Shown: positions 1 through 64,000 of the stretch, one piece after another
Layout: each line of letters begins with the position of its first letter
Numbering within the stretch: the stretch's first letter is position 1
Source: Sphyrna mokarran
Taxonomy: Eukaryota
DNA: 64,000 nt
NCBI GenBank assembly: GCA_024679065.1
Contig: JAGIQG010000011.1
Location: forward strand, 74,710,001 to 74,774,000
Reading direction: 5' to 3'
Program-made: the position numbers and the translations under genes
The notes under the pieces: generated by a model
The model's input: only the letters and a program-made list of their open reading frames with translations
Databases searched by the model: none
Told to the model about the DNA's origin: nothing

Positions 1-1193
1 TGCTTGACAAATCTATTGGAATTCTTTGAGGATGTAACTAGTAAAGTTGACCAAAGAGAACCAGTGGAGGTGGTTTACTTAGACTTTCAAAAGATTTTTG
101 ATAAGGTGTCTCATAACAGACTACTATGTAAAGTTAAAGCACGTGGGATTGTCTTGAGATGGATAGAAAGCTGGTTAGCAGACAGCAAAGATTTGGCATA
201 AATGATTATTTTTCTGTTTGGCAGTCAGTGACTATTAGGGTTCCACAGGGATCTGTGCTAGGACCCTCGACTGTTCATATATTAATGTTTTGTAAGAAGG
301 AACTCACTGTGTTATCTCCAGACAATACAAAGTTAAGTGGGAGGGTGAGCTGTAAGGTGGATGCAGAGATGCTTCACTGCGATTTGGACAGGCTGAATGT
401 GTGGGTATTTGCATGGCAGATGCAGTACAATGTGGATAACTATGAGGCCATTCACTTTGGTAACAATAGTAGGAAGACAAATCATTACTTGAATGGGTGT
501 AAATTGAGAGAGGTGGATGCTCAGCGAGACCTTGGAATCCTCGTGCGTCATTCGCTGAAAGTAAGCACACAGGTACAGCAGACTATAAAGAAGGCAAATG
601 ATATGTTGGCTTTCAGAGCGAGAGGATTTGAGTATAGGGATAGGAATATTTTGCTGCAGTTGTATAGGGCATTGGTGAGACCACACCTGGAGCATTGTAT
701 GCAGTTTTGGTGTCCTTATCTGAAGAAGGATGTCCTTGCTATAGAGGCAGTACAGTGAAGGTTTATCAGGTTGATTCCTGGGATGGCAAGTCTGTTAAAT
801 GAAGCAAGACTAATTTGGTTAGGATTATATTCACTGGAGTTCAGAAGAGTGAGAGGGTATTACATAGAAACTTATAGAATTCTAAGAGGGTTAGACAGGG
901 TGGATTCAGAAATGATGTGGGAGTCCAGAACTACGGGTCATAATTTGAAGATAAGAGATAAAACTTTTAGGACTGTGGTAAGGAGAAACCTCTTCACTCA
1001 AAAAGTGGTAAATCTGTGGAATGTATCACCATGGAATGTCGTTGAAGCCAAAACGTTGCCTGATTTCAAGAAGATACTAGATGTAGCTTTTGGGTCTAAA
1101 GGGATCAAGGGATATGAGGGAAAGGAGAGATCAAAATATTGATGATCAGCAAGCTCGAAGGGCCAAACGGCCTATTTCTACTTCTAGTTTCTA
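1..1193 (+). mobile_element. CR1 LINE, degenerate RT domain to 3' end (runs off window start)
   Basis: Frameshifted ORFs TNLLEFFEDVTSKVD/VYLDFQK.FDKVSH, VPQGSVLGP, LYRALVRPHLEHCMQFW, NLFTQKVVNLWN; CR1-type 3' tail GGGCCAAACGGCCTATTTCTACTTCTAG. Confidence 0.93.
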
Positions 1194-1995
1194 GAACAGA
1201 TTATTGTCCAGACGGCTGGTAAATAGCAAAAATATTCTATTTACTATTTATGCCTTACTGCCAGCTGGTGACTTTATTTCTTTGCGTTATGAAGTAATAT
1301 GTTTGTTTAATCTTAAGCAAATATTAGAAGTACTCTGTATATATAGTTGAATCCTGCTAAATGTCAGATTTCGAAGGCTTGTTGTGCTTGGATCAGTATT
1401 TCTGCAAACTTGATTAAAACAACCCATGCATAGAATTTTTTTGTCCTAAATTCGAAGGAAATATTTGAAGATATTCTTGTAAAAATATATAGATTATTCA
1501 AAAGTGAAAATACTTGGAGTATAATTTCAGTTTTATGGTAAGCTTTTAAATATTTCCAAAACTTGTTTTATGATTGGATCAGGAATTTATACTTGTGTGT
1601 TATATAACGAGTGAGAAATATATTCACTGGGGAATCATTGGTTGCTGCATGTTGGAATTCTATTCTTCTATTAGGTTTGTGTCATCAAGTCTCTTCTCAC
1701 CTGCTCAAGCGTCAGGAAAAGGAGAAAGTTTGAGATTAATTTTGACAGTTTAATCATTTTAAGACTTTCAGTCCACCCAGTTGGGCTTAATCCAATGTTT
1801 TCTGCTGTTTCTAAGAATGATCTAGGATACGCGAAGACTCTGAGCATCATGCTGTACTTGCTAAGGTGGCTTTAATAATCCAGCCGAATTATTCCGTGTT
1901 CAATTGTCATATTATTCAGATTTGTATTTCACTTTGTTTAATCTCCAAGGAATTTACTGTATTTCAAATAATTAATCTACAATTTAATTTTACAG

Positions 1996-2067
1996 GTTCA
2001 TCAGACACCTCAGAAGGAAAGACAAGTCAAGTCACCAAAAGCTAAGAGGCGGAAAATCTCTAGATAA
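1996..2067 (+). CDS. Probable last coding exon of an unidentified host gene: VHQTPQKERQVKSPKAKRRKISR* (basic, NLS-like C-terminus)
   Basis: Acceptor TTTAATTTTACAG|G at 1995/1996; 23 open codons then TAA at 2065-2067; followed by ~1.1 kb of repeat-free, UTR-like sequence with polyA signals. Confidence 0.62.
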   Translation, partial: VHQTPQKERQVKSPKAKRRKISR

Positions 2068-3215
2068 CGTTCAGTCTTCATCACTGATAAAGTTATAGGG
2101 TTGAACTGTGTGTATATAGGGTCTTAATTATCCACGATGCTACAAGGTGCTATTGAACTGTGGTACAGTGTTTCTTCAATAATGAGCAAAAATTATATGC
2201 TGGATAGCTCATCAGAAACCTTGTGAGATCATGGTTACAGTTTATTTACTGCTTGCCTAAGAAGTGACGTTTTCTACAATACTGAGCGATCAAGAATATC
2301 AAAAACTGAACAGTCCAAATGTTTCTGATGATTTTTCATTGTGTATATAGATATGCAAAATTTCATGGTAATATCAAATTGTAAATACTGTATAAAGTTG
2401 TCATGTACAAGCATACTTAATGCACAGTTTATCTTTTCTTGTACAAAATAGTGTACAAAATTCTTTGGTTTCTATTGAGTACACATACAAGAGACTACCA
2501 GTGTAAAGAGGATAAATAAAAATGCCGCTTAAAGCTTTTATATGCAAGATGCTGTTTTTGTATTTAACAGCAGATGAGGCATGGTTATGTGATAACTTAA
2601 TTATGGCAGACACTTCACACCGCCGATGTTCATTTCTATTCTGTTTAAATATCTTGTCTTTTGTGCAATGGCATGGAGGTCTACTATAGTCCTACATGCA
2701 AACTCCATGTAAAATGAAGTCTTTCTTTTTTCTTCACTTTTTTTCCATTCTGAATTGATGTGTTCTGTTTTGATGGTATTGTTGTCTGTGTTTTCTTATC
2801 AGTCAGCTTTTCTGCTGTTTTATGTCAAAACAAATGTTTTATTCATCAAAGGTGCGTGCTTTTATATTTAATTTTGCCTTTCTTTGCTTTACTCCTAAAC
2901 TGTCTTGTAATGACAACTTTGCTCTTTGTTTTGACATTTATCTAATCGTTTTGTATTTTCTCACATGTATACTTTACATTAGTAGAATATGTAAAGTATT
3001 TTGTGCACTTGATTTTAATTGGTTGATGGCATTTATGTGGGTGATAGGAGTAGTTTGTTCCAGTCCATGCAAATTCTCTCTAGGGTTTTATGGTTTCATG
3101 TAAAGGACACTAATTGTAAATATTGTGAGCATTACAGGTCGTGCAGTGTTGTAACATTTTTAATAATGTTGCACCTACTTTACAATTAAAAACTGGTCAC
3201 TCATACTTGAATTTC
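2068..3215 (+). promoter_or_regulatory. Putative 3' UTR with polyadenylation signals and Pumilio elements
   Basis: AATAAA 2515-2520; ATTAAA 3185-3190; TGTAHATA at 2111, 2342, 2380, 3115; GTGCAAT (miR-25/92 family seed match) 2663-2669; U-rich tracts; no TE insertions. Confidence 0.55.
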
Positions 3216-4245
3216 TGCTTGTGGAGCCATTCTTTACCAACATTTCATGGTAAAATAGGAATCCTAATGCAAGCTTATTTTTAAACTTCAAATCGAATTT
3301 GAAAAATGTACTATTTATGACTAGTATAGTTATTTGTATTTTCTAATTGGAAAAAGTGTTCGTCACATTTTCTACAATGTGTAACATGGCAGAGAGGACT
3401 AATATAGAAGAAAAGTCATGTACATTAATTTGCTTGTTTAAACCTTGTAGAGAAAAACGATGAAAGACAATCTCCAATAGTTATTGGATTTTTAACTTTA
3501 ATTGTTTTCCTTCATGGTACCAGGTTGGCAAAGAACATTGACTCATTTGCCAAAGCTTCTATGAAGCTGTCATGGATCTGAACTACAGATTATAGCAACA
3601 CAGTGATGGATGGGACTGGTTGATTCATCAGCAGCACAGACACTATATTTGTATTATTGGCAATTCTGATTATCATTAGTGCTGATTTTATTTTGTGTGA
3701 CTGGAAAAGATGTAATTAGATCTCAAAACTCAATACAAATTCAATTTTATGGTTCAAACAGGTTCATGGGTGTTTGAATTAAATACTGGGTTGTCTAATG
3801 TAATGATTTTAATACAGTGGCTAATTTTAGGACAGCTTGGCAGCGTTTATGTCTTACAATTTAGTACTTTTGGCCATTGTGAGGCCCCATACCACTTGAC
3901 TTTTATTGATGTTATATGCCACAGGAATTGAGATTAAAAAGCTAAAAATACAGCCCTTCTAGCAGAAATATTTCACTAAAGTTAATCATTCATGTAGGCA
4001 CATTCTGTATAAATGCCTCAGAAATGATTGGAAGTTCACAAACCACAGAAGCACGAGTGTATTAACTAAATTGCCACATTTAACTAGAGTACCTTTCTGA
4101 CTATAAATGTGAAAGATTTTCAGTTTTCTTCCATTACACCATTTATTTTTAAAAGCCATCATATAAATAGAACATTCTCATTAAATAACTCATTGATATA
4201 CAGTCCTTTCCTGTCATCTCAAATCTTGAATTACATTGCACTCGA

Positions 4246-4357
4246 GCGGTATGGTGGCACTGTGGTTAGCACTGGTGCCTCACAGTGCCAGAGACCCGAG
4301 TTCAGTTCCTGAGTTGGGTCGCTGTGGAGTTTTCATGTTCTTCCTATGTCTGCATGG
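4246..4357 (+). mobile_element. HE1-type V-SINE, 5' half (split by CR1 insertion)
   Basis: tRNA-like head GGTGGCACTGTGGTTAGCACTG...GAGTTCAGTTCC, then V-core TGTGGAGTTTTCATGTTCTTCCTATGTCTGCATGG. Confidence 0.85.
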
Positions 4358-4789
4358 ACGGGGTGGGGGTGCAGTGCAAGGGTAAGAGAAATTACCACTC
4401 CCAGAGTAAAGGAAAAGGTGCATGTGAAGGTTGAGGATGTGCTGCCGACTAGAATCGCTGTGGGTGGAGATAAAAAATAAGAAGGGAGGAAGATACAGGT
4501 GGGTGTGGTCTCTAGGCCCCCTAATAACAACTTTGAAGTGGGGAGGGCTATAAACAAACAAATAAGAGATGCGTGCAGAAATGGGACAGTGTTAGTAATG
4601 GGTGATTTCAATCTGCACATTGACTGGGCGACACAAGTCGGACACACTGAGCTGGAGGAAGAGTTTTTGGAATGCTGTAGGGATGGGTTCCTTGAATGGT
4701 ATGTTACGGAACCGACGAGAGAGCGTGTTGTCTTAGCCCTAGTACTATGTAATGAGGTAGGTAGAATTAGAGATATTCATGTGGGGGAT

Positions 4790-7015
4790 ACAAAGAACAA
4801 AGAACAACACAGCACGGGAAACAGGCCCTTCAGCCCAACGAGCCCGCGCCGCCATCCTAACGTCTTAATGACATATAGACACCAATATAGGGACAATTTG
4901 TTACCCAATCAGCCTAAGAGCACATTTTTGGGATGTGGGAGGAAACCGGAGCACCCGGAGAAAACCCACGCAACCACGGGGAGAACGCGCAAACTCCCGC
5001 AGACACAGGCCCAAATCCATGTGTCTGCACAGCAACAGCGATAGTCTCTGAGCTGTCATGTTGCCCATCTGATGGTCCAGTTTAAGCATACACTAACGAC
5101 TTGAAGCACTAGGCCACTCCTGAAGTAACCTCTAGGAGCAGCCCTCGCACGACCTGCCGAATGCATGCACCTTGTTGGTCAACAAGGTGGACCGAATAGC
5201 CTGTGGAAACAATTAAAGTATTTAAACAGTCCTCCTATATCCCTCTATCTGCAGACCGCTCATGTGGCTGTCCAAGAGATCCTTAAACAACCCTAGCGTG
5301 CCTGCTCCCACCACCTTACTCGGTAGTGCATTCCACACCCCCACTACCCTTTGTGTGAAAAAATGCCCTCTAATATTAGTCTTATACATAGCCCCCCTCA
5401 CCCTAAGGCCGTGACCCCTCGTTCTATCCGAAGCTAATGGTGGAAAAAGCTTACCACCATTTACTCTATCTATACCCGTCATAATCTTATATACCTCTAA
5501 TAGATCCCCTCTCAGCCGACGTCTTTCAAAGGAAAACAACCCCAGTGCATTCAACCTTTCCTCGTAAGACAGCCCTTCCATACCAGGCAGCATCCTGGTA
5601 AATCTCCTCTGCACTCTCTCCAGGGATTCCACATCCTTCCGGTAGTACGGCGACCAGAACTGGACGCAGTACTCCAAGTGAGGCCTAACCAACGTTCTAT
5701 ACACTTGCAACATCAAACTCCTACTCTTGTATTCTATACCCCTTCCTATGAAGGCTAACATACCATACGCTTTCTTTATCACCTTTTCCACCTGTACTGA
5801 CACCTTCAGAGACTTGTGAACCTGCACCCCCAGGCCTCTCTGCGTCTCTATACTCCGGATAGTTTTACCTTTTATCCTATAACTCCCCTCTACAGTATTC
5901 CGGCCAAAATGCATCACCTCGCATTTATCCGGATTAAATTCCATTTGCCATCTATCTGCCCAATCTACCAGCCTATCTATGTCCTGTTGTATTGCCTGGC
6001 ACTGCTCCTCAGTCCCCGCCAATCCAAGTATCTTAGTGTCATCAGCAAATTTGCTGATCACACCACCTACCCCCTCTTCCAAGTCATTTATATAAATCAC
6101 AAATAGAAGAGGTCCTAGTACTGAGCCCTGTGGCACACCACTAGTGACTGACCTCCAGTTGGAAAAAGAGCCTTCCACTAATACCCGCTGTCTCCTCCTC
6201 CCAAGCCAGTTCTCAACCCATCTACATACCTGGCCCTGTATCCCATGCGCCTTCACCTTTTTTATCAGTCTACCATGGGGAACCTTGTCAAACGCCTTAC
6301 TGAAATCCATGTAGACGACATCAACGGCTTGTCCTTCATCAACCGTTTTTGTCACCTCTTCAAAAAATTCCACTAGATTCGTAAGGCACGACCTCCCCTT
6401 AACGAAGCCATGCTGCGTATCCCTGATCAGATCGCAGCGCTCCAGATGCTCATACATCCTGTCCCTGAGGATCCTCTCCATTAGCTTACCTATAACTGAA
6501 GTCAAGCTCACCGGCCTATAGTTCCCTGGGTTATCCCTCTGACCCTTTTTAAACAACGGTACTACATTTGCAATCCTCCAGTCCTCTGGGACCTCACCTG
6601 TGTCCAAAGAAGAGACAAAGATTTGCGTCAGAGGCCCAGCAATGTCATCCCTCACCTCCCTTAGCAGCCTGGGATAAATACCATCAGGCCCTGGAGCTTT
6701 ATAAGTCTTTATGCTACCTAAAAGCCCCAACACTTCTTCCCTCGTAATGACTATTTCCTTTAACGGGTCCTCAAAATCCTCAAAGCCAGCATCAGATATC
6801 AGGCCCCTCTCCCACGTGAATACCGACGCAAAGTCTTCCTTCAGGATCTCCCCCATCCCCTCAGGCTCTAAGCATAGATCCCCTCCTCTGTCCCTGAGAG
6901 GTCCAATCTTGCCTCTAACCATCCTTTTGCTCCTTACATAGGAGTAAAATGCCTTAGGATTTTCCTTAATCCTACCTGCCAAAGCCATTTCGTGGCCCCT
7001 TTTTGCCTTTCTGAC
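4790..7015 (-). mobile_element. Young 5'-truncated CR1 LINE with a long composite 3' UTR
   Basis: Uninterrupted RT frame, then ~430 nt ending GGGCTGAAGGGCCTGTTTCCCGTGCTGTG(TTGTTCT)n; inserted with a 2-bp AC overlap into the host CR1 endonuclease. Confidence 0.93.
5222..7015 (-). CDS. CR1 ORF2 reverse transcriptase, C-terminal ~597 codons, open but lacking the endonuclease
   Basis: 588-aa track ORF with KAPGPDGI, NYRPVSLTS, QHGF, GVPQGSVLGP, FADDTK, FFTQRVVGVWNALP; frame extends upstream as VRKAKRGHE to the junction. Confidence 0.9.
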   Translation of the reverse strand, partial: VRKAKRGHEMALAGRIKENPKAFYSYVRSKRMVRGKIGPLRDRGGDLCLEPEGMGEILKEDFASVFTWERGLISDAGFEDFEDPLKEIVITREEVLGLLGSIKTYKAPGPDGIYPRLLREVRDDIAGPLTQIFVSSLDTGEVPEDWRIANVVPLFKKGQRDNPGNYRPVSLTSVIGKLMERILRDRMYEHLERCDLIRDTQHGFVKGRSCLTNLVEFFEEVTKTVDEGQAVDVVYMDFSKAFDKVPHGRLIKKVKAHGIQGQVCRWVENWLGRRRQRVLVEGSFSNWRSVTSGVPQGSVLGPLLFVIYINDLEEGVGGVISKFADDTKILGLAGTEEQCQAIQQDIDRLVDWADRWQMEFNPDKCEVMHFGRNTVEGSYRIKGKTIRSIETQRGLGVQVHKSLKVSVQVEKVIKKAYGMLAFIGRGIEYKSRSLMLQVYRTLVRPHLEYCVQFWSPYYRKDVESLERVQRRFTRMLPGMEGLSYEERLNALGLFSFERRRLRGDLLEVYKIMTGIDRVNGGKLFPPLASDRTRGHGLRVRGAMYKTNIRGHFFTQRVVGVWNALPSKVVGAGTLGLFKDLLDSHMSGLQIEGYRRTV

Positions 7016-9282
7016 ACTCTAGGGACAAGTGATCATAGTATGGTAGAATTTATGATGCATTTGGAGGATGAGGTTGTGGAGTCCCAGACCTGAACAGAGT
7101 GGACTATGATAGGATGAGAGAGGAATTGGCGACTGTGGATTGGAGGAGTACGCTGGTTGATAGGACGGCTGAGGAACAGTGGGGGATTTTTAAAGAAATC
7201 TTTCTCGGTACTCAGCCTATATATATTCCGATGGTGAAGAAGGACTGTAGGAGAAGGAAAAATCAGCCGTGGTTCTCAAAGGAAATTAGGGAGAGTATTA
7301 AATCTAAAGCTGAGGCATTCAAAATAGCTAAAAATAGTGGGCGATCGGAGGATTGGGAAAGTTTTAAACAATAGCGGAGAGTGACTAAAAAAGGTTATTA
7401 AAAAAGGAAAGATGGAAAATGAGGCTAAACTAGCTCGAAACATCAAAAAGGACAGTAAGAGTTTTTATAAAAATATAAAGAAAAGGAGGATGGCCAGAGT
7501 TAATGTTGGATCCTTGGAAGATGAGAGGGCTGGTTTAATGGTGGATGACAGGGATATGGCGGAGACCTTGAATAAGTTTTTTGTGTTGGTCTTTATGGAG
7601 GAGGATGTAAATAGCTTGCCCAAACTCAAGGATAGAAGGGTGGTAGGAGATGAGGTCCTTGATGAGATTACAGTCATTAGAGAGGTGGTGCTTAATAGGC
7701 TAATGGAGCTGAGGGTAGATAAATACCCAGGACCGGATGGAATGCATCCCAGGGTCCTCAAAGAAATGGCAGAGGTGATAGTAGATGCCCTGGTAATTAT
7801 CTTTCAAAATTGGCTGGACTCTGGAAAAGTGCCGGAAGATTGGAAAACAGCTAATGTTACGCCGCTGTTTAAGAAGGGTAGCAGACAGAAGGCAGGAAAT
7901 TATAGGCCAGTTAATTTAACATCTGTAGTAGGAAAAATGTTTGAATCTGTAGTCAGCACAAATAATGAGACACCTGGATATGAACGGTTTGATCAGGCAG
8001 TCGCAGCACGGATTCGTTAAGAGGAAGTCGTGCTTGACAAATTTATTGGAGTTCTAAGAGGAAGTGACTAGTGCGGTAGATAGAGGGGAACCGGTGGATA
8101 TGGTGTTTTTGGATTTCCAGAAAGCGTTCGATAAGGTGCCTCACAAAAGATTGCTGCGGAAGGTTAAGGTGCAGGGAGTCGGGGGTAGGGTGTTAGCCTG
8201 GATAGAGGATTGGTTGTCTAATAGAAAGCAGAGAGTAGGTATTAATGGGTGCTATTCTGATTGGCAGCCGGTGACTAGTGGAGTGCCCCAAGGTTCAGTG
8301 CTGGGGCCTCAACTACTTACCATTTACTTAGATAATCTGGAGGAAGGGGCTAAGTGCAGGGTGATGAAATTTGCTGATGACACGAAGATGAGTGGAAAAG
8401 CAAATTGCATGGAGGGTGTGGAAAGCCTGCAGAGGGATCTGGATAGGTTGAGTGAGTGGGCGAGGACCAGCCAGATGGAGTATAATGTTAGCAAGTGTGA
8501 GGTTATCCACTTTGGGAAGAATAATGGTAGGAAGGATTACTATTTAAATGGAGAAAAGCTGCAGCATGCGACAATGCAGAGGGACCTGGGGGTCCTTGTG
8601 CACGAATCGCAAAAACACAGTATGCAGGTGCAGCAGGTGATTAAGAGGGCGAATGCAATATTGGCCTTTATAGCCAGGGGGATAGAATATAAAAGTAGGG
8701 AGGTTCTGTTGCAGCTGTATAGGGTACTGGTGAGGCCGCAGCTGGAGTACTGTGTGCAGTTTTGGTCTCTGCATTCGAGGAAAGATATATTGGCCTTGGA
8801 GGGGCTGCAGGGAAGGTTCACTAGGCTGATATCAGAGATGAGGGCATTGGATTATGAGGAGAGACTGCGTAGGCTAAGTTTGTACTCTTTGGAGTTTAGA
8901 AGGCTGAGAGGGGATCTTATAGAGATGTATAAGATAATGAAGGGGATGGATAGGGTAGAGGTTGAGAGACTCTTCCCGCTTAACAAAGACAGCAGGACTA
9001 GAGGGCACAGCCTCAAGATTAGGGGGGGGGGGAGCGCAATTCAGATCGGAGTTGCAGAGGGTGGTGAATCTTTGGAATTCTCTGCCTGATGAGGTGGTGG
9101 AGGCTTCCTCACTGAATATGTTCAAGTCAAGAGTGGATAGGTTTTTAATTGACAAGGGAATTAAGGGTTATGGGGAGAGAGCGGGAAAGTGGTACTAAAT
9201 CACTACAGATCAGCCATGATCTTATTGAATGGCGGGGCGGGCTTGAGGGGCTGTATGGCCTACTCCTGCTCCTATTTCTTAT

Positions 9283-9466
9283 GTTCCTCCGGTGCTCTGG
9301 TTTCCCCCCATAGTCTGAAAGACCTGCTGCTTAAGTGCATTGGCCATGCTAAATTCTCCCTTCATGAACCTGAACAGGCACTGGACTGTGGCAACAAGTG
9401 GAGTTTCACAGTGACTTCGTGGCAATGTTAATGTAAGCCTATTTGTGGCATTAATAAATAAACTTT
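9283..9466 (+). mobile_element. HE1-type V-SINE, 3' half
   Basis: TTCCTCCGGTGCTCTGGTTTCC...GCATTGGCCATGCTAAATTCTCCC...AATAAATAAACTTT continues the SINE from 4357. Confidence 0.88.
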
Positions 9467-11564
9467 AAAACTGTGGCAACCTCTGTTTATCAACAACTTG
9501 CAGTAAATGCTGCTGCTCTCGCTTGTCTTTTTTCCTCCACTACTGTCTCCATCTTAAAATAAATGTTCCACCAGAAGAATTCTGAGGTGGGAATAGGATC
9601 TGTGAGAGTACAACTCAGTTATTTTATTGATTTAGATGTGAAAGAAATAATTGGCCTTTTGCTTTACACAGCAGCACGTCTTTTAATTCTGATTTTTTTT
9701 CAAGTGTGCTCCCTTGCCAGATTCATCTTTGGTCTTTGATTCTATTTGCCTGACTCAATAATAAATAAAATACCTCCACAACAGAATCTACATATTAAAC
9801 ATTGCTGTACTTGACAAACAGCAGCTTCTGTAAATGTGGAGTCTGTACTGAGACACTTTCTGTCCCTGATACATGGCTAAATGTGTGTAAGCTAATTTCA
9901 TAATTGAAATGAAGTGGGGAGAGATAGCTGTGAATTTAGATGAACATTCTAAGCCTGTTTTTCTGCTAATCAGTGGCAAATACAGACAAATTCTAGCTAC
10001 TACATGTTTGAAATAATAGGAAATGTGCACACTTCCAGGACAGAACTGGGAAGAAACAGGAGCGTGTTGATTTGCTAGTGATTCACTAGTGATTCACTCG
10101 TGAGATGATAATGAGGCATGTAAGATCCTGGGTTATGTTTACAAACTCTTGAGGTCAAATACCTACAGTTCAGGTCACTGCTGCTTACAGTAACAGGCTC
10201 AAACAATAGGCTAACTGCAGCGTAGTGCAAAAGAGACCGATCCTCAAAATTTGAAAGAGAAGCCCTGAGAAATGATGTGATAAGTCTGGCCTCCCATACT
10301 TAAAAGGCAATATTAAGGAACTGAACTGCAAGAAATTGAGTGATTGGAACCTACATTTTTGTTCTGCTGTCCCAGTGCATCTTACAAGAGATAGGTTGGC
10401 ATTTGCTAAATGAACAGCTAAAAATGTTAGGAAGTCTGACTTACTACTGTGAGTCAGCAAAAGGTGGATGGTCATAGGGCAAGCCATTGAAGCCAGAGCA
10501 CTGGATTTATTTCTGAATTCTTTACATGCTGTAATGGGAAGTGATGGTATTCTGAAAGGATGAGAATAAATGGACCACAGGGATTTTTTTTTAAACAAAA
10601 ACGCTCTTCTGCTGAATTGAGAACTTAGTCAAAAACATTGCCACTTACCAAAGAAAAATGTATTTAGCACTGCAGGTTAACACAAAGATCAAAGCTAAAG
10701 TTAACATTACAAAAGTTACTTATAATTAAAAATAGACTTTTTAAATCTTTCCACTTAGTGTTGTAGCATGGTATTCTCTAAAAAGGCAAAGAGAAAAATA
10801 AGCCCTTCTGAACAGTGATTGCTTTTGGTGACTTTTCCAGATACTTAAAGCTACTTGACAGTCATAATAATCAAATTTATACTTTATCAATCAATGAGTA
10901 ATTACTTCTGAATTAAAGCTTCTCAGATTTTTTTTACCATATGGTTTTTGGTATCTTTGGGTTTTTTTTCATTTCATGTTCTTGGCTACTTCTCCATTTC
11001 CTTTGTTATTGATATTAGTTCCTACTCGTGAAGCAGTTCAGTGATTCATCTTCTATGTAAATGAAACTGTTCATCTTTTATTTAGCAGATTTATTTGTTT
11101 TTACTGGCACAGCTTGACATATATTTTGGCACAATTCACAAAACTGTTACAACCCCCAGCATTTTTCACTGGGGGTTTCTAAATCAGTCAGTCAAGGCTT
11201 TTGTTACCTCAGGCAAATCATCAGTTACTTTCCAATTCACCCACTTTCAGATTCAACAATATTTGGATGGATCTTTCAGTAATTAATGCAGGCACTTTCT
11301 CTACCAACATTACCCAACTTTCAGAATTGGGGGAGCCAATTACAGTCTTGGGACAAGAGTCTAACATTAAATGTTCAGGATTGAAAGAGGTCATTTGGTT
11401 TGTGACGTTTCTTTTTAATCCTTCATGGGATGTGAGCTGTGCTAACATGCCTATGTGTTATCCATGCTTACTTGGCCAAGTGAAAGCAATGCTGAACTGC
11501 TATCTTGAACTGCTGTAGCCTATCTGGTATAGGTACACCCATTTTTCCTGATTTTTAGCCCAGC

Positions 11565-11897
11565 TGGTAGTGATGACGTGGAGATGCCGGCATTGGATTG
11601 GGGTAAACACGGTAAGAAGTCTCACAACACCAGATTGACATCCAACAGGTTTATTTGGTAGTAAATCCCTAGTTTTCAGAACACTGTTCCTTTGTCAAGT
11701 GAGTGGCAAGTTCTGATCTCCAACAGGGCATGTAAAGGCGCACACACACCCAGTTAACTGGATGTGCCTTAAATGCCCTGTTTGTATTCAGAACTTTCTG
11801 CTCACCTAACGAAGGAACAGCATTCCAAAAGCTAGTGGTGTTTACTACAAATAAACCTTTTGGACTTTAACCTGGTGTTGCGAAACATCTTATTGTG
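11565..11897. mobile_element. Fold-back (inverted) Penelope-like terminal-repeat insertion with degenerate hammerhead-like cores
   Basis: ~140-bp imperfect inverted arms (~11600-11740 and ~11762-11905); CTAACGAAGGAACAGCATTCCAAAAG from 11806; flanking TTTTAGCCCAGC repeats at 11553-11564 and 11898-11909. Confidence 0.75.
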
Positions 11898-13764
11898 TTT
11901 TAGCCCAGCAACAGTGTAGGGACAGCAATATTCAAGGTTTGCTGCATGTGCACTTAGTCTAATTTCATTCTCCTACATCAAATAAAAGGGCAAGCTACAA
12001 AACTGGCATTGATTTTAGAAACAAAATTACATATTAAATATCAGCAATAAGGGAGTGGGTACAGGAGACTGAGGAAATTGATTTTGACATTATGCTTGCT
12101 GTCTGGGGTGATCACAATAGAATTTCACCAAAAAGGGGGACGTGTTGATACTGCTTGAGAAACTAATTCATACCCCTGCATTGGACAGTCAGCAAGCTGT
12201 CATACCATATACAATCTAGCCTCCAACTTCAAGACCTGAATAAATGAAGATGAGGGGTTGGGCATTTGGGAGTAATGGAGAGGGTTGTGGTGTGATGGCA
12301 GCTGGAGTGATAGGTAGTAAAAACTACAGTGAAATAACCAGAGCAGATTGACTATTGTGTTAATGTCAACACACATAGCCATTTTGGTGAGGAAATGAGT
12401 TGGGAATTGAATGAGAGGGGAATTGTGCAGGATTTAGGGTGTTTTTTTTAAACTGAGTGTGCAGAATTAAAGTGTGGTGGAAGGAGGATTTTTTCAAACA
12501 AGAAAGTGATTCACACAGGCCAAGTTAGTTTCTAAGACTATTACAATGAAGTGAGTTGGATATGTGAATAGATAGAAGCTTTGTAGACAGGCTGCCTTGG
12601 AAGAAATGGAGATTGAGGACAAGATTGCAAATGAAAATTAACAAGCGTGAGCAGACAGTTTGGACTGCCACTGTAATTAAATATTGAAGATCATGAGGAA
12701 TTTTCTGGGGGGTCTGGTACTCAACCATTACAGAGACAATGAAAGATAGCATGTAGTTAATGAGTGAAAATAAGTTTATTGTGAATGCATGTGTCAGGAA
12801 AAAAAATTGTCAGCAAGCACCAGCTATGCTTTTTGATGTAGTAGTACAAGTGTAAGATTGATGTACTCTTCTGAACACTGACTCCCCACCCAGCTTGTCA
12901 CCCAAACCAGAGGGTCTAATTACATTATTGCAATTACCATGTTAGCTAATAATGCTCTACCTGTCAGCAAGATTAAGAGCTCATTACCCCATGGCACCTG
13001 AAAGTTCTTCCCTTGTCACCAAGAAACCTAACTATGTAGATTCAAGGGTGCTGCTAATACCTGCAAATTTTAATTGGTAAGGGGAGTCAATTCTCTTGCC
13101 TATGTCTAGTCCCATTATCAACATGAGAAACTATGCCAACCTTGTTAACCATAGCTAATGCACTCCTGTACACTGCAAAGCCCTGATTACAGTTGCTTGA
13201 CTCAAGCTGATTTGGAGAACTGCTCACTCCTTATCTTAAAAGAATTTGATCTGTCCGCTACTGTGCCATTTCCCATCATGCTGAGCAGTTTAAATCCCCA
13301 TTGGCCAAGGTTTACAAGAAGAGAAAAATACAATTTAATAATACTTGATTGAATTGTGGTTATAAAGACAATACCTTTGCATATATTATAATATTAGACA
13401 CATGAATCTTTATTCTATATAAGGCACCTTGAAATCTTTACTTTAACCTAGTCTACTTATTAAAATAAATTTAAAATGATGGGCTTTTATACTAAAAGTA
13501 TACCCTTCTTCAGAAAGAGTTGGGAAATTTGATAGGCAATGAGAAATTTAAATGTAGAAGGGATATGGTGAGCTCAATGTACGATCTGGAGTTGAATCCC
13601 ACAGCACCTCCATAACTATTTCAATGATTGCTGAGGTAGATGTGTGGGTAAGCGAAATGGCTGCATTAAGCCTAGGATTTTGTTACATTTGTCTGAATGA
13701 GATTGGAGATGGTCTTGATGATGACCATTAACAGGATGATGTGGAAGTGATTGACAAGGGGAGG

Positions 13765-14095
13765 GAGATAGTAGCATGGTGGGAATGTCACAGAACTGGT
13801 AATCCAGAGACGCAAGCTAATACTGTAGATATGAATTAATAGCTCTGGAATATAAAGATAGTCTTAGTAATGGTGACCATAAAATGGTGTCATCAAAGCC
13901 CATCCACTTCACTGAAATCAGCCATCCCTATCTGGTCTGGCCTACATGTGATTTCCGACCCAATGAAATGTCATTGGCTTTTAACTGCCCTCTGAAATGG
14001 TCTAAAAATCCACTCAATTCAAGGCAATTAAGGATGGGTAACAAATATTGATCTTGCCAGCAACATTTACCTCCCATGAAAGAATAAAGAAAAAT
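13765..14095 (+). mobile_element. tRNA-derived SINE with MetaSINE-like core
   Basis: TGGTCTGGCCTACATGTGATTTCCGACCC...TTAACTGCCCTCTGAAATGG core; tail CTCCCATGAAAGAATAAAG; same family as 60213-60573. Confidence 0.7.
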
Positions 14096-16129
14096 AATCA
14101 ATACATTGAGTAATTTAAGGAATAATACTATGCTTGGAGAGTCTACCATCACATTTCACTCTTGTTCAAGGAAGTAGGTGGAATAAATTAAATTAAAACA
14201 ATACAAATAGATTTCCCTCAGTCTTATAATCTGCTAAAAAATCTACGTGAAGCCATATCGCATCTGTGTCAGCATTATTCCGATGTTGTTTTCAGGAATG
14301 TTCGGATTCCCCTCTTGTATCTCGAACAGTTGTGCTTTGAAACATCAATATGTAAACAACAATCAGAATTTTATTCACCATCCTCCTCTGAAGGATAATT
14401 CCAAAATGAATCTGTGTTATCAAAGCTGCTTACCACCTCAACCTTAAGTAACTGGTAGGAATTTGACATGCGTACTATGTACCTTACACAATAAGGTGCT
14501 TAGCTAGGCAGAAGAATCCACTTCCTTTCAAACTAAAGCCTCAAGTGTGTTATTAGGAGGGTCCTTTCCCTGTGAAGGACCCTACCTTTGTTTCAAGTGT
14601 CCTTACACATAGATCTTTACATTGGCCTATTGGGTCAGCCAGCAATTTAGTATAATACCCATTGCAACCCTGGAAATACACTGAGGTCTGTTGAGGAGTA
14701 CCAGACTTGTCAGTCAATCACAGTGACCCAAAAGACCTCTTCTAGTTACACTGACAACAAATTCAATTTATCAACAGTCATTCAGCATAGATGAATGTTC
14801 CTGTATTTCAGGCCTTATAATAGCAGAACAAATCCTAAAGGTAAAAGACAATATGCCCTACTCTCTAAATTTTGACATCTTGTTGAAGTAAAAAATGAGT
14901 TCCTTCATGCTAGGAAAGCCTTGACGGTATAGGAGTGTATAAGGCCATTGTTTTTCTATCCATCAAAAAACATAATGCTATAATTTTTTTATTTATTTCT
15001 TTCAATTACTACTTTCTCCAGAGACTATTCAGCTCCCTGTTGAGTTTGCTAAAATAATGCTCAAAGATCCAAGCAAGACAGAAAAAACAAAGAAAGCAAT
15101 CCTAATTCTTGACTTCTCTGTGCCCTAGCCATTAGCTATCATTGTTATCACACATGATACTAAACAGTATGCCATTAGGAAAACACAGTGATTGACTTGT
15201 GGACAGGTTGGAGCACAACTAATCAGATGGTTCAGCAAAGGAGACATGACCATGCTATTATTGTTGTGTATCTTATATCTCAGTTGTGCAGAGATGACAC
15301 ACCGGTTTTAACGTGTGTAACAGAAATTTATTTTCAGAAGTTTTTTTTTAATGTCTGCTCCATACTTACAAGCCTTTGCTTCTAGTAGCCTCTAAAGTGT
15401 GTTTACTTTTCTGAGTGTACACGCAGGCTCAACTAAGCCAGCAGAGTGAGAATCAATAATAAAGACTCCCATAATCAAACATAGAATAACTGAACACTGC
15501 AATTATCATTTTTATGCTGCCTCTGTTAAGACTTAGAAGGATTACTTGCTGAGGATAACCATATCTACATACTTTAAGGAATTCATGCACCTAGAGCTGC
15601 AGAAATAAACGCACTTGCAAATCACATAAGAGGTTATCTTGTGTGATTCAAAACAAGCTGGCTTTGTATACAACAGAAATAGGAAAAAAACCATCTGACT
15701 GAAATTACTTCCTCAAACTCAAAAAGTGGACACTATGATCAGTAAATATTGTGTTGTGGATGGAGAAAGAATGGCTACAATGATAATTTACTAATAATAA
15801 TGACAATAGTGGCTTTAGAATGGCTTTTCTGGCTGAGATTTTTAGTCAACTTATAACGAAAACCAGATGCAGGTCATAAAGTTGCCCTGGTCTGGGAGCT
15901 GCGATGTGAAGCTTCCTGCATTGGCCAAACAAGTTAAATTGTTAATATTTGACCCAGACGTTGTGGCTTCAATTTATTACCGTTACTGTGGAATATGCAG
16001 TTTGAACGAGGCATAATAGTGCTATTTGCAAGTAATTTCATTGGATGTTTCAGTCACGATTGTTTTCTGGTTACACAGTTGGCTGGATGACAGAGAATGT
16101 TCCAGAAGTGAGTGGAGTGTGGATTAAAG

Positions 16130-16406
16130 AGACTTAGACTTAGACTTAGAACAATACAGCACAGAACAGGCCCTTCGGCCTTCGATGTTGTGCCGACCAA
16201 AATAAAAAGCAATGCCCCTCCTAACTAGACCATTCCCTTCTCATCCATATACTTATCAACTAACCTCTTAAACGCCACCAAACTTGGCGCATCTACAACA
16301 GCTGCAGGCAGGGCATTCCACTCCCTAATCACTCTTTGAGTAAAGAACCTACCTCTGATATCCATCCTATAACTCATACCCCTTAATTTAAAGTTGTGTC
16401 CTTAAT
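16130..16406 (-). mobile_element. Short CR1/HER1-like 3' fragment
   Basis: Reverse complement encodes RFFTQRVIREWNALPAAVV; tail GGCCGAAGGGCCTGTTCTGTGCTGTATTGT(TCTAAG)n. Confidence 0.88.
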
Positions 16407-18139
16407 TTAAAGGACGTGCAGCCTTTGTTTGCCAGTGATAATTTGGAAGAGACCAATAATCGTAAGAAGACCTGTACCCCAAAGAATGCTTCAGAGAAGA
16501 AGATAGATTCTACAGTAAGGATATTTCTTGGCCAAGAAGTATCCTTAAACTTGATGGTATCTATCTTCAGTTAAATAATAAAAGTTGATGTGCAGTTCAG
16601 GATTAAAAGTTCAGTTGAGAGTTGATGTTCAATTAAAATTAAAGCTCAGTAAAGAGTTAATGAGTTGCAACTGTTTGAGCATGTACCAGAAGTGTTCAAT
16701 AAAGAAATTTTTGAATTACTGTCCTTGTTTATTGCATTAAATAGTTTGAAAGTGTTTAAATTAAAAACTGAGTAAACAGTGTTAAAAGAGGTTAACACCT
16801 CCATAAAAATCTCACACACTGGAACACAGTATATGTGCAATGAGCACCTGTATTCGAATTTCATTGGTCAGAATTCCTAACTCTGCGGTGTTCAGTTTTC
16901 TTTCCCCCATTTAAATAAATATTTAAATGGTAAGTATTTATCATATTGGTGGTAATCCTGCATTCAAACAGAAACTAAAACCTTATCTATGTTAAGTAAC
17001 AACATATTTCTGTTCAATCTGAATGTTATGAAAGGAAATGGTTGCCACCATCAATTTATTCTTAACTTGCATTGCCTAAGATATTTTTTAAAAATCTATT
17101 TAAATAAATATGGTTATAGGCAAAATGATTTTCACATACTGAAATGTAGGATTTGTGGTGAAATTTGAAGCGAATCTACCAATCTTACTCAACCCATTCT
17201 CTTTATCTAAATTTACTTGACACCGATGGAGCTGAAATTACCACAAGGCCGTACTTGACGCTGAAGCTTCAGGGAAATATGAGGAAGTTTGTGCTTTAGC
17301 AATGGAAATCACTGTGACTAGGTTTTTAAAAAACTGGGAGAAACATAAGTAAAACACATGAGTATGTGAAAATCAAGATAAGGGAACTGGTGCCACGTTG
17401 CCAGGTAAGGAAATTAATTATTTTGAAAGGAATGACAGACTTGAAACTTGGAGAAAGGAAGCTGGTTTTCTGCAAAGTGAGATTTGAACCAAGAGTTTGG
17501 TAAATATACTAATTCTCAAGTGGCATACCTGATCCAATCAGACCCAAGATTTGCTGGTTACACGTCTCCCACTGAGTAATCCAATGTCTGGAAGTTGCTG
17601 AATTGATGCAACTTGAGCTTAATATTATAAAGGTAGTTAAAATATTGTACATGGAGATGTGCTTATTGCCAAATAATAATTTTAAGCGCACTGGCTTGAA
17701 CCCAGAATTAAACTTTTAACAACAGACTTTTTTAAACCACACAGATTAGGATGACTTGAATTCATAGGTTAAGATGATTAACCCCAAATGTGCGTTATAA
17801 TAAAGTCCACGTTGCAATTCATTAAAAGGGAGACAACCTGTCTGCAACAGCTCCCAAAGATCTTCATCCCCTTGAGGATGTATCAACCCACATCCCCCAC
17901 TTTGTTGGGGAGGCATCTATAGCAATCACCTGAAACATTTAAACTGTTGGCGATAGACCATTAAAACTAATCGCTGGGCAATGTGATATTGGTTAAGATC
18001 GCTTTCCAGGCTTCAGCTATTTAAGTTACCCTTGGAATACATGGACAACGATTCCCACCCAGAGGTCTTTTGTATGTTTTCAGCAGAATTGAAAACAGAA
18101 GATGTGAAGCTGAGAAAGACTCAAATGAGGTCCTTCTGC

Positions 18140-19605
18140 CTCTCTAAAAAAGATAGTGAGGAAACTATGGAGAGACTGGTGGTCTTTCAGGAATCACTGG
18201 AGGCAAGGAGGGCACTAGAGGACTGGAAAGTAGTGAGCTTAACCTCCCTGTTTAAGGAAGGGAAGGAGGCAGCAGATGGGAAATTATAGGCTGGTTAACG
18301 TGACTTTGGTCATTAGCAAGATTTTAGAGTCCATTGTTAAAGATGAGATTGTGGACTACTTGGAAATGCATAATAAAGTAGGACTGAGTCAGTGCAGGGA
18401 GGTCATGTCTGACAAATCTGTTAGAGTTCTTTGAGGAAGCAAGGAAGTTAGATAAAGGAGAACCAGTGGATGTGATTTATTTAGATTTCCAGAAGGCCTT
18501 TGACAAAGTGCAGCATAGGAGACTGTTAAATATGTTAAGTGCCGTTGTGTTAAGAATAAAATCCTGGCATAGATAGAGGATTGGTTAACTGGCAGAAGGC
18601 AGAAAGTGGGGATAAAGGGGTCTTTCTCAGGATGGCAGCTGGTGACTAGTGGTGTGCCTCAGGGGTCAGTAGGAAGGCATCAAAGGCACTGTTTCTAAGT
18701 TTGCAGATCACACAGAGATATATAGAGGGACAGGAAATACTGAGAAAGCTGGGGAGGGGACAGGGGCTGCAGAAGGACTTGGACAGGTCAAGAGTGTTGA
18801 AAAAAAAGTGATAGATGGAATACATTGTGGAAAGGTGTAAGATTATGGAGGCATAGACTATTTTCTAAATGGGAAAATGCTTAGGAAATCAAAAACACAA
18901 AAGGATTTGGGAGTCATTGTTCAAGATTCTCTTAAAGTTAATACAGATTCAGTCAGCAGTTAGGAAGGCAAATGCAATGTCAGCATTCATGTCAAGAAGG
19001 CTAGAATACAAGAACAGGGATGTACTTCAGAAGCTATATAAGGCTCTGCTGAGACCCCATTTGGAGTACTGTGAGCAGTTTTGGGCCCCCTATCTAAGGA
19101 AGGATGTCTTGGCCCTGGAAGGAGTCCACAGGAGGTTCACAAGAATGAATGAATCACTGGAAAGAAGAGCCTTTCGTATGAGGAACAGTTGAGGACTCTG
19201 GGTCTCATTAGAATTTAGAAGGATGAAGAGGGATCTTTTTGAAACTTGCAGGATACTGCGAAGCATGGATGCAGTGGACGTAGAGAGGATGTTTCCACTA
19301 GTAGGAAGAATTGGAACCAAAGGGCACAACCCCAGGCTAAAGGGACAATCCTTTAAAACAGAAATGAGGAGAAATTTCTTCAGCCAGACTGTGGTGAATC
19401 TGTGGAACTCTTTGCTGCAGAAGGCTGTGGGGCCAGGTCATTGAATGTGTTTAAAACAGAGATAGATAGATTCTTGATTAATAAGGGGATCAGGGGTTAT
19501 GGGGAAAATGCAGGAGAATAGGAATGAGGCAAAAATCAACCAGGATTGAATGGCAGAACAGACTCGATGGGCCGAGTGGCCTAATTCTGCTCCTATGATT
19601 TATGG
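18140..19605 (+). mobile_element. CR1 LINE, degenerate RT to 3' end
   Basis: EDWKVVSLTSLFK, LDFQKAFDKV, LYKALLRPHLEYCEQFWAP, RRNFFSQTVVNLWNSL; tail GGGCCGAGTGGCCTAATTCTGCTCCTATG. Confidence 0.92.
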
Positions 19606-19810
19606 CCCCTCTCTCCAACCTAGCTGACAAGTTTTGAACCATCCAGAGATGCCCCTGTTGCAGACAGTGATACACCAGCCCATCACTACCAGCAGGATAA
19701 CCAAATTGTCTATTTATATCTTTAAATTGGAAGCTTTGAGCTAACCGAATTCACCCTGAGGCCAGCCAAGTCCATTTGTAAACACTAATTTGGCCAGGCT
19801 AACATCCTTT

Positions 19811-19812
<2 letters not shown>

Positions 19813-19888
<76 letters not shown>
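19813..19888. repeat. (TG)38 microsatellite
   Basis: Perfect 76-bp dinucleotide run. Confidence 0.98.
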
Positions 19889-19890
<2 letters not shown>

Positions 19891-20216
19891 TCAATACTTA
19901 AATCCATTTAAGCTCAAGAAAATTATGTGCTATCATAAAAGAACCAAACAGTTAAATACTCATTAAATTGAGTAATGTAATTACTCAAAAAGTAATCAAA
20001 AAGAGGGTAACCATTTGAACCCTCCCACCTTGTTGCAATGATACTTCAGCTCATTTTTTCCTGTTTATCACTCATTTCTACATGAATCACTCCTGATCCA
20101 GGTATTTGTTGAGGAAAACTATTAATATCATAATTATAATGAAAACAATTATACTAATAAAGTTGCCTGCAATACCTCACTTGCCTCCTTCACAAGGTGG
20201 CCTCTCATTCTTAAAA

Positions 20217-20510
20217 TCAACACAGTGGCAAACACTGCTGTTTCACAACACTAGGAACCCCAGTTTAATTCTCAGTTTGAGTCACCCTGTGTGGAGTCTG
20301 CACGTTCTCCCAGTGTTTGTGTGGCTTTCCTGCGGATGCTCCGGTTTCCTCCCACAGTCTGAACGACTGTCTCATTAGGTGCATTGGCTATGCTAAATTC
20401 TGCTTCAATGTACCTGAACAGGTGTTGGAGTGTGGAATTAAAGGATTTTCACAGTAACTTCATTGCAATGTTAATGTAAGCCTACATGTGATACTAATAA
20501 ATTAACTTAC
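20217..20510 (+). mobile_element. HE1-type V-SINE
   Basis: TGTGTGGAGTCTGCACGTTCTCCC...GCTCCGGTTTCCTCCCACAGTC; tail TGTGATACTAATAAATTAACTT. Confidence 0.88.
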
Positions 20511-20829
20511 TGATACCTGCAAAAGGACAACTCCAAGCAATCTATTTTGATATTCCTGTCCACTTTCTGAAGTTGAATTATTAAGAATCGTTTGTCTTCA
20601 TTTCCTTACATCTTTCAAAAAAGTATCGCCTTTTTTCTATGCTTTCTACTGTCTATAACCACTTAGTTCTGTTTGGAATATTTTCCTGCTGGCTTGTGCT
20701 ATATGTTTGTTCTCTGTGTACTCTTGAGGTTGTGTTGCTTCACGTTTCTCTCTCTAATGTTGTTAAATTTTTTTGAAGCAGTTCTTCCCTCATTGTCTTA
20801 ATATGAACTGTCTTGAAATATTAATCTTA

Positions 20830-21520
20830 TTAGCCTTTCCAGCAGCTCATTTTACTCCCATCAGTGGAAGCATCATCAATAAATTCAGACACTCCACCTA
20901 CTACTTCTTCATTGGTGTTAATAAATCTGAAGAATGGAGGTCCCCAGGCTAATTCCTGAGGGATGCCACCAGTCACAGTTACCCAGCTGGAGCTGCTCAC
21001 CTTCATTATTACTTTCAGCTTTCCATTAGCAGGCCATTTTCTGCCAAATTGACACTTCACTATTGATTGTATAAGCGTTTTACTGAGAAACTCTCAGAGC
21101 AGTTTTCTGACACTTGAGGTACATGATTTACTGAATTGCCTTCATCCACCTCCTTGCTCACATCATGAAACCAGGATCTATGTTTGTTTGGCTTGGTTTC
21201 TTTATCATTGGCATTTGATTTAGTCCGTTGGAACATCGGATGCAAGAGCAGGAGTAGACTATTTGGCCTTTCAAACCTGCACCACCATTCATTAAGATCG
21301 TGGCTAATCTGGTTGTGGTCTCAATTCCACTTTCCTGTCTGTCCCTCATTACTCTTGACCCCCTTGTCTATCAAAAAAAAAATCTAACTCAGCCTTGAAT
21401 ATATTCAATGACCCAACCTCGACTGTTTTATTGAAAGGAGAATTCCACAGATTAAAGACCCGCTGAGGCAAAATAATTTCTCCTCGTTTCTGTCTTAAAA
21501 GGGAAACCTCTTATTAAAAT
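20830..21520 (-). mobile_element. Old CR1 fragments (RT piece ~20830-21170; 3' end ~21230-21520)
   Basis: VTGGIPQELAWGP and VSKEVDEG-like remnants; CR1 3' UTR reverse complement GAGCAGGAGTAGACTATTTGGCC. Confidence 0.7.
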
Positions 21521-21810
21521 TTCTCCATCAGTAATCAACTGCGCTTACTTGGAGAGTAAGACCAAATTCTCATTGTTATTACTTCAACCTTTGAAAACCA
21601 GGGTAACATTCATTACATAAATTCCAACATTTTCAGACTTCCCCCACACTCTTTCACCATCGCATTTCCTCGGAATTTTGGCACATTTCATGTGAAATGT
21701 TCCTTAATTCTTAAAGAGAGAAGTCTTTGAAAGCAATTTTCATAATCTCAAGATAGTGCAAAGTTTTCAACAAACGCTGAAGTACTTTTGAAGTGCAATT
21801 ATAGTAAACA

Positions 21811-22050
21811 AAGTTTATTTATTAGTCACAAGTAAGGCTTACAATGCAGTTACTGTGAAATTCACCCAATCGCCACAGCCCATCACTTGTTCGGGCCAAC
21901 GCACCTAACCGGCACATCTTTCGGACTGTGGGAGGAAACCCACACAGACACAGGGAGAACGTGCAGACTCCACACAGACCCATGTCAAGAATCGAACCCA
22001 AGTCCCTGGTGCTGTAAGCGGCGGTGCTAACCAATGTGCCACCATGTTGC
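21811..22050 (-). mobile_element. HE1-type V-SINE
   Basis: Reverse complement head GGCAACATGGTGGCACATTGGTTAGCACCG...GGTTCGATTC, V-core, tail GTGACTAATAAATAAACTTT. Confidence 0.9.
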
Positions 22051-22186
22051 CTTACAATAGGAATAATTGAAGTGGCATTATCTGGCAAAACTAATTTCCA
22101 ATGTAATATCGAGAGCTTGACATCACGGATGAAGAGACAACACTAAGTTATGTCCGACTGCAACTTATTGTCAAATACTAGTTTTA

Positions 22187-22465
22187 TAAGTTTATTATTA
22201 ATCAGAAGTAAGGCTTATATGAAAACTATAATGAAATTATTGTGAAATTCCACCAGTCACCACACTCCAGTGCCTGTTCAGGTCAATGCACCTAACCAGC
22301 ACATCTTTCAGACTGAGGGGGGAAACCGGAGCATCCAGAGGAAACCCACGCAGACATGGGGATAACATGCAAACTCCACACAGGCAGTGACCCAAGCTGG
22401 GAATTGAACTGGCATCCCTGCCGCTGTGAGGCAGCAGTGCTAACTGTTGTGCCACCTTTCTGCCC
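22187..22465 (-). mobile_element. HE1-type V-SINE
   Basis: Reverse complement GGTGGCACAACAGTTAGCACTGCTGCCTCACAGCGG..., V-core GGAGTTTGCATGTTATCCCC. Confidence 0.9.
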
Positions 22466-24384
22466 TATAAATGTTAATGAATGTCTACTGCTCTGTTCTT
22501 GGTGAACCTTTCTGTATTTGGGCTTCTTATGATTCTTTATAAATTACTTTAATCCAGTGCTTCCAGGAATGTATAGAAATTACAAACATAAATTGACCAT
22601 TCGATCCAAATTATATTAGTATTTTCCCTCCATAAGGTGTCTTGCAACATGTTGATTCTCTGATACTTGTGCCTGAAATTTCTTTATTTTACTCCTAACT
22701 ATCTTGACCATTATTGATTTTATGTTCCGTTGCACTGTATCAGTTTTTAATAAGTGAAGTAATCAAAACAAATGCAAATAATTACATTGAATTTTCATAC
22801 ATCAGGATGTTGGTACTGATATTCTCATCATTTTCTTTTTCCTTGCAGCTGAGAGCTTGTGTGGAACATAAAGGTGAGAGTTTTTTCAACCCATGCTAAG
22901 GGTTTTAAAGAGTTTAATGCGCCCTTATGGATCAAGTTTAAGTTTCTATTAGAAAGGATCAGTTTTTCCAAAATCAATGTCATCCACATAAACATTACAC
23001 CACTGGGAAAAAGCTTGGGCCTGAACTCATTTCCAATTCAATAAGACAGAATTTGAATCTGATGAAGAGGAGACCGTGTAGGTATTCTTGTCAGCCTAAG
23101 GCTGGACCTCAGGAATATTCAGGAAGAAAACAGCCAAGAATCTACAATAATTGGCTGCTTAATTATCTCTGTTGTTTTGAAAACTATTGCTAATTCAAAG
23201 AGACCTATTTAGGAATTTGCAGCATTTAGAGGTAGCTGTGTGTTACATTACCACCGTTAATATCAGGAATAGGATTTCCCCATTGAGAATAATTAATCCA
23301 AATAAATGGACTTCAACTGAATGCAAGGCTTGAGGTATTGATGTATTTTTCAAATGGGGAGTCTAGCCATTTGACTTCAAATCATTTATTCTTAGAATCC
23401 TATATATCAAACATTTACTTTTGTATATTTAATGATTGATGGGATTCATTATGAGATGGCTGAAATGTTTCCAGTTGCGGATACATACACGCATGATATA
23501 TTTTGAAGTGTGGACTGCCCCTTTAACAACGAGATCAGGTGACCCCTGGGCTGTTAGCTCCACCCAGTACGGGAGCCTGTTGGGCAGCTGTAGACCTGAC
23601 TGTGAATGAGTGCATGTCTTTAATAAACAGCTCCCAATATTGAAGTGTTCAAGTCTACCTTGTGATTCTTTAAACCCCTCAGTCCACAGCGGGGAATACA
23701 GAATATTGTGCTTTGCTTGTGCTCTGCACCAATTTTGTCCATTCTTCTCGGAAGACACTGGGGTATAAATTTACTGAGGTCGATCACACTAAATGAGCAA
23801 CACTGCTTTACACTCCCCTTCCCCCAATTTTTGTATCCATTGACTTCAACAGAAAAGCTCATGAACACCTGTGTAAACAGGTTTCCAATGTATTCTCTTT
23901 CTGCATTATTGCCCAAGACAAGTTTGCACTCCATTGCATCATGCAGGTTGATGCTTGTCGCTGTCTCACAGTTTGATTAAGCGCACATTTTTCACGTATG
24001 CCCTTAAGCAACAACTGTCAGAAGGATCATTTATCCCTGGGGACAAATTCAAGGCACATTGTGCCCCAAACTGATCTCTACATTAATACGCATTCTGCTG
24101 CATTGCTGTTTACCCTCTCCTTAGTTCCAGAGTACCGTGGTCAATTATGGCATTGTTACTGTCAACCTGTACTGCAATAAGGAATTGGCCTTTGCTCTCT
24201 TTCTGATCTGAGATTCAGTTACACATTATAGCTGCCAGCTACGTTCACCAGTACAAGATAACAGAATAGCAGAGGTGAAGAAGCATCAACAAGAATTTAA
24301 CAGAAACACAAGAAAAACACAAGAAAAACACTCTCCTGACTCACCATGAGCTGTTCCCTTAAAGATCCTTCCTTATAAGCATCT

Positions 24385-25867
24385 TGCAGCCAGGTTTGGC
24401 TTTGATCTTCATGTCGTCGTTAGCTACAGGTATAGTGCCGGAAGACTGGAGGATGGCAAATGTTGTCCCTCTTTTCAAGAAGGGGAGTAGGGACCATCCT
24501 GGAAATTATAGACCGGTGAGCCTGACTTCTGTTGTGGGCAAGGTCTTGGAAAGAATTATAAGGGATAGGATTTATAAGCATCTAGAGAGAAATAAATTGA
24601 TTAGGGATAGTCAGCACGGTTTTGTGAAGGGTAGGTCGTGCCTCACAAACCTTATTGAGTTTTTTGAGGAGGTGACCAAAGAGGTAGATAAGGGTAAGGC
24701 AGTTGATGTAGTGTATATGGATTTTAGCAAAGCGTTTGATAAGGTTCCCCATGGTAGGCTACTGCAGAAAGTGCAGATGCATGGGATTGAAGGTGATTTA
24801 GCAGTTTGGATTAGGAATTGGCTAGCTGATAGAAGACAGAGGGTGGTGGTTGATGGGAAATATTCAACCTGGAGTGCAGTTACAAGTGGTGTATCTCAAG
24901 GATCTGTTTTAGGGCCACTGCTGTTTGTCATTTTTATAAATGACCTAGATGAGGGTGTAGAGGGTTGGATTAGTAAATTTGCTGACGATACCAAAGTGGG
25001 GGGAGTTGTAGACAGCGAGGATGGATGTTACAGTTTGCAGAGGGACATAGATAGGTTGCAGAGCTGGGCCGTGAGGTGGCAAATGGAATTCAATACGGAT
25101 AAGTGTGAGGTGATTCACTTTGGTAGGAATAACAGGCATATGAAATATAGGGCTAATGGAAGGACCCTTAATAGTGTTGTCGAGCAGAGGGATCTTGGGG
25201 TACAAGTACATAGCTCTTTGAAAGTTGGCACCCAGGTTGATAAAGTTGTTAAGAAGGCGTACGGTGTGTTAGCTTTTATTGGTAGAGGGATTGAATTTAG
25301 GAGCCGTGAGGTTATGTTACAACTGTACAAAACTCTGGTGCGGCCGCACTTGGAGTATTGCGTACAGTTCTGGTCACTGCATTATAAGAAAGATGTGGAA
25401 GCATTGGAAAGGGTGCAGAGGAGGTTTACCAGGATGTTGCCGGGTATGGTGGGAAGGCCTTATGAGGAAAGGCTGAGGGACCTGAGGTTATTTTCATTAG
25501 AGAGAAGAAGGTTACGCAGTGACCTAATTGAGGCGTATAGATGATCAAGGGATTGGATAGGGTGGATAGTGAGAGCCTTTTTCCTCGGATGGTGATGACC
25601 AACACGAGGGGACATAACTTTAAATTAAGGGGTGGTAGTTATAGGATGGATGTCAGAGGCAGGTTCTTCACACAGAGGGTGGTGAGGGCGTGGAATGCCC
25701 TGCCTGCAGCAGTTGTGGACTCACCTACTTTGGGGGCATTCAAATGTTCAGTGGATAGGCATATGGATGATATTGGAATAGTTTAGGTTAGAGGGTCCAC
25801 TGGCCGGCGCAACATCGAGGGCCGAAGGGCCTGTACTGCGCTGTAATGTTCTATGTTCTATGTTCTA
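24385..25867 (+). mobile_element. Young 5'-truncated CR1/HER1-like LINE (RT to 3' end)
   Basis: 386-aa and 81-aa ORFs joined by one frameshift near 25541; full RT motif set; tail GGCCGAAGGGCCTGTACTGCGCTGTA(ATGTTCT)3. Confidence 0.96.
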
Positions 25868-26364
25868 GGTGCATCTGTCATACTTCTGACTTTCCATGAC
25901 AAAATATCTTTCATTCCTCACTAACTTTTCCCAATCTTGATAGCATTGTCTCTTCCTAAAGGCAGCTGCTGGAGATTTACCAGCTAAAGAAACTTTTCTC
26001 AACAATTTGCTTCTAATTTCTAATGTCAAAAGTACCTTCTTGGATGCAAAGAACTTTGGGCACCTTGAGGTTGTGAAAGATGCTATATAAATGGCAAATT
26101 TTTTTTTTGCAATTGACTTATGTATGTGCATTATTAACACTGTTTCCCCACAGGAAGTATTTGAACAGTCATCTTAAAAGTCTAGGCCAGATTAATCTAA
26201 TTTGAACTCAGCAATGAAATATCACTCTTGGGCAGGTGATTCCAGGAGTGGGGTTCGATCTCTGGACTTGAGCTTGCTGGTATTTTTCTCTCAGGCTCCC
26301 GTTCCAGGCCTCCTCTTGTCACCAGGTGTCCTTGAAGAATTGTGCCCCTTCAATCTGGAGGACA

Positions 26365-26535
26365 ATTTAGCATGGCAAATCAACTGAACCACACATCTTT
26401 GGATTGTGGGAGGAAACTATGCAGACTAGGAGAGAATATCTGTGTGGAGTTTGCACAGTCACCAAAGGCTGGATCTGAAACTGGATCCCTGGAGCAATGA
26501 GGCAGCAGTGTTAACCGTTGTATCACCATGCCGTC
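26365..26535 (-). mobile_element. HE1-type V-SINE fragment
   Basis: CATCTTTGGATTGTGGGAGGAAAC...GAGGCAGCAGTGTTAACC. Confidence 0.7.
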
Positions 26536-26539
26536 CATA

Positions 26540-27190
26540 TTTTGTAGGATACTGGCCCAATCCTAGAGTCAACTGTTCCTGGTAGTCATGCAGGACCCTT
26601 TGCATAATGACCAAAGGGGAGTAGGTTTCATTTTAGCCAGCATTCCCCAGGCTTTAATGTCTATGTAGCAATTCTTGAGGTCAGCCTTCATGGTTTCTTT
26701 GAAATGCCTCCTGTTTCCTCCTCTTGTTCAGAAGTCTTCATTAAACTAGGCAAAAATGATTTGTTTTAGCATTGGGGATTCTGACATCCTAAGCACATGG
26801 CCAGCCCAACAGAGTTGGTTTCTGTTGATCATGGCCTTGATTCTGGTACTTTTAACTCTTTCAAGTACACTGATGTTAGTGTGCCTATTCTCCCAGGTGA
26901 TGCAGAGAGTCCATCTCAATCAGTATTGTTTGTACTTCCATATTTGCTCCTGTAGAACAGATACAGGGCTGGATCCATGAAGGCCAAGTCTAAATACTAC
27001 CCACCAAGCTCATGATGACTGTATAACCTTCCCATGCATTTGCTGGGCCAGCTCAGTGAAGATGTGTTTTGATGACAAATTATAAAGCACACCATCACAA
27101 TCTTGATTCTACTGCCTGGACAGATGTCACACACTTCAATGGTTTGCTATAAGATGTCTAATGGTAGCGTGGAATAGATGTGAAACAGTC
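26540..27190 (-). mobile_element. RTE-clade LINE, degenerate C-terminal region
   Basis: Reverse complement translates LRWTLCITWENRHTNISVLERV...QLCWAGHVLRMSE and RGGNRRHFKETMKADLKNC, typical of the RTE ORF end. Confidence 0.8.
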
Positions 27191-27954
27191 GCAGAACAAA
27201 GCCACTGAGAATGAAGACACAGCAGCATCGAGAATGCCGGGAGCTAACAGTTAACCTCCAGCAATTTATGAAAAGACTACCACTTAGTGTAACAAATGCT
27301 AATTCCATTTAAAAGGGAAACAGATGAATTCCTAATGCAAAAAATGATAAAGGAATATGGATTTTCAAAAGGGAAATGATGAAAAATAATCATATTACAG
27401 GAAGAGATGTGAATCATACAATGAATTGAATGCTTATTTTGCAACAATTTTTGCCATGACAGTGGTGCACTCATTGTGAGACGAAAACAAGACAGCTTTG
27501 CTGGGAAAATAAATCAATAGGGTCATTTTCTTTGTTGACATAATAGCATCAGATCTTTGGTGGGATGAGACACCTACTCATTGTGGCTGTGCTCTGACCT
27601 GAGCCAATTTTCCGAGGTCAGAGTAGTTTGAATAATTTGGCCAGTCTCCAGTGCCACATTATAGCCAGCAGCTCTTAATTATTTTTTCATTCCTTAATTT
27701 TAATTTTACTACCTTGCTCTGTGACCTATTGCACTAGGCTAAGACAGCTCTTTAAAATTTAAAACTCAACCCTGCAGCCCCTAGCAACCCAATGCATCAG
27801 AAACACATGGCAATTCCTTGCTCCAAGCGTTGCTAAGGTTCAATGATCAGAACTGTGTGATGAGTTTCCTATTATTTGCATGTAATTGCAATGCAGCTGC
27901 CTATTTATTTGAACAGGCTTGAGGTACATTTCACGTCCATCATTACAGAGGATG

Positions 27955-28850
27955 AGAAAATAATACAGCACAGAAAGAGGCCATTTAGGAGAACTAACAT
28001 CTCCCACTCCCTAGTTCCTATCCCATAGCCCTCCACCACCTCTTGCCTTCAAAGTATTTTCCAATTTCCCCTTTGAATGTTTCTTTTGAATTTACTTCCA
28101 TTACTCTTTCAGGCATTGCGTTCTAATTCAAAGCTGGATGTGTTAAATAAAAATATTCTCATGTCAACTCTGGTTTGTTTGCCAATAACCTTAAATTGTG
28201 TCCTATGATTACCAAACATTCTGCCACTGCTATCAAAACCATTTCATAGTTTCAAACTGTATCAAATCTCTTCTTAACTTTCTCTGCTCTGAGGAGAGCA
28301 GTCACAATCTTTCTATATAATTGAAATCCCTCAGCACCAATACTCTTCAATATGAGTTCCAAGGCTTAGATGTCCTTCCTAATGTTTAATACCCAGAATT
28401 GAATATAATACTACAGCTGAGGCCTAACTAGCCTATTACAAAGGTCCGACATGTTACCTTCCTTGCTTTAGAATTTGTGCCACCATTAATAAAGACAAAG
28501 ACTTGTGTTCTTTTACAATAATCTTTCTAACTTTTTTTTATTACATCTTTAAAGTTGAAAACCAATGCTCGGAATGGGCCAGGCAAACCCAAGTCCATTC
28601 CTTCCTTGCTTCAAAAACAAAATTCAAATTGCAATTGAATCTAATTCATGGTCCCCACAAGAGAGACAAACAAAATGCATGCTGACAAGATACAGCATTG
28701 CATCCCATCTTGGGTTTGATCTGATGCTTGATCTTAACCAAAAAGGCTGACAACTATCTTTACAACCTATCCTGACATCTTCAAAGATTTGTGTCTGTAT
28801 AATCCCCTTCCACTACCTAAGTTTCCCAGTTCTTACACCCATTTTAAAAT
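27955..28850 (-). mobile_element. Old CR1 3' fragment(s)
   Basis: Reverse complement of CR1 tail (ACAGCACAGAAAGAGGCCATT) and LVRPQL...QFW-like remnant near 28390-28430. Confidence 0.6.
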
Positions 28851-28880
28851 TTTGCCACTTATTACACTTTATTCAAATGA

Positions 28881-29080
28881 TTAAAGATGGCACCCGGATG
28901 CGGCAACTTTTTGTGAGCTGTTTCTAGCATGCCCTCTAATTCTATGCTTTTAAAACTGTACCACGCTATATTCTGCACCCTCTCCTTTCCATCTCCCCTA
29001 CAAACTTTATGTTTTGACTGGAGAGCACACAAGAAACAATACTTTCCACTATATCCCAATTCATGTGACAATAAATCAAA
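28881..29080 (+). mobile_element. Short non-autonomous element carrying a Rex1/Babar-type 3' end
   Basis: Begins TTAAAGATGGCAC; 3' part TATTCTGCACCCT...CAAGAAACAATACTTTCCACT...GTGACAATAAATCAAA matches the end of the LINE at 43800-43922. Confidence 0.65.
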
Positions 29081-30548
29081 GCTTTACCATAATTTTGAGT
29101 CCTTGAGTGCACAGTAGGTTTTGGTGTGTTTTTTTTTAAAACATGAGAACACACGTAGCGTTGTGGTGCCAAGGAACCAGGTTTCAGTCACTGCAGGTTC
29201 CTGATTGGGCTATGTAAATATATGGGCATGTCCTTGCCCCAGGAAAAAAAGCCTGTGTGACCAAGTTCCAGGTTACACCATCCTTAAGCTGGAAACCTGC
29301 GTATTGGGTTGCAGACTTCTGAAAGTTTCTACACCTGAATCATCCCTATTCCTGCACATCATTGCGTTTCTATCATGAAGATTGACACCTTGGTAAATGG
29401 ACCACGTCAGCCTTATTAGCAGAACGTACTTTGTGGTTATTCATCAACAAATGGTGAAACTGTGTGTCCTGACTCACTCAGTCAATTCAGATCATTATTA
29501 AAGTTAATTTGTGTCAGTGGTTAACTTTTGATAAACCATCCTTTTAGTAAGCAATCAAAATGCAAATAATGAAGCCATTGTGGTTAATCAGTATGTGTTT
29601 TGTAACAAAACTACACCAAGTAAACATTATAAAAGGGATTCATTTAAAACCAAATTTTAATTGCAAACTTGTCACAAGGGCAGTTTATTTAGAACAGACC
29701 TTTAGTGGCATGTTTTCAAATGATATGCATTCAGAATATTGAACTGAACTGGAACAGTTTTAAAATGAATTTCAATTGCCTATGTAAATTCATTAGATAA
29801 AGAGAAACTTATAATTTGAAAGGCCCAAATACCAAAAGACAGTGCAATGTTGTAAGCTGCAAATTATAATAGCAGTTAGATTAGAATTCAGTATTTTTCA
29901 AACAAGCAACATAACTATGCAAACACAATCTACTTGAATTCGACACAGAATCTTTTTTGGGAGAATTCTGGTCATAGACTTTTGGACGAGATATCAAACC
30001 CAAGCTCGGTCTGCTCTCCCAACTGGATGTAACATATCCTGTAGAATAATTTGAAGAGAAGTATAGCTCTCTGTGTCCATCCATCCAATGCGGGAAATAT
30101 GCATGTTTCTCCAGTGTACTCCTGCCCTAGCACTCTCCATTTGTAGTACGAAATCATATTTGATCCCAATTAAATGCATCCACATTATCCACAATGTGAT
30201 TAGAATTTATAGAATATCTTCTATTTATCTTTGACTGCATTGTAACACATGACTTTGGTTGTCCTGTGTTTCTGACTTTATCAAAAACATCTCCCCAACA
30301 GATGACTCTCTCTCCTTGCTGCACAAGGGAATGTTACAGTGAAACTATTGCACAAATTTATTAATGCTGAATAAACTCTTAGACTTGGAAAATGTGTTTC
30401 AAGTTAGTTCTTCAATGGCTGGTTTGCCAACCCAAGGAACCCGGCCAGGAATGTGCTGAACTTCTCTGCCTGACATTCGTTCCAATGGTGCAGAGCAGTT
30501 GCACCTTGTGTTCATTTTATCTTTATTTTTTTTTAATGGGTTGTGCAT

Positions 30549-31935
30549 CATAGAGATTTACAGCATGGAAATAGGCCCATTGGCCAACTTATCCATGCTG
30601 CCCTTTTTTTAAGCCCCTTAGCCAGTCCCAATTGCCCGCATTTGGTCCATATCGCACTATATCCATTGCGCCCATTTAACTATTAAAATGCTTTTTGAAA
30701 GACAAAATTGTACCCGCCACTACTACTACTTCTGGCAGCTTGTTCCAGATACTCACCATCTTCTGTGTGAAAAAATTGCCTCTCTGAACAATTTTGTGTG
30801 TCTCCACTCTCACCTTGAACCTTTGCCCTCTAGTTTTAGACTCCCCTACCTTTGGGAAAAGATATTGACTATCTAGCTGATCTGTGCCTCTCATTATTTT
30901 ATAGGCCTCCATAAGATCACCCCTCAGTCTCCAATGCTCCAGAGAAAAAAGTCTCAGTTTATCCAGCCTCTCCTTATAACCCAAACCATCAAGTCTCTGT
31001 AGCATCCTAGTAAACCTTTTTTATATTCTTTTTAGTTTAATAATATCCTTCCTATAATAGGATGACTAGAACTGCACACAATATTCTAAGTGTAGCCTTA
31101 CCAATATCTTGTACAATGACAATATCATGTCCCGACTCCTGTATTCAATGTTCTGACCGACAAAACCAAACATGCTGAATGTCTACTTCACCACTCTGTC
31201 CACCTGTGATTCCACTTTCAAGGAGCTATGAACATGTACCCTTAGATCTCTTTGTCCTGTAACTCTCCCCAGTGCCCTACCATTAATTGAGTAAATCCTG
31301 CCCTGGTTCAATCTACCAAAATGTATCATTTTGCATTCGTCGAAATTAAACTCCATTTGCCATTCATCAGTTCACTGGCCCAATTGATCAAGATGCCATT
31401 GCAATTGCAGATACCTTTCTTCACTGTCCACTATGCCACCAATCTTGGTGTCACTTGCAAACTGACTAACCACACCTCCGACATTATCATTCCAATCATT
31501 AATATAAATGACAAGTAACAGTGGACCCAGCACTGATCACTGTGGCACACCACTGGTCACAGGCCTCCAGTTTGGAAAAACAACCCTCTACAACCACCCT
31601 CTGGTTTCTATTCAGGATGTAGAGATGCCGGCGTTGGACTGGGGTAAACTCAGTAAAGTTTCACAACACCAATTTTAAATCCAACCAATTTATTCATCAA
31701 ATAAATTGGTTGGATTTAAAATTGGTGTTGTGAAACTTTACTGAGTTCTATTCAGAAGCCAATTTTGTATCCATTTAAATACCTCACCCTGGATCCTGTG
31801 AGATTTAACCTTGTGGTACCTTGTCAAAAGCCCGGCTAAAGTCCACATAGACATCATCAGCTGCACTGCCCTTATCTATCTTCATGGTTAGCCCTTTAAA
31901 ACAAAACCTCAATCAAATTTGAGAGACATGATTTC
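30549..31935 (-). mobile_element. CR1 LINE, degenerate RT to 3' end, with internal hairpin insertion
   Basis: ORF LGYKERLDKLRLFSLEHWRLRGDL...NFFTQKMVSIWNKLP; upstream GVPQ/VLGP and DFSRAFDKVPQ remnants. Confidence 0.9.
31616..31745. mobile_element. 130-bp fold-back Penelope-terminus insertion with perfect 48-bp inverted repeat
   Basis: Arms 31647-31694 and 31700-31747, loop CATCA; TTCTATTCAG duplicated at 31606-31615 and 31746-31755; terminus GATGTAGAGATGCCGGCGTTGGACTGGGGTAAAC shared with 11575 and the reverse complement of 52240-52276. Confidence 0.85.
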
Positions 31936-31939
31936 GCTA

Positions 31940-32210
31940 GTAAAGCCAGCATTTGTTGCCCTTTCCTAATTACCCTTGAACTGAGTGGCTTGCTTGGCTG
32001 TGTGAGAGTAGTTAAGTGTCAACTACATTGCTGTTGATCTGGAGTCACATTGAGGCCAGACCAGGTGATGACAGTAGATTTCCTTCCCTAAAGGACATGA
32101 TTGAACCATAGTTTTTTTTTGCTGCAATGGATGAGCAGTGTTGTGGTCACCATTACTGAGACTCGTTTTATATTCCAGATTTATTGATTGAATTTAAATA
32201 TAACCACAGT
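31940..32210 (-). mobile_element. MetaSINE-like SINE
   Basis: TCTGGAGTCACATTGAGGCCAGACCAGG...AGATTTCCTTCCCTAAAGGACATG is the reverse complement of the core. Confidence 0.7.
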
Positions 32211-32563
32211 GAATCCCACTAGTAGCTACAGCATTCCGGGAACTGGGCTTTCCTTGGAATGAAAATTATGAGTCTTGGAATAAATCAGATATGCGATAGT
32301 ATGGATTTAAAAGAAGAAAGTCAAAGAGTCAGATTGCCACAGTGAACTGGGGAGTGTGTGTGTGGGGAATAGTGCCTCATTAAATGACATTTGCTGGAGA
32401 GCAATCCCCGCCTTTGTGAAGCAGATTGTATAAAATTCACTTTGGCCTGATAACTTATAATCTTTCAAACAACACGCATGTCAACAGCTTTTTAAAATGG
32501 CAGTTAGAATGTTAGCTTATCAATGTTTTACAAGAAGGAATATGTTTTTCTTTCACTGGTTAA

Positions 32564-32640
32564 TACAAACAAAGAACAACGCACACGGCACGGGAAACAG
32601 GCCCTTCGGCCCAACAAGCCTGCGCCGCCACCTCAACGTT
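32564..32640 (-). mobile_element. Very short CR1-type 3' tail, related to the end of 4790-7015
   Basis: CAAAGAACAACGCACACGGCACGGGAAACAGGCCCTTCGGCCCAACAAGCCTGCGCCGCCA closely matches 4791-4855. Confidence 0.75.
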
Positions 32641-32893
32641 CCCACTTCCACCCATGACCCTTGTCTATGAACCTCCAATCCTAACAGATTTGTTTGATGT
32701 TTAGAATGGAAGATATAATAAGCAACTCTCCAAATCAGCCAGGTAGTATTTCCGTGAACTTGAATAGAAGTGTTTCCCGATTTGCTGCAGGCCTGCATGT
32801 TTGTAGAGGGCAATACTCCTCACTCACAATTCGTGCAATGTGGCATGTTATCATCTAGCCAGCCATCAAATCGATGCGGAACACATCGCCATT

Positions 32894-33170
32894 TGCACGA
32901 TGGCACAGTGGTTAGCACCACTGCTTCACCGAGCCAGAGACAAGGATTCAATTCCCAGCTTGGATCACTGTCTGTGTGGAATTTATATATTCTCCCCGTT
33001 CTGCAGGGTTTCCTCCAGGGGCTCTGGTTTGCTCTCAGTGCTGATTAGAAACATTGGCTATGCTGAATTCTCCCTCAGTATAACCAGACAGGCACCGGAG
33101 TGTGGCAAAGGGCTTTTCACGGTAATTTTATTGCAGTGTTAATGTGGACACAATTAAATTTTTAAACTTT
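32894..33170 (+). mobile_element. HE1-type V-SINE
   Basis: GCACGATGGCACAGTGGTTAGCAC...GGATTCAATTCCCAGCTTGG...GGCTATGCTGAATTCTCCCTCAG. Confidence 0.85.
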
Positions 33171-33689
33171 TGCTCAGAGACTGCATATTTGGATCTTCTT
33201 GTACTACTTGATCGCACCCCCCACAAAAGAAAAGCTCACCGCCAACTTCCTTTGCTAAGACTGACAAATATTTAAAATACATTTTTATACATACTGAAAC
33301 AATATTGTCTCACATGCAGCCACTTTCAAGTTCCTATAAATTTGAATGTTGAGGTAGATTTCTTGCATGCTGCACAATATTAACTGTTGGCATGAGGCCA
33401 AAGCTGTACTTTGCTTATGCTAATTATTCCCACAAAATTGCATCAAGTCATCTCAGTGTGCAGTGAGCTAGCTTCATGCTGGCATTTTCAGCATAGGTTT
33501 TGCCATGAAATTAGCGCTTAAGATCTTGTGTACAGCAAGCTTTTCAGTCATGTTTTTCAGTTGCTCTTACTATAAGTCAAAGTTACTATAATCATCCCTA
33601 AATGTATCATAATTAATGCAAATTTCTCCTACTTATCTTTGATTTCTAACACATGACCTCTGTTCTCCCAGCTGTCTTTCTTTTGTTCA

Positions 33690-34615
33690 GAGGATGTGTG
33701 TATCGCTGGGAAGACCAGTATTTAATACCCAGGCTCAGTTGCCTCCACAAGGTGGTTTGCTAGGCCATTTCAGGTGGGCAGTTAAGTCAACCATATTGCT
33801 GTTGGGTCAGGGGTCAAATACAGGCCAAGACCAGTTCAGGGCAGAGGTTGATATGCAAAGAGACTTGGGCATATTTTTATAGGGAACACAAAATTAGCAT
33901 ACTGGAAGAACAAGTAATTAAGAAGCATGTTAGCCTTTGGTACCAAGGAACTGAAATACAAGAGCAAGGAAGTCTTACTATCATTGCTTTGGTAAAACCA
34001 CACCTGGAACAGTTTTGATCACCATAGTGCATCTAAGGAAGGATATACTCACAGCAAAATTTCACTAGATTGATTCCTGAGATTAAAGGGTTGTCCTACG
34101 GCTAGAGGTTAAGGAAATTGGGCCTTAGCTCTCTGAAGTTTAGAAGAATGAGTGGGATCTTATTGAAGCATGCATGATTCCAAAGGAGTTTGGCAAATTA
34201 GACATTGGGACGTTATTTGCCCAGGTTAGTGAACCATTAACTTATGTGCACAGCCTCAGGATAAGGAATTCAGTATTCAGAACTTAATGAGAAATTTTTT
34301 CACTTGGAGGGTTGAGACTATTTGGAATTCTGCACTCTAAAGGATTATGGCTGTTCCATTGATGAGCTTTCAAAATTAAGATAGATAGATTTTTGATGTC
34401 TCAAGGAAGATGGGGAACAGGTGGGAAAGTGTATTTGAGGCAGAAATTCAGCTTGAAGTTAATCAATGGCAGAACAGGCTTAAGGGGCCCAATAGTCTAT
34501 TTCTATGTCTATTTCTTAAGTTAACGGCATTAGTGAACCAGATGTGTTTTAATGACAATCAATTATAGAGGCAAGTTTTCAATTCCAGCTTTATTTAATT
34601 GAAGTTAAATTCCTG
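33690..34615 (-). mobile_element. MetaSINE-like SINE split by a + strand degenerate CR1 3' fragment (~33840-34520)
   Basis: SINE reverse complement at 33690-33835 (GTTAAGTCAACCATATTGCTG) resumes ~34520 (GGCATTAGTGAACCAGATG); the interval has QRDLG, LVKPHLE remnants and a CR1 tail. Confidence 0.7.
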
Positions 34616-34969
34616 CCACATTGTCAACAGTAACAGTTTCCTCTCTCTACATAAGAAAACATTGAATAAATTTTTATCCAATTAACATTGAATTTATCTC
34701 TTCAGCCAGAAGTGCTCCATGAAACATTTCTAAATTAATTCTTTATTCTTTCATTGCCCTCTCTCCATTGGTGGGCCTATGACCTTTGACTCCAAAGCAT
34801 CATAATCAGTCCTGCAATCCATCCAACCATAAGATTAACAAATTCATAAAATCTCACTTCGTAATCAGCCACCATATTATTTAAATATTATCCATATATT
34901 CTGCAGCGCTCACTGCAATCAGCTTAACTACTCCAACCCCAATACTTTTGTATAGCACTCTCCCAGTTT

Positions 34970-35252
34970 CAAGTTTATTTATTAGTATCAGAAGTAGTCT
35001 TACATTAACATTGCAATGAAGTTACCGTGAAAATCCCTAAATTGCCACACTCGGGCACCTGTTCAGATACACAGAGAATTTAGCAATGGCCAATGCACCT
35101 AACCAGCACTCCTTTTGGGTTGTGGGAAGAAACAAGAGCATGGAGAAATCCCACTGACATGGGAAGGATGTGCAAATTCCAGTGACCCAAGCCAGGAATT
35201 GAACCGGGGTCCTGATACTGAGGGGTAGCAGTGCTAATCATCATGCCACCCT
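34970..35252 (-). mobile_element. HE1-type V-SINE
   Basis: AAGTTTATTTATTAG tail reverse complement; GGCCAATGCACCTAACCAGCAC; GGAATTGAACCGGGGTCC. Confidence 0.85.
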
Positions 35253-36897
35253 TTGTACCATGGATTTTGAATCTATTCTGTTCTGTGTTGAAACAGTTTC
35301 CAATATGTTGTACTTTATTTTATGCTTATTTATCAACTTTCACTATCAATATCTCACTAATATGTACACTGAACTTATTTGTTTAATTCCAATGTACAAA
35401 TGCGATACTTAACACATTTCTGTACACGTTTTCATGAATCACCACCTCAGAAAACAATTAAAAGATTTACTCTATTTACCATTTCTTGCAATTCCACATC
35501 CTTTATTACAAACAGCTCAGCATAGTCACACAACATCAGCTCTATACAGTAAAATTTGACACCTCATTAATAAGCAAATCCAGCAGACATCTTAAACATG
35601 TTGAATGGCAAAATGCTGTGAATTCTGGAAACCTGAAATTAGAAACTGAAAATTTTGGTGACAGTGAATCAGGAAATATTTTATGAAGAAACAGCGTTAC
35701 TGGGCTGAAATGTCCCTTAGAGAGCAGCAGGATTGGGCACGAGTTGTAAGTTGTGTCAATCTCTTCATTGTGGGCAAGGCTGGTGACATGGCTGCCTCAT
35801 TTTTAGTCCATGGCATTCATGTGAGCAGCATGTGATGGCCTTATAACCATATGTATTTGAAGTAAGAGAAGCCAATATTTATGATGGAGCAACCACTTGA
35901 ATATGATCGAGTCCATCCTGGACATGCACGTTGAAGAGAACCATAGGGCTCAGTGCTAGCTCCAAACTTGTACAAGTAAATATAGCCAACAATCATCCTA
36001 CAACTTCATTTGTGCTCCACCCATCTACACTCTAGACCAAATCCTTAATTAAAACATTACAAACTTGCTGGACTATTGGAACACATGGTGTCTCATGTTG
36101 AATCCCTCTGAAACCATATCCAGTATATTCCACCTCCACAGAGTCAGTGCCAAAAGAGAATTGCACTTTTACATGGATGGACAGAGACTAATATATAATC
36201 TAACCTAACATAATTGGGAATCAGATTAAATAAGACACTGTTGTTCCAAAAATGTGAAGAATAAAGAAACAAAGGTCAAAAGCAGAAACAATCTACTAAC
36301 CAAGTTATGTTATCGACATGGGGCACTGCTGCCACCACTGTCTGGGTCTCAGCACTTGTCCTATCATATGCTGCAGCAAAATATGGTGCACCCACAAGCT
36401 GGTTGAACCATCCAAGCTGCATCTCACTTACCGTTCAATGATGACTTGTTGAAACCTCCTATTGCCCACCTCTGTCTCAGCACCCAATAGAACATAGGGC
36501 ATTCAGCACTCTTCCTCAGCAAGATCATCCGCTAATATCTTTGGGTTAAGGAAGAGGAATACGGGAAGTCACTAACAATTTTATTAGTTGTTTTATCAAT
36601 AGTTTTGGAGCACAGATCTTCAGTACCATTGCTGGAATTTTGCAAGGGCCCAAAATCTTTGCAGTATCCAGTGACTTCTGCTATTTCTTGATAATGGGGA
36701 GTGAATCAAGTTGTCTGAAGATTGGTGACTCTGGGGACCTCAAGAAGAGGTCACGTGGATCATTCACCCAACATTTCTGGCTAAGGACCTTCCCATCCAT
36801 AAAGACCTTCAAGAACTTCCAGTTCGCCAGTGATTGTACAAAAAAAACCCCCTTTGGACACAAGTCAAACATCTTCAACTCCATAACTCTGAAAGGA

Positions 36898-37352
36898 GGA
36901 AACCTGGTACACAGAGCTTTGCGTTTTCGGTTAGTTTGCTGTTGGGCCATACTCGACTTGGGCTTGCGGTCATGGCAATCCTGATGTTTCCTGCGTCAAA
37001 GGACACGATGTTGGCAATTGTTGATCCAATGTATGTGAAGCCATCAATGGCTTATAGAATCAAATTGATAAAGGGTTAAGACTGTATGCCATGGCCCACA
37101 ACTTTGGTTTCCCTTATGCTAATTGTCAGTCCAAATCCCTCACAGGAGAACTGGCCCACATGCTGTTGCAAGTGGATTTCAGTCTCAGCAGCAATTCACG
37201 AACTAGGACATTACGCACTTTGGTCTTGGCATGTAGTCTTGCCAAGCTGAACAGCTTGCTGTCAGCTCTGGCTTACAGGTGGGACCTTTATTAGAGTTAC
37301 CAAAAGTGTACAATAGCAGCAGGGAAAAAAAAACATGCCAGAGAGCTGGCTT
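36898..37352 (-). repeat. Inverted duplicate of 39633-40073 (decayed RTE RT segment)
   Basis: Reverse complement aligns over ~450 bp, e.g. CTCTAATAAAGGTCCCACCTGTAAGCCAGAGCTGACAGCAAGCTGTTCAGCTTGGCAAGACTAC is identical in both. Confidence 0.92.
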
Positions 37353-37379
37353 GGGCAGAAACCATTGTCCCAAAAACAT

Positions 37380-40300
37380 GTTGCCTCCAACCCAATTTCT
37401 CAACAACCAGGTTTCAAGCTCCCCTGAAACATGTGGACAGCTCTCAATCCAATATAGACTGAACATGGCTGGAATGTGACAAACTGGCCTTATGATCTTC
37501 CTCAGGTTAATGATGCAGATAAGGAGCTTTGGTCAACAAAAACTTAGAAGATTCAGTGTGGACTTTGCTGCACTACGGGAAACTAGGCTTGCTCAAAGTA
37601 GAAACATTGCATGTTCTTCTACCTTGAGAGGCAACATGTCAACGTGGAGTGGGTTTACAGGAAAAAAATTATACTTGCAATGATTGAACACTCTTGGCAC
37701 CACCACCCTCCCTGCCATGACAGAAAGCTCAGATAGGACATTTTGCACTTATTCTGTCAACAAATATTGTCTCAGTTAACTTCATGTGCATCTATGCTAA
37801 TACTTGCTTCCATCTCAGATGTCAAGGGTCAATTCTAAGAGACACAATGCTGCCGTCAGCAGAATTCTCGGAACAAAGAGCCTTATCAGGCACATCCACA
37901 CTGAGGTGGGGTATTTAACACACAGCTTGGCCAATGCGTGTACAGCAACAAGGATCCAAGAAGATAAAAGAAAATGGACAATTTCCCGGAGATATGCCAT
38001 AATCGGGAACCCTAGTGACATGAACAGCTCCTTCCAAACTAAGCCATTCCACATGGTTATTTGGAAATGTCTGTGGTCGTGCCACTGGCACCAATTAAAT
38101 CTCATCAATACCAAACGTACCAGCCTCAACTGCATCCTTATCACTAGTAACTCTGTATTACCTAGTATACAGCAAAGCAGGCTTTTAGCTAAGGAAAATA
38201 TACCACTCCAAAAGTAAGATCATCCTTGGTGCATCACTGACCCAGGAAGGACCCAAATGTTCCTGAACCACCTCAATCAGGCTTTTACAGACAACCCAAG
38301 ACCAGAATGTGGTGTCAGAGTGGGATTATCTGCTCAATACCATCCAGAAATCTGCACCCACTACCTGAGGGAGAAGAGATTAGAGGAATATTAACTGGTT
38401 TGAGGCTTATTAGACTGAAATAGAACCTAGCTCCTGCAACCAAGTGCCCCTACGCAAGCAAGAACCAGCAAATAGAATCTAGATCCCCTCAGAGTTACCA
38501 GAATTGAAACCTAGAAAACTGCTTGGCAATGTGATAATCAATACCAGTTATAAATCTGCAACAACGTAATCAGGGTATGCTAGAGTGATGTGTGAGAGAA
38601 TCATAAGTCAGAGATGAGGAGAAATTTCTTCAGCCAGAGTGGTAGATCTGTGGAATTCTTTGCCACAGAAGGCTGTGGAGGACTGGTTATTGAGTGCCTT
38701 TAAGACAGAGATAGATAGGTTCTTGATTGATAAGGGGATCAGAGGTTTTGGAGAAAAGGCAGGAGAATGGCGATGAAAAAAATACCAGCCATGATTGAAT
38801 GGCAGAGCAGACTTGATGGGCCGAGTGGCCTAATTCTACTCCTATGCCTTATGGTCTCTAAGAAAGCAACAGGCCTAACAGTAACAAAATCAGTCCCCTT
38901 GAAGACAACAGTGAGGCTATTCGCTGAACATTGTAAACAGATGAAAAGGTGGCTGCAGCACTATCTTGCACTCTATCCAACGGAGAATGTTATTGTAGAA
39001 GCTCTCAGTGACATCCTAGTCTTTTCTGGACAGTGAGTCCAGCACAGTAGATCTCAACAAGTTCAATGGCCAGTGTGGCAAATGGTAAAACCCAGGAAAT
39101 GATGACATTCTACCTGAAATCATTAGAAGTGGAAAACCGGCATAGGTGCAGTATCTCTGTGAAAGTTTGTGTCTCTGCTGGTCGAGAAAGATCTGCGCTT
39201 CAAGACATGGGTGCAAGAAATATAATCATTTTTGTACAAAATCTAAAAAAATCACAGTGACTGCAACAAATACCTTGTGAATTATTGTGGGCAAGGTCCT
39301 CTTCCTCTGACCAGATTGCAAGCCCTGGCATCAAGCTTCTACCCTGCGTTTCTTTGCAGATTTAAAAGCTGGCGGATTGACAGCTGACGTGATTTTTCTC
39401 ACCTTGGCAGTTACAACAGAAATTCTGTGAATGGCGCAGATCACTCCTCACCAAGGCCTTCAGCCTTGTCAGCAGAGACTTACTCTTTGAACTGCTGTGG
39501 AAAATATTTAGCTTGTTGGACTCCTGAGCAGCACTCGATCTTTCACTGAGAACATTCAAGTTTGTCAGTTACAGCTGATCATCAGTAGAGGCTTGAGATC
39601 AGCAGCAGGGTAAAAGAGAGGACAGCGTTCTGAAGTCAGCTCTCTGGCATGTTTTTCATCCCTGCTGCTATTGTACGCTTTTGGTGACTCTAATAAAGGT
39701 CCCACCTGTAAGCCAGAGCTGACAGCAAGCTGTTCAGCTTGGCAAGACTACGTGCCAAGACCAAAGTGCGTAATGTCCTAGCTCATGAATTGCTGTTGAG
39801 ACTGAAATCCACTTGCAACAGCATGTGGGCCTGTTCTCCTGGGCCTGCGATGGATTTGGACTGACAATCAGCATCAGGGTAACCAAAGTGGTGGGCCATG
39901 AATTACAGTCTCAACCCTTTATCAATCTGGCTCTATAAGCCATCGGTAGCTTCACGGACCTTGGATCAACCATTGCCAACGCGCCCTTTGACGCAGGAAA
40001 CACCGCGATCACCACAGCTGCAAGCCCAACAGCAAACTAACTGAAAATGCAAAGCTCAGTGTGTACCAGGTTTGTATTCTCAGTGGCGTTCTTCACAGTA
40101 GTGAGGCAAGGGCAACTTGCAGTAGCTTAGAAAAGCACCTGAACAGATCCCATCTCCACTGCGTCAGGTGAATATTGCAGAAGTTTTGACAGGACAAAAT
40201 ATGTTGAGTGTGCAGGGAAACCCAGCATAAATTTTCCTCGAGTCAGTTATTCCAACGTTTGGGTCACATGAACCAAATGGAAAGTGGCTGCTTTCTCAAT

Positions 40301-40690
40301 GACGTACTCTATGGCAGGATTGCTATCAGCTTCCCTTCCCCCCCCCAAATCTGTGTTGTCTGTAAGCAAAATTTCAAGGTACTAGGATCGGAGCCAATAT
40401 ATGGGAAATCTTCATTGCTGACTGGAGACAAACGGTCAGGAAGGTTCTGGAAAAAGTAGTGGACAAAAGGAAATGTCCAGATGACAGAAACAGAGAATGC
40501 TCTGGAAGAAATAAGCATCAGTTGCCCTCAGGCCAACGCTATTCATCTGTGCCAGCTGGAGAAGGGATGGTCACTCAAAGAATCGGTCTTTACAGTCACA
40601 ACAAACAATGTTCAATGCAGTGACATGCACACTGGATTTATCTTCTGTGGTGAATCAATAATTCTAGTTTCTCAACGTAGAAGCGCACCT
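37380..40690 (+). mobile_element. RTE-clade LINE, near full-length but heavily decayed
   Basis: EN remnants VDFAALRETRLAQ, FQTKPFHMVIWKCLWSCHWHQLNLI; RT remnants SMIFSPWQLQQKFCE, GLTISIRVTKVV; C-terminal LGHMNQME...DVLYG. Confidence 0.8.
38605..38860 (+). mobile_element. CR1 3' fragment inserted in the RTE
   Basis: GAGATGAGGAGAAATTTCTTCAGCCAGAG...GGGCCGAGTGGCCTAATTCTACTCCTATG; same subfamily as 19360-19605. Confidence 0.88.
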
Positions 40691-40809
40691 GTAATATGAT
40701 GCATTTCCAACAACCAAATATAACTAAAGAACAATCTATGCATAAATTATATCGCCCTTTATTTATAAATCCAGCTCCCAAACATTTAAAATGAGAAGCA
40801 GCCACTCAT

Positions 40810-43800
40810 CCAGGAAGCCTGGAAAATACGCAAGTGAGATTGAAACAATGTGGTCCCAAGGTCCTCCTCCCCAGCATTCTCCTGGCAGGCGTCCAATCTC
40901 TTGAAAACAAGCTGGATGAGCTTGAAGCCAAACTCACTTTTCAAAGGGAACTGAGAGACTGCTGTTTGCTCACTTTGCTTCACTGGATTGTGCCCTATGA
41001 TGAAAGAGTTTCTCAATTCACTGGAAGGATTGCAGGATGGCCTCAGGTAAAGTGGAGTCTGCCTTATAATCAACATCTCGAAGCTCAGGTGTGACAACAC
41101 TGGTGAGATTCGGCTCCCCAGATCTAGAGTACCTGATGCCCCCCCCTTACTACCTGCTGCAGGAGTTCACCTCTGTTATCCTGACAGCAATTTATATCCT
41201 ACCCCATGTAGATATGAAGACTGCACTTGACGAAATACATACCACCACAAGTAGCCTTGGGACAAAGTATCCCGAGGCCTTGTTCATCACGGCCAGTGAT
41301 ATCAACCAGGCCAATTGCAAGAGTGTCTCCCAAGAAAACACCAACATGTCTCCTGGCCCATCAGAAGCCCAAACATCCTTGACTGCTCCTCAAACATCAA
41401 ATATGCCTTCCACTCTATCACCCGCCCAAACATTGGCAAATCAGACCACAAAACTGTGATCCCGCTCCTGGCTTACAAGCAAAAACTGAAAGGAAAGAAT
41501 CTGATAATGAAAGTCATGCGTTGTCGGTCTGAGGCAACAAATGATCTCCTGCAGGATTGCTTCACGTCGGTGGACTGGCCAATAGTCAAAAACTCAAATG
41601 ATCATCTAAATGAGCATGCCACTAACAGACTTCATTATCAAGTGTATTTCAGATTGTGTGCCAGAGAAACTGATCCAAGCCTTTCCCAACTAAAGCCACG
41701 GATGAACAGGAACAACTATTGCCAACTGGATCCATGTCTGAGGGATTCAAATCAGGTGATCCTGAACTAAACAAGAAATCTAGATACAATCTACAGAGAA
41801 CCATTAGGAGATGCCAAGAGATGATACTGGACCAAGCTAGAGCCCCAACCAAGCCACAAAAACAGCCACCTATTATGACAACGTCTACAAGGCATAACAG
41901 GCTATAAGGAGAAGACAAGTAGAATTGCCAGCAACAGTGCATCCCTCCCTGGTGAGCTCAATGCATTCTATGTCCATTTTGAGCAAGAAAGCAGAGAGAG
42001 GTCACCTTCTGCCTGAATAGCCTCATTCACACTCAGGTATCTCAGGTTACCATCGCAAACATCAGATTAGCCTTCTTGAAAGTTACTCTCAGAAAATGAC
42101 TGGCCTGGAAGGTGTCCCCGGATGAACACTTAGATCCTGCTCAGACCAGCTTGTTGGGGATATTTGCAGAAATAAGAACATAAGAAATAGGAGCAGGAAT
42201 AGGCCATCCAGCCCCTCGAGCCTGCCCCGCCATTCAATTAGATCATCACTGATCTGTAGTGGTTCAGTACCACTTTCCCGCTTTTTCCCTGTAACCCTTA
42301 ATTTCCTTGTCAATTAAAAACCTATCCACTCTTGACTTGGACATATTCAGTGCGGAAGCCTCCACCACCTCATCAGGCAGAGAATTCCAAAGATTCACCA
42401 CCCTTTGCGTGAAGAAACCCCTCCGCAACTCCGATCTGAACCGCACCCCCCCCCCTCTAATCTTGAGGCTGTGCCCTCTAGTCCTGCTATCTTTGTTAAG
42501 CGAGAAGAGTCTCTCAACCTCTACCTTATCCATCCCCTTCAATATCTTACATGTCTCTAGAAGATCCCCTCTCAGCCTTCTAAACTCCAAAGAGTACAAA
42601 CCTAGCCTATTCAGTCTCTCCTCATAATCCAAAATCCTTAACCTTTCTTTACTCCAACTGGAGGTTCCTACCTGGTTCAAGAAGGTGACCATCATCCCTG
42701 CATCAAAGAACAGTCAGGCAGCATTCCTTAATGACTATTGTCTGGCAACTCAGACATCGATCATTATGAAATGCTTCGAAAAGTTAATCATGGCATACAT
42801 CAACTTCAGTCTTCCAGATTGCCTGGACCCATTACAGTTCATCTGTTGCTGCAACAGGTCCACAGCAAATACCATCTCCCTGGCTCTACACTCAAGCCTG
42901 GATAACAATGATATCTATGTCAGACTTCTGTTTATTCACTACAGCTTAGTTTTCAAAGCCATTATTCCTACAAAACTTAGCGACCTAAGGCTCTGTTCCT
43001 CTCTGTGGGGCTGGATCTGTGTGTTCTTAACCCATTAAGTGCAATCAGCAAGGAAAGGTAACAACACTCCGAAACGATCATCCTTAACACCGGTGCCCAA
43101 AAGACGGTGTCCTCAGCTTGTTACTCTACTCCTCATATACTCGGATCTCAAATGATGATGAAATGGTGGACATAGAGAATCTGGTAAAATTGTGTGATGA
43201 CAATCTCTCCCTCAATGTCAGTAAAACAAAAGAGCTTCAGGAAGTGTAGTGGAGGACATGCCCATCTACATCAACTGTGAAGAAGTGGAAACGGTCAAGC
43301 TCTTCAAGTTTCTAGGTATTCAGATCACCAATGATCTGCCCTGGACCTTCCACATTTCTGCTATAGTCATGGAAACTCACCAGCACCTCTACTTTCTCAA
43401 AAGGCTAAGGAAATTTGGCATGTCTACTACGAATCTTACCAATTTTTATAGATATACCATAGAAAGCATCCTTTTCTGATGTATCACAAATTGGTATGGT
43501 TCCTGCTCTGACTAAGATCACAAGAAACTATAAAGTGTTATTAACGTGGCCCAGCCCATCACACAAACCAGCTCCCAATACATTGACTCAGTCTATAATT
43601 CCCGCTGCCTCAGGAAAACAGCCAAAGATCCCAAAAGGTCCGGACATTCTCTCTTCTACCATCTTCCATTGGGAAAAAGATAGATGAATCTGAAAACACG
43701 AACAAACAGACTCAAGAACAGCTTCTCCCCTGCTGTCAGACTTTTTGAATGGTCTTATCATATATTAAGTTGATCTTTCTCTTCACCCTACCTGTATCTG

Positions 43801-43922
43801 AAATATTGTTCTGCACCCTATTCTTTCGTTCTCTCATGTACTTTCTAAATTTTGCCTTACAGCATGCAAGAAACAATATTTTTCACTGTATCTCAGCACG
43901 TGACAATAATAAATCAAATCAA
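40810..43922 (+). mobile_element. Rex1/Babar-clade LINE, decayed, most of ORF plus 3' end
   Basis: RLKQCG..LLPSILLAGVQSLENKLDEL, ILTAIYILPH, GKSDH, LNDY...IMKCFEKL, LDPLQF, FKFLGIQI, LYFLKRLRKFG; end GTGACAATAATAAATCAAATC. Confidence 0.88.
42172..42635 (-). mobile_element. Young CR1 3' fragment inserted in Rex1/Babar
   Basis: LDYEERLNRLGLYSLEFRRLRGDL...FFTQRVVNLWNSLPDEVVEAS; closely matches 8848-9285. Confidence 0.93.
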
Positions 43923-43924
43923 AA

Positions 43925-44855
43925 CAATGGTGGGGGGCTTGTATTATAGCGCCACCCCAAGGGAAGTGGCTTATATTACAGGAATTGCACAACACACGTC
44001 CAGGGCAAAGCAGGATGAAAGAGTTTGCCCAAAGTTATGTTTGGTGGCTGGGCATGATAAGAAAAAAAATCAAAAGAATGGTTAACCAGTGCCCAAGTTG
44101 TGAAACCTAATAGGCACTGCTGCTACTGGCAAATATGCATTCTTTACTGGCTGGGTAGGCCATGGTCAGATCGACATATATAGCCTTTGTACGGCCATTC
44201 ATGGGACATACGTTTCTCTTCTTAGTTGATGCACATTCTAAATAGTTGGATGTCCAGTTGAAGTCCACAATGGCCATAGCCATCACTGAATAAACTGAGG
44301 TGGATTTTTGCCATCCCTGGCATCCCAGAATTCTTAGTGTCAAGCACTGGTACATGATTTACAGCAAGGGAGTTTTGAATTGTGTCAGATTAAAATGGTA
44401 TTCGCCATGTTAGGTCAGCACCTTACCACGCAGCCTCTAATGGGTTAGCAGGCTGAGCTGTACAAATGTTCAAATCATTGACAAAAAAAAACAAGTTAAT
44501 AAGCCTTTACCTCTACATAAGGTCATTTTGAGATACAATACCATATGACCACAGGAGTCATGCCAGCCAAATTATGATGAATGGATGATGAATGAATAAT
44601 GAATGGGATGCTGCTTACAGACATAGTTGGATATCATATTCTGAGATTTGGCAGGCAGGGTGAAGGCTAGACAAGCCCACCAGAAAGAAAACCATGACTT
44701 GCAAATTAAAGACAGTGTTTTCCAAGTTGATGATTTAGTTCTGGCCAGAAATTTTGCAGCAGGACCAACATGGATGACTGGGAAAATTGTGGAAAGAACA
44801 GGGCTGGTCTCCAACAAGGTCATTGTGTCTAAAAACATGTCACCCATTTGAGGAA
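43925..44855 (+). mobile_element. Ty3/Gypsy LTR retrotransposon integrase relic
   Basis: ELHNTRPGQSRMKEFAQSYVWWLGM (zinc-binding region, 43982), NGIRHVRSAPYHAASNGLA (core, 44394), FQVDDLVLARNFAAGPTWMTGKIVERTG (C-terminal module). Confidence 0.85.
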
Positions 44856-44889
44856 GAGAGCAAGAGATCCCTGATACAAATGATCAACA

Positions 44890-45815
44890 GGCAACCCCTC
44901 TTTCCCAGCACTTGGTCCATAGCCTTGTATGTTTTGGCATTACAAGTGCACACCTAAATATATTTAAATGTTATGAGGATCTCTGCCTCCACCACCCTTT
45001 CAGGCAGTTAATTCAAGATTCCCTTCATTCTTTGGGTGAAATGGTTTTTCCTCATGTTCCCTCTAAACCTATGCCACCATTGATCATCATTGTTCCCTCT
45101 ACCAAGGGGAAAAGTTTCTTCCTGTCGAATCTATCAGTGCCCCTCATAATTTCATAACCTCAATCACATTCCTTCTCACTCTTCTCTGCTCCAGGGAAAA
45201 AAGTCCAGCCTATCCAATCTCTCTTCATAACTAAAACTTTTTTGCCCAAGCAACATCCTGATAATTGTCCTCTTCACTCTTTCCAGTGCTATCGCATTCC
45301 CCCTATAATGTGGATCCCAGAACTGCATACAATACTCTAACTGTGGCCTAACTGACAGTTTATACAATTCCAGCATAACGTCCCTCTACTTAAACTCTAT
45401 GCCTCAACTAATAAAGAAAGTATACCATAAGCCCTCTTAATCACTTTATCCACTTATCCTGCTACCTTAAGTGACTGGTGTACATACACACCAAGATGCT
45501 TCTAATCCTCTGCACTTCCCAGTGTAGTGCTGTTCATCATGCATTCTCTTGCCTTGCATGTTTTGCCCCAGTGTATCACTTTTACGTTTATCTGGATTGA
45601 ATTCCATTTGCCACTGATCAACCCATCCTATTAACCCATCTATTTTCTCATGTAATCTAAGGCTATCCTCCTCACTATTTACCACCCAGCTAATTTTTGT
45701 TTAATCTGTGAATTTACTGATCAACCTTCCAACATTCAAGTTTAAAGTAATTTTTTTATAAACCATGAACAGTGAGAGCCCCAACACTGATTCCTGACAG
45801 ATCCCACTAGACAGT
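44890..45815 (-). mobile_element. CR1 fragment, degenerate
   Basis: GICQESVLG, LISKFTD, WQMEFNPDK, LYKLSVRPQLEYCMQFW. Confidence 0.85.
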
Positions 45816-45834
45816 GTTCCACTCAGAAAAATAT

Positions 45835-46268
45835 CCTTTTTTGGAATGGGTGGATTGGTATGAGGAAAAGTTGTACAGGCTAGGTTTGTATCCACTGGAG
45901 TTTAGTCAAATAAGGTGATTTGATTGAAGCAAATAAGAGGTCTGACAGGGCGAACATGGACAGGATGTTTCTTCTTGTGGGAGAGTCTAGGAGTAGGGCT
46001 TGCTGTTTTTAAAATAAGGGGCTGTCCAATGACAATAGAGATGAAGATAATTTTTTTTCTGAGACAATGGAACTTCCTTCCTCAAAAGGTGGTGGAAAAG
46101 GAATCTTTGAACAATTTTAAAAAGGTACAGTTCAATAGATTCTTGATAAGCAAGGGGATGAAAAGTTATCAGGAGCAGATAGGAATGTGGAGTTGATATT
46201 GCAATCAGATCAGCCATCACCTTATTGAATGATGGAGTAGGCTAGCAGAGCTGAGTGGCCTACTCCGC
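45835..46268 (+). mobile_element. CR1 3' fragment
   Basis: WNFLPQKVVE, RFLISKGMKSY; tail GAGCTGAGTGGCCTACTCC. Confidence 0.8.
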
Positions 46269-47124
46269 CTAATGTATATATTTGTACCTATTAATCGTCC
46301 ATTGTCCTTGAAAAGGTGTGCTGCAATCTACAACTACTGCACTGTGTGTTTTTGGAGCAGCCACAATGCTGTTAGGAAGAGAGTTCCAAGATTTTGACCC
46401 AGCGACAATGAAAAAATGGCAATTATCATTCAGAGTCAGGATGGTGTGTGACTTTGAGAGGAACTTGCAGGTGGCAGTGTTCCCTCTATTTGCTGCCTTT
46501 ATCCTTCTTGACAATGAGATTGCTCATTTAGAAACTTGCTGTCACCTAACTCCTATCATTTTCAATTTAGCTCCCCATTAACTGATGGCTGAGCTACAAG
46601 TTTTGACTAAGCTTCTGTTATGTTTTTAATATACAACAAGATCCTAGATTAACACACATTGCTATAGGCAACTGAACAAAATGTCCTAAAGCTCTTATTG
46701 TTTTTGCTATTGTTGCTTTTGCAGCTATAACAACACATCTTTAAAGAGGCAGAGGAGGTTTTACCAACAAATGAGGCTTCCAAAATCATGCTGAATGCTG
46801 AGCGCTGAGCTCTGAAGCTGATTTGAACTCAGCAAGCACAAGCTATCACCTAAACATTATTTTTCAATGTTTCTCATTTCCTGCAATGTTCAAACAATTA
46901 AATTTATGATGAGAGACATTAAAACTTTCCAAGCTCTTGGTTGGTATTCCTAACTGGCTGAAAACTTATCTATTGAAAATGAAAAATTCCATTATTTTTG
47001 AGATAGAAAGAACATAAAAGTGTTTGCATAGAAGTAAACTATCCTGTTTCTTGAACTGGTTTCACAATTCAATTAGATCTTTACTATCTGTATTCTAACT
47101 ACATTTGTCTTTCAATAAGACTTT

Positions 47125-47840
47125 AAACTGACTTTAAAGGGATCCGGGTGTGCAAATCCACAAATTGTTAAAGGTGGCAGCATAGGTGGAAAAGGGTGGT
47201 GAACACAGCATATGACATGCTTGGCTTTATTGGATGGGGCAAACAGTATAGGAGTTGGCATGTGATGCTGCAGTTATATAGAATGTTGGTTAGGCCACAT
47301 TTGGAATACTGCATCTAGTTCTGGTTGCCACATTACCAGAAGGACGTGGAGGCTTTGGAGAGAGTGCAGAAAAGGTTTACCAGGATGTTGCCTGATATGG
47401 AGAGTATTAGCTATGAGATGAGGTTGAGTAAACTAGGATTGTTCTCCTTGGAAAGACAGAGGCTGAGCGGCAACCTAATAGAAGTTTATAAAATTATGAA
47501 GGGCATAAATAGGGTGAACAGTTGGAAGCATTTTCCTAGGTTAGAAATGACAAACACAAGGGGTCACAAGTTCAAGATGGGGGGGGGGGGCGCGCGGAGG
47601 TTCAGTACAGATATATGGGGACTTTTGTTTTTTTTAAACACAGAGGGTGATGGGGCCCAGAATATATTACCAAGCAAGGTGGTTGAGGCAGACATACTAG
47701 CTTATTTATCTAGACAGCCACATGAACAGACTGGGAATATAGAGAGATACAAATGGATGGTCTACTTAAGAACACATGATTGGTGCAGATCTGGAGGGCC
47801 AAAGGGCCTGTTTCTGTGCTCTATCGTTTTTTGTTCTTTG
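47125..47840 (+). mobile_element. CR1 3' fragment with short 3' UTR
   Basis: PHYQKDVEALERVQKRFTRMLP...LPSKVVEA; tail GGGCCAAAGGGCCTGTTTCTGTGCTCTATCGTTTTTTGTTCTTTG. Confidence 0.9.
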
Positions 47841-47842
47841 AT

Positions 47843-48095
47843 CCTGAGATGAATGTAAAAGATCCCATGGCACTGTTCAAAGAGGAGCCACAGGACTTCC
47901 TCCCAACGTCCTTTGCAATGTTCATCTTCCAAGCACCATGAACACATTGCTGTTTGTGGGATCTTGCTGAGCTGACAAATTGACTGCCACTTTTTCCAAA
48001 TTACAACAGTGACTATAATTTAAAGATGCTTCATTGCCTGTAAAGCATTTCGGGACATCTTGTGATCCTGAAAGCCATCGTACAAATGCTAACTC
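47843..48095 (+). mobile_element. DeuSINE-like SINE, 3' part
   Basis: GTAAAAGATCCCATGGCACTGTTCAAAGAG and CACATTGCTGTTTGTGGGATCTTGCTG...TGTAAAGCATTTCGGGACATC resemble the Deu domain and tail. Confidence 0.7.
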
Positions 48096-48123
48096 TCACT
48101 TACTTATCTTGGTTCCATACTCC

Positions 48124-49280
48124 TTGATTTGATTTATTGTCACATGTATTAGCATAGAGTGAAAAGTATTGTTTCTTGCACGCTATGCAGGCAAAACATA
48201 CCATTCATCGAGAAGGAGAGAGTGCAGAATGTAGTGTTATAGTCATAGCTAGGGTGTAGAGAAAGATCAATTAAATGCAAGGTAGCTCCATTTAAAGGTC
48301 TGATGGCAGCAGGGAAGAAGCTTTCTTGAATCGGTTGGTATGTGATCTCAGACTTTAATATCTTTTTGCCTGATGGAAGATGGAAAAGAGAATGTCTGGG
48401 ATGCATGGAGTCCTTAAGCATGCTGGCTGCTTTGCCAAGGCAGCAGGAAGTGTGGACAAAGTCAATGGATGGGAGACTGGTTTGCTTGATGGATTGGGCT
48501 ACATTCATGACCTTTTATAGTTCCTTGCAGTGTTGGGCAGAACAGAAGCCATACCAAGCTGTGATACAACCAGAAAGAATGCTTTTTATGGTCCATCCAT
48601 AAAAGTTGGTGAGAGTTGTAGCTGACATGCCAAATTTTCTTAGTCTTCTGAGAAAGTAGAGGCATTTGTGGCTTTCTTAACTATAGTATCGGCATGGGGG
48701 GACCAGGACAGGTTGTTAGCTATCTGGACACCTAAAAACTTGAAGCTCTTGATCATTTCTACTTCTGCACCATTGATATAGACAGGGACATTTTCTCCAC
48801 TAACTTCCTGATATTGATGACAATCTCCTTTGTTTTCTCGACATTGAGGGAACACAGTCTTGTGGGCACTGATGTTGAGGATGGTTGTGGAGGAGATGCT
48901 GTGGCCTATCATTACTGATTGTGGTCTGTGGATTAGGAAGTTCACTACCCAGTTGTCAAGGGAGGAGCCGAGGCTCAGGCCAGGGAGTTTGGAAATGGGT
49001 ATTGTAGAAATAATGATGTTGAAGCCTGAGCTAAAGTCAATAATTAAGAGTCTGAGATAGGTATCTTAGTCAACTAGGAGTTCCAGGATTGAGTGCAGAG
49101 CTGGGAGACGGTGTCTGCTGTGGACCTGTTGCAACTATAAGCAAACTGTAGTGGATCCAGGCAGTCCGGAAGGCTGGAATTGATTTGTGCCATGGCTAGC
49201 CTTTTGAAGCACTTAATGTTTGTGAATGTCAGAGCCACTAGATGATAGTTAATAAGGCACGCTGCTTGGCTTTTCTTTGT
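48124..49280 (-). mobile_element. Rex1/Babar-clade LINE, 3' portion
   Basis: LPDCLDPLQFAYSCNRST, FKFLGVQIANNLSW, SFFPAAIR; end reverse complement GTGACAATAAATCAAATCAA. Confidence 0.88.
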
Positions 49281-50157
49281 AACATCCCTACTGAACAAAA
49301 ATCTATCAATCTCCATTTTAAAATTTCAATCGATGTAGCTGTTACAGAGTGTTATTATAAGTACCTTCTTATTTAAATGCATTTGCTGATGTCTGTAATT
49401 TTTGCATGCATGGGCAGGGTCATGTCATCAGTAGCATGTATTTTTCAGGTTTAGTCTTCTATGAGGAACTGCTCACAGTTCTGTGTTCTTGTTTCAATGT
49501 CTCTTCATATACAAAGCAGTTTGAATGTTACGTTTGTGGCTGAGGTTACCACGCCCACCTCAAGAGTTCTTTTTTTGGGAGCAAGTTCCAGAATTTCATT
49601 ATCTTTTATGCAAAGAGGCAGAGATCAGAGACAGTGACAGAAAATGTTGAAAAAGCAGATCAAGTCGAGGAAGAAAGAAAACAGCTGCTGACTTTTAACA
49701 GAACAATTCTGAGAAAGCCCCAAGCAGAGTGTAAACATATGCTGCAGTTTCCTGCAAGATACTTCTTTTGGACAGCAATTTCTCTTTAAATAAGATACAA
49801 ATACTTAAGCTTTTACTGGTGCCTATAGTATGGGTGGAATCGTACAGCACTTCTCGCTTCTCCATCTACCCCCTCCCCACTTCATTGGTGACATCCCACC
49901 CTTTCCCCAAGATTAATGCCAACATCTGTCTCCTATCTTCACAAATATTCCACCCCATACTGGCATACTCTCTCTTCCTCCCCACCTCCATAATCATTTG
50001 CTGGCATAACCCTCACCCCCACCCCATCAGGCTAGCACCCATCATCTCCACTACTCCCATGTCCACTTACCCCACCATAAATGAGTTGCATCAGTGCCAA
50101 CTTGTGCTAGGGACATTGCCTGCTCATGTCCCTCTCCTGGGTGGGGTGGTGGGGAAG

Positions 50158-50748
50158 CTGGTTTGCTTGATGGATTGGGCTACATTCATGACCTTTTATA
50201 GTTCCTTGCAGTGTTGGGCAGAACAGAAGCCATACCAAGCTGTGATACAACCAGAAAGAATGCTTTTATGGTCCATCCATAAAAGTTGGTGAGAGTTGTA
50301 GCTAACATGCCAAATTTTCTTAGTCTTCTGAGAAAGTAAAGGCATTTGTGGCTTTCTTAACTATAGTATCGGCATGGGGGGACCAGGACAGGTTGTTAGC
50401 TATCTGGACACCTAAAAACTTGAAGCTCTTGATCATTTCTACTTCTGCACCATTGATATAGACAGGGACATTTTCTCCACTAACTTCCTGATATTGATGA
50501 CAATCTCCTTTGTTTTCTCGACATTGAGGGAACACAGTCTTGTGGGCACTAATGTTGAGGATGGTTGTGGAGGAGATGCTGTGGCCTATCATTACTGATT
50601 GTGGTCTGTGGATTAGGAAGTTCACTACCCAGTTGTCAAGGGAGGAGCCGAGGCTCAGGCCAGGGAGTTTGGAAATGGGTATTGTAGAAATAATGATGTT
50701 GAAGCCTGAGCTAAAGTCAATAATTAAGAGTCTGAGATAGGTATCTTA
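50158..50748 (-). repeat. Near-identical direct duplicate of 48477-49068
   Basis: About 4 differences seen by eye in ~592 bp; same internal deletions; track ORF MWALMLRMVVEEMLW... occurs twice. Confidence 0.95.
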
Positions 50749-51786
50749 CATTTGCTCCTCTGGATGGATCCCCACAATAGGTTCATGTCTGGATGAACCT
50801 GCTGTAAACTATGCCAACATAAATCATGTCAGCAAGGTACAAAAATTTAGTTGGGGGTGAGTGGGAGGGAGGGGTGATGATCTGATAAAAGGGGTGCTTG
50901 ATGTAGTCAAATTTATTAAAATGAACATAGATCATGTTCCCGCTCACTGTGGGCATGAATTTAATTACATCACTGCCAAGGAGCAGGTTTTGTTGGACCT
51001 TGAGCCCCCACCCCTGATTCTGTGCATGGAGATTGCAGTCTCAAGATCACCCCTCTGTTTGTCTGCAGTGAGACCTTGCTAACCAGGAAAATAAGCTGAC
51101 AGATATTTGCAAAATAAAGCTTGATGTACATAACTTTGTTCTCCTGTACTACTGTTTAAGAGAAATTTCAGTAGAATAACTAAAAAGTGCAAGACTGTGC
51201 TAATTGTATCTCAGTTGTATTTTATTTATTCAAGTGGAGGTCATTCATTCTTTATAATCAAATAGATATAAGGAGACACTCACTCAAAGTGGAGTATGAT
51301 TATGAAGTGCATGTTTGTCATGTTTCACACTGTTAGTAATGTTGGACTGTGTAAGGATTTGCTCCAGTTTCCTCCTTTAGCAAGTGGCTTTCTTGAATAT
51401 AACACTCCAGAGATCGATTTTCTATTAATTCATAGTCAGTCACTGGAATATCCAGCCATATAATCAGGAATGACGTTTTAATGAGACAGCATCAGCAAAA
51501 TGGTTCTCCACTTGACACCCATTTTTGGCAGCAAATAATCTTAAATGAATTTGATCAAATCTTGACACATTTAATGTCTTACAAAGACATGAACAATATT
51601 ATCTACTTTTACACTGATTAGAGAACATTGCCTTGCTCAATTTTTTTCATCTTTTTGGTCCTCTATTTGTAACAGGAAGCTTAAGATCTTTACAGGTTCT
51701 GGCAATCCTTTAAAATGAGTATTTTTCTCCTCATTTTCCTAACTGATTTGTTGATCATTGTCTGGTGTGTTTGTGATATAGGTTAC

Positions 51787-51887
51787 CTTTTATCGGGAGA
51801 CCACTGACACCTTCTTGATCTCTCCTTGTTGACAGTAGACCTCTCCTTGCTGAGGAAGCTCTCTTTTGCTAAGGTGTCATCTATATC
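51787..51887 (-). other. Candidate exon on the minus strand (DIDDTLAKESFLSKERSTVNKERSRRCQWSPDK)
   Basis: TTTTTCAG|GAT acceptor and AAG|GTAACC donor bracket 101 nt open in one frame; no homology recognised. Confidence 0.25.
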
Positions 51888-52019
51888 CTGAAAAATTCTG
51901 GGAATGAGCAATTTTGACCACTTTATTATTTCTATGTTTGGTACAAGTCTTTTGTAAATAATTTAAAAAAACTATTACTCATACAAGATCAAACCAAATC
52001 ATAGTCTTATGTCTGTACC

Positions 52020-52277
52020 TTGACTCCTTTAACTTGCCACTCACGTTGTCTGCACCTGTAAAGACTTGATTACCTGTTAAGACTCACATTCCAATCATTA
52101 TCTTGTAATTGAGTTTATCTATATATGCCCTAAATGTGAAACAAATACTGCACTCACCTAGTGAAGGAATGGCACTCTGAAAGTTTGTGCTACCAAATAA
52201 ACCTGTTGGACTTTAACCTGGTCTTGTGAAACTATTTACTGTGCCTACACCAGTCCAACATCAGCAATTCCACATCT
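52020..52277 (+). mobile_element. Penelope-like 3' terminal repeat with degenerate hammerhead-like core
   Basis: CACTCACCTAGTGAAGGAATGGCACTCTGAAAG, then CCAAATAAACCTGTTGGACTTTAACCTGG...CCAGTCCAACATCAGCAATTCCACATC. Confidence 0.75.
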
Positions 52278-52299
52278 TGATTAGCTAACAGCCTTCATT

Positions 52300-53460
52300 A
52301 GCAGAAAGCAATTCTGTCCCATCAACATACAACTCAACTAGACTATCGAAAGTAGGTCCTTTATGTGTGCGCATGAATCCCAGAATGCAGCTACAACTCC
52401 TAAGTAATAAGGTGATCCCAGGTGCCTCGACTATTCCAGCCATCTGAGGGATTCACAGAAATAAGGGCCACACACCAAAAATATGGTATTCATGTCTGAG
52501 GGGAACTCTCACATTGCAGGAGAGGAGAGCTACAATAGTTGCCATCCAAGTAACCATTGCACATGTCATTGAGATGCTGACAGTTCAGGCACACAGTTCA
52601 ATCTGTTGGAGCCCTTCAATGTGCCCCAGGAGTGTCACTCCAGGAGACATTGTGGCAGTCTGCTGTGCTCTGCATAATTGAGTGTTTTAGTTGGGGGAGG
52701 CATTGAATAACATGTACATCACTGGTCACCATTTTTTACCCAAGGAGGCAGGGCATAGGCCAGTGAGCATGTGGCACAGAATGAGGAATGCCTTGCATCA
52801 GATGTAAGGGCAAATGAGAGATGCGCAAAGGATGGATCAGGATAATCTCATGCATATTTATTGCCTGTGACTATGATGTCTTTTCACAATCAATGCAATG
52901 ACTTTTATATAGATATTGCTGTCTTTATCTCACAATCCATCTCCTGCCCAGAGCAGACACTGACAAAGTTGAGATAACCAGACATGTTCTAATCCAATAG
53001 AAGCAGCTAGGTAAGGGAACAAGGCTGTAAATAACATCTAATAAGGCAACAAGAACATAAAAAGATAACCTACAGTACTGAGTCTACTACCTACTGAGTG
53101 GTGCAACATAATAAAGCCTTCAAATGTACAAAATCTAAACAGCTATGACTCCTTGTGCAGATAGGTGCTCCTCTGAATTTATTTACATGAACTCTAACTT
53201 GGTGCTGTTCTTGGATTTGCAGAAGATGCAAAAGCAGGTTTCCTCATGACTTGGGGTGAACTTGATGGTCCTTTGACAGCTGAAGGCCAAGAAGGCTCCA
53301 ACATGCTGAAGGCTCTGGTACCACTGCTGAACCCTCTTGTCACTGGAGGAACTGGGGCAAATGGTGGAGGGGCTGAACAGCTGCAGTCTACATTGGAGCT
53401 CCCTGACAGGAGCCCCAAGAAAGCAGCTTTCCCTACAAGGCACACTTACACCTCCATGCT
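52300..53460. mobile_element. PIF/Harbinger DNA transposon relic (transposase C-terminus on +, possible convergent ORF2 end on -)
   Basis: EESYNSCH (52522), GALQCAP (52608), IVAVCCALHN (52649-52678) resemble HARBI1-type DDE C-termini; minus-strand Pro/Ser-rich frame 53194-53445 ends near AATAAA. Confidence 0.65.
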
Positions 53461-53524
53461 TACTTGATGGGAATCCTCAATTAGCTCTCACCTGGCTGCC
53501 GCTGCAGAGCATGGGCAAGACAAA

Positions 53525-53622
53525 GACAGTAAAGTTTTGCAACACCAATTTTAAATCCAACCAATTTATTTGATAGTGTCGAAAGCTCGCGGATTTACTA
53601 TGTTGTGCCTTCGTCAGGCAAA
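53525..53622 (-). mobile_element. Short Penelope-terminus fragment, same subfamily as the 31616 hairpin
   Basis: CAGTAAAGTTTTGCAACACCAATTTTAAATCCAACCAATTTATT matches the arm at 31651-31694; reverse complement CTGACGA at 53611-53617. Confidence 0.8.
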
Positions 53623-54174
53623 TGCAGTGTTCTCACAAAGACATGCAGGTCTGCACACATTCCTAACATCCAGTGAGTGCTTTGCTGGAGCTGGCTCTGA
53701 GGATTTGCAACCTCTCAATAAAGAGAGGCATATACTCAAATGTCTTGCAATATAGTAGCATTCATGGTCTTATTGACCTCACAGTTGGACGTGGCTGCTG
53801 CTGCAGTTCCCTTACCTCTTGCTTCAACTTCAGCAGCTTCCATGTTGCTAATGAATCTGTGATGTTATAGAAGGAAGTGACATATACTCATGTGATTTGT
53901 AAGTCCAGGAGAAGGCAGCATGGAAAACAGGTGGTTTAAGGGAATGTTCTTACAACCAAATGTGGTGTAATCAGGTCAGAGTGTCTGCAGCTGACAGCTT
54001 TTGTGAGGTTTGGAAAATACTCAAACCCAATAACAATAATCCCACAGTTTGAGAATATTGCAGAAAGTGATCACCAGGAACAGGCAGATAGTGCAAGGGT
54101 CTCCTGAGTGCAATCTACTCTCCAACCAACATTCGGTCCTAAATACTGATGAGAGTATGGTTTTTCTGGGGAAT

Positions 54175-54655
54175 TATTTTTTCACAAGATGTAGATAACG
54201 CTGGCCTGGCCAGCATTTATTGTCAGTTCCTAATTGCCCTTTAGTTTAATTTGTTGGTAACTAAAAATAAGTCCCTGACTGTCCTTGAGAACATAGTGAT
54301 GGCCTGCTACAGTTCTGGTATGGGTGCAGCCAAAGTACTATTAGGAGTAGACTTCCAGGATTTTGATCCAGTGATAGCTAAGGAATGGTAATATATTTCC
54401 AAGTCAGGATGGTGTGTGACTTGGAGGGTAACTTTATGTGGCGTTCCCATGCACCTGCTGCCTTTGTCATTCTGGGTGATTAAGGTCATGGGATTGGAAC
54501 ATTCTGTCAAAGGAGCCTTGGCAAGATGCTACAGTTACCTTGAAGATTGTACAGACCGTCACCACTGTACATTAGTGGTGTGAGGGATGAATTTCTATGG
54601 TGGTGGAAGAAGAACCAATCAAGCAGGTTGATTTTTACTGGATAATGTCAAGCTT
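54175..54655 (-). mobile_element. Old LINE 3' fragment sharing its tail with the MetaSINE-like SINEs
   Basis: GCTGGCCTGGCCAGCATTTATTG tail reverse complement; TTCCAGGATTTTGATCCAG...GTCAGGATGGTGTGTGACTTGGAG also at 46380-46460; related pieces at ~11410-11935 and ~58915-59050. Confidence 0.65.
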
Positions 54656-55099
54656 CAAGCCTCAAGAACCCTAATTCTTCCAGGATCCTCTAATGGTGAA
54701 TTCTAAGTTCTGGGAAAGGTAGGCTTTTTTGTGAGTTAATTTCTGCTGTATTATTTACTTGTAAAGTATACTTCATTCTGAGATACCTTTGTTTAGTCTA
54801 AGTGCTCCTGAGCGAGAGGATATATTATCTTAAGGGCAATTCAATAGCTCTCAAAGCTAACTTAAGCTCTTATGATGATTTAAAATCTCTTTTAGTTGAG
54901 AAATTTAAACTTCACAAGAAGTTTGACTGAATAATTTTATGTTGCTGGGATGTAAAGAACCTGAACAAATAGAAGGATATGAGCCTGCTGTCAGAACTTG
55001 GGTTGGAAATTAGCAAGCAACACCTCAAAAATCATAATCTAAAAATTACTCCCAGTGCCATGAGCAGGTGTGTATAGAAATAGAAGAATAAAGGAGTTG

Positions 55100-57160
55100 A
55101 TGGCATAAGAGATTGTGCAGGAGAGAGGATTTTAGATTCTTGGGACGTTGGGATTAGTCAAGGGGGAGATGGGATGGTTGCAGGCTGGATGGGTTGCACC
55201 CAAATAGAGCTCTAACTAAGTTTCTTGCAAGCTATATTGTGAGTACTACTAACTTGGCAGAGGTTTTGGAGCCAGGAAATAATATCAGAGAAGAATACCT
55301 AGGTGCACGATATACTGGAAGAGATAGATAGAACTGGAATATAGAAGATGAAGGGGGAAAGTAACAAACTCTAACTCTGGGTTATGTGCATGTATGTGAA
55401 TGCACAGAGTATAGCAAATAAGATTAGTAAGTTACAGATTCAATTGTGACGTGGAAATATAATTAATGATATAGTTATAACGGAGGCCTGGCTAAAGGAA
55501 AGGCAGGACTGGGTGTTAAATATTCCTGGCTACAAGCTGTTTAGGAAAGATAGAGCGGCGGAGAGGCAATGGCATTGATTACAGAGAATATTGCAGTGTT
55601 GGGGAAAAAGGATGTGCCAGGTGGGACAGAAACTCTTTGGCTAGAGCTAAGGAATGAAAAAGAGTATGATGATATCACTCGGTCAAAGGCCGATGGGTCA
55701 AAAGGAACATAAAGAAACAAATTTGCTAGATAATTTCAGAGATGCAAAAGTTATAAATTAATTATAATGGCAACTTTAATTATCTGAATTCAGGAAAATT
55801 TTTGACAGCAGTATGTTTTCCGTCTAACAAGAAAAGAACGTACTACTATTATCAAAGATTTAATAAGTCGGCGTTTGAAAGGCCAAATCAGACAAAGTCA
55901 GCAAGGATTTACAAAAGGGAAATCGTGTTTGACTAATCTAATGGAATTATTTGAGAATGTAACAAGTAAAGTTGATCAAGGAGAACCAGTGGCTGTGGTT
56001 TATTTAGATTTTCAGAAGACTTTTGATAAGGTATTTCATAACAGACTACTATGTAAAGTTAAAACACGTGGGATTGCAGATAATGTCTTGAGATAAATAG
56101 AAAGCTGGCTAGCAGATAAGAAGCAAAGAATTGGCATTAATGGGTCTTTTTCTGATTGGCAGTTCCAGACTCATGAGGTTCCACAGGAATCTGTGCTTGG
56201 ACTCCAACTGTTCATATATTAATGATTTGGAAGATGGAATCAAATGTATTATCTCCAGATTTGCAAATGATACAAAATTGGATGGGAAGGTGAGCTGTGA
56301 GGAGGATGCAGAGATGCCTTAGCATGCTTTGGACAGGCTGAGTGTTGTAGGCATCTGTGTGGCAGATACAGTATAATGTAGATAAACATGAGGTTATTCA
56401 CTTTGGTAACAATAATAAGAAGATATTATTATACGAATGGGTGTAAATTGAGGGAAGTGATTCCTTAACAACACCTTGGAATCCTCGAATACCATCCTCG
56501 AATACCATTTGCTGAAAGTAAAGTAGAAAATAAAGCACACAGGTGTAGCAGACTGTAAAGAAGGCAAATGATATGTTGGTTTTCAGAGCGAGAGAATTTG
56601 AGTATAGGGATAGGGATATTTTGTTGTAGTTGTATAGGGCGTTGGTGAGGCCACACCTGGAGCATTGTATGCAGTTTTGGTGTCCTTATCTGAAGAGGTC
56701 CTTGCTACAGGGGCAGTACAGTGAAGGTTTATCAAGTTGATTCCTGAGATGGCAAGTCTGTTAAATAAGGAGAGACTGGAGTTTAGAAGAGTGAGAGGGG
56801 ATCTCATAGAAACTTATAAAATTCTAACAGGATTAGACAGGGTAGATTCAGAAATAATGTTCCCAAAGGTGGGGAGTCCGGAACTAGGAGTTATAATTTG
56901 AAGGAAAGGGATAAACCTTCTAGGCCTGAGATGAGGAGAAACTGCTTCATCCATAAAGTGGACAATGTATGGATTTCATGATCACAAAAAGTAGTTGAGG
57001 CCAAAATGTTGTGAGATTTAAAGAGGGAATTCGGGTCTGAAGGGAATATGGGGGAGAAGGTAGGATCAGGATATTGTATTTAATGATCAATCATGATAAT
57101 AATGAATGGTGGAGCAGACTTAAAGGGCCAAATAGCCTACTCCTGTTTCTATTTTTTATG
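55100..57160 (+). mobile_element. CR1 LINE relic: ORF1 esterase end, EN, internal deletion, RT, 3' end
   Basis: LDGLHPN (esterase), MYVNAQSIANK and ITEAWL (EN), QQGFTKGKSCLTNLMELFE; RT part very similar to 1-1193. Confidence 0.88.
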
Positions 57161-57164
57161 TATG

Positions 57165-57840
57165 TTTGTTAATAGGGGTGTAGAGCACAAGAGCAAAGAG
57201 ATTATGCTGAACTTATACAAGACACTAGTTAGACCTCAGGTGGAATGTTGTGTACAGTCCTGGGCTCTGTACTACAGGAAGGATATGAATACATTGGAGG
57301 GAGGGTAGAAGAAGTTTGCAAGAATGGTTCCAGGGATATGAAACTTCAGTTATGACGATAAGTTGCAGAGATTGGGAATGTTCTGCTTGGAAAAAAGCAA
57401 GCTAAGAGGAGAGGAGATTTGATAGAGATGTTCAAAATCATGAGGGGTTTGGCAGAGTAGATAGGGAGGAACTGTTCCCACTCATAAAAGGATCAAGAAT
57501 GAGAGCACACTGATTTAAAGTGATTTGCAAAAAAAGAAGTGATATGAGGAAAAAACTCTTGCCCCCTGGGTCCCCTCATCTGTTTCATTTGCACTCATAC
57601 CTTCCTGCCCCTGACTACTGAGCAAATCAGAATCCCCTATGCTGAGGAGTGTGATTGCCTCCTGGAATGAAGTGACAAAGTAACATTCCCCCGTCCTGAA
57701 GTGTTACACTGGTTGCAGTTCAGCTTCCAATTCAATAACTGAGCTAAAATCCCTGCTGACACAAATACTTACTGTGGGTTTTCCTTGATCACACCAGTAT
57801 TCAGAAGTACCCATATCATGCAATCACCTGCCCTGCATCT
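57165..57840. mobile_element. CR1 RT 3' fragment (+, ~57165-57555) abutting a probable CR1 ORF1 fragment (-, ~57560-57840)
   Basis: LYKTLVRPQVECCVQSW; reverse complement IELEAELQ...FQEAITLL resembles the CR1 ORF1 N-terminus. Confidence 0.6.
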
Positions 57841-59109
57841 CCTTTTATGTGTTAATTAATTAATAACTGCTACTTAATGAGGCTTACAACTCCTAATAGG
57901 TTTTAGCATTGTCGGCAAACTTTTCAATACTGATAAGAAAATACAGTACTGATTAAACCTACAGTTTCTAATAGTTACTGATTTATCTGCTCCTCCCCAC
58001 CATCACCAAGTTTCCAACTCAGGAAATGTTACTTCTTGCCGTGAGCCTTACCTAAAGCACTTATTTCCCCATGCAACTAATTTCCACATTAAATCAAATT
58101 TCCAAACATCCTCACTTGGTCTCTATCTTATTCAGGCTGAAGTCTCCTCCCACACTGACCAAGCATCCTAATTCCACCATTGATGCCTTCTTCCCCACCT
58201 CTGCTCCTCCCGCTGGGCACCGCAAGGGCTGAGGTGCGTTATAGACCCTGACAATCACATTTTGATTTGACGTGTCTTAAATTTCCTTTGTACTTTTTGG
58301 GTTTTTTTTGTTCAATCTGTTCCCCACTCCTTCTGGGGAGCTGCCCCTTTTACTTTGTCCCAATGTAATTTGAGTTGGTTTACTTGGTTCGACCTAAAAG
58401 ACTGCCCCCCAACCTTAATTGGATAAACTTTCTGCGAGTCAATTGGTCAGAAACTGTGTGACCACGACACTGCCCAGTCATATAATGTTTGAATGTAAGT
58501 GGCACCTACATCTAGTGCAGACACTGTACAAATTTCTGCCCCATGTTGGAGCAGGCAATTTGGACATCTGTCTTCATTTCCAGTAAGAAATCTTGGAAAT
58601 GTCCCTATCCAGCAGCTCTTTTTTTGTTCTGGAATTACCAAAAATTCTAAGAATATTTCTTTTCCTTTTGAAGGTCAAGTGTATTACCAAAATTTTAATA
58701 ATCTTTGCACTTTGAAGAAGTGCTAATAGTCTGGGGATTATGTTTCCTTGCCAGCTACTTGACCACTTTCAACTGAGGAAATGATATATTTAGACAGCTA
58801 TCATCAAGAGAAATTCATTCTGAGGGAGATCTCATGGCAAATAAATGATGTGTTATGTTTTGGGTAATCCATCAAAGGGCAAAAAAAGATATACATGTAG
58901 GCCTGAATGTTTTTTTTATATTTGTTCCTGGGTTGTGAGCATTACTGGCAAGGTCAGCATTTATTGCTCAGTTCTAACTGCTCTTGCGAAAGTCGTGGTG
59001 AGCTTCCTTCTTGAACCGCTTCAGTCCACTTGGTATACCCATGGTACTGTTTGAATAAATAGGATAAATTCTGAATACATTTGCTCAAAAAAACTTACAT
59101 TTTTTTCTG

Positions 59110-59880
59110 TAGTAGCTTTAGCATTGTAAGTCATCCAAAGGCATTTCATAGGAATGTTCAAAGAACTTGCAGAGAGGGTAAGACACCCTCTATTCTTACC
59201 TGAACATGAATGTAGGATTGGGTTTAATATCATATGAAAATGTGACGCCAAACCACATAAGGACGTATCAGGACAAATGACCAAAAAAGGGAAGTTTTAA
59301 GGTGCATCATAAAGGAGGAGAAATGTGGAAAATTTGGGAGAGGGACTTCCAGATCTTAGGGCCTAGGAAGTCAAAAATGGAAGAGACCAGGATTGGAGGT
59401 GCATAGAAATGTCAAGAGGTTTGTAGGGCTGGAGGAAGTCAATGAACAATGCAATTATGATTGAATGAAATCTGGTCTGAGTTAAATTAGGACAGCAGAA
59501 TTTAAATAAGCTCAAGTTTAAAGAATGTGCATGGTGGAAGACGTGCCGAAAGAGTATTGGAATCGTTAAGTCTAGAGATAACAAAGGTACAAGTAAGTGT
59601 TTCAGCAACATATGAGATTATGCAGGGAAGCAAATGTGCAATATTAAGGAGATGGCGATAGGTCATCTTAGTGGTGAGCAGGATATGGGGTTGGAAGTTT
59701 AGCGGGGAGTTAAATATGACACCAGAGTTGTGAATGGTCTTATTAGCCTCAGATGGTGGTCAGGAAGAGAGATGGAGTTCGGTAGTTCGGGGACAATCTG
59801 TGAGTGAATATTGGTCTTCCCAATATTTAATGGAAAGGAATTCCACCTTATAATGACTATTGGACAAAAATGACAAATCA
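59110..59880 (-). mobile_element. L2-clade LINE 3' fragment
   Basis: Reverse complement ETLTCTFVISRLNDSNTL resembles the L2 motif ETLIHAFVTSRLDYSN; GVIFNSPL. Confidence 0.7.
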
Positions 59881-60212
59881 GAGGTTTGATAAGGTATTCA
59901 AGATGAGTTTCGAACTGTGCAGACCAAGGAGATGTTTGCAGGGGAATCTAAAAAATAAGGTAGTTAGTAAATCGGTAGGAAATAGCTGGAAAATCTTCTT
60001 TATCAGAGTATGATTAGAACATGGAACTCAGTACTACAAGGATTAATTGAGGCAAATAGCTCAGATGCATCTAAGCGGAGGCCAGATAAATACATGAGGG
60101 AGAAGATTATGTTGAAAGGGTTTGATGGAAACTTGTGGTGCATGGATCAGTATCAAGGGAATAGGGGTTAGATGGTGAGTGTTTGGCGGATGCTTGAGTG
60201 TGCAGTAACAAG

Positions 60213-60573
60213 AGGCGGCAGTGGTGTAATAATACTGTCACAGGACTAATAATCCACAGGCCCAGGTTAATGTTCTGGTGGTCCATGTTCGATTCCCACC
60301 ATGGCAGATGTTAAATTTAAACTCAATAAAAAATTTGAAATGAAAAGTCTTATGTTGATCGTGAAACCATTGTCGATTGTCATTTTGAAAAGAAACATCT
60401 GGTTCATTAATGTCCTTTTAAGGAGGGCAATCTACCATCCTTACCTGGTCTGGCCTACATGTGACTCCAGATCCACAGCAATATGGTTGACTTTAAATGT
60501 CCCCTTGGGGCAATGAGGGATGGGCAATAAATGCTCGCCTTTCCAGCGACATCCCCTGAATGAATACAAAAAA
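60213..60573 (+). mobile_element. tRNA-derived SINE with MetaSINE-like core (best copy)
   Basis: B-box GTTCGATTCC; ATCTGGTTCATTAATGTCCTTT...CCTTACCTGGTCTGGCCTACATGTGACTCCAGATCCACAGCAATATGGTTGACT; tail GGGATGGGCAATAAATGC...TGAATGAATAC. Confidence 0.8.
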
Positions 60574-61939
60574 GACCAGTCAGACCGAATAGCTCATTTC
60601 TTTCCCGTACAGCTGATGTTAATCGATGTAAATATAGAAAGAAAAATGAAACAAATCAACAACAGTCAAATATTAAAAATTGTTTTAATACATTAAGCTT
60701 TTTAAACAACAGTGGCAAATATTTAAAGAAGTCTTTTACACCATTAATAAATGATCATTCAAATTTATCTGAGTTTCAAATTAAAATGTATTCTGTGTTT
60801 ACGTAGGAGCAATGTGATATATTTGGCACCTAGCCACTTGAAATTGCACCTAAGTTTCTATAGTGGCTGGTTAATATATCAATGAAGCAATGTCTGACAC
60901 TAGCCCAAAGCTGTATGGAGAAGAGCTTCTAGTGTGCCATCAGTGCAGTTAACAAACTGACTTGAGTGTAAATCATCTTGATTTACTAATCCAAGTCAGT
61001 ATGCATTTCTTGTTAGTGTGACAATCTTATTGTGTGGCTTGCTTAGTGGGTAACATAGTTCTCAGAGTTCATAACCAGAATCCTCAGTAGACTCCATATG
61101 TGGTTTAAAATTGAGAAACTCAGATGAAGGGTCAAGAATCATAGTATATGATGCAGTCAAGGCTAGAAAGTTGAGGAAACGAACAGATAAATGAAGAAGC
61201 AGTGATTATATAATGCAAGCTTGGATTTCCAATTTTGTCCACTATAAGATGAAAGAAAAATGAGGATGTGAATAAAATGATTACTAAAAATGGTAAAGCA
61301 TGTTGGCATGTGTTTCCTGAATTGCAAGCTAGTTGCATAATACATTACTTACTAGGTTTTTCAAAATGATTAGTTAATAACAGTTCTTTTTCTGGATTTA
61401 TCCCCTCCGCATTCTGTCTGGTTCTTGGTTGGTATTTCTGAAGAATACTAGAGTTTTATTCTTGCATGTTATCATAGAATTAAGGGATGCAATATTATCA
61501 TCTCACTTGATCAAGCCAGGAAACTAGCATGTAGTGCCAAAAATCTGACTTATGCCCAGCACCAGATGAGTTGCTATGTTCCTGGCCCCTTTCCAATGGT
61601 GCAAAGCTTGTTAGCAAGAGGTTGACTGGATTTCATTATCAATAGCAAGTTTGGCACACTAGCCTTACCCCGCCACCACCATTGCCCCCAGATGGTTCCC
61701 ACCTCTCTGGTAGGTCACGCCAATGATAGTTAGTATTGTGGGTGAGCAGTAGCGAAGGATGCGAGGAGGTGAGTATCATTGAGTGATGTAATTCTTAAGC
61801 ATCACACCCATTAGTCTGCACATAATGAACACTGGAATGAATTCACAGCCAATCTGTTAACCCTTTCCTTACAAGATGAGATCTTTTTGGTACATTGGGT
61901 GATTATGCATACAGGGAAGACACTTGGAGCCATTGCAAT

Positions 61940-62190
61940 GGCTGCATTATGACGTGCATCAGCAGAACCATGCAGTTAGATTTTGGAAGACGATGGAAAA
62001 AGGTGGTGAAGTCAGTGGAAAAATTTGAAAGATGAAGAGATGTATGAAATCATGGTTGCAGGATCATTTGTGACTTTGATAAATACGGTCTCAGAGTTTT
62101 GGTTGGGGTGGAAGCCAGATTGAAGAGTCTTGAATAAGAATTTTTTGAATGAGTGGAAACATAGTTGCAAGGCAACAGCATCTGTCAGAA
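61940..62190 (-). mobile_element. L2 RT fragment
   Basis: LQSGFHPNQNSETVFIKVTND. Confidence 0.7.
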
Positions 62191-62199
62191 AACAAAGAC

Positions 62200-62790
62200 A
62201 TGAAAGCAAGATGCAAACTGATGCTTAGGGGGAATAAAATTAAAATGGAGGACAGAGTTCATGGTCTGAAGTTGTTGAGTCCAGAAGGCAGTGGAGTACC
62301 TAATTGGAAGATGAGGTGCTGTTCCTCAAGTTTGAATTGGGCTTCACTGGATCATTGCAACGTACTTAGGACAGAAATGTGAGTATGAGGGCAAGATGGT
62401 GAATTGAAATGTCAAGTGGGATAATGTTTGCAGGTTTAAACAGAGGCGTTTTGCAAAGCGGTCACCCAGTTTGTGTTTGGGCTTCCCAATTGAGAGCAAC
62501 GAATACGGTAGACTAGAAAGAAGTGCAAGCCAATTGGTGCTTCACCTGGAAGGAGTGTTTGGAACTGTGCAGAGTGGAGGTAAGGGAGCAGATAATAGAT
62601 AATTCTTCCTATTATCTGAGAAAAGACAATAGGAAGGGAAAGAGATGTTGGGGATGATAGAGGAGTGGGACAGGAAGTTGCAAAGCTAACAGTCCCTTCA
62701 GAATGCTGACAGGGGACTAAAACATTAACACTTTCGTTCCACTCATGCTGCAAGATTTGTTGAGTGTTTCCAATAATTTTTATTTTAATT
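62200..62790 (-). mobile_element. Penelope-like element, GIY-YIG endonuclease relic
   Basis: Reverse complement KLEEQHLIFQLGTPLPSGLN and KHSFQVKHQL...LVYRIRCSQ. Confidence 0.75.
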
Positions 62791-63857
62791 TAAAATTTAC
62801 ATCAAATAAATTTTCCTTTTGTTGGGGAAGTAAACAAGATGTTTTTGTTTTACATCTCCACTGCTGATTCATCTGCAACTTTACAGGGCTTGAATGATGG
62901 TAATTGTAATATTGTAATTGCTGCCGAGGAACAGGTGTCAGATTGAAAATCTAGTCTGGCTGAGAAGTTGGAAGCTTTTGAACTCATCAGATTCTATGTG
63001 GGAAAGTATCTAAATATGTTAATGCTACACTGTTTACATATTACATTACATAGAAGTTACACAAAAAACAGTCCATTTGTTTCCTCTGCTGATGCTTATG
63101 CTCCACGTGAGTTCCCTCCTATTCTTAACCTGACCTCATCAGTAAGCCATTTGCCTCAAATGCACCATGTAGTAGGGAAGTTATATTCAATGCAACTCTC
63201 TGAGTAAAGAAATTTCCCCTAAATTTCTTTTTGGATTTATTATTGACTGTCTTATATTTATTACTTAGTTTCAGACACACCCACATCAAAAGATTATTCT
63301 TTATATTTCCACATGCAACCTGGACAATCTTGGCCTTAGTGTCAAGATGTTATCTAGAACTCTAGAACCTGTAGGCCGTCCTAACTCATTAACAATTTCA
63401 ATTCGCACAAAACATGATTTACTTTTCAATCTGATACTACAATGGTTCTTCCCCTGTTTAACACAAGCCCTAATTAAGACAGATTTGTTAATAACAAAGG
63501 TTATCTGCAACATTCCTATTCATGAAGACGATAAATGAATATCACTCAATTCAATATATCACTTGCTTGTTTAAATTAAAGCTAGTGCAAACAAATGTAA
63601 GAACTTTGATTACCTGGTAACACAGCCCAGAGTAAACATTGTATTTTGGACCAATTGCCATACAAAACAAGTCTACCTAGTTGATTTAAAAGCTTATTTA
63701 CTGCATTTCATAACAATGCGGAAATGCACAATAAACTAATTTCTGCCAGAAATCGCATTGAGCATCATATTTTCTTCTCCCACAACAGATTTTCCATAAA
63801 TAGGGGTTAGAAAGAAAAACAGGTGCTATTACACAAATGTACATAAGTTGTGTCAGC

Positions 63858-64000
63858 TGTGGCTTAGTTGACAGCACTATCACTTATGAGTCACAAGCTC
63901 CACAGGTTCAAGTTCCACTCCAAGTTTTGAGCACAAAAATCAATGAATACTGATAGAATTGTGAAATCCCTGCAGTAAGGAGTCTTATCTATCCTTTCAG
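63858..64000 (+). mobile_element. DeuSINE-like SINE 5' end (runs off window)
   Basis: GTGGCTTAGTTGACAGCACT...GAGTCACAAG...GGTTCAAGTTCCACTCCA...TTGAGCACAAAAATC with A/B boxes. Confidence 0.65.

What the first reader, a model, noticed from the sequence alone, without database searches (positions are those of the whole stretch)
4790..5221. CR1 LINE that appears to carry a captured V-SINE as an integral part of its 3' UTR
Seen: read on the LINE sense (minus) strand, the RT stop at 5222 is followed by ~150 nt of unique sequence. Next comes a heavily altered tRNA-like head (GGCAACATGACAGCTCAGAGACTATCGCTGTTGCTGTGCAG, no intact B box). Then a clean V-SINE core (GGAGTTTGCGCGTTCTCCCCGTGG...GCTCCGGTTTCCTCCCACA), then a single CR1-type tail. 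The 2.2 kb unit sits between two adjacent codons of the host CR1 (VGD|TLGTSDH), so it appears to have inserted as one piece. A related CR1 at 47125-47840 has only ~80 nt between the ORF end and a similar tail. Established: HE1 SINEs share their tail with the CR1-clade HER1 LINE, and SINEs normally borrow tails from LINEs. Inference: here the flow is reversed. A LINE lineage absorbed a SINE, lost its Pol III promoter and uses its tail for reverse transcription. The intact ORF next to an eroded SINE head suggests an old capture in a recently active family.
Basis: partly seen in the sequence, partly recalled or inferred. Interest (0 to 1): 0.75.

Follow-up and report, generated by a model that had tools for sequence, protein, structure and literature searches.

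The report
CR1 retrotransposon carrying a SINE core
A young jumping gene carries, behind its intact enzyme gene, the worn promoter but well-kept core of a short parasitic element, which suggests an old capture running opposite to the usual direction, although only one copy could be examined.

Summary
The anatomy is confirmed. A 5'-truncated CR1 (minus strand, 4790-7015) has an intact ORF2 end, a 156-nt spacer, a SINE-derived segment (5064-4894, E 8e-16 to the window's free SINEs) and one CR1 tail. It sits cleanly in an older CR1, with no inner target duplication. The head is 25/43 identical to the free-SINE consensus with no usable A or B box; the core is 53/60 (p 0.0008), while free copies decay evenly. 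The intact ORF caps this copy's own decay at about 2-6%, so the head diverged before insertion. The UTR is CpG-rich and partly structured. This fits an old capture in an active lineage that kept the core and lost the promoter. Not shown: that it is a family. No second copy exists in the window and no source genome could be searched. Whether the tail came from the SINE or is the LINE's own cannot be told. The labels V-SINE/HE1 and shark are recalled, not tested against reference sequences. SINE-to-LINE flow has some precedent; existing shark CR1 consensus 3' ends could not be seen. Verdict: new variant of a known kind, family status about 65% likely.

The parts
5222..7015 (-). 3' part of CR1 ORF2 (RT and C-terminal region), 5'-truncated, no stops or frameshifts, native stop at 5224-5222
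   Evidence: 70% identity to P0081 over 594 aa in one frame, 0 stops
5066..5221 (-). 156-nt spacer of unknown origin; folds on the LINE sense strand; perfect hairpin at 5168-5189
5007..5065 (-). degenerate tRNA-like SINE head, A box eroded, B-box region partly deleted, replaced by a 9-bp hairpin at 4999-5028
4934..5006 (-). conserved SINE central domain (V core by recall), 53 of 60 aligned positions match the free-SINE consensus, CpGs retained
4890..4933 (-). post-core SINE segment, 27 of 36 aligned positions match
4863..4889 (-). short linker of unknown origin
   Evidence: covered by neither profile
4790..4862 (-). single CR1-type tail: stem-loop and 7-nt terminal repeats
4346..4789 (+). host CR1, left part (endonuclease region)
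7016..9284 (+). host CR1, right part, with at least 6 stops and several frame changes, own tail near 9210-9284
4247..4345 (+). 5' half of a free SINE split by the host CR1
9284..9465 (+). 3' half of the same free SINE
32568..32650 (-). separate short fragment with the closest tail (56 of 65 nt) but a different upstream segment

Best explanation
This is a recent, 5'-truncated copy of a CR1 lineage whose master carries a SINE-derived module in its 3' UTR. Shown: order of parts, one insertion, intact ORF, unequal divergence of head and core. From established knowledge: ORF2 of stringent LINEs binds the 3' stem-loop and reverse-transcribes from the terminal repeats at a nicked target, so this copy was made tail, core, head, spacer, ORF and stopped at 7015. 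Inferred: long ago a tRNA-headed SINE joined the 3' end of a master copy in sense orientation (insertion into the UTR, or read-through into a neighbouring SINE), and one of the two homologous tails was lost by priming at or recombination through the shared tail. The internal Pol III promoter was then useless to a Pol II transcript and eroded over many rounds of retrotransposition, while the core was kept, most likely because it helps the RNA (stability, localisation or RT loading).
For: ORF intact: 95% upper bound on this copy's decay 6.0% (substitutions only), 2.5% or 1.6% with indels, my model, against 42% head divergence. Head 25/43 vs core 53/60, Fisher p 0.00085; free copies 234/299 vs 288/365, p 0.85; head worse than free heads, p 0.007. 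UTR holds 19 CpG, more than any of 1219 other 432-nt windows (max 15); core 6 CpG vs 0-3 in six free copies. No native tail after the stop and no target duplication around the SINE part. All 13 other CR1 ends that span ORF end and tail in one hit lack an insert (9 of them built the profile). Stop is native. Spacer folds on the sense strand, z -4.4, antisense -0.16; 2 of the 16 perfect hairpins of 9 bp or more in 64 kb lie in this 432-nt UTR.
Against: Only one copy seen: none in the window, none in GTDB contigs, plasmids or phages, or predicted proteins; these collections hold little vertebrate DNA, so the blanks say little. The unbiased CpG site test is not significant: 3 of 6 vs 7 of 36, p 0.13; the 5 of 5 vs 7 of 28 count was defined from the element's own sites. 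Head and post-core are CpG-poor (1 and 0) and 10% of 156-nt windows reach the spacer's CpG ratio. Core conservation alone is not significantly better than in free copies, p 0.11. The spacer fold depends on the window chosen (-1.2 to -3.4 when shifted) and 3 of 29 sense windows in the ORF fold as well. The reference consensus comes from a SINE family with another tail, so a donor with a different head would inflate the head divergence.
Confidence: 0.65

Rival explanations
1. One-off or low-copy chimera: a young CR1 RNA was joined during reverse transcription (template switch), or by read-through from a single master locus, to a separate unit made of spacer, altered head, core and tail.
For: Single copy seen. 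The closest tail in the window (32568-32650, 56 of 65 nt) is CpG-rich and sits behind a different upstream segment, so this tail type travels in other arrangements; its upstream part may resemble the post-core region, p 0.054. Single LINE-LINE chimeras are described (PMC6036668).
Against: The junction would have to fall in the few bases between the native stop and the native tail (about 15 nt in the sister CR1 at 47.8 kb). A jump to the 3' end of a LINE RNA should bring that RNA's tail along, and none follows the stop. An old genomic SINE picked up by read-through should show even decay and CpG loss, which the core does not.
Confidence: 0.22
2. Sequential insertion in place: the LINE with a long native UTR inserted first, and a SINE later inserted into its UTR (or the reverse) and decayed there.
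For: Nesting is common here: SINE, host CR1 and this element are stacked three deep. CR1-driven insertions often lack target duplications (2 nt at most for this element), so their absence is weak.
Against: A SINE inserted after this copy would be younger than 2-6% divergence and would need a working promoter; both boxes are broken. Only one tail is present.
Confidence: 0.06
3. Opposite direction: the core is native LINE UTR sequence from which the SINE body arose (the LINE-UTR origin proposed for other SINE bodies in PMC5786205).
For: PMC5786205 proposes LINE UTRs as the source of SINE bodies and notes no LINE source is known for conserved bodies.
Against: A tRNA-like head homologous to the SINE head lies directly upstream of the core; 13 of 13 other complete CR1 ends lack the segment; V-SINEs occur from vertebrates to cnidarians (PMC4824008), far wider than this lineage.
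Confidence: 0.04
4. Assembly artefact joining repeat pieces.
For: Repeat-dense region.
Against: Host reading frame resumes without loss across the 2.2-kb insert, and so does the outer SINE.
Confidence: 0.03

Closest known systems
CR1-clade LINEs of elasmobranchs (HER1 and the consensus sets of PMC13343379)
   Same: APE-type ORF2 with RT, C-terminus matching related proteins, stem-loop tail with short terminal repeats, 5' truncation, near-blunt insertion.
   Different: 3' UTR is 432 nt with about 330 extra nt including a SINE head and core; other window copies have short UTRs. The 3' ends of published consensus sequences could not be seen (cells cut at 400 characters).
V-SINEs, HE1 of sharks and rays (partner HER1; table in PMC3747384; 80-bp domain, PMC4824008)
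   Same: tRNA-like head, conserved central domain, CR1-type tail in that order.
   Different: No working A or B box, not a free unit, fused behind an ORF. No HE1 reference sequence was available; the label is recalled.
LINEs holding SINE or tRNA-like pieces: Ingi-3_AC and RTE-1_DAn (PMC5786205); BovB with fused SINEs (recalled from Walsh et al. 2013, paper not held)
   Same: Sequence flow from a SINE or tRNA into an autonomous LINE.
   Different: Other clades; the Ingi case is in the 5' UTR and only suggested. None seen that keeps a V domain in the 3' UTR while losing the promoter.
Single chimeric insertions such as the L1-BovB element of cattle (PMC6036668) and U6-L1-type chimeras (recalled)
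   Same: Two retroelement parts in one locus.
   Different: Those are single events with both parts young; here the SINE head is far older than the ORF and the LINE has no tail of its own after the stop.

Membership tests
CR1-clade LINE | ORF2 with non-LTR RT closest to CR1 proteins | tested here: met
   RVT_1 E 5e-36; best hits are CR1-type RTs, up to 65% over the last 119 aa and 86% over the last 79 aa. No clade tree was built.
CR1-clade LINE | 3' stem-loop and short terminal repeats, no poly(A) | tested here: met
   5-bp stem shared by 12 tails given, no two-sided compensatory change; terminal 7-nt repeats
CR1-clade LINE | endonuclease domain and 5' region | not testable with these tools
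   copy is truncated at 7015
V-SINE (HE1 type) | conserved ~80-bp central domain | tested here: inconclusive
   53 of 60 match to the core of the window's free SINEs; identity of that core with the published V domain is recalled, no reference sequence in session
V-SINE (HE1 type) | tRNA-derived head | tested here: met
   homology to free heads, 0 of 5000 shuffles; ARAGORN and Rfam find no tRNA, as expected for a SINE head
V-SINE (HE1 type) | intact A and B boxes | tested here: not met
   3 mismatches each; 13 consensus positions missing in the B-box region
V-SINE (HE1 type) | free-standing insertion with its own ends | tested here: not met
   no target duplication around the SINE part; longest shared word 6 nt
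LINE family with captured SINE | many copies with the same colinear junctions | not testable with these tools
   no vertebrate genome collection; 0 further copies in 64 kb
LINE family with captured SINE | SINE part diverged before this insertion | tested here: met
   42% head divergence vs 2-6% bound from the intact ORF
LINE family with captured SINE | tail derived from the SINE rather than the LINE | tested here: inconclusive
   56 of 65 nt to a fragment of unknown type, 36-47 of 65 to nine LINE tails

The most novel reading that the evidence does not exclude
An autonomous CR1 family captured a V-SINE, shed its Pol III promoter and has kept the V core under selection as a working part of its own RNA, showing that the core acts after transcription and independently of Pol III.
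Probability: 0.4. Interest if true: 0.72.

Novelty: new variant of a known kind. Interest (0 to 1): 0.5.

Why it matters
The function of conserved SINE central domains is unknown; proposals include transcription, RNA stability and host regulation (PMC4824008). A Repbase-wide SINE-versus-LINE comparison reported no LINE sequence similar to conserved SINE bodies (PMC5786205). An autonomous LINE that keeps the core after losing the promoter would separate these proposals and give a one-plasmid assay: delete the core and measure retrotransposition. It would also mean that repeat annotation splits one element into LINE plus SINE and miscounts both. If the junction is single-copy it is an ordinary chimera of little interest.

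Tried and rejected
Looking for further copies: core-plus-tail pattern in GTDB contigs, 0 matches; ORF2 C-terminal query there, 48 candidates, none confirmed; plasmids and phages, no match; junction-spanning reading frames against protein sets, no candidate and one 38% hit with 6 repeated stretches, judged chance and not examined. Spacer as a known RNA: no Rfam match at E up to 10 (the 3 weak hits lie outside it). Spacer as a second Pol III head: A-like and B-like words with 1 mismatch each lie only 10 nt apart, rejected. Spacer as CR1 coding sequence: best tblastn E 0.03, rejected. Spacer as an inverted tail: profile hit at 5180-5203, E 6.1, not significant. 32.6-kb fragment as a second family member: linker differs and tail is only 86% identical. 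Background fold scan stopped at 43,801 of 64,000 (292 windows; 4 at z -4 or lower, 2 of them in this element's ORF). Literature: eight answered searches before the last two and those two showed no listing on a CR1 with a V-SINE in its 3' UTR; Ogiwara 2002 and Walsh 2013 are not held; Repbase and Dfam could not be queried.

Full report
Setting. The window is repeat-dense vertebrate DNA with many CR1-type LINE fragments and a tRNA-headed SINE family.

Observation. On the minus strand an ORF runs from 7018 to the stop at 5222, 598 codons, with RVT_1 at E 5e-36. A full-length relative, P0081, aligns over 594 aa at 70% in one frame with no stop, whereas the host CR1 on the plus strand shows at least 6 stops and several frame changes. 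The stop is native: of 5 short proteins found among 6 candidates, the best (P0122, 86% over the last 79 aa) ends at the same column with a nearly identical C-terminus. The host frame reads VGD up to 4789 and TLGTSDH from 7016; AC at 4790-4791 and 7016-7017 is either a 2-nt duplication or microhomology with the tail repeat. So 2.2 kb entered without loss of host sequence. The host CR1 itself splits a free SINE inside its core (4247-4345 and 9284-9465), giving the age order free SINE, host CR1, this element.

The 3' UTR. A profile of 9 CR1 3' ends from the window gives 27 hits at E up to 10. Thirteen others run from ORF end into tail in one piece (9 are the training copies); this element is split into 5407-5232 and 4860-4793, with 371 nt where the profile has 42. 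Three further hits cover an ORF end only and were not followed up. A profile of 7 free SINE copies gives 9 hits, one being 5064-4894 at E 8.4e-16. The head is homologous beyond chance (30 of 52; 0 of 5000 shuffles; 8 of 2412 zones, all SINE heads) but has 3 mismatches to each promoter box (recalled consensus), against 0-2 and 0-1 in free copies, and lacks 13 consensus positions around the B box. No target duplication flanks the SINE part. The complete free SINEs end in a different, AT-rich tail, so the donor family is not clearly present in the window.

Timing. Under a simple mutation model of mine the intact 1791-nt ORF bounds this copy's decay at 6.0% with substitutions only, 2.5% or 1.6% with indels at 5% or 10% of substitutions. 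The head differs from the free consensus at 18 of 43 positions and the core at 7 of 60 (p 0.00085); free copies, each compared with the consensus of the others, decay evenly (234/299 and 288/365; p 0.85). So the head diverged before this insertion, and not by even decay. Caveat: a donor family with another head would give part of this signal; the core alone is not significantly better kept than in free copies (p 0.11).

Passive decay or active lineage. The UTR has 19 CpG, more than any of 1219 other 432-nt windows (max 15; ratio 0.68, reached by 1.0%). The core has 6 CpG against 0-3 in six free copies. At sites defined from the element it keeps 5 of 5 against 7 of 28 (biased); at sites defined from free copies alone 3 of 6 against 7 of 36, p 0.13. 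Head and post-core are CpG-poor. The UTR folds at z -3.8 and the spacer at -4.7, -4.4 sense versus -0.16 antisense, with 9 G-U pairs among 45; 2 of 16 perfect short-loop hairpins in the window lie here. Against over-reading: shifted windows give -1.2 to -3.4, and 3 of 29 sense windows in the ORF fold as strongly. The spacer therefore looks like the rest of this LINE's RNA rather than like flank, which is moderate support. It matches no Rfam family.

The tail. It forms the 5-bp stem shared by the 12 tails aligned, without two-sided compensatory change. It matches a short fragment at 32568-32650 at 56 of 65 nt and nine LINE tails at 36-47 of 65. That fragment has a different upstream segment, with a borderline likeness to the post-core region (p 0.054). 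The CR1 at 47125-47840 has the closest ORF end of 7 compared (69%) and a whole UTR of about 78 nt. Since SINE tails derive from partner LINEs, the data cannot say whose tail survived.

Mechanism. Established: ORF2 of stringent LINEs recognises the cognate 3' stem-loop (PMC4176376, abstract and outline only). Inferred: a sense-oriented SINE joined a master's 3' end, one of two homologous tails was lost, the Pol III promoter eroded during continued retrotransposition, and the core was retained, probably for an RNA-level role. I put this at 0.65. A one-off chimera (0.22) must land in the few bases between native stop and native tail and explain the missing LINE tail. In-place sequential insertion (0.06) conflicts with the timing. 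LINE-to-SINE origin of the core (0.04) conflicts with the tRNA-like head.

Copy number is the open point. No second copy is in the window.

Known cases. PMC5786205 (parts 1-4 of 5 read) compared all Repbase SINEs with LINEs, says no sequence similar to conserved SINE bodies has been found, and mentions a tRNA-like piece in RTE-1_DAn and possible Ceph-SINE recombination into the 5' UTR of Ingi-3_AC. PMC4824008 (passages and section 13) describes the 80-bp V domain and its unknown function. PMC3747384 (passages) lists HE1 with HER1. PMC13343379 (passages, supplement part 1 and two searches) holds many shark CR1 consensus sequences, but only their first 400 characters were visible, so the 0 motif hits there say nothing and this family may already be in that table. 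PMC6036668 (passages) reports a single L1-BovB chimera. PMC11481361, PMC13295347 and PMC8620236 (passages) gave SINE module shuffling but no LINE capture. BovB carrying fused SINEs is recalled only. Ten searches (listings only) showed no report of this arrangement; subscription papers, Repbase and Dfam were out of reach.

Verdict. Real, well-formed and older than the copy that carries it; probably a CR1 family with a captured SINE module; family status and novelty unproven. New variant of a known kind, interest 0.5.

Noticed in passing
window 4247-9465: Three-level nesting: a free SINE split inside its core by the host CR1, which is split by this element.
   Followed up: yes
window 32568-32650 (-): CpG-rich fragment with the same tail subtype but a different upstream segment; SINE or LINE origin unresolved.
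   Followed up: partly
window 20216-20508, 21811-22050, 22188-22463, 32895-33168, 34971-35254: Free SINE family with the same head and core but an AT-rich tail unlike the CR1 tails; its partner LINE was not sought.
   Followed up: no
window 24396-25860 (+): Another fairly young CR1: 382 codons without a stop, 73% aa identity to the element, differences mostly at third positions (216 of 359).
   Followed up: partly
window 5240-5389, 5990-6139, 6290-6439 (-): Three ORF2 windows fold at z below -4.6 on the sense strand.
   Followed up: no
window 31647-31747: Perfect 48-bp inverted repeat with a 5-nt loop.
   Followed up: no
window 48466-48883 and 50147-50563; 37010-37332 and 39652-39980: A 97-99% direct duplication 1.68 kb apart, and an 85-95% inverted pair about 2.3 kb apart that may be transposon ends.
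   Followed up: no
window 11701-11850: Strong fold on both strands (z -6.2 and -4.9 with 20 shuffles), probably an inverted repeat.
   Followed up: no
protein P0081: A full-length CR1 ORF2, 70% identical to the element, is filed under a bacterium (Carnobacterium maltaromaticum), probably host contamination of that assembly.
   Followed up: no
window 44961-45056, 59990-60105, 63150-63223: CR1 ORF-end matches with no tail in the same hit; what follows them was not examined.
   Followed up: no
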